NCBI GenBank assembly: GCA_964538505.1 | Contig: CAZIDY010000010.1 | Span: 10,004-74,003, forward strand | Direction of reading: 5' to 3' | Origin: an uncultured Limnobacter sp. | GTDB lineage: Bacteria > Pseudomonadota > Gammaproteobacteria > Burkholderiales > Burkholderiaceae_E | Length of the DNA: 64,000 nucleotides | Shown: piece by piece, positions 1 to 64,000 of the stretch | How the letters are laid out: each line of letters opens with the position of its first letter | How positions within the stretch are numbered: position 1 is the stretch's first letter | Notes under the pieces: model-generated | The model's input: only the letters and a program-made list of their open reading frames with translations | Told to the model about the DNA's origin: nothing | Database searches by the model: none | Program-made: the position numbers and the translations under genes

Positions 1-768
1 CCGTCACCGGCAGGCCCTCGGCTTTCGCACGACGCACGAGCTCGACACCGGCCGCCGACGAGAGCCGGCACAGGTGCACCCGGCAACCCGTATCGCGCAC
101 GAGATCGAGAATCGTATGGACCGCGATCGTTTCGGCAACGACCGGGATGCCCGACAGGCCGAGCCGCGCAGCGACTACACCCGCGTGCGCAACACCACCG
201 CGTGCGAGATGCGGATCCTGTGGCTGCACCCAGACGGTGTAGCCGAAGGTGTTCGCATACTGCATCGCCCGCTGCAGCACCTGCGTGTCGAGCACCGGCG
301 CGAGCGCCTGCGAGAAACCGACGCAACCGGCTTCGGCGAGCTGCGCCATCTCGGTGATCACCTCGCCGGCCAGGCGAATCGTGAGCGCGCCGAGCGGATA
401 CAGATGCGCGAGGTCGAGACCGCGCGCGCGGTGCTTGAGCATCTCGACGAGTCCGGGCTCGTCGAGCGGCGGGTCGGTGTCCGGGGGGCACGACAGCGAC
501 GTGATGCCGCCGGCGACCGCTGCGTGCATCTCCGATTCGAGCGTCGCGCGATACTCGAAGCCGGGCTCGCGCAGACGTGCAGCGAGATCGACGAGCCCGG
601 GCGCGACGACGAGGCCGCGTGCATCGACTGTGCGATCGGCGCGGAAGCCGTCGGGCGCAGGGCCGATGCCGACGATGCGTCCGTCGGCAACATGCACGTC
701 GGCGACGCGATCGAGCCCGGAGGCCGGGTCGATCACGCGCCCGTGGACGATCGACAGACGGCCGGCAT
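1..768 (-). CDS. pyrC: dihydroorotase-like protein, N-terminal part only (gene runs off the left edge); probably the non-catalytic PyrC' type
   Basis: My translation of the minus strand from ATG at 768: [37 protein letters not shown]...APGLVDLAARLREPGFEYRATLESE..., a DHOase/amidohydrolase pattern. The usual D-x-H-x-H metal motif reads DLAAR. The start abuts the pyrB stop at 769. It is absent from the ORF track because there is no stop in the window. Confidence 0.85.
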
Positions 769-1746
769 TCATTCCTGCGACTGCCCGAGAATGCTCATCA
801 CCGCCATGCGCACGGCGATGCCGAAGGTGACCTGGTCGAGGATCACCGACTGCGGTCCGTCGGCCACCGCCGACTCGATCTCGACGCCGCGGTTCATCGG
901 CCCGGGATGCATCACGATGCAATCGGGCGCGGCGAGCGCGAGCTTCTCCTGCGTGAGCCCATAGTGCTTGAAGTACTCCTGCGCCGACGGCAGCAGCGCA
1001 CCGCGCATCCGCTCGTTCTGCAACCGCAGCATGATCACGACATCGGCGCCGCGCAGACCCTCGCGCATGTCGGTGTACACCTTCATGCCGAGGTGCTCGA
1101 GCCCGCCCGGCAGCAGCGTGTGCGGACCGATCGCGCGCACCTCGGGAACGCCGAGCGTGGTGAGCGCGTGAATGTCGGAGCGTGCGACGCGCGAATGCAG
1201 GATGTCACCGACGACCGCCACCGTGAGCTTCGTGAAGTCGCCCTTGTAGTGGCGGATCGTGTACATGTCGAGCAGCCCCTGCGTGGGGTGCGCGTGTCGC
1301 CCGTCGCCCGCATTGATGACGTTCACATGCGGGGCCTGGCCGCGCATGCGCTCGATGTGCTGCGCGATCAGGTAGGGCGCCCCGCTCTGCGCATGACGCA
1401 CGATGAACATGTCGGCGTGCATCGCCATCAGGTTGTCGATCGTGTCGAGCAGCGACTCGCCTTTCGACGTCGACGACGTGTTGATGTTCAGGTTGATGAC
1501 GTCGGCCGACAGGCGCTTGGCTGCGATCTCGAAGGTGGTGCGCGTGCGCGTCGAGTTCTCGAAGAACAGGTTGAACACCGACTTGCCGCGCAGCAGCGGC
1601 ACCTTCTTCACTTCGCGGTCGGAGACGCCGACGAAGCTCTCGGCAGTGTCGAGAATGCGGTGGATCAGCTCGCGCGGCAGCCCCTCGATCGTCAGCAGGT
1701 GCCGCAGCTCGCCCTTGTCGTTCAGTTGCGGGTGGCGCATCGGCAT
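769..1746 (-). CDS. pyrB: aspartate carbamoyltransferase catalytic subunit
   Basis: Internal start [23 protein letters not shown] of ORF 769..2151. Contains the [18 protein letters not shown] and HPTQGLLD motifs typical of ATCase. Confidence 0.95.
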
Positions 1747-1766
1747 ATCGGCCTCATTTGCCCCCG

Positions 1767-2261
1767 TCACTCGATCCGCAGCGAGAAGCGGCCCTGCGCG
1801 TCGCGCGCGAAAGCGTAGTTGCGCGGCGCCTGCAGCGGCCAGACGGCCCCGCAATAACGCGCTTCGATCGGCAGCTCGCGCCCGCCGCGATCGAGCAGCA
1901 CGGCGAGCTCGATGCGCGCAGGACGGCCGTAGTCGAAAAGCTCGTTCATCGCGGCGCGAACGGTGCGACCGGTGTAGAGGATGTCGTCGACGAGCACGAT
2001 GTCGGCCGCCTCTACCTCGAAAGGCAGCGCCGTGCCCTTCATCTCGCTCGGCAGGCCGCGGCGGCCGTAGTCGTCGCGATGGAAAGCGATCGACAGCGAG
2101 CCGAGTGGTCTTTCGAGCGCGAGATCGCGATGCAGCCTTTCTGCGATCCACGCGCCGCCGCTGTAGATGCCGATCAGCGACACGTCCCGGCCGGCGATGC
2201 CTTCACGCACGGCGCGCAGCAGTTGCGCATACAGCGCCTCGGCGTCGGGAGTCTCGTTCAT
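1767..2261 (-). CDS. pyrR: bifunctional pyrimidine operon regulator / uracil phosphoribosyltransferase PyrR
   Basis: 164-aa ORF with the PRTase motif [16 protein letters not shown]. Sits directly upstream of pyrB. Confidence 0.9.
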
Positions 2262-2280
2262 CCGGGATGGGCAGCGGAGT

Positions 2281-2835
2281 TCAGCGGCGGGACAGGTATT
2301 GTCGCAGGATTATCGCCGCGGCTTCGGCGTCGTCGGCTTCGGGCTGGGTCGTGCGCCTGCGGCGCTGGCCGGCGCCCGCACGCCTTACAGCGTGCTCGCC
2401 CGGCTCGGCGCGCCTTCTCGCTGCCAGCATCGCGGCCGCCTCCAGGCTCGACCCGCTCTCGTCGACGAGCTCGACCGGCAGTTGAAAGCGCCCGGCGAGT
2501 TGCCGCGCGAAGCGTTCGCAGCGTGCGGCCGTTTCACGGATATTCGATTCATCGGCGGCAGGCGCACTCGCTTCGTCGGGGGCCGACACGGCGGGTGAGC
2601 TCGTCGCGCCCAGAGATGGTGCGACCGCCGCTTCGCCGGAAGGCACTGCGGGCCGTCCGACCACGAGCACATCAGGGCGCCATTGCTCGACGAGCGTGGA
2701 AATCTCCTTCCAGCGCTTCTCGAGCGGCTCGGAGTCGACGATCGCGAGCGCTTCCGCAGTACCGGTGACGGTGTTTCCGACAGCCACGCCGATGCGGATG
2801 CGACCGAAATCGAATCCGAGCAGCGTCTGCGCCAA
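2281..2835 (-). CDS. ruvX: Holliday junction resolvase-like protein RuvX/YqgF, with a low-complexity insertion
   Basis: N-terminus LLGFDFGRIRIGVAVGN is typical of YqgF. At 184 aa it is longer than usual because of an Ala/Ser/Pro-rich internal stretch. Confidence 0.85.
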   Translation of the reverse strand: MAQTLLGFDFGRIRIGVAVGNTVTGTAEALAIVDSEPLEKRWKEISTLVEQWRPDVLVVGRPAVPSGEAAVAPSLGATSSPAVSAPDEASAPAADESNIRETAARCERFARQLAGRFQLPVELVDESGSSLEAAAMLAARRRAEPGEHAVRRAGAGQRRRRTTQPEADDAEAAAIILRQYLSRR

Positions 2836-3405
2836 TCAGGCGTGCCCGGCCGACATCGACAGGAATGCCGGATCAATGCCGAGAAGGCGAAACGCGCCCG
2901 GCAGCCGCTCCTCGATCGGCGTGTCGAAAATGAGCTCGCTCGTCGCCGGAACCGTGAGCCAGGAGTTGTGCGCGATCTCTTCCTCGAGCTGCCCTGGCCC
3001 CCAGCCGGCGTAGCCGAGCGTGACGATCATGCGCTGCGGGCCCGCACCTTCGGCCACCGCCTCGAGCACGTCTTTCGACGAAGTTAGACCGAGGCCGTCG
3101 CCGACGCTGACCGTGGAGTTCCACTCGCCGACCGGTTCGTGCAGCACGAAACCGCGGTCCATCTGCACCGGGCCGCCGAAGAGCACGGGCGACGAGGCGA
3201 GCGGCGCGATCTCGAGCTTCAGGTCGATGCGCTCGAACAGCGTGGCGAGGTCGATCTGCATTGGCCGGTTGATGACGAGGCCGAGCGCGCCCTTCGGGCT
3301 GTGCTCGGCGATGAACACGACGGCCCCGCCGAAGTTCGAGTCGCTCATGCTCGGCATGGCGATCAGGAACTGGTTGGTGAAATCGGCGGGTGCGCTCGAG
3401 GCCAT
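2836..3405 (-). CDS. algH: YqgE/AlgH family protein (UPF0301)
   Basis: FLIAMPSMSDSNFGGAVVFIAEHSPKGALGLVINRP is the AlgH signature. The internal Met (MASSAP) gives about 189 aa; the ORF is open up to 3456. Confidence 0.85.
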   Translation of the reverse strand: MASSAPADFTNQFLIAMPSMSDSNFGGAVVFIAEHSPKGALGLVINRPMQIDLATLFERIDLKLEIAPLASSPVLFGGPVQMDRGFVLHEPVGEWNSTVSVGDGLGLTSSKDVLEAVAEGAGPQRMIVTLGYAGWGPGQLEEEIAHNSWLTVPATSELIFDTPIEERLPGAFRLLGIDPAFLSMSAGHA

Positions 3406-3457
3406 CACCGGATTGTAAAGACCTGCCCGAGGGGGCACAACGTCAGCGCGCATCACA

Positions 3458-6400
3458 CTACGAAACCCGGACGCGCTCCTTGCGTGCCTGCACGAACGCA
3501 GCGAGGTGCGCGAGCAGCTCGTCGTCGCGATACGGCTTGCCCAGATACACGTTCACGCCGAGCGACATCGCGTGGTTGCGGTGCTTGTCGGCCATGCGCG
3601 ACGTGATCATCACGATCGGCGTGTCGCGCAACCGGTCGTCTGCACGTACGTTGCGCGTGAGATCGAAGCCGTCCATGCGCGGCATCTCGATGTCGACGAG
3701 CATCACGTCGGGCTGTCGATCCTGCAGCTGGCGCATCGCATCGACGCCGTCCTTGGCCAGCATCACCTCGTACCCCTCGCGCACGAGCAGCCGCTGCGTG
3801 ACCTTGCGAACGGTGAGGGAATCGTCGACGACCATCACGGTGGGCGGCACATCGTCGAGCGTGCGGCGATCGAGGCCGGCGGGTCGCTCGAGCCACAGAT
3901 CGCCGAGCACCTGCTGCGCAACGCGCGCGGCGTTGAGGATCAGCACGATCTCGCCATCGGCGAGCACGGTGGCGCCGCCGATGCCCTGCACACGCGCCAC
4001 CTGCGCGCCGACGTTCTTGACGACGACTTCCTGGTTGCGGCTGACCGCATCGACGTGCATCGCAAGCCGCAGCGCGCCCGATCGCACCACGACGACCGGC
4101 GACAGGTGCTGTGCGAGCGGACGCGGATCGTCCAGTCCGACGAGCGCGCCGAGGTAATGCAGCGGCACCTGTGCGCCCTGCCATTCGATCGAGCCTTCGT
4201 CGTACGCGGAGGCGAGCGCCTGAGGCTTGAGCTGCAGCACCTGCTCGACGCTCGATGACGGCACCGCGTAGCGCGTGCTGCCGACCGTGACGACGACGAC
4301 CTGCGCGATCGCAAGCGTCAGCGGCAGATGAACGGTAAAGCGCGTGCCCTGCCCGGCTTCCGAATCGATGTCGATGCGCCCGCCGAGGCTCTGCACCTCG
4401 GCGCGCACGACGTCGGTGCCGACACCGCGGCCACTGAGCTCGGTGACCTCGCTCGCCGTCGAAAAACCCGGCGCGAAGATCAGTTCGGAAAGCTCGCGCT
4501 CCGACGGCGACGCATCGGCGGGCACGAGCCCGATGTTGCGCGCACGCGCAAGGATCTTCGCGTAGTCGAGGCCACGTCCGTCGTCCTGGAAGAAGATGAC
4601 GACCTCGTTACCTTCCTGCCGCACTTCGACGCGGATCTCGCCGGTCTCTGCCTTGCCGGCTGCCTGCCGCTCGGCCTGCAGCTCGATACCGTGCGCGACC
4701 GCGTTGCGCAGCAGGTGCTCGATCGGCGCGACCATCCGCTCGAGGACGCCGCGATCGACCTCGACCGCCGCTCCCCGCAAGTCCATCGACACGCGCTTGC
4801 CGAGCTCCTTCGCCGCCTGGCGCACGACGCGATACAGGCGGTCGGAAATCGTGCCGAACTGCACCATGCGCATGCGCATCAGGTTCTGCTGCAGGTCGCG
4901 CAGCACCTGCGCGTGCCGGACCATGTCCTGCGACGCGACGTCCAGCCCACGCGTCGCGTTCGTCTGCACGGTGGCGACGTCGTTCACCGACTCGGCCAGC
5001 ATCCGCGCGAGCTCCTGGAAGCGCGTGTAGCGATCGAACTCGAGCGGGTCGAAGTCGGCCTTCGTTTCCTTCTGCAGCGCGATGCGCGCCTGGATCTGCG
5101 ACTCGGCCTGGATCTCGATCTCGCGCAGCTGCGAGCGCAGGCGCCCGACGTTCTCGGTAAGATCCTGCAGCGACAGGCGCAGCGTGCCGAGTTCGTTCTC
5201 GATGCGCGATCGCGCGATCGACACCTCACCGGATTCGTTGAGCGCACGCTCGAGCAGGTCGGCGCGAACACGGACGAGCGAGGGCGCGGCGGGCGGAGGC
5301 GCTGCAGGAGTCGGGGTCGGTGCCGTCGCCAGCGGCGTTGCCGGGGCGGCCGCGGCAGGGACTGCCGGAGGCGCCGCGGATGCGGCTGCAGGAGTCGCTG
5401 CTGGAACAGCGCGCTCCTCCAGCTTCGGCGTCGCCTGCGCGGGCGGGCTTCCGTCCACGTCGACCATCGGCCCCGGGCGCGGCGCGGACGCTTCAGCCGT
5501 TGCCTGAATCGTGCTTTCCGTCGAAACCTCGTCCTCGACCATTGCCGACGACGGCTGTGCAGCAACGGCACTGCGTCCGGGATCACGAATCGCCTCGAAC
5601 AACTCGACGACCTGGTCGTGATCGGCGATCAACTCTTCGATCAACGTACCGGGCACGACACTGAGCACGCTCGCCGCCTCGATGCGCGTCTCCATCTCGT
5701 GTACGTGCTGGCCGAGCGTCATCGCGCCGGCCATCCGCGCACTGCCCTTCACCGTGTGCAGGTCGCGCATCAGCTGCTGCGACAACGAACGATCGTCGGG
5801 CGCCGACTGCCATGCGCGCAGGTTCTCGCCGATGCGCGGCAGCTGGTCGCTCGCCTCCTCGACGAAGATCGGCAGCAGGTCGGCGTCGAGCTCCTCTCCC
5901 GATTCGGTAGCGAAGGAGGTCGACGGCTGGCGTGTCACGCGCGGATCCCAACGCGCGCAAAGCGCATGGGCGAGCGCAAAGGCATCCGGTTCCGGACGCG
6001 GCTCATGGCCGGCCGCGAACTGATGGAGCATGCCTCGCACACGCTCGATCGCGTGCGCGTAGTCGTCGAGGTCATCGCCGGTGATCGCGACGGCCTGCGC
6101 GCGCTGGCGCAGCAGGAAAGTCTCGAGCTGCTCGGCAATTGCATGGACTTCGTCGAGCTGAACGAGCGAAGCGCTGCCTTTCAGCGAATGCATCGCCCGC
6201 TGCGCCGTCTCGGTCGCTCCGCGCACAGGCTGTGCCGTCCACTCGGCCGCGTCCGTGCTCAGCGTCGATACCAGCTCGTCGGCCTCGGTAAGGAAGATCT
6301 CGTACAGCGAACGGCTGATCGAGCGCTCGCCGATCCAGACCTCGTCGAGCACGGGCTCTGCGGGCTGGACTTCAGGCACGACGAAATGCACATCCTGCGC

Positions 6401-9265
6401 CGTGACAACGGGCGCGTCGATGGTCGACTCGATCACAGGCTCGTCGACGGAGAAGTCGCGCGCGTCGGCGCTTTCTGTCGACTCGAAGGACGAGGCAGGT
6501 TCGACGATTTCGATCGATTCGTGCGGTTCGACAACGTCGGCGGTATCGACTGCTTCAACCGCTTCGGGCGGCTCTACTGCGTCGAGCGATTCGAGCTCTT
6601 CAGGCGATTCATGCGATGCACGCGCTTCGGACGATTCGATCGACACGAGGGTGTCGAGCAATTCGACCGCTTCAACCGCATCGATCTCTTCGATGTGATC
6701 GATCGCCTCGGGAGCTTCGATCGCTTCGGCGGACTCGAGCGCTTCGACCGGTTCAGCCGCTTGAACCGGCGGCAACTCCGCTTCGCTCTCGCGCCCTTCG
6801 CGCAACGCCGTCGCCGCCGCCACCATCGGCTGCGGATCGATCTGCGACGACGCATCGCCCTGCAACGCGTCGACCCAGTGCGCGAAGTGCGCGTGCGCCG
6901 CGTCGATCAGCTGGTGCAACACCGCGCTCGCGGCACGCTCCTCGGCGAGCCACAGGTTCAGCACCTGCTCCATCGCCCACGCGGCTTCGCCGAAGGCCAT
7001 GAGCCCGACCATCCGGCTCGAGCCCTTCAACGTATGAAAGCCACGCCGAATCGTCGTCAGCAGTGCAGTGTCGCTCGGCGCGTTGCGCGACTGCGCGGTG
7101 GCCTCCTCGATCGCGGCGAGCACCTCCTGCGCTTCGCCAAGGAAGATCTCGAGCAGCTCCTGGTCGATCTCGGCTTCGGGCCGCTCGGGCTCGACAGCCG
7201 CCGGCTCCGCAACAGCCGGCGCAGTGCTCCCCGACAGCTTGCCGATCGCCGCCTGCAGCGAAGACAGGTCCTCGCCGCTCGACGCATCGAGGCATGCGAT
7301 CGCCTCGTTCGCCGCTGCCTTCAGCGTGTCGTCGTCGGCGAGGTGCGCGTCGTCGCGAACCTTCATCAGCGTACGGCGCAACGAATCGCGCAGCTGCGAA
7401 TCGACCGGACGCTCGACGAGCAGGGCGACGAGTTCGGCGGCCTGGCGCGCATGCTGCGCCAGCAACGACTCGGTGGTCGCGTCGAGCGGAACGACGACGG
7501 TGCGCGGATCCGGCCTCGCCTCGTCGAACACCGCATCGAAGCGCCCGGACGACGCATCGAACTCGAAACGCGCACCCGTGCGATTCGCCTGTTGCAGGCC
7601 CTCGACGAAGAAACCGAGCGCCCCGACGCTGTCGGCTACGTTCTGGCACAGCTCGGGCGCAGGGATGCCCTCCTCGCCCGCGAAGCTCTCGACGCGCGCA
7701 GCAGCGGCGAGCGACGCAGCGGCCGCGTCACCGTGTCCGAGCAACTGGAGCGCGCCCGCCACCTGGCGCAATTGGCGCGCGGTCTGCGGCAGGTCGGTGC
7801 GCTGCGATGCGTCGCGAAAGAATGCATCGAGCGTCTGCTCGGCCGAACGCAGGTTGCCCTGTGCCTCGGCGACGAAGGTCGACATCGTGAGCCGTTCCTG
7901 CGCGAGATGACTGATCTCGCGCAGCCACTGCGGCATCGCTTCGTCGAGCACCCTGCCCGCGCAGACGGAAAGGACCCGCTCGGCCATCTCGCCGGCGTGC
8001 GCGTCGTATTCGCCCTGTCCCTTGAGCCCACGCTCGAAGATCTGCTCGGCGAAGAGCAGCGCCGAGGCGAGCTCGAGTGCAAGCGCCTCCGACGGCACCG
8101 GCTTGCCGAGCGCAAGCGTGCGGCTGGCTTCGCCGAAGGCATCGGCCAGCGCCTGCACGCCGGGAAACGGCAGCTTCGCCACCGCCGAACGCAACGCGGC
8201 AACCGACTGCGTGAACGAGGCAAGCTCGGGCGCGTTGCCCGCAGAGAGCTTCTCCCAGGCCAGTTTCGCGCGTGCGATTGCCTCTTTCGAGGTCCTCAAC
8301 GCTTGCGCATCGACGCGGCCGAAACGCGGCGTCGCGAAATCGGCCGGGACGCTGCCCGGCAGGCCGAATGCCCGCCGCACCTCTGCGACGAGCGGCGAGC
8401 CGGCGCTGCGCAGCTCATCCGCACAGGCGAGCCCGAACAGCGTGTCCCTCAGCAACCGGTCGGCGACGGGTGCACCTTCGGCGATCGATCGACGCAACTG
8501 CAGGTTCAGCCGCGCAAGCAGCCGCTTGCCGTATACGTCGAGCACGAGCGCACCGTCGCGCAGCGCCTCGAACCAGGCGAGTGCCACTTTCCAGAACGTG
8601 GGGTGCGCGGCGCCCACCTGCGAAGCACCGATTCGCGCCACGGCGGCGTGCAGCGCAGCCAGGTCGGCGCCATCGGACGGATCGCGCAGCACCGACAGCA
8701 GCGCACGCTCGAAGGAGACGCGCGTTGCGATCAGCTCGGAGGCATCGCACTCGTGCACGACGTCGTCGTTGCCGACGAGCTGTGCACGCACCGGAACGAC
8801 GAAGAGATCCGCCGGATGAATGCGTTCGGCACCGCGCATCTGCAACAGCGACGCGTAATACGGGAACAGGTACAACGGCTGCTGCGGCTCGCCGATCGCC
8901 AGTTCGTCGAGATACTCGAGGAGCGCCGCGAAGACACGCGCGAAGGCAGCGAGCATCGCCTCGTCGAGCGCGATCTGGCCGCGCGCAACGCGCTCGAGCA
9001 CGGCTTCGGCCTCCGCGGTAACCGTCGACACACCCGCGAGATCGACAATCGACAGCGCACCGTGCGCCTGGTGCAAGGCCGCGCGTGCGGCCGCAAGCCC
9101 CGGCAGCGCTTCGGGCGCGGCAGCCGATTCACCGTTGCCGTCCGACAGACAGGCCCGCAGGCCCTCCTCGCATCCCGCAAGCGATTCGCGGATCTCGCCG
9201 AGACACCACGACAGCGTCGCAAGGTCGGCGGGATCGAGGCTTTCGTTCCGATGCGCGTCGGTCAT
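3458..9265 (-). CDS. chpA: ChpA/PilL-type hybrid CheA-like histidine kinase of the type IV pilus chemosensory system (multi-Hpt, HATPase, CheW, C-terminal receiver)
   Basis: 1935 aa. At least three clear Hpt motifs (FHTLKGSSRM, MHSLKGSASL, LHTVKGSARM). Also an HATPase block (DDGRGLD...GRGVGTDVV), a CheW-like region and a terminal REC domain (VMVVDDSLTVRK...DIEMPRMDG). Lies downstream of pilGHIJ. Confidence 0.9.
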   Translation of the reverse strand: MTDAHRNESLDPADLATLSWCLGEIRESLAGCEEGLRACLSDGNGESAAAPEALPGLAAARAALHQAHGALSIVDLAGVSTVTAEAEAVLERVARGQIALDEAMLAAFARVFAALLEYLDELAIGEPQQPLYLFPYYASLLQMRGAERIHPADLFVVPVRAQLVGNDDVVHECDASELIATRVSFERALLSVLRDPSDGADLAALHAAVARIGASQVGAAHPTFWKVALAWFEALRDGALVLDVYGKRLLARLNLQLRRSIAEGAPVADRLLRDTLFGLACADELRSAGSPLVAEVRRAFGLPGSVPADFATPRFGRVDAQALRTSKEAIARAKLAWEKLSAGNAPELASFTQSVAALRSAVAKLPFPGVQALADAFGEASRTLALGKPVPSEALALELASALLFAEQIFERGLKGQGEYDAHAGEMAERVLSVCAGRVLDEAMPQWLREISHLAQERLTMSTFVAEAQGNLRSAEQTLDAFFRDASQRTDLPQTARQLRQVAGALQLLGHGDAAAASLAAAARVESFAGEEGIPAPELCQNVADSVGALGFFVEGLQQANRTGARFEFDASSGRFDAVFDEARPDPRTVVVPLDATTESLLAQHARQAAELVALLVERPVDSQLRDSLRRTLMKVRDDAHLADDDTLKAAANEAIACLDASSGEDLSSLQAAIGKLSGSTAPAVAEPAAVEPERPEAEIDQELLEIFLGEAQEVLAAIEEATAQSRNAPSDTALLTTIRRGFHTLKGSSRMVGLMAFGEAAWAMEQVLNLWLAEERAASAVLHQLIDAAHAHFAHWVDALQGDASSQIDPQPMVAAATALREGRESEAELPPVQAAEPVEALESAEAIEAPEAIDHIEEIDAVEAVELLDTLVSIESSEARASHESPEELESLDAVEPPEAVEAVDTADVVEPHESIEIVEPASSFESTESADARDFSVDEPVIESTIDAPVVTAQDVHFVVPEVQPAEPVLDEVWIGERSISRSLYEIFLTEADELVSTLSTDAAEWTAQPVRGATETAQRAMHSLKGSASLVQLDEVHAIAEQLETFLLRQRAQAVAITGDDLDDYAHAIERVRGMLHQFAAGHEPRPEPDAFALAHALCARWDPRVTRQPSTSFATESGEELDADLLPIFVEEASDQLPRIGENLRAWQSAPDDRSLSQQLMRDLHTVKGSARMAGAMTLGQHVHEMETRIEAASVLSVVPGTLIEELIADHDQVVELFEAIRDPGRSAVAAQPSSAMVEDEVSTESTIQATAEASAPRPGPMVDVDGSPPAQATPKLEERAVPAATPAAASAAPPAVPAAAAPATPLATAPTPTPAAPPPAAPSLVRVRADLLERALNESGEVSIARSRIENELGTLRLSLQDLTENVGRLRSQLREIEIQAESQIQARIALQKETKADFDPLEFDRYTRFQELARMLAESVNDVATVQTNATRGLDVASQDMVRHAQVLRDLQQNLMRMRMVQFGTISDRLYRVVRQAAKELGKRVSMDLRGAAVEVDRGVLERMVAPIEHLLRNAVAHGIELQAERQAAGKAETGEIRVEVRQEGNEVVIFFQDDGRGLDYAKILARARNIGLVPADASPSERELSELIFAPGFSTASEVTELSGRGVGTDVVRAEVQSLGGRIDIDSEAGQGTRFTVHLPLTLAIAQVVVVTVGSTRYAVPSSSVEQVLQLKPQALASAYDEGSIEWQGAQVPLHYLGALVGLDDPRPLAQHLSPVVVVRSGALRLAMHVDAVSRNQEVVVKNVGAQVARVQGIGGATVLADGEIVLILNAARVAQQVLGDLWLERPAGLDRRTLDDVPPTVMVVDDSLTVRKVTQRLLVREGYEVMLAKDGVDAMRQLQDRQPDVMLVDIEMPRMDGFDLTRNVRADDRLRDTPIVMITSRMADKHRNHAMSLGVNVYLGKPYRDDELLAHLAAFVQARKERVRVS

Positions 9266-9321
9266 CAGCGATTCCGTTCCGGTTCCGTCTCAGGTGCGCT
9301 CAGTTTCGTCTCAGTGTCGCC

Positions 9322-11622
<2,301 letters not shown>

Positions 11623-11645
11623 TTTTCGTGTCTCCAGAAGGCGGG

Positions 11646-12203
11646 TCAGCGATTCACGGCGAGGAATCGTTCGTCGCCCGCCAGTTCTTCGAGTCTCAGT
11701 TCGGTCCATCGACGGCCTTCGGCGTCGATCCACTGTCGGCCGAGCCACGGGGGCTGCGCCGCTGCATCCGTTGCGTTGCCGTTGGTTTCGCTCGATTCGT
11801 TCGATTGCGCCTCGGTCAGCGCTGCCGTGCCCTGCAGGCCGAGCATGCGATCGACGACGATTGCACCGTTCAGCTTCAGCCGCGGCGCGAATGCGAGCAG
11901 CCGCGTCGTCTTCGTCATCGACGTCGGCCCACGCCCTTCGAAGCGCGCGAGATCGGAAACGCCATACAGCGAACCGCGCAGGTTCACCAGGCCGCGAAAC
12001 CAGTCGTGCGTGAGCGGCACCGGCGTGATCTCGCCCGGCAGCGCGACGATCTCGCCGACCTCCGACAGGTCGACCAGCAGGCTGCGACCGCCGATCTGCA
12101 CGCCGAGGCGCGCAGACTGCGACGGCGCGGACGCGGCCTGGCGCAGCCGCTCCGACAGCCGTACCTGGAACTCGCGAAGACTGTTGCGGCCGCCCATCGT
12201 CAA
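11646..12203 (-). CDS. pilI: CheW-like coupling protein PilI
   Basis: 185-aa CheW-like ORF ([18 protein letters not shown]) whose start overlaps the pilH stop by 4 nt. Confidence 0.85.
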
Positions 12204-12568
12204 TGCGCCAGGTCAGCCACGCGCGCGAGCAGCTCTTCGGGCTTGACCGGCTTCACCAGGTACTCGCGCGCGCCCTGCCGCAGGCCCCAGATCCGGTCGG
12301 TCTCGTTCGACTTGCTCGTGCAGAGAATGATGGGGATCGACTGCGTGTCCGGGTCGCGCGACAGTTCGCGCGTCACCTGGAAGCCGTTCTGGCCGGGCAT
12401 CACGACGTCGAGCACGACCAGCGAAGGACGCTCGATCTTCACCTTCGCCATTGCTTCCTGGCCGTTCTCGGCCGTGATCACCTTGTAGCCCTTCTTCGTG
12501 AGCAGGTCGGCGATGAAATGTCGCTCGGTCGGTGAATCGTCGACGACGAGGATCTTGTACGCAGCCAT
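12200..12568 (-). CDS. pilH: single-domain response regulator PilH
   Basis: 122-aa CheY-like ORF: [13 protein letters not shown]...[10 protein letters not shown]...LVKPV. Confidence 0.9.
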
Positions 12569-12603
12569 GGTTTCCTTGATGCGTGGTTCGGAGGGAATCT
12601 GGA

Positions 12604-13032
12604 TCAGGCGACGCGCTCGGCGGCGCCGGCGAGCGCCCTGTCGGCGCTGCGCGCGAACTCACGCGCCGCGCGCAGCAGCGCGTCCTTCGTGAAGGGCTTG
12701 GTGAGGTACTGGTCGGAGCCGACCATGCGACCGCGCGCACGGTCGAAGAGACCGTCCTTGCTCGACAGCATCACCACCGGAATCGTGCGAAAGCGCGGAC
12801 TCTTCTTGATCAGCGCGCAGGTCTGGTAGCCATCGAGGCGAGGCATCAGGATGTCGCAGAAGACGACATCGGGATCGTGATCGGCGATCTTCGCCAGCGC
12901 ATCGAAGCCGTCCTCGGCGAGGATCACCTGGCAGCCGGCCTGCTTCAGGAAGATCTCGGCGCTGCGACGAATCGTGTTGCTGTCGTCGATCACCATCACC
13001 TTCACGCCGGTCAACGCCGCCGCGTCGCTCAT
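12604..13032 (-). CDS. pilG: single-domain response regulator PilG
   Basis: Internal start MSDAAALTGVKVMVIDDSNTIRRS (cat at 13030..13032). CheY-like with DILMPRLDG and LTKPF. Confidence 0.9.
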   Translation of the reverse strand: MSDAAALTGVKVMVIDDSNTIRRSAEIFLKQAGCQVILAEDGFDALAKIADHDPDVVFCDILMPRLDGYQTCALIKKSPRFRTIPVVMLSSKDGLFDRARGRMVGSDQYLTKPFTKDALLRAAREFARSADRALAGAAERVA

Positions 13033-13034
13033 GC

Positions 13035-13223
13035 TCAGATCTCCACCATCTCGAAATCCTCCTTGCGCGCACCGCACTCCGGGCAGGTCCAGTTCATCGG
13101 AATGTCCTCCCAGCGCGTACCCGGCGCGATGCCTTCCTCCGGCAGTCCTTTCTCTTCCTCGTACAGAAACCCGCAGATCAGGCACATCCACGTGCGAAAC
13201 GGGGCGTCCGACGCGTCGCTCAT
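13035..13223 (-). CDS. rubredoxin
   Basis: 62 aa with two CxxCG knuckles (CLICGF, CPECGA) and the WEDIP motif. Confidence 0.95.
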   Translation of the reverse strand: MSDASDAPFRTWMCLICGFLYEEEKGLPEEGIAPGTRWEDIPMNWTCPECGARKEDFEMVEI

Positions 13224-13477
13224 CGTGTAATCCTCCTGGCTTCCTCGGTGCGTCGTCTCTTGGGGCGACGCTCGTTCGTTGACTGCCGACGACGGGTCGA
13301 CGGGCAGCGAAACGATGGTAACCGTGGGGAAAACACGGGCCGGCGTGTGTGCCGACCAGTGGCAAAGAGATTGCGATGAGGGGTCAGGCGGGCACGCTTA
13401 TCGGGGTCAGACCACGGTTTACCCGGTTGCATCGTTCCCGGTTCGCATTACGATGAGCAGATATGTAAGGATCGAAG

Positions 13478-13699
13478 ATGAGCGAATCGACCATCACTGC
13501 GAAAGGCCAGACGACGGTTCCCGCGGCCGTTCGGGAAAGGATCGGCGCGGTGCCGGGAACCCGACTCGTATGGCACACGATGCCCGACGGAACCGTCCTC
13601 GTGCGCGCGAAGTCCGGCTCTGTCCTCGACCTGGCCGATTCGTTGAAGGCACCGGGCAGAAAGCGTGTACGCGTCGACGCAATGAACGCCTGGCGTTGA
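13478..13699 (+). CDS. AbrB/SpoVT-type antitoxin (VapB-like)
   Basis: 73 aa. STITAKGQTTVPAAVRERIG is a SpoVT/AbrB swapped-hairpin motif. Its stop overlaps the next ATG (TGATG). Confidence 0.75.
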   Translation: MSESTITAKGQTTVPAAVRERIGAVPGTRLVWHTMPDGTVLVRAKSGSVLDLADSLKAPGRKRVRVDAMNAWR

Positions 13700-14097
13700 T
13701 GGCGACGCTCGACACGAACGTGCTCGTTCGTTTTCTGGTGCGGGACGATCCTGCGCAGACTGCGGCCGCCACAGAGCTCATCCGGCGCAGCGTCGCAGCC
13801 GGCGAATCGCTCTTCCTGCCGATCACCGTCGTGCTGGAGCTCGAGTGGGTCCTGCGGTCGAACTACGGTTTCGCGAAAGTCGACATCGCACGAACGATCG
13901 CGTCTCTGCTCTCCACGGACGAGGTCTCGTTTCAGTCGGAAGCGGCGCTCGAGCTCGCGCTGCTGCTATGGCGAAGGGGGCGTGCCGACTTTTCCGATTG
14001 CGTGCATGTTGCACTTGCGACGGACGCGGGCGAGTCGCCACTGTGGACCTTCGACAAGGCGGCGTCGAGCGTTGCGGGGGCAGCGCTCGTGAAGTGA
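13699..14097 (+). CDS. vapC: PIN-domain toxin (VapC family)
   Basis: MATLDTNVLVRFL...ELEWVL...DFSDCVHVA carries the acidic PIN residues. Translationally coupled to the upstream antitoxin. Confidence 0.85.
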   Translation: MATLDTNVLVRFLVRDDPAQTAAATELIRRSVAAGESLFLPITVVLELEWVLRSNYGFAKVDIARTIASLLSTDEVSFQSEAALELALLLWRRGRADFSDCVHVALATDAGESPLWTFDKAASSVAGAALVK

Positions 14098-14127
14098 CTC
14101 GTGCAGGGCGCTCTGGCGTACGAGCTC

Positions 14128-14256
14128 TCAGCCGAGTGCGAGATGCCGATTGCCTGTGTCGTTGCTCACGACGACGACGGGACGACGTTTCCGGATCTCG
14201 CCGCCGATCGTCGGGTCGAGCGTAGCGAACCAGATGTCACCACGCCGGATCGTCTT
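14128..14256 (-). pseudogene. MazF/PemK-family toxin remnant (N-terminal ~40 residues only, no canonical start)
   Basis: RRGDIWFATLDPTIGGEIRKRRPVVVVSNDTGNRH matches the N-terminus of MazF/PemK. The frame then stops about 70 residues early, 30 nt from the convergent vapC stop. There is no ATG/GTG near the expected start. Confidence 0.5.
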
Positions 14257-14458
14257 CGATGCCGTCGGCGCTGGTCGATTCGAAGGCGCGGAACTGCTCT
14301 TCCTCCCGGGAGGCTTCTGCATAGGCGGACTCGAGTTCGCGCTCGAACAACGAGCGCACGGCGATGTCGATCACCTCGGAACGCGTGGCGATCGAGTAGG
14401 TCAGTAAGAGCGACGTGCCACCGGTTGTCCTACCCGTCACCCTACCACTGCGCGCCAC
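14237..14458 (-). CDS. possible ribbon-helix-helix antitoxin partner of the decayed MazF (may itself be degraded)
   Basis: The C-terminal half, TRSEVIDIAVRSLFERELE, resembles the second helix of RHH/ParD-type antitoxins. Its stop overlaps the MazF-like frame. The N-terminal part is unconvincing. Confidence 0.35.
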   Translation of the reverse strand: MARSGRVTGRTTGGTSLLLTYSIATRSEVIDIAVRSLFERELESAYAEASREEEQFRAFESTSADGIEDDPAW

Positions 14459-14539
14459 GATTGCGCCTCGGCGTCGGATGAACCCGGTACTACGCTCGCC
14501 CGGTGCAACGTCACGAGGTCAGCAGCTCGAGCGCTACGG

Positions 14540-15316
14540 TCACAGCCCTGACGCCTTCGAGCGACGTGGCACTGGCTTCCGCACGTTTTTCGCCGCGGCG
14601 CGCGCGGTGAGCATCGGTGCAGCTTCCAACTCCGGCCATCCCTCCAGCAGGGTCCGCACGCCGCGCCGAAATCGCGAGTGCCATCCCTGGCCACGCGACA
14701 GCAGATCATCCCTTGCTTCGACGAGCGACTCGCGCCGCCACTGCCACAACGCCGCGAGAAGATGAGCCGCCTGGGCCAGATCCTTGCGCGCCTTTACCCG
14801 GAAAGCGCCCTCGCGCTCACCGGCGATCAGCACCTTGTGCAATGCGTAGCGCGCCGGATCGGGCAGGTTGACAAGTACCGCCCCTTCAGCACTCGGCAGT
14901 ACCGCCTGCTCCACGCCCTGCAGCGAGTACTCCATGAACGGCAACGGCTGCAGCGTCACGCCCAACTGCGGGTGCACGAAGGGTTTGTCGGCGCCGCGGT
15001 GCCGCGGTGTGAGGAAATCGAGCCTGAACTCCGGCTCGTTCGGAATCAGCCATGCACCGCCGGTCCTGCCGCTCAGCCCCGATACCGGCAGGAAGCCCAT
15101 TCCGAGGGACGTAATCGCGTCGTCGGTTCTCGCCTCGACGGTGCCGGGCAGCAGCAGCGAGACCGCCTTTTCGGCATGAGCGAAATCGATGTCCTGCGTG
15201 CGATCGGAGCCGCCCCAGCGCACCCCGAGCATGTTGCCGTAGGCGAGAAACGCGTGAGTGCCGATCAGCACCCCGCCCGCCTGGAAGAAGCCGAAATCGG
15301 CAAGCCGGCGCAACAC
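14540..15316 (-). CDS. nucleotidyltransferase-fold protein (AbiEii / GSU2403-like), probably 5'-truncated
   Basis: GGVLIGTHAFLAYGNMLGVRWGGSDRTQDIDFA resembles the G-T-x-A...DIDF NTase core of AbiEii-like toxins. The frame stays open upstream to 15430, directly against the rpn stop codon. Confidence 0.55.
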   Translation of the reverse strand: MLRRLADFGFFQAGGVLIGTHAFLAYGNMLGVRWGGSDRTQDIDFAHAEKAVSLLLPGTVEARTDDAITSLGMGFLPVSGLSGRTGGAWLIPNEPEFRLDFLTPRHRGADKPFVHPQLGVTLQPLPFMEYSLQGVEQAVLPSAEGAVLVNLPDPARYALHKVLIAGEREGAFRVKARKDLAQAAHLLAALWQWRRESLVEARDDLLSRGQGWHSRFRRGVRTLLEGWPELEAAPMLTARAAAKNVRKPVPRRSKASGL

Positions 15317-15433
15317 GCGGAAGTGGCGCGGCAGTACGCCAGCGCACCCGAGCGCCAGCGCCGCACGCGCGAGCGGGGCCAGCGCAATTGCAGCGCCGGG
15401 ATCGGTCTTGCGCTCGTCCGCGATTCGCGATGG

Positions 15434-16492
15434 CTACTGCACCCGGAAGACGACCTCGAGGTCGGGGGCATCAATTGCCTGATCGAACCACTGGCCTATC
15501 CGCACCGAATCGGCCAACGCGATACGTTGCCGGATCTCGGGTGAGACATCGCCGAAGCGCCGCGCGAGCAATCGCAGCAAGGCCGCCACCTCGGCGTCGT
15601 GCCGTCCTTCCTCGCGTCCTTCCTCGCGTCCTTCCTGGCGTCCTTCCTGGCGTCCTTCCTGGCGTCCTTCCTGGCGCCCTTCCTGGCGTCCTTCCTGCAG
15701 CCCTTTCCTGTGCGCCTTCCGCTCGGCAACTCTCGCCTTGCGTTCGATCTCGGCCAGGAGATTGTCGGGGAACATGCTGTGAACCTCTGCAAGATCGTCC
15801 GTCTCGGGGATGTTAGCTTCGGGCATCCGGTATCGCAATCGGCGATTCAGCCAGATGGCGAAGGCACGCCGCATCCGTCGGTGCTCGTCGCCCGAGAGCC
15901 ACTCCAGGAGGTGTGCGGTCACCGACCGGAAGTCCGCGGAAGTACGGGCGACCTCGAGCCGGAACAAAGCAGCGGCCAGATTGCGCAACGGCAGATCAGA
16001 AACGGCGAGGCGCTGTTCGTCGATCAGCAGATAGCGGGCCTCTACCCGATATGGCGCAAGCCCGGGGGGCGACGTCATCAGAAGCGCATCAAGCGAATGC
16101 GCCGAACGCCACGGCGCTTGCCCGTTGTACAGCACGATCGGGAGCACCGGAGGCAGCCGCCCGCCGGAGCCGATCTCCTGGCGAACGACGAGGTCCTGGT
16201 ACAGCAACCCGACGTAGACATGGATGCGCAGCGCCATCCACGGATCGGAGGCGGACTGGAACTCGAGCAGGAGGTAGACATAGAACCATTCGTCGCGCAG
16301 GCGGATCTTCCACACCATGTCGTCGTGGCGCGTGCGCAGATCGTCGCTGACGTAGCTGCCGTTGACCCGGTGCAGTGTCTCGAGGTCAGCCGAATTCACC
16401 CACTCGTGCGGCACAAAGCCGAGCAGCAGGTCGCGTACCATCTCCGGAGTGGCGAACAACCGTTTGTAGCCGGCGTCGTGATCGTGAGGCAT
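15434..16492 (-). CDS. Rpn-family recombination-promoting nuclease / putative transposase (PD-(D/E)XK, YhgA-like) with a DUF4351-like tail
   Basis: MPHDHDAGYKRLF...DMVWKIRL...EWFYVYLLLEFQS is the YhgA/Transposase_31 pattern. The C-terminal LLRLLARRFGDVSPEIRQRIA resembles DUF4351. Confidence 0.8.
   Translation of the reverse strand: MPHDHDAGYKRLFATPEMVRDLLLGFVPHEWVNSADLETLHRVNGSYVSDDLRTRHDDMVWKIRLRDEWFYVYLLLEFQSASDPWMALRIHVYVGLLYQDLVVRQEIGSGGRLPPVLPIVLYNGQAPWRSAHSLDALLMTSPPGLAPYRVEARYLLIDEQRLAVSDLPLRNLAAALFRLEVARTSADFRSVTAHLLEWLSGDEHRRMRRAFAIWLNRRLRYRMPEANIPETDDLAEVHSMFPDNLLAEIERKARVAERKAHRKGLQEGRQEGRQEGRQEGRQEGRQEGREEGREEGRHDAEVAALLRLLARRFGDVSPEIRQRIALADSVRIGQWFDQAIDAPDLEVVFRVQ
15602..15700. 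repeat. in-frame 12-nt tandem repeat (about 8 units, cgtccttcctSg) encoding (QEGR)n/(EEGR)n inside rpn copy 1
   Basis: Read directly: KGLQEGRQEGRQEGRQEGRQEGRQEGREEGREEGRH. The two paralogs carry shorter and diverged versions. Confidence 0.9.
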
Positions 16493-16636
16493 TGCAACAC
16501 CGTAGCGCGCAAGTGTGCGACGCGAAATCGGCCACGCGCATCAGCCCTTCGCATGAGCATCGCCTTCGACACGACGAAGCCAGAATCCGCGGGACATCGT
16601 ATGAGGCGATCTCTCCGTGCATCGAAAAGCACCGAA

Positions 16637-17320
16637 ATGATCGAAGACGTGCGGAAACGATTGCCAGGAAGCTTGTACGTTCTGACGCCCGAAGCGGACG
16701 ACGACGAGTGGCTCGTCGCCGCGGTGACGGCCGCGATTCGCGGTGGCGCTTCCGCCGTTCAGTATCGGAACAAGAAGCTCGGAGCGGCAGAGCGACTACG
16801 ACAGACGCGAACCCTGCGCGACGCGTGCCGGCGCCTGAATGTCATGTTCATCGTGAACGATTCGCCCGAGCTCGCCCGCGACCTGGAAGCCGACGGCATT
16901 CATCTGGGCCGCGACGATGCCGATCCCGCAGCGGTTCGCGCCTTCCTCGGTGCGAAAGCGATCATCGGCGTGTCGTGTTACGACTCGCTCGAACGCGCAT
17001 TCGCGACGCGCGACACCGCCGACTACTGCGCCTTCGGCAGCGTGTTCCCGTCCACGGTGAAACCGGAAGCAGTCCGCGCGCCGCTCGCGCTGTTCAGCCG
17101 GGCTCGAGAAGCAGGGCTGCATGCGGTAGCGATCGGGGGCATCGATGCCGGGAATGTCGGACGCGTCGCTGCCGCAGGCGCTGATGCGGTGGCGGTGATT
17201 ACTTCGGTATTCGGCGAACCCGGATCGCCGTGCGACGCAATTACGATCGAAGCGAACGCGAGACGTATCTCGGAAGCGTTCGAAGCAGGCGTCCGTTCAC
17301 CCGCTTCGAGCAAGTCGTAG
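16637..17320 (+). CDS. thiE: thiamine-phosphate synthase
   Basis: Tail of ORF 15599..17320: LYVLTPE...AIRGGASAVQYRNK...IVNDSPELA...GIHLGRDD...GVSCY...FPSTVKP...AIGGI. Start at ATG 16637; an alternative ATG is at 16601. Confidence 0.85.
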   Translation: MIEDVRKRLPGSLYVLTPEADDDEWLVAAVTAAIRGGASAVQYRNKKLGAAERLRQTRTLRDACRRLNVMFIVNDSPELARDLEADGIHLGRDDADPAAVRAFLGAKAIIGVSCYDSLERAFATRDTADYCAFGSVFPSTVKPEAVRAPLALFSRAREAGLHAVAIGGIDAGNVGRVAAAGADAVAVITSVFGEPGSPCDAITIEANARRISEAFEAGVRSPASSKS

Positions 17321-17369
17321 TACTGCTGGCAAGCACTCTGGCCAAGACGGTGCGTGCGCAAGGCGAGCG

Positions 17370-18246
17370 TTACTGCACGCGGAAAACCGTCGCGAGGTCG
17401 GGTGCATCGATCACCTGATCGAGCCACTGGCCGATCCGCACGGGGTCGGCCGAAGCGATGCGCTGCCGGATCTCCGGCGAGACATCGCCGAAGCGCCGCT
17501 CGAGCAAACGAAGCAAGACCGCCACCTCGGCTTCGTGGCGTCCTTCCTCGCGTCCTTCCTCGAGTCCGATCTCGCGTCCGGCCTCGCGGCCTTCCTGCAG
17601 CCCTTTCCGGTGCGCCTTGCGCTCGGCCACTTTCGCCTTGCGTTCGAGCTCGGCCAGGATATCGTCGGGGAACATGCTCTGGACCTCCGCCAGGTCGTCC
17701 ATCTCGGGAATGTTAGCTTCGGGCATTCGGTGCCGCAATCGACGGTTCAGCCAGATCGCGAAGCCTCGCCGCAGGCGCCGATGTTCCTCGCCCGAGAGCC
17801 AATCCAGCAGGTGCGCGATCACCGTGCGCCAGCAGAAGCGCATCGAGCGCCAGCGGCGCACGCCACGGCGCCTGCCCGTTGTAGAGCACGATCGGCAACA
17901 CCGCGGGCAGCCGGTCCCCGGGCCCGATCTCTCTGCGCGCGACCAGATCCTGGTACAGCAGCCCGACGTAGACGTGCATGCGCAGCGCCATCCACGGATC
18001 GGAGGCCGACTGAAACTCGAGCAGCAGATAAACGTAGAACCATTCGTCGCGCAGGCGAATCTTCCAGACCATGTCGTCGTGGCGGGAGCGCAAGTCATCG
18101 CCGACGTAGCTGGCGTTGACCCGTTGCAGGCTCGCGAAGTCAGCCGACTTCACCCAGTCGTGCCCGACGAAACCGAGCAGCAGGTCGCGCATCATCTCCG
18201 GAGCGGCGAACAACCATTTGTAGCCGGCGTCGTGATCGTGAGGCAT
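17370..18246 (-). pseudogene. Rpn-family nuclease paralog disrupted by an internal frame-shifting deletion
   Basis: The N-terminal part (MPHDHDAGYKWLF...LDALLLA) is in the frame of ORF 17713..18510. The C-terminal part (TVIAHLLDWLSGEEHRR...FRVQ) is in the frame of ORF 17370..18098. About 50 codons (SPPGLAPYR...TSADF in the paralogs) are missing. Confidence 0.75.
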
Positions 18247-18374
18247 CCCACACGGTAGCGCGCGAGTGGACTGCGCGAAATCGGCCATGCGCATCGGCCC
18301 TTCGCACGAGCATCGCCTTCGACGCGACGAAGCCGAAGCCGAATCCGCGGGACGTCGTATGAGGCGATCTCTCC

Positions 18375-19045
18375 ATGCAACGAAAAGCGCCGAAACTGTT
18401 TGAAAACCCACGAGAACGATTGCCAAGGGGCTTGTACGTTCTGACGCCCGAAACGGACGACGACGACTGGCTCGTCGCGGCGGTGACCGCTGCGATCCGC
18501 GGTGGTGCATCCGCCGTGCAGTACCGGAGCAAGCAGCTCGGAGCAGCAGAGCGACTTCGACAGGCGCGAACCCTGCGCGGCGCTTGTCGGCGTCTGAAGG
18601 CCACGTTCATCGTGAACGATTCGCCCGAGCTCGCTCGTGACCTGGAAGCGGACGGGGTTCATCTCGGTCGTGACGACGCCGATCCTGCCGCGGTTCGCGC
18701 CTCGAACGCGCACTCGAGACGCGCGACACGGCCAACTACTACGCGTTCGGCAGCGTGTTCCCCTCCACCGTGAAACCGCAGGCGCTACGCGCGCCGCTCG
18801 CCCTTTTCGGGCGCGCGCACGAAGCAGGGCTGCACGCGATAGCGATCGGCGGCATCGATGCCGGTAATGCCGGACGCGTCGCTGCTGTGGGCGCAGAGGC
18901 GGTGGCAGTGATCTCTTCGGTATTCGGCGAACCTGGGTCGCCACCAGACGAAACGACGATCGAAACAAACGCGCGGCGTATCTCGGAAGCGTTCGAGGCA
19001 GGCGTCAAACAACCCGCTTCGAGAGATTTGAAGTACTGCCATTGA
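18375..19045 (+). pseudogene. second thiE copy inactivated by an internal deletion and frameshift
   Basis: 18375..18773 encodes LYVLTPETDDDDWLVAAVTAAIRGGASAVQYRSK...DDADPAAVRA and then goes out of frame. The rest (FPSTVKPQALRAPL...AIGGIDAGN...) continues in ORF 18755..19045. Roughly 40 nt present in copy 1 (ttcctcggtgcgaaagcgatcatcggcgtgtcgtgttacgac) are absent. Confidence 0.75.
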
Positions 19046-19106
19046 CGCCGAGCCACATGGCGTAGGCGAGCTGCATGCGCGGGCCGAGGCACTTTGCGGG
19101 GAACAG

Positions 19107-19182
19107 TTCGGACTGCAAAAACGTGCGTTCTCTTTCGTGGAATCGATTCCACGAAAGAGAACGCTACATTTTGAAGTCCGAA
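19107..19182. repeat. 75-bp palindromic REP-like element, copy A
   Basis: ttcggactgcaaaaacgt-gcgttctctttcgtggaatc|gattccacgaaagagaacgc-tacattttgaagtccgaa. Perfect 20+20 bp core at 19125..19164. Intergenic. Confidence 0.75.
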
Positions 19183-19421
19183 TCGTGCTCGGCGCTCGGT
19201 GCTCGGGCGCTCGGGCGCTGGGGTCCATGGTCCGTGCGCAAGCTGCGCACGCACACGACGGTGCCGGGGCGGCTCGGCCGGTTCGTGTGACGAGGGCGAA
19301 GAATGCTGCGCTCGCGCCCGCGAACTCGGGCTGTGGTGTGGTAGACGGAACGGGCCCTGACGCCTGGGGCGCGTGTGCCTTGCCCTGATGCAGGCTCGCT
19401 TGCTCGCCAGCTGCCACCGTC

Positions 19422-20054
19422 TCACAGAGCCATCGAAGGTCGCTGCGCGATCGCAGCACGCCAGCGTTGCAGGTGAGGATGCGAGTCGTCGGGACGGATC
19501 CGCACGATGCGCGCAAAATCCACCGCCACCACCGCCGTGATGTCGGCGATGCTGAATCGGTCGCCCGCGACAAACGGCCGGTCGGCAAGCCGCGTGTCGA
19601 GCGTGACGAAGAACTGTCGAACCCGCTTCGCACCACGCTCGGCCAGTTCCGGAATCTGCGGATAGTCGACGGGACCGGGCAGCGCGCGGTTGACCATTGC
19701 GGGAGAGCTGTTGCGCAAGGCCTCGGCCACCGCGATCAGCCCTTCGAATTCGCAGCGCCAGTTCCAGCTGGCGATCTCGGCCTTTTCCTCGGGCGTGACG
19801 CCGCCGAGTGCCGGCTCCGGATAGCGCGCCTCGAGCCAGGCGGCAATCGCCGCGTTGTCGATCAGCACCGCGCCTTCTTCCGTGCGCAGTGCCGGAACGG
19901 TGCACTGCGGATTGATCGCCCGGTAAGCGTCGCCGAGCTGCTCGCCGGCGCGCAGGTCGATCTGCACAGTTTCGTGCGGCACGCCTTTCTCGGCGAGCAG
20001 GATCCGTGCGCGACGCGGGCTGGGGGCGGTGCTGCAGTCGTAGAACGTGATCAT
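19422..20054 (-). CDS. glutathione S-transferase
   Basis: MITFYDCSTAPSPRRARILLAEKGVPHETVQIDL...VPAL is a GST N-terminal thioredoxin-like motif. The start overlaps the stop of the upstream gene (ATGA). Confidence 0.85.
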   Translation of the reverse strand: MITFYDCSTAPSPRRARILLAEKGVPHETVQIDLRAGEQLGDAYRAINPQCTVPALRTEEGAVLIDNAAIAAWLEARYPEPALGGVTPEEKAEIASWNWRCEFEGLIAVAEALRNSSPAMVNRALPGPVDYPQIPELAERGAKRVRQFFVTLDTRLADRPFVAGDRFSIADITAVVAVDFARIVRIRPDDSHPHLQRWRAAIAQRPSMAL

Positions 20055-20905
20055 CGATTGTCGAAGTCGCTCGCGTCGTGACGTTCGCGCAGCACGCGCT
20101 CGCCCGCGGTCCGGTTGACGATACGTCCGCGCTGCACCGCGGGTCGCTGGGCAATCTCGTCGGCCCAGCGCATCACGTTCGTGTACTCGTGCACCTGCAG
20201 GAATTCGCCGGCGTCGTAGAGCTTGCCTTTCGCCAGCGCTCCATACCAGGGCCAGACGGCGATGTCGGCGACGCTGTAGTCCGGGCCGGCGAGGTAGCGG
20301 CTCTCGGCGAGCCGGCGGTCGAGCACGTCCATCTGGCGCTTCGTTTCCATTGCGTAGCGGTCGATGGCGTATTCGATCTTGAAAGGCGCGTAGGCGTAGA
20401 AGTGGCCGAACCCGCCGCCGAGAAAGGGGGCACTGCCCATCTGCCAGAACAGCCACGAGAGCGTCTCGGCGCGCGCCGCGCGCGTCTCGGGCAGGAAGGC
20501 ACCGAACTTCTCGGCGAGATAGACAAGGATCGCGCCGGATTCGAAGACGCGAACGGGTTCGGGTTCGCTGCGATCGACCAGCGCCGGGATCTTGGAATTC
20601 GGATTGATCGCGACGAAACCGCTGCCGAACTGATCGCCTTCGCTGATCTGGATGAGCCAGGCGTCGTACTCGGCGCCACGATGGCCGGCCTCGAGGAGTT
20701 CCTCGAGCATCACCGTGACCTTGATGCCGTTGGGCGTGCCCTGTGAGTAGAGCTGCAGCGGATGTCGGCCGACGGGAAGTTCGCGTTCGTGCGTGGCGCC
20801 GGCGGCCGGGCGGTTGATGTTGGCGAAGCGGCCTCCGCTTTGCTTGTCGGGGGACCAGATCTTTGGAGGGATGTAGTTCGGCGGTTCGTTCATGAAGCCG
20901 ATCAT
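20051..20905 (-). CDS. yghU: YghU-type (Nu-class) glutathione S-transferase / disulfide-bond oxidoreductase
   Basis: Near-colinear with my recollection of E. coli YghU: ANINRP..G.THE..LPVG.HPLQLYS.GTPNG.KVT.MLEELL...GAEYDAWLI.I..GDQF.SGFV..NPNSKIPAL...GGGFGHFY.YAP.KIEYAI.R...ERHDASDF. Confidence 0.9.
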   Translation of the reverse strand: MIGFMNEPPNYIPPKIWSPDKQSGGRFANINRPAAGATHERELPVGRHPLQLYSQGTPNGIKVTVMLEELLEAGHRGAEYDAWLIQISEGDQFGSGFVAINPNSKIPALVDRSEPEPVRVFESGAILVYLAEKFGAFLPETRAARAETLSWLFWQMGSAPFLGGGFGHFYAYAPFKIEYAIDRYAMETKRQMDVLDRRLAESRYLAGPDYSVADIAVWPWYGALAKGKLYDAGEFLQVHEYTNVMRWADEIAQRPAVQRGRIVNRTAGERVLRERHDASDFDNR

Positions 20906-21040
20906 ACGTGCGCGGGCATTGGCACTTCATCAGACCGGGCTGTCACTTCCTTTGACGATCGCCGACGCGACACCTTGGGGCAGAATCTGGAATCGCTGGC
21001 AAACGTCCCGCCACCAGCGGCAGAATCAGCGCACGGGAGA

Positions 21041-22039
21041 TTACTGCACGCGAAAAATCGTCGCGAGGTCGGGCGCGTCGATCGCCTGATCGAACCACTG
21101 GCCGATACGCGCAGGATCGGCCGCCGCGATGCGTTGCCGGATCTCGACTGAAACCTCGCCGAAGCGACGTTCGAGGAGACGCAGCAAAGCCGTCCTCTCG
21201 GCTTCGAGTCGCCCATGCTGCAGCCCTTCCTCGCGCCCTTCCTGCAGCCCTTTCCGATGCGCCTTGCGCTCGGCGGCTCTCGCCTTGCGTTCGAGCTCGG
21301 CCAGGATATTGTCGGGAAACATGCTCTGGACCTCCGCCAGATCGTCCGTCTCGGGAATGTTAGCTTCGGGCATCCGGTGCCGCAATCGACGGTTCAGCCA
21401 GATCGCGAAGCCACGCCGCAGGCGCCGGTGCTCCTCGCCCGAGAGCCACTCGAGCAGGTGCGCGATCACCGTGCGGAAGTCCGCTGATGTGCGCGCCGCC
21501 TCCAGCCGGAACAGCGCGCCGGCCAGGTTGCGCAGCGGCAGCTCCGCCATGGCCAGGCGCCGCTCGTCGATCAACAGGTAGCGCGCCTGCGTCCGGTACG
21601 GCGCGAGCCCCGGCGGCGACGCGAGCAGGAGCGCATCGAGTTCGAGCGACGAGCGCCACGGCGCCTGCCCGTTGTAGAGCACGATCGGCAGCACCGCGGG
21701 CAGTCGGCCCCCGGGGCCGATCTCCCTGCGGGCAACGAGATCCTGGTACAGCAGCCCGACATAGACGTGGATGCGCAGCGCCATCCACGGATCGGAGGAC
21801 GACTGGAACTCGAGCAGCAGATAGACGTAGAACCACTCGCCGCGCAGGCGGATCTTCCAGACCATGTCGTCGTGGCGAGCGCGCAGATCGTCGCCGACGT
21901 AGCTGGCGTTGACCCGGCAAAGGCTCGTGAAGTCGGCCGACTTCACCCATTCGTGGCCGACGAAGCCGAGCAGCAGGTCGCGCATCATCTCGGGCGCGGT
22001 GAACAGCCGCTTGTAGCCGGCGTCGTGATCGTGGGGCAT
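21041..22039 (-). CDS. Rpn-family recombination-promoting nuclease / putative transposase, third paralog (intact)
   Basis: Internal start MPHDHDAGYKRLFTAPEMMRDLLLGF (cat at 22037..22039). Colinear with copy 1 but has only a vestigial repeat (KGLQEGREEGLQHGRLEAE). Confidence 0.8.
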   Translation of the reverse strand: MPHDHDAGYKRLFTAPEMMRDLLLGFVGHEWVKSADFTSLCRVNASYVGDDLRARHDDMVWKIRLRGEWFYVYLLLEFQSSSDPWMALRIHVYVGLLYQDLVARREIGPGGRLPAVLPIVLYNGQAPWRSSLELDALLLASPPGLAPYRTQARYLLIDERRLAMAELPLRNLAGALFRLEAARTSADFRTVIAHLLEWLSGEEHRRLRRGFAIWLNRRLRHRMPEANIPETDDLAEVQSMFPDNILAELERKARAAERKAHRKGLQEGREEGLQHGRLEAERTALLRLLERRFGEVSVEIRQRIAAADPARIGQWFDQAIDAPDLATIFRVQ

Positions 22040-22115
22040 CAACGCACGGTAGCGCGCAGCGGCGCGACGCGGTATCGGCCTCGTGCATCGGCCGTTCGTA
22101 CCGATCAGTCGAACG

Positions 22116-22586
22116 CTACGCGATCCACTTCGACATCGCCGTGAACGCTCCAAGCGCGACGACGACGATTCCGCCCAGGCGAATCGTCAGCCGCGGTTCG
22201 ATCTGGCGCATTTCCGCGCGCATCGACTCGAACCCCAGGTCGATGTCCGAACGCATCTCCTGCAGGTCAGCCTTGACTTCGCTGCGAAACGATCGCTGAT
22301 TCGACTCGGCGTCACTCCGAAACAACTGCAATTCGGATCGAACTTCGCCACGGAAGTCCTGCATCTCGAAGCGAAAACCCGCGCGAAGCTCGTCGACCGC
22401 ATCGCGAAGGTCGCGCTTCGTCGCGAATTCCGAGAGCGTCTCCTGCAGCGCCTGCGATACCGCCTTCGCCTGCACTTCGGGCAGGCCACCTTCACGCAGC
22501 GTCTCGGACAGCTTCAGCGTGTCGAAGTTCGCGCCCGACAAGGGAAACCCCTGCGATTCCGTTCCCAGGGAATTGTATCGCCCCAT
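22116..22586 (-). CDS. DUF1640-like coiled-coil protein with a C-terminal membrane anchor
   Basis: FDTLKLSETLREGGLPEVQAKAVSQAL, then heptad-like repeats, then LTIRLGGIVVVALGAFTAMSKW. Two paralogs lie at 25.2 and 26.8 kb. Confidence 0.6.
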   Translation of the reverse strand: MGRYNSLGTESQGFPLSGANFDTLKLSETLREGGLPEVQAKAVSQALQETLSEFATKRDLRDAVDELRAGFRFEMQDFRGEVRSELQLFRSDAESNQRSFRSEVKADLQEMRSDIDLGFESMRAEMRQIEPRLTIRLGGIVVVALGAFTAMSKWIA

Positions 22587-22619
22587 GTCGGTCGCGGCAT
22601 CGACTGCGAGGCTCAGCCG

Positions 22620-23410
22620 AACGTTATTGCCGCGCGCGGAACGTGCTCAGATGAGCGGAGCCACCTCTCCTCTCCAGATCCACATCGACCACGGTCCGGT
22701 AGCCGTCCTGCACGTACTGCCGTGCACGGAGCACTGCGTCATGCGCACGGCGTCCCGGCGGAAGCCGTAGCTGTGATCGGAGAAGATCGGATCGATCGAC
22801 AGGCCATCCACCCCGGCACCGCCGCGATTGGCTTTGACGCGTTCCCACGCCACCACCAGATTCGCTCTCGCGAGCGCCTGCGTAAGCAGGCTGCCCCGCC
22901 CCGAGCCTTCGGCTCCGTCCCGCGCCATCGGTGCTTCGTCGCGCATCGCTTGCGCTCGGGCTTCACCTCACGCTGCACGCTGCGCCCCGGTTGCCCGGGC
23001 TTCTGACGCCTTGCACTTCCAAGCGACACGGTCGTTCGGCTCTTCCACTCGTTCGGCCCTTCGCCCCATACCGGCGGCTATTACGACCTCTGCTGACTTC
23101 TCGCTCCGGGTCATCCCCGTCGGCCTTTCAGCCGCAAGGCGAGATCTCCCCAGGTAAGAACGCACTCCTTCGCTGCACAGCCGCCGGATCTACGCCGTCT
23201 CGCCTTGATCACGAGAGCTTCGCGGTTTCTGGCCCGCTCGCCCTGCTCAGCAACGCGTTGTATCCGGTTCTTGTCCATCGGCTCGCAGCTTATGGTCCGC
23301 GCTTCCTTCCCACGCTCGGTCGCCCTCACGCAGTTGCGCTTCGCTTCGTTCGCTGTGATCAACTTACGACGGGACTTGCACCCGCAGGAATGCGCCCGTG
23401 CCGGGTGCAC
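22620..23410 (-). mobile_element. 5' fragment of a group II intron (ribozyme domains plus a truncated, frameshifted reverse transcriptase/maturase)
   Basis: The minus strand begins GTGCACCCGGCACGGGCGCA at 23410. ORF 22647..22946 encodes LLTQALARANLVVAWERVKANRGGAGVDGLSID...SYGFR, an intron-encoded RT N-terminus. The next RT block (RRAHDAVLRARQYVQDGYRTVVDVDLE) sits in another frame (ORF 22624..22848) and then ends. Confidence 0.7.
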
Positions 23411-23413
23411 CAC

Positions 23414-23441
23414 GACAAAGGGCGCGGCAGAGCCGCGCCCG
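23414..23441 (-). terminator. rho-independent terminator of pilA
   Basis: Minus strand: GGGCGCGGC-TCTG-CCGCGCCC followed by TTTGTCG, about 45 nt after the pilA stop. Confidence 0.7.
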
Positions 23442-23483
23442 AAGGAGCTAGACGTTAGCTACCGCCCGCCCGCTGATCTCAAG

Positions 23484-23954
23484 TTATGCGCGACACTGGG
23501 CCGGACGATACTTCGCCGCCAACGATCCCGTAGTGCAAGCCCACTCAATTGAACCGCCGCTCGGAATCGTCGAAGCAGTCCCTGTACCAGCCAGAGCAGC
23601 ACCACCAGAGGTCGGCACAAGAATAATGGTGTCGGTACCACCGCCAATCGACCCATCAAAGGTAATGGTAATCGCCCCAGTAGCTGTGGCGACAGCAATC
23701 GAAGCAACGTTGCCGGTCGCAGAAGGGGCCGTATAGCCGGAAGCAAACGGTTTGCCGTTCGCTGCGTTCTCAGCGACCGCAACTTTCGCCGCCGCGGCAA
23801 GGGCAAGGCCTTCACTGACCTTAGCGCGCACGGTGTAGTCCTGATACGCCGGCAGCGCCACCGCCGCCAGAATCCCGATAATTGCCACGACGATCATCAA
23901 CTCGATCAGCGTGAAGCCCTTCTGCACCTGCTTGCGAACCTGAGTCATCTTCAT
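23484..23954 (-). CDS. pilA: type IVa major pilin
   Basis: [13 protein letters not shown]|[27 protein letters not shown] has a class III signal peptide and a conserved N-terminal helix. There is a C-terminal Cys pair (WAC...AQC) and a GAGGAG RBS. Confidence 0.9.
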
Positions 23955-24012
23955 CTCGAACTCCTCGATGGGTGATTGAGTCGGCCGAGGTCGTCGGCTC
24001 GTACCCAATGAC

Positions 24013-24027
24013 GCAGGCACCATGCCA
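24013..24027 (-). promoter_or_regulatory. sigma54 (-24/-12) promoter candidate for pilA
   Basis: Minus strand TGGCAT-GGTGC-CTGC against the consensus TGGCAC-N5-TTGC. The -12 element lies about 58 nt upstream of the pilA ATG. Confidence 0.6.
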
Positions 24028-24315
24028 TTGGGGATCGTCGGCCGATTAGCGGCGATGAACGGCTGCACCGGGAAGACGAGCGTGAAGTAGTTCACATCCG
24101 TCGAAAACATCGCGAAGCGTAAGGCCCTTCGCCGTGCCCTGCTTGGTAATTCATCCGGAACCGACTGACGCTGCGCGTCACCAGCAGTGACACTCTTCAT
24201 CACCCAGCCGGCGATCATCCCAGCCCCATAAGCGCACCGCCAGAGGTTCCTTTGCCCGCCGGCGCGCCGGATCGCGCGAGCATGCGATACGGATACCGAC
24301 CGCCGGGAGGAAACG

Positions 24316-25032
24316 ATGCCGATCCTGAACGTCCCACTGCTTCGCAAGGAAGCGATCGCGCGCGAAACGATGGCCTTCTATTTCGAGAAGCCGAAGGATT
24401 TCGAGTTTCGCGCCGGGCAGTTTGGCGACCTCACGCTGATCGATCCGCCTGAAACCGACGCCGAGGGCAACGTCCGCGGCTTCTCGTTCATCACCGCGCC
24501 GTACGAATCCGAAATCGGCGTCGCCACGCGGCTGCGCGACACGGCGTACAAGCGCGTCCTGCGCAACCTTGCACCCGGCAGCGAAGTGAAGCTCGACGCT
24601 CCGTACGGCGACTTCACGCTGCATCGCAAGGAGAGCCGTCCGGCGGTGTTCGTCATCGGCGGCATCGGCGTGACGCCGGTGCGCAGCATGATTGCGCAGG
24701 CCACGCACGATCACACCGGGCACCACATAACGCTGCTGCACGCGAACCGCACGAGCGACGACGCGCCGTTCCAGGGCGATTTCCTGCGCTTCGCTGAACA
24801 AAACGCGAACTTCCGCTTCGTGCCCGTGCTCACCGCTTCGGTGCCGGCTGCGTGGAAGGGCGAGCGCGGTCGCATTGCCGCGGAGACGATCCGGCGCTGG
24901 GTGCCCGAGCTCGCCGAGCCGATCTGGTATCTGTCAGGCCCGGAAGGGATGGTGAAGGCGACGCGTCGCCTGCTCGTCGAGCTGGCGGTCGACGAAGACG
25001 ACATCCGCACCGAGGAGTTTGCGGGGTATTGA
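24316..25032 (+). CDS. ferredoxin-NADP reductase-like FAD/NAD(P)-binding oxidoreductase
   Basis: RGFSF (an R-x-Y-S-type FAD motif) and [15 protein letters not shown] (NAD(P)-binding GGxGxxP). 238 aa. Confidence 0.75.
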
Positions 25033-25149
25033 GGGGTCCTGCTGCGCTGCTCCCGTCGCCGCCGCGCCGCCTCGCACACCCGCTCGGGCTGATGGAGCGA
25101 TATTCGCTCTGTAAAACGAGCATTTCCGTTCGCAGAATCGGCTCCACGA

Positions 25150-25536
25150 ATGGGATCGCTCGGAATACGAGCGGCAGCGCCCGACGATAAGATTGGCAAA
25201 GCAGGCAGCAACCAGACCAGCGACGAACCGATCTGTCACAGAACGCCAGCCCCTGCACATGAGCAGCGCTTCGACACCCTTCAGTTCGTCGAAACCCTTC
25301 AGGAAGCCGGAGTTCCGGAGATCCAGGCCAAGGCGATTTCGAAGGCCGTGCGCAACGCCTACGATACGGCCGAACCGGTCACGAAGACGGACCTGCGCGA
25401 AGCGGTATCAGAATTGCGGGCGGAGATCCGGGAGCTCGACTCCAGGATGGACAAGCTCGGGTTGCAGCTGACCATCCGGCTCGGTGGGCTCGTTGTCATT
25501 GCGCTCGTACTTCAGTCGCTCTCCCCGCCGACTTAA
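25150..25536 (+). CDS. DUF1640-like protein, short paralog (start uncertain)
   Basis: FDTLQFVETLQEAGVPEIQAKAISKAVRNAYD...KLGLQLTIRLGGLVVIAL. The first ATG/GTG in frame is at 25150, which gives an unusually long N-terminus. Confidence 0.5.
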   Translation: MGSLGIRAAAPDDKIGKAGSNQTSDEPICHRTPAPAHEQRFDTLQFVETLQEAGVPEIQAKAISKAVRNAYDTAEPVTKTDLREAVSELRAEIRELDSRMDKLGLQLTIRLGGLVVIALVLQSLSPPT

Positions 25537-25955
25537 CCCACCCGAAACGGGTTCTGGACGAGAAGTTGCCCACGCAGGCGATGACCGTGACTGAAATCCT
25601 CGGTGTAGAGGATCTCGCAGTGGCTACGCAATGCTGCTTCTGCAATGAGCGCATCGAACCAGGACAATCGCTCGACGACCGCCAGTTCATGCGCATCCAG
25701 CACCAGACCTGGATGGGTGACGACGACTTCGAAGCTCGCCAGAGCTTCGAGCGCGATGCGGACGTCTTTCGGCGAAAGGGCGGGAACGAGTTTCCGCGAC
25801 AGTACCGCACGCAGCTCGATCATCACCTGCGTGCTGATGACGATGTCGTGCTCACTGGCCAGGTCGCGTAGCAAACGCGAAACAAGCGCGGTCTTGTCCG
25901 GTTGCCGACGATCCAGCCTGTACACCCAGAGATTCGTGTCGACGAAGACGCGCAT
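25533..25955 (-). CDS. vapC: PIN-domain toxin (VapC family)
   Basis: MRVFVDTNLWVYRL...IEL...WFDALIAEAA...YTEDF carries the four acidic PIN positions. The ORF is open to 25973. Confidence 0.8.
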   Translation of the reverse strand: MRVFVDTNLWVYRLDRRQPDKTALVSRLLRDLASEHDIVISTQVMIELRAVLSRKLVPALSPKDVRIALEALASFEVVVTHPGLVLDAHELAVVERLSWFDALIAEAALRSHCEILYTEDFSHGHRLRGQLLVQNPFRVG

Positions 25956-25969
25956 CGCGGCGCGAAATC

Positions 25970-26196
25970 TCAACGTTCGTGCAGCGATTCGCGCGACCAG
26001 CTCTCTGAACTGCGCGAGGCGTTGCGCTTTGCGAGGGAATCGAGCGTGTCCAATGCCTCGTGCTGTCGAGTGCGGGCGTCGACGTAGCGGATCAGGAACT
26101 CCCGCACGAGCGCATTGACCGATGTCTGTTCGCGTACGGCCGCCTCCCGCGCTTTCTGCAGGAGGTTGTCATCGATGCTCAGGGTCAGATTCGCCA
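25970..26196 (-). CDS. antitoxin of the adjacent PIN toxin (RHH/VapB-like)
   Basis: MANLTLSIDDNLLQKAREAAVREQTSVNALVREFL, 75 aa, immediately upstream of and overlapping the PIN ORF. Confidence 0.7.
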
Positions 26197-26229
26197 TCTT
26201 GGGCAGTGTAGCACGTAACCCGTGCTCCG

Positions 26230-26572
26230 ACGGCGAAGGGCAGCGATCAGACAGCGCCGAGGCGCATGGACCGCTACGCCTGGAACGCTGGCTTCGCCCG
26301 CATCCAGTTCGTCCGAACGCCGGTTCCTGATGCACATCGTCGACGATACGGAGCCGGCGCTTTCGCACCGCCCTGAGAATCGCCGATTCACCGGGACGGT
26401 TGGCATCCGGCGCAACCTCGTCCAGCACGGTGCGCGTCGTCGTAACGCTCCCCAGCAACGCGTGCAGCCAGCCGAATCCATCGATGATCGCAAGCGCGAT
26501 CAACGGACTCGCATCCGCCAGAACGAGCCCGCTGCGAGACACGCGTTCGCTCAACGCTCCCGCTCGAGCCAC
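26230..26572 (-). pseudogene. DUF3368-type PIN-like toxin remnant (frameshifted and truncated)
   Basis: SGLVLADASPLIALAIIDGFGWLHALLGSVTTTRTVLDEV resembles a DUF3368 N-terminus. The expected LDAGEA block (ELDAGEAS) lies in a different frame (ORF 26185..26493). Upstream at 26573..26650, only a short C-terminal piece of a possible UPF0175-like antitoxin (..TLREDIEDLEAWLERER) is readable. Confidence 0.5.
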
Positions 26573-26761
26573 GCTTCGAGGTCTTCGATGTCCTCACGCA
26601 ACGTGACGGCATCACCGTGTTGTAGACGAAGCATCGTGATCCACTTGAAGAACAACTCCAGTGGGCTACCCTGCTACCCGCTACCGCACGTTGCATTCTC
26701 GGCCGTTGAACGAATTCGACGGGGGGAAACGCAACATTCCGTCGCGGGACTTCCGCAGCGG

Positions 26762-27133
26762 ATGTCGCCGAGTTTTGATTTGGAGATGGCGCTGCACCAT
26801 GCGCCCGAAGGCGTCGAAACCCTTCAGGAAGCCGGAGTTCCGGAGATCCAGGCCAAGGCGATCTCGAAGGCCGTGCGCAACGCCTACGACACGGCCGAAC
26901 CGGTCACGAAGACGGACCTGCGCGAAGCGGTGTCGGAGTTGCGGGGAGAGACGCAGACATTGGGCGCCGATCTGCGATCCGAAATCCAGCGGCTCGACTC
27001 GAAGCTGGAAAGCCTCAACGCGAAATTCGACTCGAAGATCGACAAGCTCGGGCTGCAGTTGACTATCCGGCTCGGGGGGCTCGTCGTCGTTGCAGTCGGC
27101 ACCCTGATGACGCTGTCGAAGTGGGGCTCCTGA
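26762..27133 (+). CDS. DUF1640-like coiled-coil protein with a C-terminal membrane anchor
   Basis: VETLQEAGVPEIQAKAISKAVRNAYDTAEPVTKTDLREAVSELRGE...KLGLQLTIRLGGLVVVAVGTLMTLSKW. Start at ATG 26762 or 26786. Confidence 0.6.
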   Translation: MSPSFDLEMALHHAPEGVETLQEAGVPEIQAKAISKAVRNAYDTAEPVTKTDLREAVSELRGETQTLGADLRSEIQRLDSKLESLNAKFDSKIDKLGLQLTIRLGGLVVVAVGTLMTLSKWGS

Positions 27134-27146
27134 GAACGATCCCAGG

Positions 27147-27911
27147 CTACAACTCCAGCACATCCCCCCGCTCCAGCATCCTCGGCGAGAACCTCCCCGC
27201 CCACGCCCCCACCTCGCGCGCGATCGTCTCCCGATCCGAAGGCTTCAGATGCGTGATCAGGATCTCCGGATCGCGCTGCAGCTTCGCCAACTCCTGCCCC
27301 AGCTGGATCGGGAACAGATGCTTCGCCGTCACCGCCAGGTCCTGGTCGCGATTCGCGAAGGCCGTCTCGATGATCAGATACTTCAGGTTCGGCACGCCGT
27401 TCACCTGTCGCCAGAACTCGTCGTTCGGCCCGGTGTCGCCCGAGAAGACGAGCGCGGCGTCCTCGGAATACGCATGAAAAGCCAGCGCCGGCACCGTATG
27501 GCTCGCCGCCAGGCTTCGCACCCAGCGCCCATCCAGCTCGACGATCGATCCGATCGACAGCGGCTCGAACACCATCCACGGCCGGTCGTAGTGCGGGATC
27601 TCGGTGAAATCCGGCCAGATCACCCAGTTGAAGATGTGCGCCTTCAGCGCGGCAATCGTCTCCGGCAGCGCATGCACGACGATCGGTTTCGCGCGCAGCC
27701 CGCCCACTGAATCGACGAGCAGCGGCAATGCTGCGACGTGGTCGAGATGCGAGTGCGTGAGGAAGACGTGGTCGATCGCCGCCAGCTCCTCTACCGAGAG
27801 GTCTTCGACGCCGGTGCCCGCGTCAAGGAGGATGTCGTGGTCGACCAGGAAAGACGTCGTCCGGGCGCGCGCGCCGATGCCCCCGCTACAGCCCAGGACT
27901 CGAACCTTCAT
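27147..27911 (-). CDS. class II 3',5'-cyclic-nucleotide phosphodiesterase (MBL fold)
   Basis: MKVRVLGCSGG...FLTHSHLDHV...SGDTG resembles class II cAMP phosphodiesterases. Overlaps the 3' end of the upstream cyclase gene. Confidence 0.8.
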   Translation of the reverse strand: MKVRVLGCSGGIGARARTTSFLVDHDILLDAGTGVEDLSVEELAAIDHVFLTHSHLDHVAALPLLVDSVGGLRAKPIVVHALPETIAALKAHIFNWVIWPDFTEIPHYDRPWMVFEPLSIGSIVELDGRWVRSLAASHTVPALAFHAYSEDAALVFSGDTGPNDEFWRQVNGVPNLKYLIIETAFANRDQDLAVTAKHLFPIQLGQELAKLQRDPEILITHLKPSDRETIAREVGAWAGRFSPRMLERGDVLEL

Positions 27912-29913
27912 GAAGGCTTTCCGTGGCTCTCTCGTTCGCCGCTATGGATACGGGCATCGGAATCGTGGGACGGCCCTTGCGCTCGACATCGTCGTCTTCC
28001 GGGTTGCCCGGCACGAAGACGCGGACCGATTCGGTTCGGCCGGCGATCGTCGTGCGCGCGAGTTCGCGGAAGCGTTGGAGCCGGCATCGCCGTGCCGTGG
28101 TTTCCCCGACGATGATCGGCACTTCGTAGCGTCGGGTCAAACTTTCCAGACGGGAGGCGAGATTCACGGCATCGCCGATCACCGTGTAGGCGCGGCGCAG
28201 CTTCGAGCCCATGTCGCCGACGCGGACGACGCCGGTGTTGATGCCGATGCCGACGGCCAGCGGCGGAAGCCCGCGCGCAACGAAGTCGGCCGACAGGCGC
28301 GCAACCTCGCGCTGCATCGCCTGCGCGGCCGCGACAGCGTGTTCGGCATGCTCCGGATCGTCGACCGGTGCCCCCCAGAATGCCATCACGGCATCGCCCA
28401 TGTACTTGTCGACGGTGCCGCGGTACGCGTGGATCACCTCGGTCATCGCAGTGAGGAAAGTGTTGATGTACTCGCGCAGCGGCTCGGGCTGCATCGTCTC
28501 GGCGATGCGCGTGAAACCGCGGATGTCGGCGAAGAGGATCGTCAGCTCGCGGTTGCTGCTCTCGACGACGCTCCAGTTCACCGGGTCGTTTGCCATCTGC
28601 TCGACGAGCGCCGGCGACACATACTCGCCGAAGCGCTGCAGCACTGCACGCCGCGCCCGTCCCTCGGCGAACCAGCCGACGACGAGGTTGAATACGCCGA
28701 GCACGAGGATCGCCGCGATCGAGGCGGCGATCGGCAATACGAGCCCGAAGTTCGAGAACGCGATCGCGTTCGCGCCGAACAGCGCGAGCACGGCGACCGA
28801 GCACGCGGTCACTGCACCGAACACGCCGACCGCCGGCAGCACGAGCGCGAGCAGTCCGCCGGCGAGCACCGTCGATAACGCTCCGATCACGCTGGCCGCT
28901 TCGGGGCGCTGCTGCAGGCGTCCGTCGAGCGCACCGGCGATCAATGCCGCATGGATCTCCACGCCGGGAAACACTTCGCTGACCGGCGTGGCGCGCAGAT
29001 CGGTCTGCCCGGGTGCAGTCGTGCCGACCAGCACGATGCGATCGTGCAGGCGCGTCCAGTCGACGTTGCCGGCGAGCACGTCGCCCGCCGACAGGTAGCC
29101 GAAGTGTCCGCCGTCGGGTCCGCCGCGTCCCGTCACGGGCGCCATCGCCGTGAAGCCCACCGAGACCGGCAGATTGACGCGCGCACGCTCGCCGGCGATC
29201 GTCATCGTGTCCGAGCGCGCACGCACTTCCACCGAGCCGTTGCCCAGGTACTCGCGCAGCACGGCCACGGCGAGCGACTCGTAGACGCCGTCGCCGTAGC
29301 GCGCCAGCAGCGGCAGGGCACGGATGACGCCGTCCGGGTCGATATCGGCGCCGAGGAAAGGATTGAAGAACCCCGACGCACGTGCCGCGTGCTGCAGCGG
29401 CGCAAGGTTGGCGCCGTAGCCGGTGGCGTAGGTCACGCGTTCGCGCAATGCGTCGGCCGCTTCGCCGGCGAAGAGCGGCGTCGGCAGCGCACCGCTCGTC
29501 TGTCCGCCCCGGTTGCTCGTGAAGTAGTAGCCGAGCACGACGGGACGGTCCGCCAATGCCTGCGCGAGTCGCGCATCGTCGTCGCCGTCCGCCTGCTTCT
29601 CGGCGAACACGACATCGAAGCCGATCACCGCCGGCCGGCCGTTCTCGGCGAGCGTGTCGACCAGTTGCGCGATCTTTGCGCGATCCCACGGCCAGCGACC
29701 ATGCTGGCCGAGGCTGCGCTCGTCGATGTCGACGATGACGATGCGCTCGTCGAGCACCGGTGCGAGGCTGCGCAACCGACCGTCGTAGAGATCGCGGTCG
29801 AGCGCGCCCAGGCTGCCCATGCGCAGCAGCCCGAGATCCGCCGAGACGAACAGGAACACGATCGCCAGGCCGGCGATCGCACGCAGGAGACGGGACCGCT
29901 GCAGCGGCGTCAT
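27886..29913 (-). CDS. CHASE2 sensor domain-containing class III adenylate/guanylate cyclase
   Basis: N-terminal TM segment followed by a CHASE2-like periplasmic region (VIVDIDERSLGQHGRWPWDR), three or more TM segments, then the cyclase core FADIRGFTRIAE...VDKYMGDAVMAFWGAP...GINTG...IGDAVNLASRLE. Start at MTPLQRS (cat at 29911..29913). Confidence 0.85.
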   Translation of the reverse strand: MTPLQRSRLLRAIAGLAIVFLFVSADLGLLRMGSLGALDRDLYDGRLRSLAPVLDERIVIVDIDERSLGQHGRWPWDRAKIAQLVDTLAENGRPAVIGFDVVFAEKQADGDDDARLAQALADRPVVLGYYFTSNRGGQTSGALPTPLFAGEAADALRERVTYATGYGANLAPLQHAARASGFFNPFLGADIDPDGVIRALPLLARYGDGVYESLAVAVLREYLGNGSVEVRARSDTMTIAGERARVNLPVSVGFTAMAPVTGRGGPDGGHFGYLSAGDVLAGNVDWTRLHDRIVLVGTTAPGQTDLRATPVSEVFPGVEIHAALIAGALDGRLQQRPEAASVIGALSTVLAGGLLALVLPAVGVFGAVTACSVAVLALFGANAIAFSNFGLVLPIAASIAAILVLGVFNLVVGWFAEGRARRAVLQRFGEYVSPALVEQMANDPVNWSVVESSNRELTILFADIRGFTRIAETMQPEPLREYINTFLTAMTEVIHAYRGTVDKYMGDAVMAFWGAPVDDPEHAEHAVAAAQAMQREVARLSADFVARGLPPLAVGIGINTGVVRVGDMGSKLRRAYTVIGDAVNLASRLESLTRRYEVPIIVGETTARRCRLQRFRELARTTIAGRTESVRVFVPGNPEDDDVERKGRPTIPMPVSIAANERATESLHEGSSPGL

Positions 29914-29929
29914 CGCACGGCCCGGTGCG

Positions 29930-30556
29930 TCAGCGCTCGACCCGAAAGCGGAGCATCGCACCGGCGAGCTCGATCAGGTCTCCGTCGGCGAGCGGCCGCG
30001 CGACGAGCCCGATCGGCTCGCCGTTCACCTGCGGAAGCGTGGGTCCTTCGAGATGCGTCAGGTGGAAGCGCCCGTGTCGGCGAGCGAGAACGGCCACCTG
30101 CTCGGCGAAGCCGCCGATGCGCGTGATCGCACGATCGACGCGCTGCGACGTGCCCGCCCGGGGGCCCGACAGGAAGTCGATCCATCCGATGACCGCCTCG
30201 TTGTCCTTCGGAGGCGGCGGGCGGTCGACGACGAAACGCAGCCGATAGATGCCGATGTCGATGACGTCACCGCTGCACAGTACGCGCCGGCTGATCGCCA
30301 GGCCGTTCACCAGCGTTCCGTTGCGGCTGTCGAGATCGTGGATGACGCTCTCGGTTCCGTGCGTCTCGATCGCTGCGTGCTCGCCGCTGACGGTGAGGTC
30401 GTCGAGCGCGATGTCGTTCTGCGGACGTCGGCCGATCGTCAGGCGCTCGCGGGCAACCGCCGCGACGCGAAGCGTCGAGCGCCCGCTGGTGATCAGCAGG
30501 CGGATCGCAGCGGCGGCATGATGCGCCTGCATCCCCGGTTGTTCGGCGTCTTGCAT
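29930..30556 (-). CDS. FHA domain protein (two FHA-like modules)
   Basis: TIGRRPQNDIALDDLTVSGEHAAIE...DLDSRNGTLVNG is a canonical FHA pattern. A second, weaker module occupies the C-terminal half. Confidence 0.8.
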   Translation of the reverse strand: MQDAEQPGMQAHHAAAAIRLLITSGRSTLRVAAVARERLTIGRRPQNDIALDDLTVSGEHAAIETHGTESVIHDLDSRNGTLVNGLAISRRVLCSGDVIDIGIYRLRFVVDRPPPPKDNEAVIGWIDFLSGPRAGTSQRVDRAITRIGGFAEQVAVLARRHGRFHLTHLEGPTLPQVNGEPIGLVARPLADGDLIELAGAMLRFRVER

Positions 30557-30666
30557 TCCATGAAGGTAGCGGGACGCCGATTTTCGCCCGAGGAACTATT
30601 TCATGAACGGCAGTTCGACTCGGCCGGACGGGACGAAAGCGACGCGTGCATGCATCGCCTGCGCCG

Positions 30667-31395
30667 TCAACCGCGATCGGTCTGAGCGGCGGGTTTGCGC
30701 CGCGCACCGAGCGCCTTGCCGAGCACGACGACGAAGACCGCCCCGGCAATCGACACCGCGTACTTCAGCGCCTCGCTCGGCTCGCCGCCGAGCATCTGCA
30801 CGGTGATGATGTCGGTGATCATCATGCCGCCCGCGATCCATCCGAGCAGCGCACCGCCGAGCGTGACAACGATGGGAAAGCGCTCGATCAGGCGCAGCAC
30901 GAGCGTGCTGCCCCAGACGATGATCGGGATGCTCACGAGCAGCCCGAAGATGACGAGGCCCATCTGGTGATCGGGGTCGGCCTGCTGCGCGGCACCGGCG
31001 ATCGCGATGACGTTGTCGAGGCTCATCACGAAGTCGGCGACGACGATCGTCTTCACGGCCGACCACAACGAGGTCGCACTTGCGATGTTGCCGTGCTCGT
31101 CTTCCTCCTCGGGCATCAGCAGCTTCACGCCGATCCACAGCAGCAGCGCACCGCCGACGAGCTTCAGGAACGGCACCTGCAGCAGCACCACCGCGAAGGC
31201 GATCAGGATGACGCGCAGCACGATGGCGCCCGCGGTCCCCCAGAGGATGCCCTTCATGCGCTGCTCGCGCGGCAGGTTGCGGCACGCGAGCGCGATGACC
31301 ACCGCGTTGTCGCCGCCGAGCAGGATGTCGATCGCGATGATCTGGAGGACCGCCCCCCAGTGCATCGTCGTCAGGAACTCGATCACGGCTTCCAC
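30667..31395 (-). CDS. TerC family integral membrane protein
   Basis: IDILLGGDNAVVIALA and ADFVMSLDNVIAIAG are the duplicated TerC motifs. Confidence 0.85.
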   Translation of the reverse strand: MEAVIEFLTTMHWGAVLQIIAIDILLGGDNAVVIALACRNLPREQRMKGILWGTAGAIVLRVILIAFAVVLLQVPFLKLVGGALLLWIGVKLLMPEEEDEHGNIASATSLWSAVKTIVVADFVMSLDNVIAIAGAAQQADPDHQMGLVIFGLLVSIPIIVWGSTLVLRLIERFPIVVTLGGALLGWIAGGMMITDIITVQMLGGEPSEALKYAVSIAGAVFVVVLGKALGARRKPAAQTDRG

Positions 31396-31431
31396 GATGG
31401 GGTCCGGTGCCTCAGGTTCTCACAGCGGTTC

Positions 31432-32313
<882 letters not shown>

Positions 32314-32329
32314 CGTCGGGTCTCCGGTT

Positions 32330-33493
32330 TCAGCGTGCGGCGGCGGCGACGACTTTCTCGGCCGCCTCGCCCATCGTGTCGGCCGAAATGATCGGCAGCC
32401 CCGAGTCGGCGAGCAGCTTCTTGCCGAGCTCTTCGTTCGTTCCCTTCATGCGCACGACGAGCGGAACCTTCAGCCCGACCGCCTTCGACGCGGCGATCAC
32501 GCCTTCGGCGATGACGTCGCAACGCATGATGCCGCCGAAGATGTTGACGAGGATCGCCTGCAGGTTCGGATTGCGCAGCATCAGCTTGAAGGCCTCGGTG
32601 ACCTTCTCGGTGGTGGCGCCGCCGCCCACGTCTAGGAAGTTCGCCGGCTCGCCGCCGAAGAGCTTGATGGTGTCCATCGTCGCCATCGCCAGCCCGGCGC
32701 CGTTCACCAGGCAGCCGATGTTGCCGTCGAGCTGGATGTAGGCGAGGTCGTATTTCGACGCCTCGATCTCGGCCGGGTCTTCCTCGTCGAGATCGCGCAG
32801 CTCGACGATCTCGGGATGACGGAACAGTGCGTTCTCGTCGAAGTTCATCTTCGCGTCGAGCGCGATCACCTTGCCGTCGCCGGTGAGGATGAGCGGGTTG
32901 ATTTCGGCGAGCGACGCGTCGGTTTCCCAGAATGCGCGGTAGAGCCCCTGCAGCACCGTGCGCGCCTGCGGCAGGCTCGCGTCGGGGATGCCGATCTTGC
33001 GCGCCACGTCGTCGGCCTGTTCGTCGGTGAGTCCGGCCACCGGATCGATCATCACCTTGTGGATCTTCTCGGGCGTGCTCGCGGCGACTTCCTCGATATC
33101 CATGCCGCCCTCGCTCGACGCCATCAGGCACACGCGCTGCGAGACGCGATCGACGACCATGCCGAGGTAGAGCTCCTTCTGGATGTCGGCGCCCTCCTCG
33201 ATGAGCAGCCGGCGCACCTTCTGCCCTTCGGGGCCGGTCTGGTGCGTCTTCAGCTGCATGCCGAGGATTTCCGATGCGGTGCTGCGCACCTCGTCGATCG
33301 AGCGCGCGAGCTTCACGCCGCCGCCCTTGCCGCGGCCTCCGGCGTGGATCTGTGCCTTGACGACCCACACCGGACCGCCGAGCGCCTGCGCCGCACTCAC
33401 CGCCTCGTCGACCGAAAAGCACGGAATGCCGCGCGGCACCGTGACGCCGAAGCGCTTCAGGAGTTCCTTGCCCTGGTACTCGTGGATCTTCAC
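32330..33493 (-). CDS. sucC: ADP-forming succinate--CoA ligase subunit beta
   Basis: GTG start giving (M)[16 protein letters not shown]..., preceded by AGAGGAAA. 387 aa. The ORF track merges it into a longer upstream-extended ORF. Confidence 0.95.
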
Positions 33494-34104
33494 GGGGTTT
33501 CCTCTTTGGAAGCTGCGGAATCGTCGGCTGCGCGGACTCGCGTCTTGGTGCGGTACCACGCAGGGTAGTAACGCTGCACCGCAGGGCCGTCGCTGCGCAA
33601 GGCATGACAGCGGTCGATCTGGAACGGACGCGGGCCGTGGCCGGCCGCCTGGCGCTCCATCTCGGCGTATCGACGCTTGTCGCCTGCGAAGGCCTGCACC
33701 GCGGCGGTGGGCAGCGACTGCGCGAGCTCGGTGAGATGCGTGCAGCCGCGCGTCTCGCCGAGGCGTTCGCGCAATGCGACGCGAAAGCCGCGCATGAGAT
33801 TCAGGCCGACGAGCTTGCGGTAATCGCCGACGATGTTCTCGCAATAGCCGGCGTAGGGCACGGAGTCGGAAACGGCGATGGCGTCGATGACCTCGAGCTC
33901 GTCGTTGATGGTGACGCGCAGGCGCATCGCGTGCATTGCCTCGCCGCCCTTGCGCACGCCGCTCTGCAGCGGCGTGTCGTGCGGCTTCACGTCGACGAGC
34001 TCGGCTTCGAGGTCCCAGCGGCCGTCCTCCCGGCGGTACGCGTCGACCCGCACGGTGCGGGTGTGCATCGGAGTGCGCGGGTACTCGACAGGGGGCAGCG
34101 GCAT
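33490..34104 (-). CDS. DUF2889 domain protein
   Basis: 204 aa with the [12 protein letters not shown] motif I associate with DUF2889. Its stop overlaps the sucC start (GTGA). Confidence 0.6.
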
Positions 34105-34225
34105 GCTCGAAGAAGCGGCGCGAGCGAAGCGCGGGCGCAGCGGGAAGCGGCGGGCTTTGAGGGACGTGGGAAAGCAGTGAAGTTTAGCACGCGAGGGGGT
34201 TGGGACGGCTGGGCGGTGGGGGTGG

Positions 34226-34356
34226 CGCGCCGCTCGGGTCGGGCGCGCCGCTCGGGTCGGGCGCGGCGCTCGGGTCGGGTGCGCCGCTCGGGTCGGGCGC
34301 GGCGCTCGGGTCGGGTGCGCCGCTCGGGTCGGGCGCGGCGCTCGGGTCGGGCGCGG
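34226..34356. repeat. 18-bp tandem repeat array (about 7.5 units, gcgSSgctcgggtcgggY)
   Basis: Read directly. Units are contiguous with no spacers. Intergenic, about 55 nt from REP copy B. Confidence 0.9.
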
Positions 34357-34410
34357 CGGCGCGAGCGGGCGTTGGCGGGCGGCGCAGAAGCGGGCACGGC
34401 GTCGTTAGCC

Positions 34411-34491
34411 TTCGTCCTGGGCTACAAAATCGCGCGTTCTCCTTCGTGGAATGGATTCCACGACGGGAAACGCTACAAATTGAGGTCCGAA
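34411..34491. repeat. palindromic REP-like element, copy B (degenerate core)
   Basis: ...gggctacaaaatcgc-gcgttctccttcgtggaat-gg-attccacgacgggaaacgc-tacaaattgaggtccgaa, 44 nt downstream of the RayT-like stop. Confidence 0.7.
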
Positions 34492-34534
34492 GTCGTCCAT
34501 GCGTGACTCCGCTGCGGCACGCCTGGGCTGCGTT

Positions 34535-35653
34535 TCACGCACGAAGCGCCGTGCGCCCGGACAAACTTCGATCCGCGGGCTCCGCCGCCGCGTCTGAACA
34601 CAAGGGCGTCACGGACAGACGCCGGTCCGCAAGCGTCAGGGCCATCGCATGCAGTTCGTCAGCGGTAAGAGGGCTTCGTCGAATGCGAGTTTCAGCGCCC
34701 GACGCGGCCGCTCTCCTGGCTCGCGACTTGCGCGCAGCTTCAGCCCTCGAACTTCGTCGTGCCACGCTCGTGCGGTCCGCGATGCCGCCGATCGCAACGT
34801 TCCGGTCGACGATGCGTTCGACCGGGGCTCCTTCACACCGGGCCACAATTCCATCCATGACTGTTTCTTCACACCGAGCCATCTTGAGGGCATTGCTGCG
34901 ATGACAACCGATGTAGCGGGCGAGTTCCGGAGCGCGGTAGCGCGTCCATCTCGTCGCCGACAGCAAAAAGAGCCGACGCTCGGCAGCATCGAACTCGTGC
35001 GGCGCGCTGCGTGCGCTCCGAAGCACGCGCGAGACCGCCGACGCGATTGCCTCGAGGGACGCCTCCTTCTCGCGTGCACGAAGCCAAGGCGTGCAATCTG
35101 CCAGGGCCCCGGCAATGCGAACAGAGGCGTCCGACGTTACGTATTCGTGCAGCCATTCGATGCACGAAGGCAGACGACGACCCATCGCCCGTGCCCATCG
35201 CGCGCGATCGACACCGGGGCGGGCGACGGCGCCGACCCAGTCGCGATGCGTGCTCCACTCCCATTCGAGCGGGTCGTTGCAGAGTGCGTCCCGCGTCGGG
35301 TTCAGGTGGATGTAGCGAAGTGTTCGTGCGATGTGCCTCTTGTCGTCCTGGACCTTCTCGGGTTGCGGGAGACGCTCCCAGTCGAACGCGAGATCCGGAT
35401 GCATCGTTGCCTGCATCCGGAGACGGAATGCCGAAAGCACACGGGCGAAGGCTCGCAAGGCGATGTCGGGCTCGATGTGAGCGAGCAGATGTACGTGATC
35501 GGGCATAAGCACGCACGCGACGACATCGAAGCTTCGCGTGATGCGACTCCACAGATCCGCGCAGGCGAAGCGTTCATGGAAGGGACGCGCACCGGAAGCC
35601 GTGCGCGCAACGAGATGCAACAACTGGAGGTCTGCCATCTCTGAATCGTGCAC
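34535..35653 (-). CDS. REP-associated tyrosine transposase-like protein (HUH/Y1, IS200/IS605 superfamily) with a C-terminal HTH extension
   Basis: LHLVARTASGARPF..., LMPDHVHLL (HUH) and RTLRYIHLNPTRDAL (catalytic Tyr helix). The C-terminal ERRLFLLSATRWTRYRAPELARYIGCHRSNALKMAR resembles the DnaA C-terminal HTH. Start is GTG 35653 or ATG 35638. Confidence 0.75.
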   Translation of the reverse strand: MHDSEMADLQLLHLVARTASGARPFHERFACADLWSRITRSFDVVACVLMPDHVHLLAHIEPDIALRAFARVLSAFRLRMQATMHPDLAFDWERLPQPEKVQDDKRHIARTLRYIHLNPTRDALCNDPLEWEWSTHRDWVGAVARPGVDRARWARAMGRRLPSCIEWLHEYVTSDASVRIAGALADCTPWLRAREKEASLEAIASAVSRVLRSARSAPHEFDAAERRLFLLSATRWTRYRAPELARYIGCHRSNALKMARCEETVMDGIVARCEGAPVERIVDRNVAIGGIADRTSVARRSSRAEAARKSRARRAAASGAETRIRRSPLTADELHAMALTLADRRLSVTPLCSDAAAEPADRSLSGRTALRA

Positions 35654-35847
35654 ATTGCTCGGTGCGCGCGCATCTGCACGGATGGATTAGGCCAGCTCAG
35701 TATTTCGATCGTCCGCATCATGGGCCCGAGCACCGAGCACCGAGCACCGAGCACCAGCACCAGCACCAGCCCGGACCTCAGGTCGCAAACTGAGTTCTTC
35801 TCGTTGACCGACGCGTTCGTAGGACGAACTACGTGACGTGCGCACGA

Positions 35848-35923
35848 TTCGAACTTCAAAAGGTAGCGTTCTCGCTCGTGGAATGGATTCCACGAGCGAG
35901 AACGCGCGCTTTTGTAGTCCGAA
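35848..35923. repeat. palindromic REP-like element, copy C (inverted relative to A, B and D)
   Basis: ttcgaacttcaaaaggta-gcgttctcgctcgtggaat-gg-attccacgagcgagaacgc-gcgcttttgtagtccgaa. Perfect 19+19 core. Lies 195 nt upstream of the RayT-like start. Confidence 0.75.
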
Positions 35924-36214
35924 CTGTTCGTGGCGCATGTGCTTTGGCCGACGCATGTGTCTTGGCCTGCGCATGCCTCGGGTCAGCGGAGGCCCCCTCA
36001 ACCCACGCATCCTGCTCACGCACGCCATGCAGCTCGACCGCCGCTCGGTTGACTGAAGCGAGTAACTCGACCCAACGCTCGTAGTTCGAACGGTCGTGGC
36101 ACGCACGGTTGCTCCGGTGCCTGCAACTCGAATCGTTGACCAGCGCGCTTCGGCAGAGACCGACGGCGCAGACGCAGCGCGTCGTGATGCGGACGCAGCG
36201 CGCCCTGGTGCGGA

Positions 36215-36369
36215 CTACCCTACGGAACCCCCACCACTTGCCGCACGTCGTGCCCGCACCCACCGCTGGAACGATGCTTCACTTTCCGCCGAGCGGCGGC
36301 CTTCGAGCAAACCGACGACCTCGATGTCTTCATCGAGTTCATCCCAATGGACGCCGGCCGGCTCCCCCG
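36215..36369 (-). pseudogene. possible C-terminal remnant of a DUF2442-family gene
   Basis: My translation gives ..GEPAGVHWDELDEDIEVVGLLEGRRS..., which resembles the conserved C-terminus of DUF2442 proteins. Only about 50 codons are present, starting right after the recX stop. Confidence 0.3.
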
Positions 36370-36372
36370 CCT

Positions 36373-36834
36373 TCAAACCGGCTCGTCGTCCGAGCCTCCT
36401 CTACCAACCACCCGCCGCACCACCTCCGCCGAGAACCCGCGAGCCAGCAGAAAGCGCGACTGTCGCGCCCGCTCGACCAGCGATTCCGGCGCCGACCCGA
36501 AACGGCGCACCCACAACGCCCGCGCGCGCTCGTACTCGCTCTTCTCGAGCGACGCTAGATGCCCCGCGACTGCCTCATCGGCCAGCCCATGCGCGCGCAG
36601 CTCATGCCGGATCACCGCCGCACCACGCGTGGACGCACGTCGATGCACCACCGATTGCGCGAAGCGCTCGTTCGAGAGCAGCCCCGTCTCGACAAGGCGA
36701 TCGAGCAGCGCCTGCAACTGCTCTGCGCTCTCGGCGTGCGGCGCGAGCTTGCGCTCGAGCTCGACGCGGCTGTGCTCGCGGCGCGCGAGCGCGCGCAGGG
36801 CGCGCGCTTTCAGTGAAGCTTCGGGGCGCGGCAT
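36373..36834 (-). CDS. recX: recombination regulator RecX
   Basis: 153 aa, directly downstream of recA. ALRALARREHSRVELERKL matches the RecX repeat pattern. Confidence 0.85.
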   Translation of the reverse strand: MPRPEASLKARALRALARREHSRVELERKLAPHAESAEQLQALLDRLVETGLLSNERFAQSVVHRRASTRGAAVIRHELRAHGLADEAVAGHLASLEKSEYERARALWVRRFGSAPESLVERARQSRFLLARGFSAEVVRRVVGRGGSDDEPV

Positions 36835-36880
36835 TGCACCGAGCGGCGGGAACGCGGCAAGCCGCCCGGTGCGGATCCCG

Positions 36881-37939
36881 TCAGGCGGCGGCCTCTTCCG
36901 CCGCGGCGCCGCGCGGCGAAACGCCGAAGTGCGCGCGCACCTTGTTCTCGATTTCGAGCGCGAGCTCGGGGTTCTCGCGCAGGTACTCGCGCGCGTTGTC
37001 CTTGCCCTGGCCGATGCGGTTGCCGCTGTAGCTGTACCAGGCGCCGCTCTTGTCGACGATGCCGGATGAGGCGCCGAGATCGAGGATCTCGCCTTCGCGC
37101 GATGTGCCTTCGCCGTACAGGATGTCGAACTCGGCCGTCTTGAACGGCGGCGCGACCTTGTTCTTGACGACCTTGACGCGCGTTTCGTTGCCGATGATCT
37201 CGTCGGCTTTCTTGATCGAGCCGGTGCGCCGGATGTCGAGGCGCACCGACGCGTAGAACTTCAGCGCGTTGCCGCCGGTGGTGGTTTCGGGGTTGCCGAA
37301 CATCACGCCGATCTTCATGCGGATCTGGTTGATGAAGATGACGGTGGTGTTCGTGCGGTTGATCGTTCCGGTGAGCTTGCGCAGTGCCTGCGACATCAGG
37401 CGGGCCTGCAGGCCGGGGAGCGAATCGCCCATCTCGCCTTCGATTTCCGCTTTCGGCGTGAGCGCCGCGACGGAGTCGATGACGATGAGATCGACCGACC
37501 CGGAACGAACCAGCGCATCGGTGATCTCGAGCGCCTGCTCGCCGGTGTCGGGCTGCGAGATGAGCAGCTCTTCGAGGTCGACGCCGAGTCGGGACGCGTA
37601 TTGCACGTCGAGCGCGTGCTCGGCATCGATGAACGCACAGGTGCCGCCGATCTTCTGCATCTCGGCGATGACCTGCAGCGTGAGCGTGGTTTTCCCCGAG
37701 GACTCGGGGCCGTAGATCTCGATGACGCGACCGCGCGGCAGACCGCCCACGCCCAGCGCGAGATCGAGCCCGAGCGAGCCGGTGGAGACGACCTGGATAT
37801 CGCGCGAGACATCGGCGTCGGAGAACTTCATTACCGAGCCCTTGCCGAACTGCTTCTCGATCTGGGCCAGCGCCGCGGACAAGGCCTTCGCGCGCTCGGT
37901 ACGGGATTTTGCATCGTCCATGTTGATCACTTTTTCCAT
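36881..37939 (-). CDS. recA: recombinase RecA
   Basis: [17 protein letters not shown]...[16 protein letters not shown]...[37 protein letters not shown]. Confidence 0.97.
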
Positions 37940-37993
37940 CTGCAGGCCTCGTCCGGGAACGGGATGAACGGTCCGGAGTATGGCATGAAACTA

Positions 37994-38009
37994 CTGTATA
38001 AACAATCAG
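37994..38009 (-). promoter_or_regulatory. LexA (SOS) box upstream of recA
   Basis: CTGTATAAACAATCAG matches CTGT-N8-ACAG with one mismatch. It lies 55-70 nt upstream of the recA start in an unusually AT-rich patch. Confidence 0.65.
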
Positions 38010-38026
38010 CTGATCGGTGTAGACCG

Positions 38027-38572
38027 CTAGGCCCCGAGTCGTTCGAGTGCGCAACGCAACGCGTGCAGTGCCGACGCATCGCGCACGGCGGCGCGATCGC
38101 CACCGAAGTGCACCGTGCCGGTCTGCGGCGCCTCACCGATCGACGCCCAGCCGAAGCAGACTGTCCCAACCGGCTTGTCCGGCGTCGCGCCGCCCGGCCC
38201 GGCGATGCCGGTAACCGACAGCGCGAACTGCGCGCGACTGTGCTTCAGCGCCCCTTCGGCCATGCGCGCGGCCACCGCCTCGCTCACCGCGCCGCAGGAA
38301 GCGAGCACCTCGGGAGGAACCTCGAGCAGGTCGGTCTTCGACGCGTCGGTGTAGGTGACGAAGCCGCGCTCGAACCATGCGCTCGAGCCGCCGATCTCGG
38401 TGAGTGCGCGCGCGATCGAACCGCCGGTGCACGACTCGGCGGTGGCGATCATCCAGCCGCGCTCCTCGAGCGCGCGTCCGAGCGCAATCGCCGCATCGAC
38501 TACTTCGGTCCAGCGGCGCAAAGTGTCCGGAACTTCGTTGGGGGAGTCCACGTCACCGATACCAGAAGGCAA
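38027..38572 (-). CDS. CinA-family protein / nicotinamide-nucleotide amidohydrolase (PncC-like)
   Basis: TAESCTGGSIARALTEIGGSSAWFERGFVTYTDASK...SVTGIAGPGG is the CinA C-terminal domain signature. Confidence 0.85.
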   Translation of the reverse strand: MPSGIGDVDSPNEVPDTLRRWTEVVDAAIALGRALEERGWMIATAESCTGGSIARALTEIGGSSAWFERGFVTYTDASKTDLLEVPPEVLASCGAVSEAVAARMAEGALKHSRAQFALSVTGIAGPGGATPDKPVGTVCFGWASIGEAPQTGTVHFGGDRAAVRDASALHALRCALERLGA

Positions 38573-39002
38573 ACAGCAGCAGCGTGTAGAACGCCGCCAG
38601 CAGGTCGTCGAACATGATACCGAGGCCGCCCTTCAGCCTCCGCTCGAAATGCCGGATGGGTGGTGGCTTGACGATGTCGAAGAACCGGAACACGAAAAAA
38701 GCGCCGAGCCGGTCGACGAATCCCGCGGGAACGAAGAGCAGCACGAGCCAGAAAGCGATGATCTCGTCCCAGACGATCGCGCCGTGATCGGGAACGCCAA
38801 GGTCGCGCGACGTGCGCGTGCACGCCCACACACCGAGCGCAAAGCCGCCGACGACGAGCAGCCCCCAGCCAACCGGCGAGATCCATCGCTCGAGCACGGC
38901 GAACGCGAGCCAGGCCCACAGCGTACCGACGGTGCCTGGCGCGACCGGCGACAGGCCGCTGCCGAAGCCCAGCGCGATCCAGCGCGACAGACGCACGCGC
39001 AT
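38553..39002 (-). CDS. pgpA: phosphatidylglycerophosphatase A
   Basis: Internal start MRVRLSRWIALGFGSGLSPVAPGTVGTL...WDEI...FRFFDIVKPPPIR...GGLGIMFDD. Confidence 0.85.
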   Translation of the reverse strand: MRVRLSRWIALGFGSGLSPVAPGTVGTLWAWLAFAVLERWISPVGWGLLVVGGFALGVWACTRTSRDLGVPDHGAIVWDEIIAFWLVLLFVPAGFVDRLGAFFVFRFFDIVKPPPIRHFERRLKGGLGIMFDDLLAAFYTLLLFAFWYR

Positions 39003-39045
39003 GAAACGCGAATCGGCGCGCACCGGAATCCGCACCGGCGTGCGT

Positions 39046-39999
39046 TCACGCGAAGTGGTCGAATCCACGGGCCTCGATGGGCAGCGCGCGACCGCGCGCG
39101 TCGCGCACGCGGATCGTCGAGCCGCAGACGATGCGACCGATGCGCGCGAGCGGCACGCCGAGGCGTGATCCGATCGCGGCGATCGCGGTCCGGTTCTCGG
39201 GTGCTGCACTGAAGAGCAGCTCGTAGTCGTCGCCACCCGAAAGCGCAAGCTGCATGCGCTCGTCGTCGGACAACGCAGGCAGGCACCGGTCGACAGGCAC
39301 CGCCGGCCAGTCGACCTCGGCGCCTACACGCGAGCGCTCGACGACATGACCAAGATCGCCGAGCAGGCCGTCGGAAAGATCGATCGCCGCGCGGGCGACG
39401 TGGCGCAATGCCAGGCCGAGCGCGATGCGCGGTTCGGGCCGGTCGAGGCGGATCGACGCGTCGTCGCCCGGCGCGAGCGCGCGGCCGGCGCGTCGCTCGC
39501 GCACGGCGAAGGCCGCGGCGCCGAGTGCGCCCGACACCCAGAGATCGTCGTCGGGCTGCGCGGCATCGCGGCGCAGCGCAGCGCCTTCGGGCACCTCGCC
39601 GAACACCGTGATGCAGACGGTGCGGGGGCCTCGCGTCGTGTCGCCGCCGATCAGCTCGCAGGCATGGCGATCGGCGAGCGCGAACATGCCTTCGGTGAAC
39701 GCGCCGAGCCAGCGCTCGTCGACTTCGGGAAGGCCGATCGCCAGCGTAAACGCGCGCGGGCGCGCGCCCATCGCAGCGAGATCGGAAAGGTTCACCGCCA
39801 GCGACTTGTGGCCGAGCGACGCGGGATCGGCATCGGCGAAAAAATGACGACCTTCGAGCAGCAGGTCGGTGGAAAGGGCGAGCACGGAGTGCGGGTCGAG
39901 CGGTGCGAGCAATGCGCAGTCGTCGCCCACGCCGAGTCGGGCATCGCGCGCCGGTCCGCGATCGAAGAACCGGTGGATCAGCTCGAACTCGCCTGCCAT
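39046..39999 (-). CDS. thiL: thiamine-monophosphate kinase
   Basis: Internal start MAGEFELIHRFF...GVGDDCALL...LAVNLSDLAAMGA...GGDTT...DLSDGL. Confidence 0.9.
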   Translation of the reverse strand: MAGEFELIHRFFDRGPARDARLGVGDDCALLAPLDPHSVLALSTDLLLEGRHFFADADPASLGHKSLAVNLSDLAAMGARPRAFTLAIGLPEVDERWLGAFTEGMFALADRHACELIGGDTTRGPRTVCITVFGEVPEGAALRRDAAQPDDDLWVSGALGAAAFAVRERRAGRALAPGDDASIRLDRPEPRIALGLALRHVARAAIDLSDGLLGDLGHVVERSRVGAEVDWPAVPVDRCLPALSDDERMQLALSGGDDYELLFSAAPENRTAIAAIGSRLGVPLARIGRIVCGSTIRVRDARGRALPIEARGFDHFA

Positions 40000-40003
40000 G
40001 CCG

Positions 40004-40515
40004 TCAGTTCCGTTGCGGGAACTCGAGGGGCCGCAGGCGCGCGGCCACGCGATCGAGCACGCCGTTGACGTACTTGAAGCCGTCGGGCCCGCCGTAGCTC
40101 TTCGCGATCTCGACGGCTTCGTTGAGCACGACGCGATAGGGAATCTCGGGCATCCGCAGCAATTCGAGCGTGGCAAGCATCAGCACCGCGTGCTCGACAG
40201 GGCTGAGCTCGGCGACCCTTCGATCGAGATGCGGTTCGATCTGTGCATCGAGTTCGTCGGCGGCGCGGATCGTGCCGTGCAGCAATGCGTCGAGATGCTC
40301 GTGGTCGGCCTTCTCGAAACCGGGCGTTTCCTCGAGATGCGCGTGGATGACGCCGGCGTCCTCGCGCGCGAGCAGCCACTGGTACAGGCCCTGCAGCGCG
40401 AGCTCGCGCGCGCGGCGCCGTGCGCTCTTCGGCGGCGTTCCGCCGGAGGGCTTGCGCGTAGACCGGGCGCCCGGATCGGGCACCGGCTCGCGCCGCGGCA
40501 GCTTCGCAGCTTCGG

Positions 40516-40519
<4 letters not shown>
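40004..40519 (-). CDS. nusB: transcription antitermination factor NusB
   Basis: [15 protein letters not shown]...NAVLR-like helices and FVNGVLD. The start overlaps the ribH stop (ATGA). Confidence 0.9.
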
Positions 40520-41165
<646 letters not shown>

Positions 41166-41169
<4 letters not shown>

Positions 41170-42287
41170 TGCCCCTCCTCCATCGACTCGAATCCGACGA
41201 CCTCGAGCTCGTAGCCCGTCATGCTCGGCATCTTGCGCGGCTGCGACAGCAGACGCATGCGACTGACACCGAGGTCCTTGAGGATCTGCGCACCGATTCC
41301 GTAGGTGCGCAGATCGAGCTTGCCCTTGCGCCGTCGCGCCTTCGCCTGCGCGGAACCGGCGTCGAGCGCATGCAGCTCGTCGAACAGCGCCGCGCCCGGC
41401 TGCGCGCAGTTGAGCAGAACGGCAACGCCGGCGCGCTGCTCGACGATGCGCGACATCGCACGATCGAGCGGCCACGAATGCGACGTGGAGCTGTTGTCGA
41501 GCAGGTCGATCAGCGACAGCGGCTCGTGCACGCGCACCAGCGTATCGCGCTCGGGTTCGATCTCGCCGTGCACGAGCGCGATGTGCGGCGAACCGGAAAC
41601 CTGGTCGCGATACGCGACGAGCCGAAGCGGCCCCCAGCGCGACTCGATCGCCCGCTCGGCGACCCGCTCGATCAGGCTCTCGTGCGCGCTGCGGTACTGG
41701 ATCAGGTCGGCGATGGCGCCGATCTTCAAGCCATGCGCGGCGGCGAACTCGATGAGATCGGGCAGTCGCGCCATCGATCCGTCATCGCGCAGGATCTCGC
41801 AGATGACGGCAGTCGGCGTGCGCCCCGCCAGGCGCGCGAGATCGCAGCCGGCCTCGGTGTGACCGGCGCGCATCAGCACACCGCCGGGCTGCGCCATCAG
41901 CGGGAAAATGTGACCGGGCTGGACGACGTCCTCGGGCTTCGCGTCGCGCGCAACCGCCGCCTGCACGGTGCGCGCGCGATCGGCCGCCGAGATGCCGGTG
42001 GAGACGCCTTCGGCTGCCTCGATCGACACCGTGAAATTCGTACCGTGGCGCGCGGCGTTGTTCTCGACCATGCGCGGCAGGCGCAGCTGCCGGCAGTGTT
42101 CTTCGGTGAGCGTGAGGCAGATCAGGCCGCGGCCGAAACGCGCCATGAAGTTGATCGCCTCGGGCGTGACGAAGTCGGCGGCGAGGACGAGGTCGCCTTC
42201 GTTCTCGCGGTCTTCCTCGTCGACGAGGATCACCATGCGGCCGGCGGCGATCTCGGCAATGATCTCGGGCGTGCTGGAGAGGGTCAT
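41166..42287 (-). CDS. ribB: 3,4-dihydroxy-2-butanone-4-phosphate synthase fused to a GTP cyclohydrolase II-like domain (Cys zinc motif not visible)
   Basis: [16 protein letters not shown]...HTEAGCDL is the DHBP synthase signature. The C-terminal domain aligns by length with GCH II, but I see no C-x-C-x..C zinc site. Confidence 0.85.
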
Positions 42288-42901
42288 TGGCTCATTCTAC
42301 CGGCGGCCAGCATGCGCTCCACGTAGCGCGCGATCAGGTCGACCTCGAGGTTCACGCGCCGTCCGGCGTGCAGCGCTCGCAGCGTGGTGACGCGAATCGT
42401 GTGCGGAACGAGATTGATCTCGAACTCGACGCCCACGTCGGTGTCGGCAACCCGATTCACCGTCAGGCTCACGCCGTCGACCGTGATCGAGCCCTTGTAC
42501 GCGAGGTACCGGCCGAGCGATTCGTCGGCACGCACGACGAGTCGCCACGACTCGCCGATCGGCTCGAAGGAAACGACTTCGCCGATGCCGTCGACGTGGC
42601 CCGAGACGAGGTGGCCGCCGAGACGGTCGGCGAGCGTGAGCGCCTTCTCGAGATTCACCTCGCCGGACACGTCGAGCCCGACCGTCTTCGACAGGCTCTC
42701 GCCCGAGACGTCGACGAAGAAGCGCCGGCCGTCGATGCGAACGACCGTCATGCACGCACCCTGCACGGCGATCGAGTCGCCGGGCGCGACATCGTGCAGG
42801 TCGAGCTCGCCGGCATCGACCGCGATGCGCACGCCCGCCTGCTCGCCGAGCGATTCGACTTCCTCTATGCGGCCGACAGCCGCGACGATTCCGGTGAACA
42901 T
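42284..42901 (-). CDS. ribE: riboflavin synthase (alpha chain)
   Basis: MFTGIVAAVGRI...GDSIAVQGACMTV...GGHLVSGHVDG...SITVDGVSLTV. 205 aa. Confidence 0.9.
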   Translation of the reverse strand: MFTGIVAAVGRIEEVESLGEQAGVRIAVDAGELDLHDVAPGDSIAVQGACMTVVRIDGRRFFVDVSGESLSKTVGLDVSGEVNLEKALTLADRLGGHLVSGHVDGIGEVVSFEPIGESWRLVVRADESLGRYLAYKGSITVDGVSLTVNRVADTDVGVEFEINLVPHTIRVTTLRALHAGRRVNLEVDLIARYVERMLAAGRMSQ

Positions 42902-42909
42902 TTGCGTTT

Positions 42910-44019
42910 TCAGGTCCTGTCGGTTCGGCGCGCGATCACGCGCAGGTCTTCGCCGATGCGTTGGATCGACTCGAATCTCAGCGCGACGCCGCGGTCGATC
43001 GCCTCGGGCGCGGGCAGTGCGGCAAGCGGCGTCGCGTCGCCGAGCAGCATCGGCGCAACGTACATCAGCAATTCGTCGACGCAGTCTTCGCGCAGCAGCG
43101 AGCCGTTGAGCTTCGCTCCCGCTTCGACGTGCAGCTCGTTGATGCCGCGGCTCCCGAGCTCGACGAGCAGTGCGGCCAGATCGACCTTGCCGCCGGCGCC
43201 GGCGAGCGTGATCACCTCGCAGCCCAGCTCGCGCAGCGTGGCGGTCTGCTCCGTGCGCGAACCCGGCTCGATCGCGCAGGCAACGAGCGTATTGCCACCC
43301 TCGACGATGCGCGCCGCCGGGTTCACCTCGAGCCGCGAGTCGACGAGCACCCGCAGCGGCTGGCGCGAGGTCTGAACATGACGCACGTTCATCTGCGGAT
43401 TGTCGTCGCGCACGGTACCGATGCCGGTGAGCACCGCACACGCGCGTGCACGCCAGGCATGGCCGTCGACGCGCGCGGGCTCGCCGGTGATCCACTGGCT
43501 GCGACCGTCGTGCAGCGCCGTGCGTCCGTCCAGGCTCGCGGCAACCTTCATCCGCACCCACGGCCGGCCGCGCGTCATCCGCGAAACGAAGCCGATGTTC
43601 AGTTCGCGCGCTTCCTGCTCGAGCAGACCGCAGCGCACGTCGATGCCGGCGGCCCGCAGCCGCTCGAGGCCCTGTCCGTTCACCGCCGGATTCGGATCCT
43701 CCATCGCGGCAATCACGCGTCCGACGCGCGCCTCGATCAGCGAGTCGACGCAGGGCGGCGTGTTTCCGTGGTGGTTGCAGGGCTCGAGCGTCACGTAGGC
43801 GGTGGCGCCGCGCGCGCGCGCGCCAGCCTCGGCCAGCGCAAGCACCTCGGCGTGCGCTTCGCCGCGACGGCGGTGCCAGCCTTCGCCGACGACACCGTGT
43901 TCGTGCACGATGACGCAGCCGACGCGCGGGTTCGGCGTGCAGGTATTCATGCCCTGCGCGGCAAGCCGCAGCGCCTGCAGCATGAACTCGTGATCGGCCG
44001 CGGTGAACATGGAGGGCAT
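42910..44019 (-). CDS. ribD: bifunctional diaminohydroxyphosphoribosylaminopyrimidine deaminase / 5-amino-6-(5-phosphoribosylamino)uracil reductase
   Basis: FMLQALRLAAQGMNTCTPNPRVGCVIV...HAEVLAL...YVTLEPCNHHGNTPPC. Start at ATG 44019 or 44010. Confidence 0.9.
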   Translation of the reverse strand: MPSMFTAADHEFMLQALRLAAQGMNTCTPNPRVGCVIVHEHGVVGEGWHRRRGEAHAEVLALAEAGARARGATAYVTLEPCNHHGNTPPCVDSLIEARVGRVIAAMEDPNPAVNGQGLERLRAAGIDVRCGLLEQEARELNIGFVSRMTRGRPWVRMKVAASLDGRTALHDGRSQWITGEPARVDGHAWRARACAVLTGIGTVRDDNPQMNVRHVQTSRQPLRVLVDSRLEVNPAARIVEGGNTLVACAIEPGSRTEQTATLRELGCEVITLAGAGGKVDLAALLVELGSRGINELHVEAGAKLNGSLLREDCVDELLMYVAPMLLGDATPLAALPAPEAIDRGVALRFESIQRIGEDLRVIARRTDRT

Positions 44020-44225
44020 TATCCACTGCCGCGCGGGGGCGCTTCGAGGGGCACGCATCCGCCCGACGGGACGCTGGTGTCGAGGCGACGCGCCCGGGCT
44101 CGGCGGCGCGCGTTCTAGAATCGACGAACGGATGGAGAAGCGACCTGGACAGCAGCTCTTCCGCGCGCGAGCGCATCGGCGGCCACATCGTCGCGGACGC
44201 CCTGATCGGCCAGGGCGTCGACACC

Positions 44226-45845
44226 GTGTTCGGCGTTCCCGGCGAAAGCTATCTCGCGGTGCTCGACGGGCTGTACCGCCACCGGGATCGCGTGCGCTTC
44301 GTCGTCTGTCGCCAGGAAGGCGGCGCCGCGTACATGGCCGATGCCTACGCGAAGCTCACTGGCCGTACGGGCGTCGTGATGGTCACGCGCGGACCGGGCG
44401 CGACGAACGCTTCAGTCGGCATTCACGCCGCTTTCCAGGACTCGGTGCCGATGGTCGTGCTGATCGGGCAGGTCGGCACCGGGTTCATCGACCGCGAAGC
44501 CTTCCAGGAGATCGACTTCCGTCGCATGTTCGGCCCGATGGCGAAGTGGGTCGCGCAGGTCGATCGCGTCGAGCGCATCCCCGAGTACATTGCACGCGCA
44601 TTCCAGACGGCGACCAGCGGACGCATGGGGCCGGTGGTGCTCGCGCTGCCCGAGGACGTGCTGGCGGCGCGCGCGGTCGTCGAGGACGCGGCGAGACATT
44701 CGCCGGTGCGCGCGTACCCGGGCGCGGCGCAGATCGAGCGCCTGCGCGAGCTGCTCGCCAACGCTCAGCGCCCGCTCGTGCTGCTCGGCGGAAGCGGCTG
44801 GACGCGCGCGGCCTGCGAAGACCTGCGCGTCTTCGCCGAGGCGAACCGTCTGCCGGTGGCCTGCGCGTTCCGCTACCAGGATCTCTTCGACAACCGGCAT
44901 CCGAACTACATCGGCGATGTCGGCATCGGCGTGAATCCGAAGCTCGCCGCTCGCGTGCGCGACGCAGACCTGCTGCTCGCGATCGGACCGCGCCTGGGCG
45001 AGATGACGACCTCGGGCTATACGCTGCTCGAGGCGCCTCGTCCTTCACAGCGGCTGGTGCACGTGCATGCGGGCGTCGAAGAGCTCGGCAGCGTCTATCA
45101 GGCCGAACTGATGATCGCCTCGGGCATGCCCGAGATCGCCGCGGCGCTGCGCGAGATCGCGGTCAGCCCCGATGCCTGGGCCGGTTCGGTGGAACAGGCA
45201 CGCGCCGAGTACGAGGCATGGCAGCGCGAGCCGCCGATCTACGCGGGCGCGACGAAGCCGCCTGCGTTGAACCTGTGGCAAGTGGTGCAGACGCTGCGCC
45301 GCCTGCTGCCGCCCGACGCGATCGTCACGAACGGCGCGGGCAACTTCGCGACCTGGGCGAACCGCTTCTGGCCGTATGCGGGGCTACGGACCCTGCTGTC
45401 GACGACCGCGGGCTCGATGGGCTACGGCGTGCCGGCGGCGGTGGCAGCGGCGATCACCGAACCGCAGCGAACCGTGGTCTGCTTCGCCGGCGACGGCGAC
45501 TTCCTGATGACAGGACAGGAACTCGCGACCGCCGCGCAATACGAAGCGGGCCTCGTCACGATCGTCTTCGACAACGGGATGTACGGGACGATCCGCATGC
45601 ACCAGGAACGCGAATACCCGGGGCGGGTGTTCGGCACCGCGCTCGCGAACCCCGACTTTGTGAAGCTCGGCGAGGCCTACGGCGGCTTCGGCGTGCGGGT
45701 GCGAACGACGGCGGAGTTCGAGCCGGCGATGCGCGCGGCGCTCGAGCATGCGCGTCGGCAGCGGCGACCGGCGATCGTGGCGCTCGATGTCGATCCGCAG
45801 GCGATCACGCCGAACGCGACGCTCGACACGATTCGGGGCGCGTGA
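44226..45845 (+). CDS. thiamine pyrophosphate-binding enzyme (acetolactate synthase large subunit-like); true start probably upstream of 44226
   Basis: VPGESYLAVLDGL...RQEGGAAYMADAYAKLTGR...TRGPGATNA and the later GSMGYGVPAAVAA...GDGDFLM TPP motif. The conserved GGHIVADALIGQGVDTVFG is in frame upstream of the first ATG/GTG. Confidence 0.8.
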   Translation: MFGVPGESYLAVLDGLYRHRDRVRFVVCRQEGGAAYMADAYAKLTGRTGVVMVTRGPGATNASVGIHAAFQDSVPMVVLIGQVGTGFIDREAFQEIDFRRMFGPMAKWVAQVDRVERIPEYIARAFQTATSGRMGPVVLALPEDVLAARAVVEDAARHSPVRAYPGAAQIERLRELLANAQRPLVLLGGSGWTRAACEDLRVFAEANRLPVACAFRYQDLFDNRHPNYIGDVGIGVNPKLAARVRDADLLLAIGPRLGEMTTSGYTLLEAPRPSQRLVHVHAGVEELGSVYQAELMIASGMPEIAAALREIAVSPDAWAGSVEQARAEYEAWQREPPIYAGATKPPALNLWQVVQTLRRLLPPDAIVTNGAGNFATWANRFWPYAGLRTLLSTTAGSMGYGVPAAVAAAITEPQRTVVCFAGDGDFLMTGQELATAAQYEAGLVTIVFDNGMYGTIRMHQEREYPGRVFGTALANPDFVKLGEAYGGFGVRVRTTAEFEPAMRAALEHARRQRRPAIVALDVDPQAITPNATLDTIRGA

Positions 45846-45875
45846 GGCAAACCGGGCTCAGACCACGATTTGCAG

Positions 45876-46214
45876 CTACAGCAGATCCGGTCGCCGTTCT
45901 GCCAGCCACGCTTTGACCGTCATGAGCAGTTCGTCCGCACTGCGAACGCACTCGACCACTGCAGCGCGCGAAACCGGCTCTCCCGAGTAGTCCGAGAGAT
46001 TGCGTTGCTTTCGCAGAGCATCGAGCAGTCGCACCTTGTCCGGTTGAAGCCCGATCGTCAACGCAAGTGCCTGAATTGCGGTTTTCTCCGCGGCCAACGC
46101 GTCGATCCGGGCATCCGCGACATTGCGCTCTGCCGACGCGAGCAGGCGCCGAATCTGCGCCTTGTCAGGCTCGACGGCGTCGAGGCTGATGCCCAATAAG
46201 TTCTGCAAGCTCAT
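45876..46214 (-). CDS. small helical HEPN-like protein, putative partner of the adjacent nucleotidyltransferase
   Basis: 112 aa, all-helical by eye, with an LRKQRNLSDY motif (R-N-x3-Y). Overlaps the 3' end of the NTase ORF. The family call is tentative. Confidence 0.4.
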   Translation of the reverse strand: MSLQNLLGISLDAVEPDKAQIRRLLASAERNVADARIDALAAEKTAIQALALTIGLQPDKVRLLDALRKQRNLSDYSGEPVSRAAVVECVRSADELLMTVKAWLAERRPDLL

Positions 46215-46821
46215 ATTCGCTGCCGATCACGAAAATCCTGGGTTTGGAGATCACGTCACGCAGAAAAGAATCTGCAATGACCTCGTCAACGAACTCCTGC
46301 CGTGAATACACTTTTGGATTCACTTCGCGGCCCAGTTCCGACTGCGCAGGATAGAGGGCTTCCACCGCTTCCGAGAACCCGATGTCGCCGATCAACAGGA
46401 TGTCGACATCGCTGCCTGCTACACCACGGCCTTGCGCAATAGAGCCGAACACAAAGGCGGAATGTATGCGGGAGGCCAGGGGGGCAAGGGATTGCGCCAG
46501 AACATCGGCAAGGCCTGAGGTCTTCCGGAGGATGCTTGCCAGTTCGTCGTAGACAGGGCTTGTCGTCTCTGCGCAGTACACCTGCTGATTGCCCCGTCGT
46601 TGTCTGCGCAGCAATCCCACGTCGCTCAATCGACGTAGCTCGCGAGCTACGCTACCGGCCGGCAGCCCGGTACGGCGAGCAATCTCCCGTCCGTGCAGCG
46701 CTTCATCCGGATGCAGGAGCAGCAGCCCCAAAATCCGGCGCCGATACTCGGGAAGGAGGACTGAAGCGAGCGATTGATGCTGCATTTGCATCGATTGTCG
46801 CTCTTTTTGCATCACCCGCAC
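46165..46821 (-). CDS. winged-helix (ArsR-like) plus minimal nucleotidyltransferase (MNT) domain protein
   Basis: RRRILGLLLLHPDEALHGREIARRTGLPAGSVARELRRLSDVGLL is a wHTH, followed by FVFGSIAQGRGVAGSDVDILLIG, the NTase G-S...D-x-D motif. Confidence 0.7.
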   Translation of the reverse strand: MRVMQKERQSMQMQHQSLASVLLPEYRRRILGLLLLHPDEALHGREIARRTGLPAGSVARELRRLSDVGLLRRQRRGNQQVYCAETTSPVYDELASILRKTSGLADVLAQSLAPLASRIHSAFVFGSIAQGRGVAGSDVDILLIGDIGFSEAVEALYPAQSELGREVNPKVYSRQEFVDEVIADSFLRDVISKPRIFVIGSEYELAELIGHQPRRRRA

Positions 46822-46860
46822 AAGGCGTCATTGCGCCCGAAGCCGCCGATACCGCGCGCT

Positions 46861-48105
46861 CTACCCGTAGACCGGGAACTCCGCCGTCAACTGCTCGACC
46901 TTCTCGCGAACCACCGCGATCCGCCCCGCATCCCCCGGCGCATCCAGCACATCCGCAATCAGATGCCCGACCTGCTGCGCCTGCTCTTCGCGAAAACCGC
47001 GCGTCGTCATCGCCGGCGTGCCGAGCCGGATCCCGCTCGTCACCATCGGCTTCTCCGGATCGTTCGGGATCGCATTCTTGTTGCAGGTGATGTGCGCTTC
47101 GCCGAGCATGCGCTCGGCTTCCTTGCCCGTGATGCGCTTGGCGCGCAGGTCGACCAGCATCAGGTGCGACTCGGTGCGACCCGACACGATGCGCAGGCCG
47201 CGCTCGATCAGCGTCTGCGCGAGCACGTTGGCGTTGGCCATCACCTGTTTCGCGTAGTCGCGAAAGGCCGGCTGCTGCGCTTCGTGGAAGGCAACCGCCT
47301 TCGCGGCGATCACGTGCATCAGCGGCCCGCCCTGCAGCCCGGGGAAAATCGCCGAGTTGATCGCCTTCTCGTGCGCGGTCGGCATCAGGATGAAACCGCC
47401 GCGGGGGCCGCGCAGGCTCTTGTGCGTCGTCGACGTGACGATATCGGCATGGCCGACCGGATTCGGGTAGAGGCCGCCGGCGATCAGCCCCGAGTAGTGC
47501 GCCATGTCGGCCATCAGCAGCGCGCCGACGTCGCGCGCGACCTGTGCGAAGCGCGCCCAGTCGATGCGCAGGCTGTAGGCCGATGCGCCGGCGATGATCA
47601 GCTTCGGCTTGTGCTCGTGCGCCTTGCGTTCCATCGCGTCGTAGTCGATCTCCTCGGCCTCGTTCATGCCGTAGGAGACGACGTTGAACCACTTGCCAGA
47701 CATGTTCAGTGCCATGCCGTGCGTGAGGTGCCCGCCCTCGGCGAGGTTCATGCCGAGGATCGTGTCGCCGGGCTGCAGGAACGCGAGGAACACCGCTTCG
47801 TTCGCCTGCGCGCCCGAATGCGGCTGCACGTTCGCGCAGTCGGCGCCGAACAGCGCCTTCACGCGATCGATCGCGAGCTGCTCGGCGACGTCGACGTGCT
47901 CGCAGCCTCCGTAATAGCGCTTGCCCGGATAGCCTTCGGCGTACTTGTTCGTCAGCTGGCTGCCCTGCGCGGCCATCACCGCGGGGCTCGCGTAGTTCTC
48001 CGAGGCAATCATCTCGATGTGCGCCTCCTGTCGCCGATTCTCGAGCCGGATGGCGTTCCAGAGCTCGGGATCCACTTGCGACAGGGCGATGCTGCGATCG
48101 AACAT
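46861..48105 (-). CDS. glyA: serine hydroxymethyltransferase
   Basis: Internal start [19 protein letters not shown]...[36 protein letters not shown]...[12 protein letters not shown]. Confidence 0.97.
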
Positions 48106-48115
48106 GGCAATACCT

Positions 48116-48233
48116 CGGAAGAGCGCGGGGAAAGGCGAAAGGCGAAAGGCGAAGAGCGAAAAAAGCGAAAAGCGAGAAGCGAAGGCGACGAGCGACGAGC
48201 GACGAGCGACGGCCGGAGGCGAAACGAAGCGCG
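48116..48233. repeat. 118-nt T-free purine-rich low-complexity tract (A-free CU/G-rich on the glyA-sense strand) in the glyA leader
   Basis: Read directly: (gaaaggc)3, gaagagcgaaaaaagcgaaaagcgagaagcgaagg, (cgacgag)3... There is no t between 48116 and 48233. Confidence 0.9.
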
Positions 48234-48500
48234 TGGAAACGCGTGCGAGGCGGTGAGCTGCGCGTCCGGCGGACGCCCGGCGGACGAATTCTAAAGGATC
48301 GTGCGCCGCGGCCGATCCCGCCACGCTGCGTCATGCGGTTTCGCGTTCAAGGATGCGCCTCCGGTGAACACGTCTGCCGCGCAGCACTTCCGATCCTCTC
48401 GACGGCGAAGACGTCGAGCTGTCCGCGGCAGCAGCTCAAACTCAAAGAGCGCGGAACGCTGCCTTCCGCTGCATTTTCCGTCGAAGAAGAAGTTGCCGGC

Positions 48501-48524
48501 GGAAAAGCGCTGCGTTTCGCAGCG
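48501..48524 (-). terminator. candidate rho-independent terminator downstream of the histidine phosphatase gene
   Basis: Minus strand CGCTGCG-AAA-CGCAGCG followed by CTTTTCC, about 90 nt after the stop at 48616. Confidence 0.5.
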
Positions 48525-48615
48525 AAATGGCTTGCGAGAACGACGCGAGCGCGAGGAGTGCGCAGGGCAGGGGTCACGAATCGCCGCGCGACGCCTGGAC
48601 GAGCGCCGCAAGCCG

Positions 48616-49266
48616 CTACGGGTGCCCGCGCGCCTCGGTTACGTCGTCGAGCGCTTCGGCCAGATGCGCAACATCGGCCCACGCGAGCAACGCGAACGAG
48701 TCATCGCGCCACGCGATGCGGTTCAGGCTTGCATTGAGCAGTTCGTGCGTGCGCGGTGCGTCGATCGCCAGCCCGGTGGCGACGCGATACGCGCAATCGA
48801 GCACGCCGCCGTGCGTGACGACGGCGATCATCTCGCCCGCATGCCGGCAAGCGAGGTCGCGAAGCGTCGCTTCGATGCGCTCGTGCAGCGCGAGCAGCGT
48901 CTCTCCGCCTCCAGGCAGCGCGAAATCGGGATCACGCTCGCGCCAGCGCCGGTACGCCGACGCATCGATGCGTTCGATCTCCTCGTAGGTACGACCCTCG
49001 AAACGACCGTAGTGCCGCTCGCGCAGCCGTGGCTCGAGGCGCAGTTGCAGCCCGTGCGGCGCCGCGATCGCCTCGGCGGTCTGTCGTGCGCGCATCAGGT
49101 CGCTCGTATAGACGGCAGCCAGCGGCCACGACGAGAGCCGCAGTCCGGTACGGCGCGCCTGCTCGATGCCCTGCTCGTCGAGCGGCGTGTCGAGCTGGCC
49201 CTGGAAGCGTCGTTCGCGGTTCCAGGCGGTGATGCCGTGGCGAACGAGGACGAGCTCGGTCTTCAG
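48616..49266 (-). CDS. histidine phosphatase family protein (phosphoglycerate mutase-like); start codon uncertain, possibly CTG
   Basis: KTELVLVRHGITAWNRERRFQG...LMRARQTAE...THGGVL contains the RHG and H motifs. The only codon near the expected N-terminus is CTG at 49266, overlapping the upstream TGA (CTGA). Confidence 0.7.
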   Translation of the reverse strand: MKTELVLVRHGITAWNRERRFQGQLDTPLDEQGIEQARRTGLRLSSWPLAAVYTSDLMRARQTAEAIAAPHGLQLRLEPRLRERHYGRFEGRTYEEIERIDASAYRRWRERDPDFALPGGGETLLALHERIEATLRDLACRHAGEMIAVVTHGGVLDCAYRVATGLAIDAPRTHELLNASLNRIAWRDDSFALLAWADVAHLAEALDDVTEARGHP

Positions 49267-49889
49267 GCCAGCCTCGGGTTCAGCGTGTAGATGCCGGTGA
49301 TCGACGCCTGCCCCAGCCGGTGGTGCGCGATGACCTTCAAAGCATCGGCGCCGCCGAAGCGGCCCATCAACGGCAGCCGCTCCACGTCGAGCGCGTACAC
49401 CGTGAACACGTAGCGGTGCACGATCGAGTCGTTCCAGGGCGGGCACGGACCGTCGTAGCCGTAGTAGTCGCCGTTCATGTCGTGATCGTCGGCGAACCAG
49501 CCGGTGTAGTCGTTGATGCCCTGGCGGGCGCCGTGACGTGCGGTGGGCCCCGCCTTTCCGCGCGGGGTGACCTTGTCGGAGAACTCGCCCGCGGCAATCT
49601 GCTGCAACCCGACCGGAAGATCGATCAGCGTCCAGTGGTAGAAGTGCACGCGCGGCAGCGTCGACGGAATCTCGCGCCCTTCCTGGTTCACGTCGTCAGG
49701 CTTGCTCGGCACGTCGATGTCGTGGCAGACGATCGCGAAGGAACGCGTGCCGATCGGTGCGTCGGACCACGACAGCTGCGGATTGCGGTTCGACGACAGC
49801 GCCACGTGCGACTTCGGGTCGATCCGGCAGAAGGCGAACTCCGCGGGAATCGGCTGACCGTCGGCAAACGACTCGCTGGTTAATTTCAT
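49263..49889 (-). CDS. YbhB/YbcL (PEBP, Raf kinase inhibitor-like) family protein
   Basis: PQLSWSDAP.GT.SFAIVCHDIDVP...HFYHWTLIDLP...GYDGPCPPW..H.Y.FTVYAL. Confidence 0.8.
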   Translation of the reverse strand: MKLTSESFADGQPIPAEFAFCRIDPKSHVALSSNRNPQLSWSDAPIGTRSFAIVCHDIDVPSKPDDVNQEGREIPSTLPRVHFYHWTLIDLPVGLQQIAAGEFSDKVTPRGKAGPTARHGARQGINDYTGWFADDHDMNGDYYGYDGPCPPWNDSIVHRYVFTVYALDVERLPLMGRFGGADALKVIAHHRLGQASITGIYTLNPRLA

Positions 49890-49947
49890 TCGGGGCCTCC
49901 GTGCCTCGAGTGTCGCACGTCAGCGTAGGTTCGCTCCTCGCGCGCAG

Positions 49948-50397
49948 TCAAGCGCGCACGTTCGTGCGAACCCACAGCGTCACCGGCCCGTCGTTGACGA
50001 GCGCCACCAGCATGTCGGCGCCGAAGCGTCCGGCCTGCACCCGACCGTGCCCGGCCCGTGCGCACTCGACGAACCGCTCGAACAGGCGCGCGCCTTCGTC
50101 GGGCGCAGCCGCCGCAGAGAAGCCGGGCCGATGACCGCTCGACGTGTCGGCGGCAAGCGTGAACTGCGGAACCACGAGCAGCTCGCCGCCCGTGTCCTGC
50201 ACGCTCAGATTCATCCGACCATCGTTGTCGGGAAAGCAGCGCATGCGCAGCACGCGCGCGAGCAGGCGGTCGACGTCGGCGTTCTCGTCCCCGCGCTCGG
50301 CGCAGTAGAAGACGAGCAGCCCGCCGCCGATCGCAGCGATCGTCTCGCCGGCCACGTCGACCTGCGCGCGGGAGACGCGCTGCAGCAGCGCGATCAC
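49948..50397 (-). CDS. dtd: D-aminoacyl-tRNA deacylase
   Basis: (M)IALLQRVSRAQVDV...LLVVPQFTLAADT..G.RP.F. Starts with GTG. Confidence 0.9.
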   Translation of the reverse strand: MIALLQRVSRAQVDVAGETIAAIGGGLLVFYCAERGDENADVDRLLARVLRMRCFPDNDGRMNLSVQDTGGELLVVPQFTLAADTSSGHRPGFSAAAAPDEGARLFERFVECARAGHGRVQAGRFGADMLVALVNDGPVTLWVRTNVRA

Positions 50398-50422
50398 CTC
50401 AGTTGGTCACTCAGTTGGCCAC

Positions 50423-51730
50423 TCAGTTGGCCGCGGAATCGGCCGCCGAGTTGGCCGCCTCGATGCGTACACGCGCGAAGCGACGCTTGCCGATCTGCAC
50501 GACGTAGGTGCCCGGAAACAGCTCGAGGGCCCGGTCGGACACCCGCTCGCCGTCGATGCGCACGCCGCCCTGGTCGATGCTGCGATTGCCCTCGCTGGTC
50601 GACGGAACGAGGCCGGCACGCTTGAGCACCTGCGCGATCAAGATCGGCGCACCGTGCAACACGGTCTCGGGCATGTCGGCAGGTGCCGCGCCGAGCCGGA
50701 AGCGCGCGTCGAAGCCCGCAGTGGCGCGCTCGGCGTCGACGCGCGAATGGAAGCGCTCGACGATCTCCTGCGCGAGCAGCACCTTCACGTCACGCGGGTT
50801 GCGCCCCCGCGCGCACTCGTCGCGCAGCGCCTGCACCTCGCGCATCGGCCGAAACGACAGCAGCTCGAAGTACCGCCACATCAGTTCGTCGGAGATCGAC
50901 ATCAGCTTGCCGAACATCTCGTCGGGCGATTCGGTGATGCCGACGTAGTTGTTCTTCGACTTCGACATCTTCTCGACGCCGTCGAGCCCTTCGAGCAGCG
51001 GCATCGTGAGGATGCACTGCGGCTCCTGCCCGTACTCGCGCTGCAGCTCGCGTCCGACGAGCAGGTTGAACTTCTGGTCGGTTCCGCCGAGCTCGAGATC
51101 GGAACGCAGCGCAACCGAGTCGTAGCCCTGCATCAACGGGTACAGCAGCTCGTGGATCGAGATCGGCAGGCCTTCGCGGTAGCGCTTCGCGAAATCGTCG
51201 CGCTCGAGCATGCGGGCGAGCGTATGCCGTGCGGCGAGCTCGATCAGGCCGCGTGCACCGAGCGGGTCCGACCATTCCGAGTTGTAGCGAATCTCGGTCT
51301 TGCCGGCGTCCAGCACGAGGCTGGCCTGATCGAAGTAGGTGCGCGCATTCTGCTCGATCTGCTGGCGGGTGAGCGGCGGGCGCGTCACGTTGCGCCCCGA
51401 CGGGTCGCCGATCATCGCCGTGAAGTCGCCGATCAGGAAGATCACCGTGTGGCCGAGGTCCTGCAGCTGGCGCATCTTGTTCAGGACGACCGTGTGGCCG
51501 AGATGCAGGTCGGGCGCGGTCGGATCGAGGCCGAGCTTGATCCGCAGCGGCGTGCCGCTAGCCTCGCTACGGGCGAGCTTCGCGAGCCATTCGCTCTCGA
51601 CGAGCAGCTCATCGACACCCCGCAGCGTGACGGCCAGCGCTTCGCGGACGGCGTCGCTGGGCGGCTCCCCGGGGGCCCCGGAAGGCCCGGATCGCGCATC
51701 GTTCCGGAAACTGCCGCCGTTCATCGTCAT
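50423..51730 (-). CDS. tyrS: tyrosine--tRNA ligase (type 2)
   Basis: Internal start MTMNGG of the 978-aa ORF. Contains [13 protein letters not shown] (HIGH), KMSKSKNN (KMSKS) and a C-terminal S4-like domain. Confidence 0.9.
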
Positions 51731-51928
51731 CGGGTAGGTGATTTCCACTATGAATCCGGTAGAATCCGCGCGACTTCTGCCGGACCCGGGGCATACGCCA
51801 GATCGCGCCACATCGCGCGGAACTGGTGCACGCGCCGGGGCTTCCGCCGGGGGTGAAGGGCCCGATTCTAGCCGAGCGCCGAAAGCGCCCGCGATGACAA
51901 AACCAGACCGAAAGAGCCGATCCGTGCG

Positions 51929-53245
51929 ATGAGCCACCCACTCCGCTCCAATTTTCCGAAGGTGGCGACGGCTGTCGCCGTGACGACGGCCCTGGTAGCG
52001 GTCACTGCGCTGGCAACGGCTCCGCTGCGCTATCCCGAGGAGGCGCCCGCGCTGCGTACGGTGGTCGACTCGTTGACAGTGTCGTGGCCGACGCTGCACG
52101 GCGAATCCGACGAGACCTTCGTGCGCGCCGAGCGCATCCAGCGCGGCGAGACGCTCGCGTCGCTGCTCGACCGGCTCGGCGCCACCGACCCCGACTTCCA
52201 CAAGTACGTCGCTTCGAACCCGCTGGCACGCCGGCTGATGCAGCTGCCGCAGGGGCGGATGGTCACCGCCGACATCGATACCGCGGGGCGCGTCCACTCG
52301 CTGCAGTATCGCTTCGGCAGCCTCGATCCGAACTCGGCGCAACCGGCGCGGCGCCTCACCGTCGAGCGCAACGGCGAAGGCTTCTACGTCACCGAGGAGC
52401 CGGTTCCGGTCGAGCGGCAGATCGCGATCGGCCAGGCGGAGATCCAGAGTTCGCTGTTCTCGGCGATCGACTCCGCCGGTATCCCCGACGGCGTCGCCAG
52501 CCAGATCGCCGACATCCTCGAGGACAAGGTCGACTTCACGCGCGACCTGCGTCGCGGCGACCAGCTGCGCGTGCTCTACGAGATGATCCGCGAGTCCGAC
52601 AGCCTCGATCCGCCGGTGGTCGGGCGCGTGCTCGCACTCGAGTTCGTGAACCACCGCACGCGCCATGAAGCCGTCTGGTTCGACCGCGGCGGCGGACAGG
52701 GCGAGTACTTCGCCTTCGACGGGCGCAGCCTGAAGCGGTCGTTCCTGCGCCAGCCGGTCGAGTTCAGCCGGATCTCGTCGGGCTTCAAGCCGGCGCGCAT
52801 GCACCCCATCCTGAAGTACACGCGCGAGCACAAGGGCGTCGACTTCGCCGCGCCGATCGGCACCAAGGTGCGCAGCTCGGGCGACGGCGTCATCGAGTTC
52901 ATCGGGCAGCAGCGCGGCTACGGCAAGGTGATCGTCGTGCGCCACCGCAACGACATCACGACGCTGTATGCGCATCTGCACGGCTTCGCGCGCGACATGG
53001 CGGTCGGTACCCACGTCGCGCAGGGTGAGGTGATCGGCTTCGTCGGCGCGACCGGCATGGCTACCGGGCCGCACCTGCACTACGAGTTCATGGTCGGCGG
53101 CGAGAACGTCGACCCGATGGCGGTCGCGATGCCCGGCTCCACGCCGCTCGACAAGACGGAGATGAAACGCTTCAGCGCGCAGGCCGAGATGCTGCAGCTG
53201 CGGCTGGCGCAGCTCCAGGGCGTCCAGCTCGCGCGCTTCGAGTAG
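51929..53245 (+). CDS. M23 family metallopeptidase (MepM/OapA-like)
   Basis: Signal-anchor N-terminus, then [14 protein letters not shown]...YAHL...[14 protein letters not shown]. Confidence 0.85.
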
Positions 53246-53281
53246 CGCGCTTCGGCTCTTTCTTCTTCGGTCCGCGTCGCG

Positions 53282-54448
53282 ATGCGCCGCTTCGTCGGAC
53301 TGATGTCGGGCACCAGCGTCGATGCGGTCGATGCAGCGCTGCTGGAGATCGACGAGCACGATTCCGGCATTCGCACCGGCGGCTTCGCGAGCGTTGCGCT
53401 CGACGACGCGCTATGCGACGAGCTGCACGCGCTGCAGGCGAGCGGCCCCGACGAGCTCGAGCGCGCGATGCGCGCGGCAGCGACGCTCGCCGACCGCTAT
53501 GCCGAAGCCGTCGATGCGCTGCTCGCCCGGACGGGTTTGCAGGCGTCACAGATCACGGCGATCGGAGCGCACGGGCAGACCGTTCGCCACCGGCCTGACC
53601 TCGGCTACACGATCCAGCTGCTCGACGCTGCGCGACTCGCGGAGCGATGCGGCATCGCCGTCGTCCACGATCTTCGCTCGGCCGACGTCGTCGCCGGCGG
53701 CCAGGGCGCACCGCTCGTTCCCGCCTTTCATGCGCAGGTGTTCCGCAGCCCGCTCGAGCGGCGCGCGATCGTGAACCTCGGCGGCATCGCCAACATCACG
53801 CTGCTGCCTGCCGACTGCGGATCGGAGGAGCCGGTGCGCGGCTTCGACACGGGTCCGGCGAACACGCTGCTCGACGGCTGGTGCCTGCGCCATACCGGGC
53901 GCCGCTTCGACGAGCACGGTGCGTGGGCACGCAGCGGGCGGGTGCACGAGACGCTGCTCGCACAATTGCTCGACGAAGGGTATTTCGCGCTGCCGGCGCC
54001 GAAGAGCACCGGTCGGGATTGGTTCCACCTGGGTTGGCTCGATCACGCGTTGGCGGCGGTGCGCGACGGCGGCGCCAGGGAACCGAAACTGAAGCCTGCG
54101 CCAGAGCCGACTCCCGCGGACGTGCAGGCGACTCTGGTCGAGCTGAGCGCCGTCACCGTGGCGCGCGCATGCAGCGACTACGGCGTGCAGGCTGTCTACG
54201 CCTGCGGCGGGGGTACGCGCAACGATTTCCTGATGGAGCGTCTGGGGGCGCGGGTGGCGCCGATCGAGTTGCAGACGACAGCGGCATTGCGCGTCGATCC
54301 GCAGGCAGTGGAAGCGGCAGCCTTCGCATGGCTTGCCGCACAGCGCATCGACTCGAAGCCGGGGAACCTCCCCGCAGTTACCGGCGCGCGCGGCCCGCGC
54401 GTGCTCGGCTCGATTGCCGACCCGCGCCCGCGGGCGATGCGCGAGTAA
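53282..54448 (+). CDS. anmK: anhydro-N-acetylmuramic acid kinase
   Basis: [17 protein letters not shown]...[10 protein letters not shown]...GGGTRN. Confidence 0.9.
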
Positions 54449-54463
54449 ACCGGAAAGACGGGA

Positions 54464-54811
54464 TCAGGAGAACGACGATCCGCAGCCGCAGGTCGACGAC
54501 GCGTTCGGGTTCTTGATGACGAACTGCGCGCCGTCGAGATCGTCCTTGTAGTCGATCTCGGCGCCCATCAGATACTGCAGGCTCATCGCGTCGACGAGCA
54601 GCGTGACGCCGCCCTTCTGCAGCACGGTGTCGTCCTCCGCAGTTTCCTCGTCGAAGGTGAAGCCGTACTGGAAGCCCGAGCAGCCGCCGCCCTGCACGAA
54701 CACGCGCAGCTTCAGCTCCGGATTGCCTTCCTCGTCGATCAGCGACTTCACCTTGGTTGCGGCCGCGCTGGTGAACACCAGCGGATCCATCGTTTCGGCG
54801 ACAGCTTCCAT
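54464..54811 (-). CDS. erpA: iron-sulfur cluster insertion protein ErpA
   Basis: Internal start [14 protein letters not shown]...[17 protein letters not shown]...[14 protein letters not shown], preceded by GGAGG. Confidence 0.9.
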
Positions 54812-54899
54812 TCGATACCTCCGATTGACACCTATTGTACGTGTTGCAGGCGCGAGGCGTGCGTCTGATCGCGGTCGACACAATCGGGGGCAGACCACC

Positions 54900-54952
54900 A
54901 AAATCGGGGTCAGACCACGGTTACGACGTAACCGTGGTCTGACCCCGATTTT
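54900..54952 (-). terminator. perfect 24-bp-stem palindrome directly after argC (bidirectional terminator-like); member of a short repeat family
   Basis: aaaatcggggtcagaccacggtta-cgacg-taaccgtggtctgaccccgatttt. A/T runs lie at both ends. A partial third copy, caatcgggggcagaccacc, lies at 54881..54899. Confidence 0.7.
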
Positions 54953-54957
54953 GCCCC

Positions 54958-56019
54958 TCAGGGCAGGATCGGCACCTGCGTCAGCCCCGTATCCTCGGGC
55001 AGCCCGAACATCAGGTTCATCACCTGCACGCCCTGCCCCGACGCGCCCTTCACGAGGTTGTCCTCGACGACGAGCACCATCAGCAGGTCGCTGTCGGGCG
55101 GCCGATGCACGGCGATGCGAACGAAGTTCGATGCGCGCACCGAGCGGGTTTCCGGCGCCGAACCGGCCGGCATCACGTCGACGAAGGGCTCGTCGGCGAA
55201 GCGGCGCTCGTAGAGCGCCTGAAAGTCGAGATCGCGTGCACGCGGGGTGATGCGCGCGTACAGCGTCGAGAAGATGCCGCGGATCATCGGCACCAGGTGC
55301 GGCGTGAACGCGAGCTTCACCGGCTTGCCGGCGACCGCCTCGAGCCCCTGCCGAATCTCCGGCAGATGCCGGTGCCCGGTGACGGAATATGCACGGAAGT
55401 TGTCGCCCGCTTCTGCGAGCAGCGTCCCCACCTCTGCCTTGCGACCCGCGCCCGAAGCGCCCGACTTGCAGTCGGCGATCAGACTGTCGAGCTCGACCAG
55501 GTCGCCTCCTGCGGCACGCGCGGCCTGCGGGTCGACGACCGGCAGGAAGCCGAGCTGCACCGAGGTCGGATAGCAGCCGGGCAGGCCGATGACGCGCGCA
55601 TCGCGAATCGCGTCGCGATTCACTTCAGGCAACCCGTACACCGCTTCGGCGAGCACCTCCGGGCACGAGTGCGGCATCCTGTACCAGCGCTCGAACTCGG
55701 CAGTGCTCTTCAGGCGAAAGTCGGCCGCGAGATCGATGAGGCGCACGCCCGCCGACAACAGCTCGGGCGCCTGCGCCATCGCAACGCCGTGCGGCGTGGC
55801 GAAGAAGACGACGTCGCATTTCGACAGCGGTGCAGACGCGGGATCGGTGAAGGCGAGATCGACGCGGCCGCGCAGCGACGGGAACATCTCCGCCACCGGC
55901 AGGCCGGACTCCTTGCGCGACGTGATCGCAACGAGCTCGACCTGCGGGTGCTGCGACAACAGGCGCAGCAACTCGACACCGGTGTATCCGGTGCCGCCGA
56001 CTATTCCGACCTTGATCAT
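54958..56019 (-). CDS. argC: N-acetyl-gamma-glutamyl-phosphate reductase
   Basis: [21 protein letters not shown]...GCYPTS. GGAGG lies 8 nt upstream of ATG 56019. Confidence 0.92.
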
Positions 56020-56068
56020 CGCAAACCTCCGCGACAACCGCCGCCGCTCGAACAGCGGCGTTGCCGGA

Positions 56069-56461
56069 TCAGCGCTTCGAGAACTGCTTGCGCCGACGCG
56101 CCCCGTGCAGGCCGACCTTCTTGCGCTCGACTTCGCGCGCGTCGCGCGTGACGAGCCCGGCGCTCGACAGCGTCGGCTTGAGCGACTCGTCGTAGTCGAT
56201 CAGGGCGCGCGTGATGCCGTGGCGAACCGCGCCCGCCTGGCCGGATTCGCCGCCGCCGTGCACGTTGACCATGACGTCGAAGGATTCGAGATTCTGCGTG
56301 AGATCGAGCGGCTGGCGCACGATCATGCGGCCCGTTTCGCGCGCGAAGTAGTCGTCGAGCGGCTTGCCGTTGACGACCATCTTGCCGGTGCCCCGCTTCA
56401 GGAACACGCGAGCGACGGAAGTCTTGCGCCGGCCGGTGCCGTAGTAGTAGTCGCCGATCAT
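56069..56461 (-). CDS. rpsI: 30S ribosomal protein S9
   Basis: [16 protein letters not shown]...GGG.SGQAGA.RHGI.RAL...RDAR.VERKK.G..KARR..QFSKR. Confidence 0.97.
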
Positions 56462-56465
56462 CGGA

Positions 56466-56894
56466 TCAGACCTCCAGAGCCTTCGGCTGCTGCGCCGTGT
56501 GCGGGTGCGTGGCTTCGCCGTACACCTTGAGCTTCTTGATCATCGCGTAGCCGAGCGGGCCCTTCGGCAGCATGCCCTTCACCGCCTTCTCGAGCGCGCG
56601 GCCCGGGTGGCGCGACTGCATCTGGCGGAAGGTCTGCTGGCGGATGCCGCCCGGATAGCCGGTGTGACGGTAATAGATCTTGTCGTCGGCCTTGGTGCCG
56701 GTGACCTTGATGCGTGACGCATTCACGACGACGATGAAGTCGCCGGTGTCGACGTGCGGCGTGAACTCGGGCTTGTGCTTGCCCCGCAGGCGACGCGCGA
56801 TCTCGGCAGCGAGACGCCCCAGCACCTTGTCGGTGGCGTCTACGACGAACCAGTCGCGCTGAACCTCTTGCGGCTTGGCGGAAAAGGTCTTCAT
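56466..56894 (-). CDS. rplM: 50S ribosomal protein L13
   Basis: [20 protein letters not shown]...KVLGRLA..IA..LRGKHK..FTPH.D.GD. Confidence 0.97.
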
Positions 56895-56983
56895 TGAGTC
56901 TTCTCTGGAGGGCGACGCGGTGCGCCGGGCCCGGGAATCGACGCTCGACGCGAAAGGCCGACGGGAGCGCGGAAAAGCCTTTG

Positions 56984-57012
56984 ATTGTAATGCGGCGGGC
57001 CCTTTGCGTCAA
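56984..57012 (-). promoter_or_regulatory. sigma70-type promoter candidate for rplM-rpsI
   Basis: Minus strand TTGACG-17 nt-TACAAT, about 90 nt upstream of the rplM ATG. Confidence 0.5.
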
Positions 57013-57080
57013 AGCGGCGCCGCCCCACTTGTCGCGCCCCCGGCCGTGTAGGCTGGGCCACGCCTGTTCCGAACCCACGG

Positions 57081-57335
57081 ATGAACATGAACGAGCCCCG
57101 CGATGGCCGTGCCGTCGTGAACCTCCACGAGGCGAAGACGCATCTGTCGAAGCTGCTCGACCGCGTACAGGCCGGCGAGGAGATCATCCTCGCCAGGGCC
57201 GGCGTGCCGTGCGCGCGCCTCGCACCGCTGGAGTCTGCCCGCTCGTCCCGCAGGCCCGGCCGGCTGCAGGGCAGGCTCGACGATGCCTTCTTCGAACCGC
57301 TCGACGCAGACGAGTCGCGCGGCTGGAGCGGATGA
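57081..57335 (+). CDS. Phd/YefM-family antitoxin
   Basis: VNLHEAKTHLSKLLDRVQAGEEIILARAGVPCARLAPL is a typical Phd/YefM N-terminal domain. 84 aa. Confidence 0.8.
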   Translation: MNMNEPRDGRAVVNLHEAKTHLSKLLDRVQAGEEIILARAGVPCARLAPLESARSSRRPGRLQGRLDDAFFEPLDADESRGWSG

Positions 57336-57338
57336 GCC

Positions 57339-57725
57339 GTGCAGGTGCTGCTCGACACGCACGTGCTGCTCTGGTGGCTGACAGACGACGAGCGCCTGTC
57401 TCACGCGGTTCGACGCGTCATCGCCGAACCCGCCAACGAGATCCTCGTCAGTGCAGCCAGCGCGTGGGAGCTGTCGACGAAGTACCGCCTCGGCAGGCTT
57501 CGCGGCTGCGAGGAGATCGTAGTGCGCTACACGGAGATCATCGAAGCCGAGCATTTCCGGACGCTTGCCATCGAGCCACGTCATGCGCTGCTGGCCGGCA
57601 CCTACGCCACCCGCCACCGGGATCCCTTCGACCGCATGCTCGCCGCACAAAGCGAGCTCGAGTCGCTGCCGCTCGCCACCGACGACGAAGCCTTTCGATC
57701 CTTTCCCTGCCGAACGCTGTGGTGA
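57339..57725 (+). CDS. vapC: PIN-domain toxin (VapC family)
   Basis: (M)QVLLDTHVLLWWL...SAASAWEL...HRDPFDRMLAAQS. Begins 3 nt after the antitoxin stop. Confidence 0.85.
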   Translation: MQVLLDTHVLLWWLTDDERLSHAVRRVIAEPANEILVSAASAWELSTKYRLGRLRGCEEIVVRYTEIIEAEHFRTLAIEPRHALLAGTYATRHRDPFDRMLAAQSELESLPLATDDEAFRSFPCRTLW

Positions 57726-57787
57726 AAAAAAAACCCGGACGCGAGGCCCGGGTTGAATCCACCAAGGAGGAGGAGGTGGAGGAGACA
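57726..57787 (-). ncRNA. candidate small RNA with a CU-rich (anti-Shine-Dalgarno) hairpin loop and an intrinsic terminator
   Basis: Minus strand: TTGCAC-17 nt-TATAGT (57821..57793), then about 60 nt reading gucuccuCCACCuccuccuccuuGGUGGauucaaCCCGGgccucgcguCCGGGuuuuuuuuu. No credible CDS on this strand. Confidence 0.5.
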
Positions 57788-58085
57788 GATGAACTATAGC
57801 GGAAGCGATGTTGCAGTGCAAGAGGCGCGATTCGGGCGTTGCAAAAGGGCTACGGACGGGCGGTCAACAAGCTGTAAATAGTTGATATTGCTAATTGTGA
57901 TGACCGGAAGTGCCTCTCGAAACCGTGCGGAGTGCACGCGTCGAAGTAGCCCCGACAGGGCGCTCCTTCCCGCACTGCAGCACGGAGGGGACGCACTTGT
58001 TCCGAAGCCCGCGTCACCTGGCGTGATGTCGCGGACGCGTACACATCAGAACCAGCGAGAATTGCCGCCTCGACAGGAGTATTCG

Positions 58086-58508
58086 ATGCAGTGCACGGTG
58101 AAATGGACCGGGCCCGGTGGCATGAGCTTTCTCGCCGAATCGGGCAGCGGGCACGCGGTGGTGATGGACGGCGCGCTCGAGGCCGGCGGGCGCAATCTCG
58201 GCCCCCGGCCGATGGAGATGCTGCTGATCGGCACCGGCGGATGCACCGCATCCGACGTGGTCGTGATCCTCAGCCGCAGCGGCCAGGACGTGCGCGGCTG
58301 CGAAGTGCAGCTGAGCGCCGACCGGGCACCCACCGACCCGAAGGTCTTCACGCGCATCCACTTCCATTTCGTCGTGCGCGGACGCGGGCTCAAGCCCAAC
58401 GTCGTCGAGCGCGCGATCCGACTGTCGCACGAGAAGTACTGCTCAGCGTCGATCATGATGGGGCAGACGGCCGAGCTGACGCACGACTGGGAGATCGTCG
58501 AAGACTGA
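58086..58508 (+). CDS. OsmC family peroxiredoxin-like protein
   Basis: MQCTVKW...RPMEMLLIGTGGCTASDVV...SHEKYCSAS has the two conserved Cys motifs. Confidence 0.85.
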   Translation: MQCTVKWTGPGGMSFLAESGSGHAVVMDGALEAGGRNLGPRPMEMLLIGTGGCTASDVVVILSRSGQDVRGCEVQLSADRAPTDPKVFTRIHFHFVVRGRGLKPNVVERAIRLSHEKYCSASIMMGQTAELTHDWEIVED

Positions 58509-58545
58509 CCGACGCGGCGGCAGCGGTGCAGTAGCCGGCACGATT

Positions 58546-58619
58546 GAGACTACAAAATGCGGCGTTCTCGTTCGTGGAATCGATTCCACGAACGAGAACG
58601 CGCGAAATTGAGGTTCGAA
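58546..58619. repeat. palindromic REP-like element, copy D
   Basis: gagactacaaaatgcg-gcgttctcgttcgtggaatc|gattccacgaacgagaacgc-gcgaaattgaggttcgaa. Perfect 20+20 core. Lies between the convergent osmC and coq7. Confidence 0.75.
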
Positions 58620-58646
58620 CAGACGCGCTCTACAAACAGGTGCGCG

Positions 58647-59315
58647 CTACAGATAGTGCGCCGTCGTCGTCATCACTTTGGAGGCCGCGCGCATCGCCCA
58701 GCGCGCCGGAGCCGGCAGGTCGACGCCGCCCAGTCGTCTTGCGTGCTCGCCGTGCCGCGCTTCGTCTTCCTGCATCGCCGCCACGATCGCGCGTGAACGC
58801 GAGTCGGCAGGCGGCAGCCGGTCGAGATGCCGTGCCAGGTGCGATTCGACCTGGCGTTCGGTCTCGGCCATGAAACCCAGGCTGATGCGATCGCCCATGC
58901 GTCCCGCGACCAGCCCGATTGCGAACGAGCCGGCGTACCAGCACGGATTCAGCAGGGAAGGACGCGCCCCGAGCTCGCGCAAGCGTTCGCGCGTCCAGGC
59001 GAGGTGATCGCCCTCCTCGCGCGCCGCCGCCCGAAACTCGCCCTCGAGAACGGGATCGGCCGTGCTGGCCGCCTGCGCCTCGTAGAGCGCCTGTGCACAG
59101 ACCTCACCAACGTGGTTCACCCGCATCAGTGCGCCCGAGAGCCGACGCTGCGAAGGCTCGCTCGGCTCGTCGTCGTCGAAGGCGTCGTTGCGGACCGGCA
59201 TCGGCCGCGAGGTAGGCGCGGCTCCTGCGAGCGATGCGAAGGCGCGCCCGAATCCGGACAACATCCGGTCGAGCGGCGTCGGATCGCGCAGCTCATCGGT
59301 GGAGATCGTGGACAT
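58647..59315 (-). CDS. coq7: demethoxyubiquinone hydroxylase (Coq7 family di-iron monooxygenase)
   Basis: Internal start [28 protein letters not shown]...EEGDHLAW...[13 protein letters not shown]...EDEARHG carries the E..H di-iron motifs. Confidence 0.88.
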
Positions 59316-59495
59316 GCCGAGCCTCGATGTTGCAGTTGCACCACGAGGATACCCCTCGCCTACGGAGATTCCTTGCGCTGTCGCCAAACCGTAACGCGCG
59401 CTTCCTACCTTGGGGCTCCGTTCCCGCACGGCCACGTTCGTGCGGGTCCTCGCGGCAAAGCCCGCCGCATTTCTCGGCAAGACAGGGAGCTCCAC

Positions 59496-60545
59496 TTGAA
59501 AAGAACACTGGTAACGCTGGCCGTCCTCGGCGCCTTCGGCGGCGCCGCTTCCGCGCAGACGAACATCACCTTGTACGGGATCGCCGACGCCGGCTTCGGA
59601 ATCGCCGACACCGACACGCCCGGATCGGACAGCACGACGATGGTCTACACCAGCGTCCAGTCGAGCAGCCGCTTCGGCATCCGCGGCAGCGAGGACATCG
59701 GTTCCGGGCTGAAGGTGACCTTCAACCTCGAGAGCGGCGTCGACATCGACGACGGCGAGGCCGGCGATCCGTTCTGGGCGCGTCGCGCGGTGGTCGGCCT
59801 GGCAGGAGGCTTCGGCGAAGTGCGGCTCGGCCGCGATTACACGCCCGGCTATTCGGCGATCGGAACCACCGACGTGATGGGCCTCGGCCTGTTCGGCAAC
59901 TGGCTGAACTTCGGCGGCAACGGCGGAATCACCAGCCGCAAGAGCAATGGCGTGCACTTCACGAGCCCGGTCTGGTCCGGCTTCACGTTGCGTGCGATGT
60001 ACGCGACCGGCGAAGCCGACGACGTGAGCCGGCCGTCCGGCGACGGCGACATGTACGGCGTCTCCGGCGTCTATGCGAGCGGCCCGTTGACCGTGCAGGC
60101 ATATTTCCAGTCGAGCGAAAGCGCCAATGCGGCAGGAAACAACACAGTCGACCGCGACGAGTACGGAATCGGCGGCCAGTACCGGTTCGGCGCCTTCCGT
60201 GTCGCGTTGAACTACGGGAAGGTCGACCGGGAGCTCCCGGCCGGCGGCGACGTCGAGCACGACGCGATCGGGCTTGGCCTGGGCGCGAAGATCGGCACCG
60301 GCGAACTGCTCTTCAACTACATCCAGCAGGAACTCGACAGCGCCGGCAAGCCGGAGGCGAAATCCTTCGGCATTGCATACGTCTACCCGCTCTCGAAGCG
60401 CACGAACCTGTACGCGACCTACGGTCAGTTGAAGAACGACGATGGGGCGGACTTCGCCCTGCGTGCGGCCGGGTTCGGCGTCGGCGGCGGCGTTGCGAAC
60501 ACCGAGCCGAAGGCCTTCGCGCTGGGCATCCGGCACCGCTTCTGA
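59496..60545 (+). CDS. Gram-negative general porin (Omp32/OpcP-like)
   Basis: TTG start after AGGGAG. (M)[32 protein letters not shown]...[16 protein letters not shown]...[14 protein letters not shown]...LGIRHRF with a terminal Phe. Confidence 0.88.
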
Positions 60546-60559
60546 GCAGCGAGCGCTCG

Positions 60560-60600
60560 ATCCGGGTAAGCCCGGATTTGCGGGCCGGCGCGCCGGCCCG
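60560..60600 (+). terminator. tandem GC-rich hairpins after the first porin gene
   Basis: atccggg-taag-cccggat-ttt, followed by the palindrome cgggccggcgcgccggcccg. Confidence 0.55.
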
Positions 60601-60844
60601 CCCTCCACGCGCTTCCGTCCAATTTCTTGCGGCAGACATGCTGCGCGGGAACAACGGCCTGTGTTGCCGGAATACGACAGAAATCGGCCGTAGAGGCATC
60701 GGAAGGCGCCCGATTCTTTGCTCACCTAGGGAATTTCGCGAGAATACGTTGGACTTCAAACCGGGGATAGCCTGTCGGCCTCTCGGGGAGTTGCGGCGGC
60801 ACACCACGCCGACGATTGATTCCAGAAACCTAGGAGAACCTTCA

Positions 60845-61963
60845 ATGAAGAAAACGCTTCTCGCAGTGGCTGTCGCCGCAGCGCTGCCGGCCGTTGCGTT
60901 CGCACAGACGAACGTGACGCTGTACGGGATCGCCGACGCGGGCGTGGGCTGGCAAGACAACGACGTCGACGGGCAAGACGGTTCGTTGGTTGTGAATTCG
61001 GGCTACAACTCGACCAGCCGCTTCGGAATTCGCGGCACCGAAGACCTGGGCAGCGGCCTGAAGGCCACGTTCAACCTCGAAGGGGGCGTTCAATTCGACA
61101 CCGGTCGGAGCGACGCCGACATTCCTAGCCGCGCCGCGTTCTGGAATCGCCGCGCGGTCGTCGGTCTGGCCGGCGGCTTCGGCGAAGTACGGTTCGGCCG
61201 TGACTACACGCCCGCCTTCTCGTCGGCCGGGTCGACCGATATCATGGGCTACGGCCTGTTGGGCAACTGGCTGACCTTCACGGTTCAAGGCGGTATCGAG
61301 ACCCGTGCAAACAACGGGGTCCACTACACGGGTACTTTTTCGGGCATCACCATCCGCGCCGTGTATGCCGACGGCGAACAGCCGAAAACCCGCGTGGGCG
61401 GCATAGAAACCGTCGACGGGGCAAGCGGTGATATCTGGGGTCTGTCGGCTGCCTGGGCAGGCGGTCCTCTCACGGTCCAAGGCTACTATCAGGAAGTCAA
61501 CACCAGAGCATCCACTACAGCCCCCATTACCTCGGGAGGCGACTCCGTCAAGCAGATGGGCGTCGGCGCCGGCTACAACTTCGGCGCGTTCCGTCTTGCG
61601 CTGAACTACGGAATTGCAGATGCGGACAACGGCACGACCGTTACCGCGATGCGGGGCGACAAGTTCCAGGGCCTCGGCCTCGGCGCTGGCGTCAAGCTCG
61701 GTACCGGCGAGTTGCTGGCGCAGATCATGCAGTTCAAGGTCGACAACGCCGCAAACGGGCTAAGAGACCCGAAAGCCACGGGCTTCGGTCTCGCCTACAT
61801 CCATCCGCTGTCGAAACGTACCAATCTGTACGCCACGTACGGCATGATGCGCAACAACAGCAATGCATCCTTCGCTGTTCTCGCCTCGGACGTCTCGGTA
61901 GGCAGCGGTGCACTGGGTTCGGATCCGCAGGGCTTCGCGGTCGGTATCCGTCACCTGTTCTGA
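60845..61963 (+). CDS. Gram-negative general porin, second tandem paralog
   Basis: [33 protein letters not shown]...SRFGIRGTEDLGSGLK...[14 protein letters not shown]...VGIRHLF. Confidence 0.9.
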   Translation: MKKTLLAVAVAAALPAVAFAQTNVTLYGIADAGVGWQDNDVDGQDGSLVVNSGYNSTSRFGIRGTEDLGSGLKATFNLEGGVQFDTGRSDADIPSRAAFWNRRAVVGLAGGFGEVRFGRDYTPAFSSAGSTDIMGYGLLGNWLTFTVQGGIETRANNGVHYTGTFSGITIRAVYADGEQPKTRVGGIETVDGASGDIWGLSAAWAGGPLTVQGYYQEVNTRASTTAPITSGGDSVKQMGVGAGYNFGAFRLALNYGIADADNGTTVTAMRGDKFQGLGLGAGVKLGTGELLAQIMQFKVDNAANGLRDPKATGFGLAYIHPLSKRTNLYATYGMMRNNSNASFAVLASDVSVGSGALGSDPQGFAVGIRHLF

Positions 61964-62004
61964 TCGCGCGCCGGCTTTCGCCGGCATGCGAAGCAGGCCT
62001 GAAA

Positions 62005-62031
62005 GCGCCGGGGAAACCCGGCGCTTTTTTT
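62005..62031 (+). terminator. rho-independent terminator of the second porin gene
   Basis: gcgccggg-gaaa-cccggcgc followed by ttttttt. Confidence 0.85.
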
Positions 62032-62077
62032 GTGCCCGACCGTTTTGTTTGAGATGCGAACAGTTCAATCCTAAACT

Positions 62078-62650
62078 GTGCGCATGCCCCTTCCCGACGA
62101 CCCGGCACCCTCGCCTCTCGATCACGAAACGCGCCTGCAGGCGCACGACCACACCGCGCTGCGGCTGTGGCTGCGGTTGCTCACCTGCACCAGCCTGATC
62201 GAGGCATCGGTCCGGCAGATCCTGCGCAGCGACTTCGAGAGCACGCTGCCGCGCTTCGATCTGCTCGCACAACTCGATCGCCACCCGCAGGGTCTGCGGA
62301 TGAGCGAACTGTCGCAACGATTGATGGTAACCGGCGGCAACATCACGGCGCTCGCCGATCAGCTCGAAGCCGAGGGTCTGCTGCGACGCGAACCGGTCAG
62401 CGATGACCGACGCTCGATCCGGCTGAAGCTTTCTACGCTCGGACGCAAGCGTTTCGCCGAGATGGCCGCGGGACACGAACGATGGATCGTGTCGCTGTTC
62501 GAGGTGCTGTCGCGTGATGAGCAACGGCAACTGCTGGCGCTGCTCGGCAAACTCAAGCCGGGTTTGGTCGACGGCAAGCGACGCGCCGAAGCGGCGCGCG
62601 CCGCGCGCAGTCGCGCACGACGCGACGCGGCGACACGCGACGCTGCCTGA
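62078..62650 (+). CDS. MarR family transcriptional regulator
   Basis: LPRFDLLAQLDRHPQGLRMSELSQRLMVTGGNITALADQLEAEGLLRREPVSDDRRSIRLKLS is a MarR wHTH pattern. Confidence 0.85.
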   Translation: MRMPLPDDPAPSPLDHETRLQAHDHTALRLWLRLLTCTSLIEASVRQILRSDFESTLPRFDLLAQLDRHPQGLRMSELSQRLMVTGGNITALADQLEAEGLLRREPVSDDRRSIRLKLSTLGRKRFAEMAAGHERWIVSLFEVLSRDEQRQLLALLGKLKPGLVDGKRRAEAARAARSRARRDAATRDAA

Positions 62651-62748
62651 ACGATGCACGACGGATCCGATCGGCGCTCACAGTGCGCCTGCGGTACCGG
62701 GCAATACCGATTTCAACGATGCTTCCAACGAGAACGAGGAGCGCTCCG

Positions 62749-64000
62749 ATGCACCCGTCCGCACACGTCGACACCTTCGCGCGCGACAACCTGCCCCCGC
62801 CCGCGCAGTGGCCCGAGTTCCTCGATCTACCCGACACCCGGTATCCCGACCGGATGAACGCGGCGGTCGAACTGCTCGAACGAATGGTCGAGACCGGTCA
62901 TCGCGATTCGATCGCGCTGCGAACCGACGAGACGAGTTGCACGTACTACCAGCTGCACGTACGGGTGAACCAGATCGCGAACGTGCTGCGCGACCGGATG
63001 CGATTGCAGCCCGGCAACCGCGTGCTGCTGCGCGGAACGAACAACCCGATGATGGCCGCCTGCCTGCTCGCCGTGATCAAGGCGGGGCTGATTGCCGTGC
63101 CGACGATGCCGCTGCTGCGCGCGAAGGACCTGAGCCCCGTCGTCGAGAAGGCGCGCGTGTCGGCGGCATTGTGCGACCTTCAACTGCGCGACGAGATCGA
63201 CGTATTGCGCAAGCAAGTCGACGGGCTCGATCAGGTGATGTTCTTCAACGACGGCAGCGGCGAGGACGATGCGCTCGAGACCTGGCTCGCCGACACGCCG
63301 GAGGCGTTCGAGGCCTGCGACACCGCGCAGGACGACGTCGCGCTGATCGCGTTCACCTCCGGCACGACCGGCAAGCCGAAGGGCACGATGCACTTCCATC
63401 GCGACATCGTCGCGATGTGCGACCTCTTCCCGCGCCACGTGCTGAAGCCGACGGCCGACGACATCTTTTGCGGCACGCCGCCGCTCGCCTTCACCTTCGG
63501 CCTCGGCGGCATGCTGTGCTTCCCGTTGCGCGTCGGCGCGTCGGTGCTGCTGCTCGAGCGCGGCACGCCCGAATCGCTGCTGGCGGCGATCGAGCGGCAT
63601 CGCGCGACGATCGTCTTCACCGCGCCGACGATGTATCGCCAGATGGCGACGATGGCCTCGCGCTTCGAACTCTCGTCGTTGAAGAAGAGCGTGTCGGCCG
63701 GCGAGGCGCTGCCCGATGCGACGCGGCAGCTCTGGAAGCAGGCGAGCGGCATCGAGATGATCGACGGCATCGGCTCGACCGAGATGATCCACATCTTCAT
63801 CTCGTCCGCTCCCGACGACGTGCGCCGCGGCGCGATCGGCAAGCCGGTGCCCGGCTACGAGGCGCGCGTCGTCGACGACGGCATGAACGAGGTGGCATAC
63901 GGCGAAGTCGGCAAGCTCGCGGTGAAGGGACCGACCGGCTGCCGCTACCTGGACGACCCGCGCCAGCTCGATTACGTGCGCGACGGCTGGAACCTGCCGG
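62749..64000 (+). CDS. AMP-binding aryl-CoA ligase (2-aminobenzoate/benzoate-CoA ligase-like), 3' end outside the window
   Basis: My translation from ATG 62749 (GAGGAG RBS): MHPSAHVDTFARDNLPPPAQWPEFL...AFTSGTTGKPKGTMH...GSTEM...GKLAVKGPTG. No stop before the window end, so it is absent from the ORF track. Confidence 0.85.
   Translation, partial: MHPSAHVDTFARDNLPPPAQWPEFLDLPDTRYPDRMNAAVELLERMVETGHRDSIALRTDETSCTYYQLHVRVNQIANVLRDRMRLQPGNRVLLRGTNNPMMAACLLAVIKAGLIAVPTMPLLRAKDLSPVVEKARVSAALCDLQLRDEIDVLRKQVDGLDQVMFFNDGSGEDDALETWLADTPEAFEACDTAQDDVALIAFTSGTTGKPKGTMHFHRDIVAMCDLFPRHVLKPTADDIFCGTPPLAFTFGLGGMLCFPLRVGASVLLLERGTPESLLAAIERHRATIVFTAPTMYRQMATMASRFELSSLKKSVSAGEALPDATRQLWKQASGIEMIDGIGSTEMIHIFISSAPDDVRRGAIGKPVPGYEARVVDDGMNEVAYGEVGKLAVKGPTGCRYLDDPRQLDYVRDGWNLP

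Follow-up and report, generated by a model that had tools for sequence, protein, structure and literature searches.

A probable REPtron/TIRtron-type locus in an uncultured Limnobacter sp.: a RAYT-lineage Y1 HUH gene between REPIN-like palindromes

The 64-kb stretch of DNA analysed here, called the window throughout, contains a gene on the reverse strand that lies between two copies of a palindrome. A reading made from the sequence alone had proposed a coding sequence at 34535..35653 (-) for a protein of 372 aa. The open reading frame was confirmed, but alignment with homologues and the database protein P0001 (367 aa), which is identical to the window protein, place the true start at the ATG at 35638 (MADLQLL), five codons inside the frame, giving a product of 367 aa. 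The features of the gene are listed below.

34535..35638, (-): gene for a RAYT-like Y1 HUH protein, 367 aa (open reading frame; start from the homologue alignment and the identical protein P0001)
35489..35503, (-): HUH motif P-D-H-V-H, residues 46-50 (H48 and H50 invariant)
35296..35316, (-): catalytic Tyr motif R-Y-I-H-L-N-P (Y109), of the class-2 'Y---NP' type (R108, Y109, N113 and P114 invariant)
34835..34987, (-): helix-turn-helix (HTH) region, approximately residues 218-268, ERRLFLLSATRWTRYRAPELARYIGCHRSNALKMAR (HTH family matches and fold)
34613..34663, (-): conserved C-terminal helix ELHAMALTLADRRL, following a variable, low-confidence linker (conservation and pLDDT)

The protein consists of a Y1 catalytic core (approximately residues 1-135), a helical middle region, the HTH, a variable linker and the conserved C-terminal helix. 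Both Y1 hallmarks named in the sequence-only reading, LMPDHVHLL and RYIHLNPTRD, are present. When the window protein was aligned with 63 homologues (64 sequences in all), H48, H50, R108, Y109, N113 and P114 (367-aa numbering) proved invariant, and the loss of HUH or Tyr residues, which that reading had regarded as fatal to its proposal, did not occur; throughout the clade, the HUH and Tyr residues of the active site do not vary. Within the C-terminal helix, A331, A333, L336, A337, D338, R340 and L341 are each at least 90% conserved in the same alignment, and the helix has a pLDDT of 96-98 in the full AF2 model of the 367-aa protein (overall pLDDT 88.5, pTM 0.84).

The closest fold in the PDB is that of E. 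coli TnpA-REP bound to a REP hairpin (4er8_A; prob 1.00, TM 0.60 on the target, rmsd 3.2 A over 137 columns). Its alignment with the window protein spans the HUH motif, the W motif, the Y motif and the W-x-[FW]-S-T-x-HRD tail. PDHVH of the window protein is aligned with PEHMH of E. coli TnpA-REP and with PDHVH of ISDra2 TnpA, and RYIHLNP with DYIYINP of 4er8. ISDra2 TnpA is also the best PDB match at the sequence level (E = 4e-4 over the HUH region).

The family models suggested in the sequence-only reading point the same way, although the scores stay below the cut-offs. The window protein matches NCBIfam REP_Tyr_transpos (NF047646) with 41.4 bits (E = 1e-10; cut-off 80) and Pfam Y1_Tnp (PF01797) with 19.3 bits (cut-off 23). 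All relatives tested are likewise below both cut-offs, and REP_Tyr_transpos is the top family for 61 of the 61 more distant relatives tested. The window protein belongs to a large, mostly metagenomic clade that falls under the Pfam and NCBIfam cut-offs and comprises at least 350 clusters at 50% identity, mostly from uncultured Burkholderiales, Bdellovibrionota and Myxococcota. Current thresholds miss this protein family, which gives annotation pipelines a family to add.

The C-terminal segment had been described as resembling a DnaA-C-type HTH, and the HTH fared better than its DnaA-C type. The C-terminal half contains an HTH, with matches to HTH_23 (13/64), HTH_29 (6/64) and HTH_28 (4/64) among the homologues. 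No match to Bac_DnaA_C (PF08299) was found in the window protein (E <= 1), in the 64-sequence set (E <= 0.1) or in 60 distant relatives (E <= 0.01). The likeness to DnaA domain IV is weak. It consists of the three best folds for a model of the C-terminal half, all of them DNA-bound DnaA domain IV (3pvp, 1j1v; prob 0.93-0.98, TM 0.57-0.58, Foldseek E 0.4-1), and of a faint sequence echo (1j1v, E = 0.32); the profile of the C-terminal half gave nothing but non-significant, generic HTH matches against PDB sequences, the others including IclR (E = 0.12) and a homeobox (E = 0.25). The core of the repeats described below, GTGGAAT..ATTCCAC, is unlike the DnaA box TT[AT]TNCACA.

Palindrome copies were located with a covariance model (CM), and their folds were computed as single-stranded DNA hairpins. 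The element is approximately 76-80 nt long and its copies are given without a strand.

34414..34493: copy B, 42-121 nt downstream of the stop codon, eroded (CM 66.7 bits; fold -14 kcal/mol, z = -2.3)
35846..35925: copy C, 208-287 nt upstream of the start codon, with an 18-bp perfect central stem (CM 84.6 bits; fold -32 kcal/mol, z = -9)
19105..19184: copy A, dispersed, intergenic (CM 82.7 bits; fold -34 kcal/mol, z = -12)
58542..58621: copy D, dispersed, in the gap where OsmC-like and COQ7-like genes converge at their 3' ends (CM 72.5 bits; fold -25 kcal/mol, z = -7)
26673..26752: diverged copy with core CCGTTGAACGAATTCGACGG, intergenic (CM 49.4 bits, E = 3e-12)
25099..25179: degenerate copy, 67 nt downstream of a ferredoxin-reductase-like gene (CM 31.5 bits, E = 7e-7)

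The two flanking copies, B and C, lie within 3 nt of where they had first been noticed. The counted copy number is therefore 6 in the 64 kb of the window, four strong and two degenerate, and all six are intergenic; chance predicts none. The 29-nt core pattern gave 7 strand-matches in the window, against 0.00 expected from 100 shuffles. Five of the six copies are downstream of a gene 3' end, and copy C scores as terminator-like on both strands. No Rfam family matches the palindromes at gathering thresholds, and the window contains no tRNAs.

The flanking copies had been said to lie in opposite orientation. This contrast is slight, as the element reads almost identically on its two strands: copies B and C are 79.5% identical when aligned inverted and 72.9% when aligned directly, and they carry the central G.G asymmetry AATGGATT on one and the same strand. 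At the orthologous loci L014, L017 and L020 the flanking repeats align slightly better direct than inverted. The CTAC/GTAG tetranucleotide reported for the arms is indeed there, in six of the eight arms of copies A-D rather than five.

Two short tandem arrays are found close to the flanking copies.

34224..34371: eight 18-nt units in tandem, between copy B and the DUF2889 gene (TRF score 229)
35726..35767: six 7-nt units (CCGAGCA) in tandem, between copy C and the start of the gene (TRF score 70)

The 18-nt array is one of several short-period arrays that abut palindromes; comparable ones are found by the repeats in L017, L018, L019 and L029.

The proposed link between repeat and gene held when homologues were inspected. 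The repeat recurs beyond this locus, and cognate hairpin repeats were present at 10 of the 10 homologue loci fetched, on both sides of the gene in eight and on one side in two.

Repeats on both sides of the gene: window, L014, L017, L018, L020, L021, L022, L029, L032
Repeats on one side of the gene: L019, L031

The orthologues P0005 and P0009 occupy the same recA-recX/gene/DUF2889-sucCD slot as the window gene and are bracketed by the same palindrome family; this gene order is common to the window, L014 and L017, whose proteins are 62-70% identical. The core in L017 carries the compensatory change TGTGGAAT..ATTCCACA. Two other paralogue lineages each hold a slot of their own. P0026 and P0017, in the second slot, are bracketed by the variant CGTGGAAC, with two further copies 2-5 kb away at orthologous positions, while P0061 and P0048, in the third, have CTCCCGAAAACGGGAG repeats in common. 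The MAG that encodes P0009 also encodes the paralogue P0021, which has an unrelated hairpin doublet, inverted, on either side. P0072 (35% identity) and P0076, a protein from Bdellovibrionales, likewise have their own hairpin doublets on both sides, and L029 has four repeat copies in 19.5 kb. Which repeat accompanies the gene thus varies by protein lineage: unrelated hairpin repeats are found with the paralogues and with the relatives from other phyla.

These observations bear on the idea that the adjacency is coincidental and that the palindromes are a generic intergenic repeat of the lineage, functionally unlinked to the gene. We consider this very unlikely, to the point of being nearly negligible. 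Low copy number and the presence of palindromes far from the gene would agree with it, but bracketing recurs at locus after locus beyond the window, with one-sided placement at the remaining two, and the entirely different repeats of other-phylum relatives show that repeat type tracks protein lineage.

Outside the fetched loci, scans with a 20-nt core returned 13 stretches from 185,579 species genomes and 6 from a metagenome collection, two of which are chance matches (Nocardia and an unrelated MAG). The exact core occurs in approximately 11 loci of the former and 6 of the latter, the window's own genome being outside both collections. A tblastn search with the protein found no match in the 13 loci reached through the repeat core (L001-L013, 8-kb pieces), and the palindrome copies there are therefore orphans without a gene.

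The gene and both palindromes might together form an autonomous IS-like transposon, either in IS200/IS605 style with subterminal hairpins or as a TIRtron that is still mobile. The flanking copies can be read as TIRs, not only in the window (B against C, inverted) but also in L018 (85 nt, 79% inverted) and L032 (a 27-nt TIR, 93%); there are several paralogues per lineage, and RAYT-like genes flanked by TIRs are on record from Di Nocera et al. (PMC3733652). We regard the transposon as distinctly improbable, since the recX/gene/DUF2889 slot is kept in three genomes despite the divergence of the proteins, the two paralogue lineages keep their slots, no near-identical second copy of the gene was found by tblastn in the window or any locus, and palindromes are found where the gene is absent (copies A and D; L001-L013). 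The HUH/Y1 fold is common to the IS200/IS605 TnpA enzymes (IS608, ISDra2), from which single-strand, hairpin-directed chemistry would be expected here as well. The window protein differs from them in having Y---NP rather than the IS200-type Y---Q and extra C-terminal domains, and its gene in having no tnpB-like neighbour, in being syntenic and in not being multi-copy. An IS200/IS605-type mobile unit was rejected on synteny, copy number and the Y---NP motif.

Comparison of 28 copies from several genomes allowed us to address the structure of the repeat. When the element is folded as one long hairpin, 25 of its 35 pairs have changes on both sides, and 78% of cells are paired, against 34-44% when the partners are slid. 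Folding into a central hairpin with two 5-bp side hairpins pairs 82% of cells, and the one-hairpin and three-hairpin folds, about equally well supported, are inseparable, since an arm taken singly is almost a palindrome too. The starts of two small hairpins are separated by exactly 51 nt in all repeat types examined, with the exception of the L032 TIR. The element of approximately 75 nt, which the sequence-only reading had taken for a repeat about twice the length of a classical REP, is best read as a REPIN-like doublet, with two small hairpins, or feet, 51 nt apart. The fixed spacing suggests joint reading of the two sites, probably by a dimer.

Conservation is concentrated at the centre of the element. 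Genomes whose proteins share only 58-70% identity differ hardly or not at all at 14 positions of the core; elsewhere the stem is variable. The almost invariant core is GTGGAA-N4-TTCCAC (GTGGAAT-N2-ATTCCAC), in double-stranded form GTGGAATCGATTCCAC. The cross-genome consensus of the foot is GCTAC...GnAGC, but the GTAG foot is replaced in the orthologous copies of L014 and L017 and absent from the repeats of paralogues.

Such a pattern would also suit a domesticated DNA-binding regulator or nucleoid-type factor, in which a dimeric HTH would bind the double-stranded core, the palindromes would be operators and/or bidirectional terminators spread by other means, and the Y1 domain would have a role unconnected with the mobilisation of repeats, for example in nicking during replication or repair. 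The invariance of the 14 core positions within an otherwise variable stem agrees with this explanation, as do the DNA-bound DnaA domain IV structures among the best fold matches of the HTH, the terminator-like character of copy C on both strands, the position of five of the six window copies downstream of a gene 3' end, and the spacing of 51 nt, which is close to five turns of B-DNA. On the other hand, the HUH and Tyr residues are invariant clade-wide, which argues that strand-cleavage chemistry has been retained; a gene with flanking lineage-specific repeats is the signature of RAYT/REP systems, and a regulator would not require its own gene to be flanked by two copies so regularly (8 of the 10 loci fetched, and the window). 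Taken with these points, a regulator seems rather unlikely.

We therefore consider it probable that this is a REPtron/TIRtron-type locus, that is, a chromosomally fixed, vertically inherited RAYT-lineage gene for a predicted Y1 HUH single-strand-DNA endonuclease/transferase between cognate REPIN-like palindromes, with more copies in intergenic regions. The REPtron layout recognised in the sequence-only reading, a RayT gene between REP-type repeats, is supported at the window and at the homologue loci, and none of the three outcomes that this reading had named as refuting it came about. Several findings weigh against it: the protein scores under the Pfam and NCBIfam cut-offs, core loci are few in public collections, the GTAG foot is lost in L014 and L017, the invariant core and symmetric co-variation would suit a double-stranded operator of a dimeric HTH protein as well as a hairpin, copy C resembles a bidirectional terminator, and insertion/excision polymorphism of a copy was not seen among related genomes.

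By homology with E. coli TnpA-REP and the IS608 and ISDra2 TnpA proteins, a REPtron of this kind may work as follows. The palindrome would become single-stranded or be extruded as a hairpin or cruciform, for instance on the lagging-strand template, and the Y1 core would bind the folded DNA. Tyr109 would then cut beside the folded palindrome, the HUH histidines holding the metal, and rejoining of strands could lead to the palindrome being excised, copied or reinserted in trans, while the gene itself would no longer move. The extra HTH would most likely let the protein recognise the core GTGGAA-N4-TTCCAC by its sequence and/or regulate its own gene through the flanking copies.

The RAYT/TnpA-REP REPtrons (E. 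coli YafM, 4ER8; Pseudomonas, Stenotrophomonas) provide the closest comparison. They have the same Y1 HUH core, Y---NP motif and W-x-F/W-S-T-x-HRD tail, as well as the closest fold. As here, the gene sits in a fixed, vertically inherited slot, cognate repeats lie on both sides of it and are dispersed between genes, and each paralogue has one repeat family, arranged in doublets like REPINs. Published work gives 'one RAYT, one REP family' as a hallmark of these systems, together with REPIN doublets and vertical inheritance in single copy (PMC6006769, PMC5581495, PMC8266576), and the class-2 Y---NP signature has also been described (PMC6006769). The proteins discussed here are twice as long, about 300-370 aa compared with approximately 150-190 aa, through the addition of the middle region, the HTH and the C-terminal helix. 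Their repeats differ in that the GTAG foot is only partly conserved, the central core rather than the foot being most conserved, in the 51-nt hairpin spacing (the L032 TIR excepted) and in the low copy number so far. The locus is a longer variant of REP/RAYT systems and not a new kind of element. REP/RAYT is the best-studied case of a domesticated bacterial transposase with non-autonomous repeats, and the present variant gives a testable model of how an added DNA-binding domain alters repeat recognition.

It is conceivable, though we hold it only tentatively and would sooner doubt it, that these proteins make up a class of REP-associated Y1 enzymes of their own, outside the existing classification, in which the DnaA-domain-IV-like HTH and the HUH core would jointly read two hairpins 51 nt apart. 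If so, the mode of recognition would differ from the GTAG-foot/bulge rules of TnpA-REP, and the hypervariable short tandem arrays beside the repeats might in addition be seeded by nicking.

The suggestion of a distinct REP/RAYT class, made in the sequence-only reading on the strength of the extra HTH, has to be set beside published work. HTH-bearing RAYT-like proteins have been described as TnpAY1 subclass 2.1, or TIRYT, subclass 2.1 of Quentin et al. (2018) corresponding to Bertels group 1 and to most of the TIRYT/TIRtrons of Di Nocera et al. (2013) (PMC6006769, PMC3733652). This subclass was reported without REP-like sequences nearby and with TIRs carrying a GGGGWSAS motif (PMC6006769, PMC3733652). 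The domain combination is therefore already known, and the new point is the REP association together with the architecture. Both groups have an HTH located C-terminal to a RAYT-like core, the HTH of subclass 2.1 being related to Bac_DnaA_C, HTH_23 or HTH_28. As a comparison of motifs only, the fit is partial: Y[IV]HLNP of the subclass matches RYIHLNP here, and its NHVH is found in several homologues, while the window protein has DHVH. The median length of subclass 2.1 is 238 aa, against about 280-370 aa here, and the members of the present clade are without a Bac_DnaA_C match. Neither GGGGWSAS nor its complement occurs in 34411-34535 or 35639-35930. Unlike in subclass 2.1 as reported, hairpin repeats flank the genes in the window and at the ten homologue loci, so that a large, mostly uncultured clade of HTH-bearing RAYT-like proteins carries cognate hairpin repeats, one type per paralogue. 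Subclass 2.1 and the TIRtrons also have a low copy number per genome, and some TIRtron repeats are self-complementary and moderately repeated, as is the case here.

The gene occupies the minus-strand open reading frame 34535..35653 recognised in the sequence-only reading, in high-GC, betaproteobacterial DNA. Its start is the ATG at 35638 (M-A-D-L-Q-L-L-H-L-V-A-R). Because an equivalent ATG begins every homologue and a database protein (P0001) is identical to the window protein, at 367 aa, we take the CDS to be 34535..35638. The minus-strand order is recA, recX, the gene, a DUF2889 gene, sucC and sucD. A group II intron is present about 11 kb from this locus, where Rfam intron domains D1-D4 match at 23056-23329 (minus strand; 100 bits and 41 bits). 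A (TCG)40 run lies at 40580-40699, and a 12-nt unit (CGTCCTTCCTGG / GCGTCCTTCCTC) forms arrays at 15603-15720 and 17538-17596, some 1.8 kb from each other.

Neighbouring genes (ORF map) and palindrome copies in the window
36881-37939, minus strand, recA
36373-36834, minus strand, recX
33490-34104, minus strand, DUF2889 gene
34414-34493, palindrome copy B, flanks the gene
35846-35925, palindrome copy C, flanks the gene
19105-19184, palindrome copy A, further strong copy
58542-58621, palindrome copy D, further strong copy
26673-26752, diverged palindrome copy (covariance model, 49 bits)
25099-25179, diverged palindrome copy (covariance model, 31 bits)

The earlier assignment of the window protein to the Y1/RayT proteins is secure. 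Direct family matches are weak, with 19.3 bits for Pfam Y1_Tnp (cut-off 23) and 41 bits for NCBIfam REP_Tyr_transpos (E = 1e-10; cut-off 80), and the relationship rests on invariant motifs, profile alignment to TnpA-REP, an AlphaFold2 model and its PDB match. Residues H48, H50, R108, Y109, N113 and P114 are invariant in 64 homologues, as is W-E-W-S-x-H-R-D past the Tyr helix. The family profile aligns E. coli TnpA-REP over HUH (PEHMH), the W motif, DYIYINP and DWPFSTFHRD. The model, built from the 64-sequence alignment (pLDDT 88.5, pTM 0.84), is closest in the PDB to 4er8, TnpA-REP with a REP hairpin (TM 0.60 on the target, rmsd 3.2 A, 137 columns), followed by the ISDra2 and IS608 transposases. 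IS200 transposases have Y---Q, whereas the window protein has Y---NP; it thus falls outside the IS200 group and within 'class 2' (RAYT-like) of Quentin et al. 2018.

Regions C-terminal to the Y1 core (numbering of the 367-aa protein)
residues about 140-215, helical region
residues about 218-268, HTH, after the helical region
between HTH and C-terminal helix, variable, low-confidence linker
following the linker, strongly conserved C-terminal helix ELxAMALxLADxRL

The HTH had been called DnaA-C-type, which is reasonable for the predicted fold. When the C-terminal half was modelled separately (pLDDT 79), its three best PDB matches were DNA-bound DnaA domain IV (3pvp, 1j1v), with probability 0.93-0.98 and TM 0.57-0.58 on the target, yet E = 0.4-1. 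Membership of the DnaA family is not demonstrated: no member of the protein family matches Pfam Bac_DnaA_C. HTH_23 is matched by 13 of the 64 members, HTH_29 by 6/64 and HTH_28 by 4/64.

The close family comprises 74 clusters at 90% identity, drawn only from Burkholderiaceae MAGs, Zeimonas MAGs and metagenomes; some members are annotated 'REP element-mobilizing transposase RayT' in IMG, while NCBI mostly has 'hypothetical protein'. A full HMMER scan of the family profile against 1.84 billion representatives yielded 350 proteins at E <= 1e-30 and 1421 at E <= 1e-10, usually of 270-300 aa and matched over core, middle region and HTH. Named distant relatives come from Bdellovibrionota and Polyangiaceae MAGs. 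REP_Tyr_transpos was the best NCBIfam family for all 61 relatives tested, each time under its cut-off, and Y1_Tnp reached E < 0.01 in just three of the 61.

On the DNA side, a palindrome copy does lie on each side of the gene, at 34414-34493 and 35846-35925. All six window copies are intergenic, between ORFs resembling real genes, and the 29-nt core pattern, allowing 3 mismatches at most, gave 7 matches (both strands counted) against 0.00 in 100 shuffles. The exact core occurs at only about 17 loci in public genome and metagenome collections. As single-stranded DNA, copies A (-34 kcal/mol, z = -12), C (-32 kcal/mol, z = -9) and D (-25 kcal/mol, z = -7) fold into hairpins of 30-35 bp; copy B is eroded (-14 kcal/mol, z = -2.3).

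Tandem arrays directly adjoin palindromes in the window (34224-34371, 35726-35767, 35934-35975, 19185-19223) and at other loci (L017 11113-11192; L018 9516-9940 and 11169-11360; L019 10850-11030; L029 about 8560-8640). Their short-period units (7, 8, 18 or 24 nt) are G+C-rich, often with GCTCGG or TCGGG; both the unit and the array length vary between orthologous loci. An unrelated, perfect palindrome at 54893-54959 (24-bp stem, AAAATCGGGGTCAGACCACGGTTACG / complement), its left arm partially repeated directly just before it, may belong to a second repeat family. About 750 nt from copy D, the Rfam 'Betaproteobacteria toxic small RNA' matches at 57725-57787 (minus strand; 66 bits), directly after a PIN/VapC-like ORF (57339-57725, plus strand).

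The opposite orientation claimed for B and C is only partly upheld, since the element nearly equals its own reverse complement and its orientation is barely defined. The two align better inverted (79.5% over 73 nt) than directly (72.9% over 70 nt), but the sole central asymmetry, a G.G mismatch (AATGGATT), lies on the same strand in both, and at orthologous loci direct alignment of the flanking copies is marginally better; inversion is therefore not robust for this repeat. At the L018 paralogue, whose repeat is asymmetric, inversion is clear (85 nt at 79% identity, inverted only). The CTAC/GTAG tetranucleotide is present as described, in six rather than five of the eight arms of the window copies. 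Across genomes the arms share the consensus GCTAC-AAAAT-GnAGC-G, and four positions (C9, G21, C60 and G72 of alignment A4) never vary; orthologous copies at L014 and L017 have another sequence in place of CTAC/GTAG.

In 28 copies from several genomes, on which the covariance model was built, pairing along the long hairpin is 78%, compared with 34-44% for slid partners, and both sides changed in 25 of 35 pairs. A central 16-bp hairpin with two 5-bp side hairpins (GCTAC-N5-GTAGC) fits about equally well; since the arms are themselves close to palindromic, the two models are inseparable. Almost no variation is seen at the central 14 positions, GTGGAA..TTCCAC. In the other repeat types, the L032 TIR excepted, the unit consists of two small hairpins, the second starting exactly 51 nt after the first.

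Hairpin starts at loci with other repeat types
L031: 5387, 5438, 5489
L019: 11154/11205 and 11481/11532
L018: 9462/9513
L022: 9369/9420 and 10832/10883
L021: 9864/9915 and 10948/10999

This spacing holds across unrelated hairpin sequences, differing relative orientations and hosts of different phyla. The window-type element also has two feet 51 nt apart (alignment columns 8 and 59), and its covariance model detects the doublets of L022 (27 bits) and L018 (23 bits). The repeat unit, noted earlier as roughly twice REP length, is for these reasons best read as a two-foot, REPIN-like doublet in which the spacer, too, has turned into a conserved palindrome. Were the palindromes instead operators or terminators, double-stranded sites for the HTH with the Y1 domain in another role, the invariant core, the near-integral number of helical turns in the spacing and the terminator-like copy C would fit; the bracket layout and the invariance of the catalytic residues do not fit and make this reading unlikely.

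The REPtron-like layout is borne out by recurrence of cognate repeats beside homologues. P0005 (about 67-70% identical) and P0009 (about 62-69%) occupy the same recA-recX|gene|DUF2889-sucC-sucD slot and are bracketed by the window palindrome family; at L017 the core stem is altered on both sides at its base (TGTGGAAT..ATTCCACA). A second slot, EcsC|gene|HigBA, is held by P0026 and P0017 (58-59% identical), bracketed by a CGTGGAAC variant, two more copies of which lie 2-5 kb off at orthologous positions in both genomes. P0021, a paralogue in the same MAG as P0009 (GCA_021166725.1), has on both sides a hairpin doublet of unrelated sequence, AAATGCTGYG..CRCAGCATTT. In a third slot, E1/transketolase|gene|xanthine dehydrogenase, P0061 and P0048 share CTCCCGAAAACGGGAG hairpins 3' of the gene; P0048 is encoded in a Zeimonas MAG that also has window-type palindromes. 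Among more distant proteins, P0063 has a 27-nt TIR. P0072, at 35% identity, has a hairpin doublet of its own on either side, as does P0076 from Bdellovibrionales. Repeat type thus tracks protein lineage, paralogues within one genome have different repeats, and the genes stay in their chromosomal slots. Lineage-specific repeats, distinct repeats per paralogue and fixed slots are hallmarks of RAYT/REP(IN) systems (PMC6006769, PMC5581495). Coincidental adjacency of gene and palindrome is in practice excluded by recurrence at locus after locus. That gene and palindromes move together as an IS-like unit is very improbable: the genes are syntenic and without duplicates, some palindromes are orphans, and the Tyr motif is Y---NP.

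We consider it probable that, as in REPtrons, the Y1 protein moves its cognate palindromes in trans while the gene stays fixed. The homology and fold of the protein, its conserved catalytic residues, the layout, the lineage specificity of the repeats, their dispersal over 64 kb and the synteny are observed; the steps that follow are inferred. By analogy with TnpA-REP and the IS608/ISDra2 TnpA proteins (PMC8266576, PMC6006769), the Y1 core would bind a folded single strand of the palindrome, then cut and rejoin it through Tyr109 and the HUH metal site; palindromes would be moved or copied and the gene left in place. The HTH probably reads the conserved core in a sequence-specific manner, acts in autoregulation at the flanking copies, or does both, and the 51-nt rule suggests that a pair of sites is recognised jointly.

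There is an ample literature on REPtrons and REPINs, and RAYT-like proteins with a C-terminal HTH are known as subclass 2.1 (PMC6006769), Bertels group 1 and TIRYTs (PMC3733652). Those proteins were published as lacking REP-like sequences, any flanks being GGGGWSAS TIRs (PMC6006769, PMC3733652), whereas the present clade, which may itself fall within subclass 2.1, has cognate hairpin repeats. Its layout is that of REPtrons, to which it adds the HTH and the fixed 51-nt geometry. What is new is an HTH-bearing clade, missed by curated model thresholds, that combines these features.

Some loci share a MAG (L017 and L018 in GCA_021166725.1; L031 with L004-L006 and L011 in GCA_036406255.1), and single MAGs hold at least two paralogues that occupy separate conserved slots and differ in repeat type. 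In the Zeimonas MAG the sole recovered paralogue, P0048, has a repeat different from the window-type palindromes present, which implies that another paralogue went unassembled or unsampled. An IS630/DDE_3 transposase gene in L019 (7995-9080) and a possible HTH/IS-type ORF with no Pfam hits in L032 (9373-9903) separate the RAYT-like gene from the position of the upstream repeat; they may account for the absence of that repeat in L019 and its displacement in L032.

Follow-up and report, generated by a model that had tools for sequence, protein, structure and literature searches.

The locus described here lies within a 64-kb stretch of DNA that was analysed as a whole and is referred to below as the window. 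On the minus strand it carries the rplM-rpsI operon (56069..56894, delineated from the ORFs), for which a promoter scan identified a promoter-like site of rplM at 57012..56984. The plus strand then carries phd (57081..57335; Pfam PhdYeFM_antitox, E 1.8e-9) and vapC (57339..57725; Pfam PIN, E 6.8e-19), which together form a type II toxin-antitoxin module. Convergent with this module is the element studied here, a putative sRNA gene of approximately 62-63 nt on the minus strand (57725..57787), and phd-vapC is thus situated between the rplM promoter and the terminator of the sRNA. Divergent from the element is an osmC-like gene (58086..58508, plus strand; Pfam OsmC, E 1.5e-16), followed by coq7, which encodes demethoxyubiquinone hydroxylase (58647..59315, minus strand; assigned from its translation and Pfam COQ7, E 1.1e-40). 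An initial annotation of this DNA had proposed a trans-acting sRNA with CU-rich anti-Shine-Dalgarno (anti-SD) regions, its own promoter and a terminator, and had offered a cis-antisense type I toxin-antitoxin pair as the alternative.

The whole 64-kb window was scanned against the covariance models of Rfam 15 at gathering thresholds. A single sRNA match resulted, to RF02278 (Betaproteobacteria toxic small RNA), covering 57725..57787 on the minus strand with 65.7 bits (gathering score 50; E 5e-11, referring to the whole window) and spanning the model over its full length (positions 1-64 of 64). The initial annotation had pointed to a betaproteobacterial 'toxic small RNA' described from Burkholderia, and this is the family that the scan identifies. 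There was no second copy of the sRNA in the window at or above the gathering score of RF02278, and none of the other seed matches in the window with up to one mismatch was sRNA-like. The family is characterised by inhibition of growth on overexpression, in the form of cloning toxicity in E. coli and growth attenuation in B. cenocepacia. The founding paper of the family is that of Kimelman et al. 2012. In Burkholderia the RF02278 RNAs are also called double-hairpin RNAs, and those of B. cenocepacia include ncS03, ncS05, ncS27 and ncS62. Judged by its match to the model, the element is a member of this known, curated sRNA family, and the window copy is a further orthologue.

The RNA-like segment 57787..57725 on the minus strand (UGUCUCCUCCACCUCCUCCUCCUUGGUGGAUUCAACCCGGGCCUCGCGUCCGGGUUUUUUUUU) has a minimum free energy (MFE) fold of -24 kcal/mol, compared with an average of -13.8 for shuffled sequences (z = -4.3), and none of 200 shuffles was as stable. 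From the 5' end the fold consists of a 7-nt single-stranded stretch, hairpin 1, a 3-nt linker, a GC-rich stem of 9 bp and a U-run. This MFE structure is that of the RF02278 consensus, with two hairpins of which the second is a Rho-independent terminator with a U-tail. The single-stranded 5' end, UGUCUCC (57781..57787), together with the next three bases gives UGUCUCCUCC, which is 'Site 1' of the related RNA S17S, a CU-rich seed complementary to GGAGGAGACA. The 5' end of the window RNA is identical to that of Bordetella-type and Burkholderia-type homologues. Hairpin 1 (57758..57780), seen in both the fold and the covariance match, has a 6-bp stem, UCCACC/GGUGGA, and an unpaired 11-nt loop, UCCUCCUCCUU (57774..57764), which is 'Site 2', the anti-SD loop. 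The CU-rich unpaired regions required for RF02278 are present in this fold as UGUCUCC(UCC) and UCCUCCUCCUU. The window RNA shares with the family its two-hairpin architecture, a CU-rich unpaired 5' end and loop, the terminator and a betaproteobacterial host. In contrast, the model has a shorter CU loop and an 8-bp helix, whereas in the window the loop is UCCUCCUCCUU and two of the helix positions are unpaired.

Terminator scan and fold both place an intrinsic terminator at 57725..57754 on the minus strand. Its hairpin (57754..57732) is made up of the 9-bp stem AACCCGGGC/GUCCGGGUU and a 5-nt loop, and its U-run comprises nine U (57733..57725), two of which are paired in the terminator stem. Read on the plus strand, the U-run is an A-run (57725..57733) whose first A is the final base of the vapC stop codon TGA (57723..57725). 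The layout of a ~60-nt RNA with a 6-bp hairpin, an 11-nt loop, a GC-rich hairpin and a U-run had been described correctly in the initial annotation, as had the identity of this U-run with the A-run beginning at the vapC stop. Since the hairpin abuts the vapC stop codon, it might be only a terminator of vapC, or a bidirectional terminator, beside a CU-rich sequence that arose by chance, with no independent RNA gene. We consider this very unlikely. The U-run lies on the minus strand, whereas nothing but TTGAAT follows the hairpin on the plus strand; the entire 63 nt match a curated covariance model; and the same element, with its promoter, is found in 120 listed loci, all of which lack vapBC.

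The claim of the initial annotation that the minus strand holds no plausible CDS has to be qualified, as a mechanical ORF of 270 aa (57009..57821, minus strand) covers the region. It is an antisense shadow of phd-vapC, with a GC3 of 0.67 and a codon-position GC untypical of the local genes, and has no Pfam match.

Homologues were collected by a pattern scan of species-representative genomes for TGTCTCCTCCACC-N4-16-GGTGGATT, which returned at least 120 loci. Nearly all of the 120 loci listed are labelled Burkholderiales or Betaproteobacteria, and with the window they make up a set of 121 copies. Among these matches, 116 of 121 copies carry a T-run preceded by a hairpin with an energy of -8 kcal/mol or lower, and these terminators contain 111 distinct hairpin sequences. 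Retention of the hairpin with so many different sequences is what one would expect if terminator function is conserved. When representative loci were scanned with RF02278 all proved to be members, with 51-76 bits, including paralogues from Ralstonia and Cupriavidus; the Bordetella-type copies (L113, L136), the Burkholderia-type copies (L154, L161) and those of the closest relatives (L177, L116) reached 67-76 bits. The flanking proteins RplM, RpsI, OsmC and Coq7 share 65-85% identity with their counterparts in L177, the closest locus among the matches listed. L177 is a MAG labelled Burkholderiales, in agreement with the betaproteobacterial host of RF02278. In a BLASTN comparison of the window with L116 nothing but the sRNA could be aligned in the interval from rplM to osmC, which we count as evidence of selection. 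Seven Logan metagenome contigs were 100% identical to the window across the region, with no population variation visible. BLASTN of the sRNA and its promoter against INPHARED phages and PLSDB plasmids gave no match, the low-complexity filter probably masking the CU run.

Copies of the sRNA also occur on IMG/VR (viral) contigs. PHROGs and Pfam scans of the neighbouring ORFs in L036 and L042 detected only an IS1595 transposase, and the synteny genes OsmC, Coq7 and RplM are absent from the viral contigs.

The neighbouring proteins of the window were compared with the 120 listed loci by tblastn. In 97 of these loci an OsmC-like gene is situated upstream, in divergent orientation to the sRNA (median distance 202 nt), Coq7 is encoded upstream on the same strand in 68, and RplM(-RpsI) downstream on the same strand in 33 (median distance 235 nt). 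The order found in the window, rplM-rpsI (minus), sRNA (minus), osmC (plus) and coq7 (minus), is the arrangement of the syntenic loci, the osmC-like gene being the main anchor and coq7 and rplM-rpsI the others. The S17 gene of B. pertussis adjoins coq7 as well (BP3152; PMC11722255). NcS27 occupies the same type of locus, judged from syntenic Burkholderia copies (L154, L161; 74-75 bits) located between rplM-rpsI and an osmC-like gene; the leader length of the Burkholderia copies at this position is consistent with the 92-nt NcS27. Synteny was absent from 15 of the loci listed, including those of Ralstonia (L082, L105) and Cupriavidus (L063, L115, L165, L176). The shared synteny thus marks the window RNA as the syntenic core copy and not as one of the scattered paralogues, and by gene order it is an orthologue of NcS27 and S17.

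The presence of rplM downstream on the same strand in those 33 loci would also be expected if the element were a cis-acting leader or attenuator of the rplM-rpsI operon instead of a trans-acting RNA. This is highly improbable on several grounds. The gap between the 3' end of the sRNA and rplM amounts to ~830 nt in the window, compared with the median of 235 nt in the loci listed, the oppositely oriented phd-vapC genes lie in between, and a promoter-like site of its own precedes rplM. Furthermore, most of the listed loci with osmC-coq7 synteny have no rplM inside the fetched locus, non-syntenic paralogues exist among the loci listed, and trans action has been proven experimentally in relatives (PMC11722255).

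These relatives provide the functional background for the trans-acting sRNA. The CU-rich unpaired regions of double-hairpin RNAs have been described (PMC5688073), and expression of the B. cenocepacia family members has been documented by TSS mapping and Northern blots (PMC5688073; PMC4603805). NcS27 is 92 nt long and, according to Sass et al. (2017, 2019), undergoes processing to a short form. Its overexpression slows growth, an antisense to its CU-rich region speeds growth, and its predicted interactions mostly cover RBS regions (PMC5688073). NcS27 influences the use of amino acids and carbohydrates and is seen as balancing the shutdown of metabolism when nutrients are lacking (PMC10987360). 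The 5' seed of NcS27-type Burkholderia copies, UGUCUCCUCCACC, is identical to that of the window.

S17 is made as a precursor of 190 nt, whose leader is removed by RNase E, and the resulting 67-nt S17S is the abundant form (Sim et al. 2024 preprint, PMC11722255). S17S co-precipitates with Hfq and represses BP2158 via Site 1, as proven by compensatory mutations, and 70 of the 92 genes derepressed in an S17 deletion mutant carry complements of Site 1 or Site 2 at or near the RBS (PMC11722255). In addition to adjoining coq7, S17S and the window RNA have an identical Site 1 and a terminator with a long U-run, and the Bordetella-type copies belong to RF02278. They differ in that S17 carries a leader and a 32-aa ORF on the same strand, neither of which is present in the window, the ORF being absent because there is no leader. 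In B. pertussis, S17 is subject to Bvg regulation.

Several other sRNA models matched the window sRNA below threshold: anti-hemB at 32.8 bits (gathering score 49.5), SorX at 30.6 bits (46.6) and NmsRb at 16.5 bits (52), as well as SorY. Neisseria NmsR/RcoF, Rhodobacter SorX and Burkholderia anti-hemB likewise combine CU-rich unpaired regions that pair with the RBS with a terminator hairpin. As the scores lie below gathering, the window RNA is analogous in function to the anti-hemB, SorX and NmsR families but does not belong to them.

The minus strand upstream of the sRNA contains a -35 hexamer TTGCAC (57821..57816) and, after a 17-nt spacer, a -10 hexamer TATAGT (57793..57798). UGUCUCCUCC starts 5 nt after TATAGT, and we infer that transcription starts at G57786 or U57787, 7 or 6 nt after the -10. 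The initial annotation had rated this a good sigma70-type promoter. Its hexamers, 17-nt spacer and coordinates are right, but the -35 agrees with the generic TTGACA in just 3 of its 6 positions, and for this reason a generic sigma-70 promoter scan does not list the TTGCAC-TATAGT promoter. We therefore did not rely on similarity to the consensus and used the family motif.

Alignment of the upstream regions revealed a family-specific promoter, in which T-n-TTGC(A/G)-n-(C/T)GCA-n-C-A is followed after 10 nt by TAnnnT. The window sequence TTGCACTGCAACA-N10-TATAGT, in which TTGCACTGCAACA constitutes the -35 region (57809..57821, minus strand), fits this motif, and its geometry is identical to that of the consensus. 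In a relaxed version the motif precedes the sRNA in 94-95 of the 120 loci listed, compared with an expectation of 0.026 per 160 nt. The strict version occurs 116 times in the 120 loci listed, 107 times within 300 nt of an sRNA 5' end and 9 times elsewhere, and TTGCACTGCAACA (57821..57809) is its only match in the 64-kb window. Matches on the opposite strand represent the same site reversed, because the core TGC-R-N-Y-GCA is a dyad.

The promoter PS17 of B. pertussis has been mapped: its -35 hexamer is TTGCAT, the spacer measures 17 bp and transcription begins 7 bp downstream of the -10 (PMC11722255). Window promoter and PS17 have in common a -35 of the TTGCAN type and a 17-nt spacer, and the conserved motif together with the mapped PS17 makes the window promoter credible by homology. 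Sigma-A RNA polymerase by itself suffices for PS17 activity, and the authors postulate an unknown repressor (PMC11722255). The 9-bp dyad TGC-R-N-Y-GCA, which reads TGCACTGCA in the window, overlaps the -35 and the spacer. Its conservation extends from Alcaligenaceae to Comamonadaceae and includes non-syntenic paralogues, and among the loci listed the dyad is almost confined to these sRNA promoters. It is regarded as a candidate operator.

The window copy departs from most of its orthologues in the length of its 5' region. Only 5 nt separate the -10 from UGUCUCC, whereas in most syntenic orthologues among the loci listed the distance is ~30-125 nt and often includes a hairpin; in the closest relatives listed the leader measures 32 nt (L177) and 60 nt (L116). 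Syntenic Burkholderia copies have a leader hairpin of ~30 nt between the -10 and the seed. With only 5 nt at this place, the window copy is similar in length to the short paralogues ncS03, ncS05 and ncS62. Among the syntenic copies listed, two Caballeronia loci (L074, L149) are the only others with a leaderless layout, which is typical of paralogues. The longer, processed primary transcript that is a feature of the NcS27 and S17 loci is not predicted for the window copy. With no leader to remove, its short active form should arise directly, without processing by RNase E.

Hairpin 1 also has a loop of its own kind. UCCUCCUCCUU is 11 nt long and contains three UCC repeats, whereas the loop of S17S has 10 nt and reads CUCCUCCUUU in Bordetella-type copies, which is the commonest loop among the loci listed. 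A loop identical to UCCUCCUCCUU was found in none of the 120 other loci listed, and many other syntenic copies also diverge in the loop. A stretch of 27 nt of S17S (positions 2-28) has been reported to be 100% conserved across Betaproteobacteria (PMC11722255). The window RNA is identical to it through GUCUCCUCCACC and in the stem GGUGG, but differs in the loop.

On the plus strand the complement of the sRNA reads AAGGAGGAGGAGGTGGAGGAG, and 4 nt downstream an ATG at 57789 opens a 30-codon ORF (57789..57881). This very strong SD-like run and the ORF behind it exist as the initial annotation had stated, and led it to consider a type I pair in which the ORF encodes a small toxin and the minus-strand RNA is an antisense antitoxin covering its SD and start codon. 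Like type I systems, which consist of a small hydrophobic toxin and an antisense RNA, the locus has a small ORF, a strong SD and an overlapping antisense sRNA that is, by construction, perfectly complementary to the SD. However, the SD-like run is the mere complement of the two conserved anti-SD seeds of the sRNA, and the sRNA is conserved without the ORF. In 45 of the 121 loci listed no start codon lies 3-12 nt after the SD-like core, and an ATG is found there in only 20. The lengths of the resulting ORFs are scattered and the peptides listed, that of the closest relative L177 among them, are not evidently similar; tblastn of the 30-codon ORF peptide found nothing in the 120 loci listed. The composition of the window ORF is judged to be non-coding, with a GC3 of 0.55 compared with 0.81-0.92 in the neighbouring genes. 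Its peptide, MNYSGSDVAVQEARFGRCKRATDGRSTSCK, is hydrophilic and charged, has neither a membrane helix nor a Pfam match, and so differs from the hydrophobic type I toxins. We therefore rejected the type I reading, which is extremely unlikely.

The phd-vapC module likewise seems foreign to the sRNA. No homologue of Phd or VapC was found in the 120 other loci listed, and the adjacency of phd-vapC and sRNA is for this reason incidental. Judged by this distribution, phd-vapC is a lineage-specific insertion without detectable link to the sRNA system. Convergent transcription of phd-vapC could nevertheless interfere with the sRNA gene: the two converge without any gap between them, and the stretch from vapC to osmC yielded no plus-strand terminator. 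Read-through of the phd-vapC mRNA would then generate an antisense RNA of perfect complementarity, which would sponge the sRNA or be cleaved together with it and would couple the toxin-antitoxin module to sRNA activity. We regard such coupling, which would be compatible with a trans-acting RF02278 sRNA as the main explanation, as improbable, since the vapC-sRNA adjacency is unique to this lineage among the loci listed and therefore not a conserved design.

Tentatively, and with rather low confidence, we propose a regulatory scheme for the window sRNA. The dyad would be the operator of a Burkholderiales-wide repressor, the one postulated for PS17; the leaderless copy would bypass RNase E maturation and give an sRNA with a 5'-triphosphate; and the convergent vapBC might add a lineage-specific antisense control.

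The RF02278 match, the synteny and the conserved promoter, observed directly in the window together with the fold and the terminator, support the trans-acting sRNA with CU-rich anti-SD regions, its own promoter and a terminator that was proposed at the outset. The segment 57725..57787 on the minus strand is very probably the gene for a ~62-nt Hfq-type trans-acting sRNA of the RF02278 family, orthologous to NcS27 and S17.

The expression, Hfq dependence, RBS occlusion and physiological role of the window sRNA we infer from these relatives. Transcription would proceed from a sigma-70-type promoter of the family's own type, TTGCACTGCAACA-N10-TATAGT, with a probable start at G57786 or U57787, and would end at the intrinsic terminator with U9. 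Activity would reside in two CU-rich single-stranded regions, the 5' end UGUCUCCUCC and the (UCC)3 loop UCCUCCUCCUU. Hfq would be bound through the U-tail, and both regions would pair with the purine-rich Shine-Dalgarno regions of many mRNAs. By analogy with the studied relatives, the targets would mostly be transporters, catabolic genes and regulators. Such pairing would occlude ribosome binding and lower expression, and thereby damp metabolism under nutrient limitation. Within the window, contiguous complements of at least 8 nt to the first 30 nt of the sRNA gave, as possible targets, only strong-SD-like matches, such as GGAGGAGG before ribH at 41169 (minus strand), the others lying inside genes. 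RNAduplex applied to all in-frame starts of crude gene calls in the window returned mostly long, imperfect GC duplexes at internal GTG codons. Neither search of the window yielded a convincing target.

These results settle the annotation of the element beside phd-vapC, which is a Burkholderiales core sRNA of the NcS27/S17 type and neither a toxin-antitoxin component nor a new RNA class. They also assign this sRNA one conserved chromosomal position (osmC / coq7 / rplM-rpsI) across the Burkholderiales and provide, in the promoter dyad, a concrete candidate binding site for the postulated repressor, both of which are of modest use. The copies on viral contigs are a modestly useful lead. Natural leaderless versions at the syntenic locus bear on the need for RNase E processing and for a 5'-monophosphate end in this family.

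The promoter of the sRNA, a member of the betaproteobacterial toxic small RNA family (RF02278), carries a 9-bp dyad, TGC-R-N-Y-GCA (within 57809..57821, minus strand), which overlaps the -35 element and the spacer. The dyad was kept at the homologous positions in 94-95 of the 120 Burkholderiales loci among the matches listed (L059-L178), non-syntenic paralogues included. Its strict form was closely associated with the sRNA among these loci, with 107 of 116 occurrences falling within 300 nt of the sRNA 5' end. As a candidate operator, the dyad may bind the repressor that has been postulated to act on PS17, the promoter of the Bordetella pertussis S17 sRNA (PMC11722255).

An additional local synteny marker in Burkholderia and Caballeronia is the gene for RNase P RNA, found ~1 kb away from the syntenic sRNA in the direction of osmC (L074, 4505..4918; L154, 5325..5736; L161, 1944..2355); it is absent from the immediate neighbourhood of the sRNA in the window. 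A full Burkholderiales-type locus (rplM-rpsI, sRNA, osmC, coq7) was also found on JBLMWT010000194.1 (L170), a contig assigned to a Sphingomonadaceae MAG. The contig was probably misbinned, and the sRNA is unlikely to occur in an alphaproteobacterium here.

Genuine-looking sRNA copies, with seed, hairpin, terminator and U-run present, occurred on about 12 predicted viral contigs from IMG/VR (L009, L012, L021, L026, L034, L036, L040, L042, L044, L045, L049 and L056). The RF02278 cut-off was passed by L036 (56.4 bits) and L012 (50.9 bits), and the synteny genes osmC, coq7 and rplM were absent from the IMG/VR contigs bearing sRNA copies. Since the L036 copy has a tRNA gene ~270 nt upstream, with an IS1595 transposase and an int-alpA RNA close by, it may mark a site of integration or belong to flanking host DNA. 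L012 harbours a tandem pair (200..335, plus strand), in which a second sRNA-like unit begins 8 nt past the terminator of the first and consists of TGTCTCCTCCCATCC...GGGAATTT followed by a GC hairpin and a T-run. This organization is reminiscent of the tandem arrangement of Neisseria NmsR.

Away from the sRNA locus, matches to group II intron domains at 23056..23329 on the minus strand (RF02001 D1D4-3, 100.1 bits; RF01998 D1D4-1, 41.4 bits) show that the window holds a mobile group II intron. The convergent genes osmC and coq7 are separated by a perfect inverted repeat (58567..58600), which probably terminates transcription in both directions. Several Logan metagenome contigs stop at this repeat, which is folded back at their ends.

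Downstream of coq7, two long plus-strand ORFs (59500..62000) resemble Gram-negative trimeric general porins in their C-terminal parts. These porin-like ORFs may be of note because transporters and porins are among the genes controlled by relatives of this sRNA and by further sRNAs of Burkholderia.
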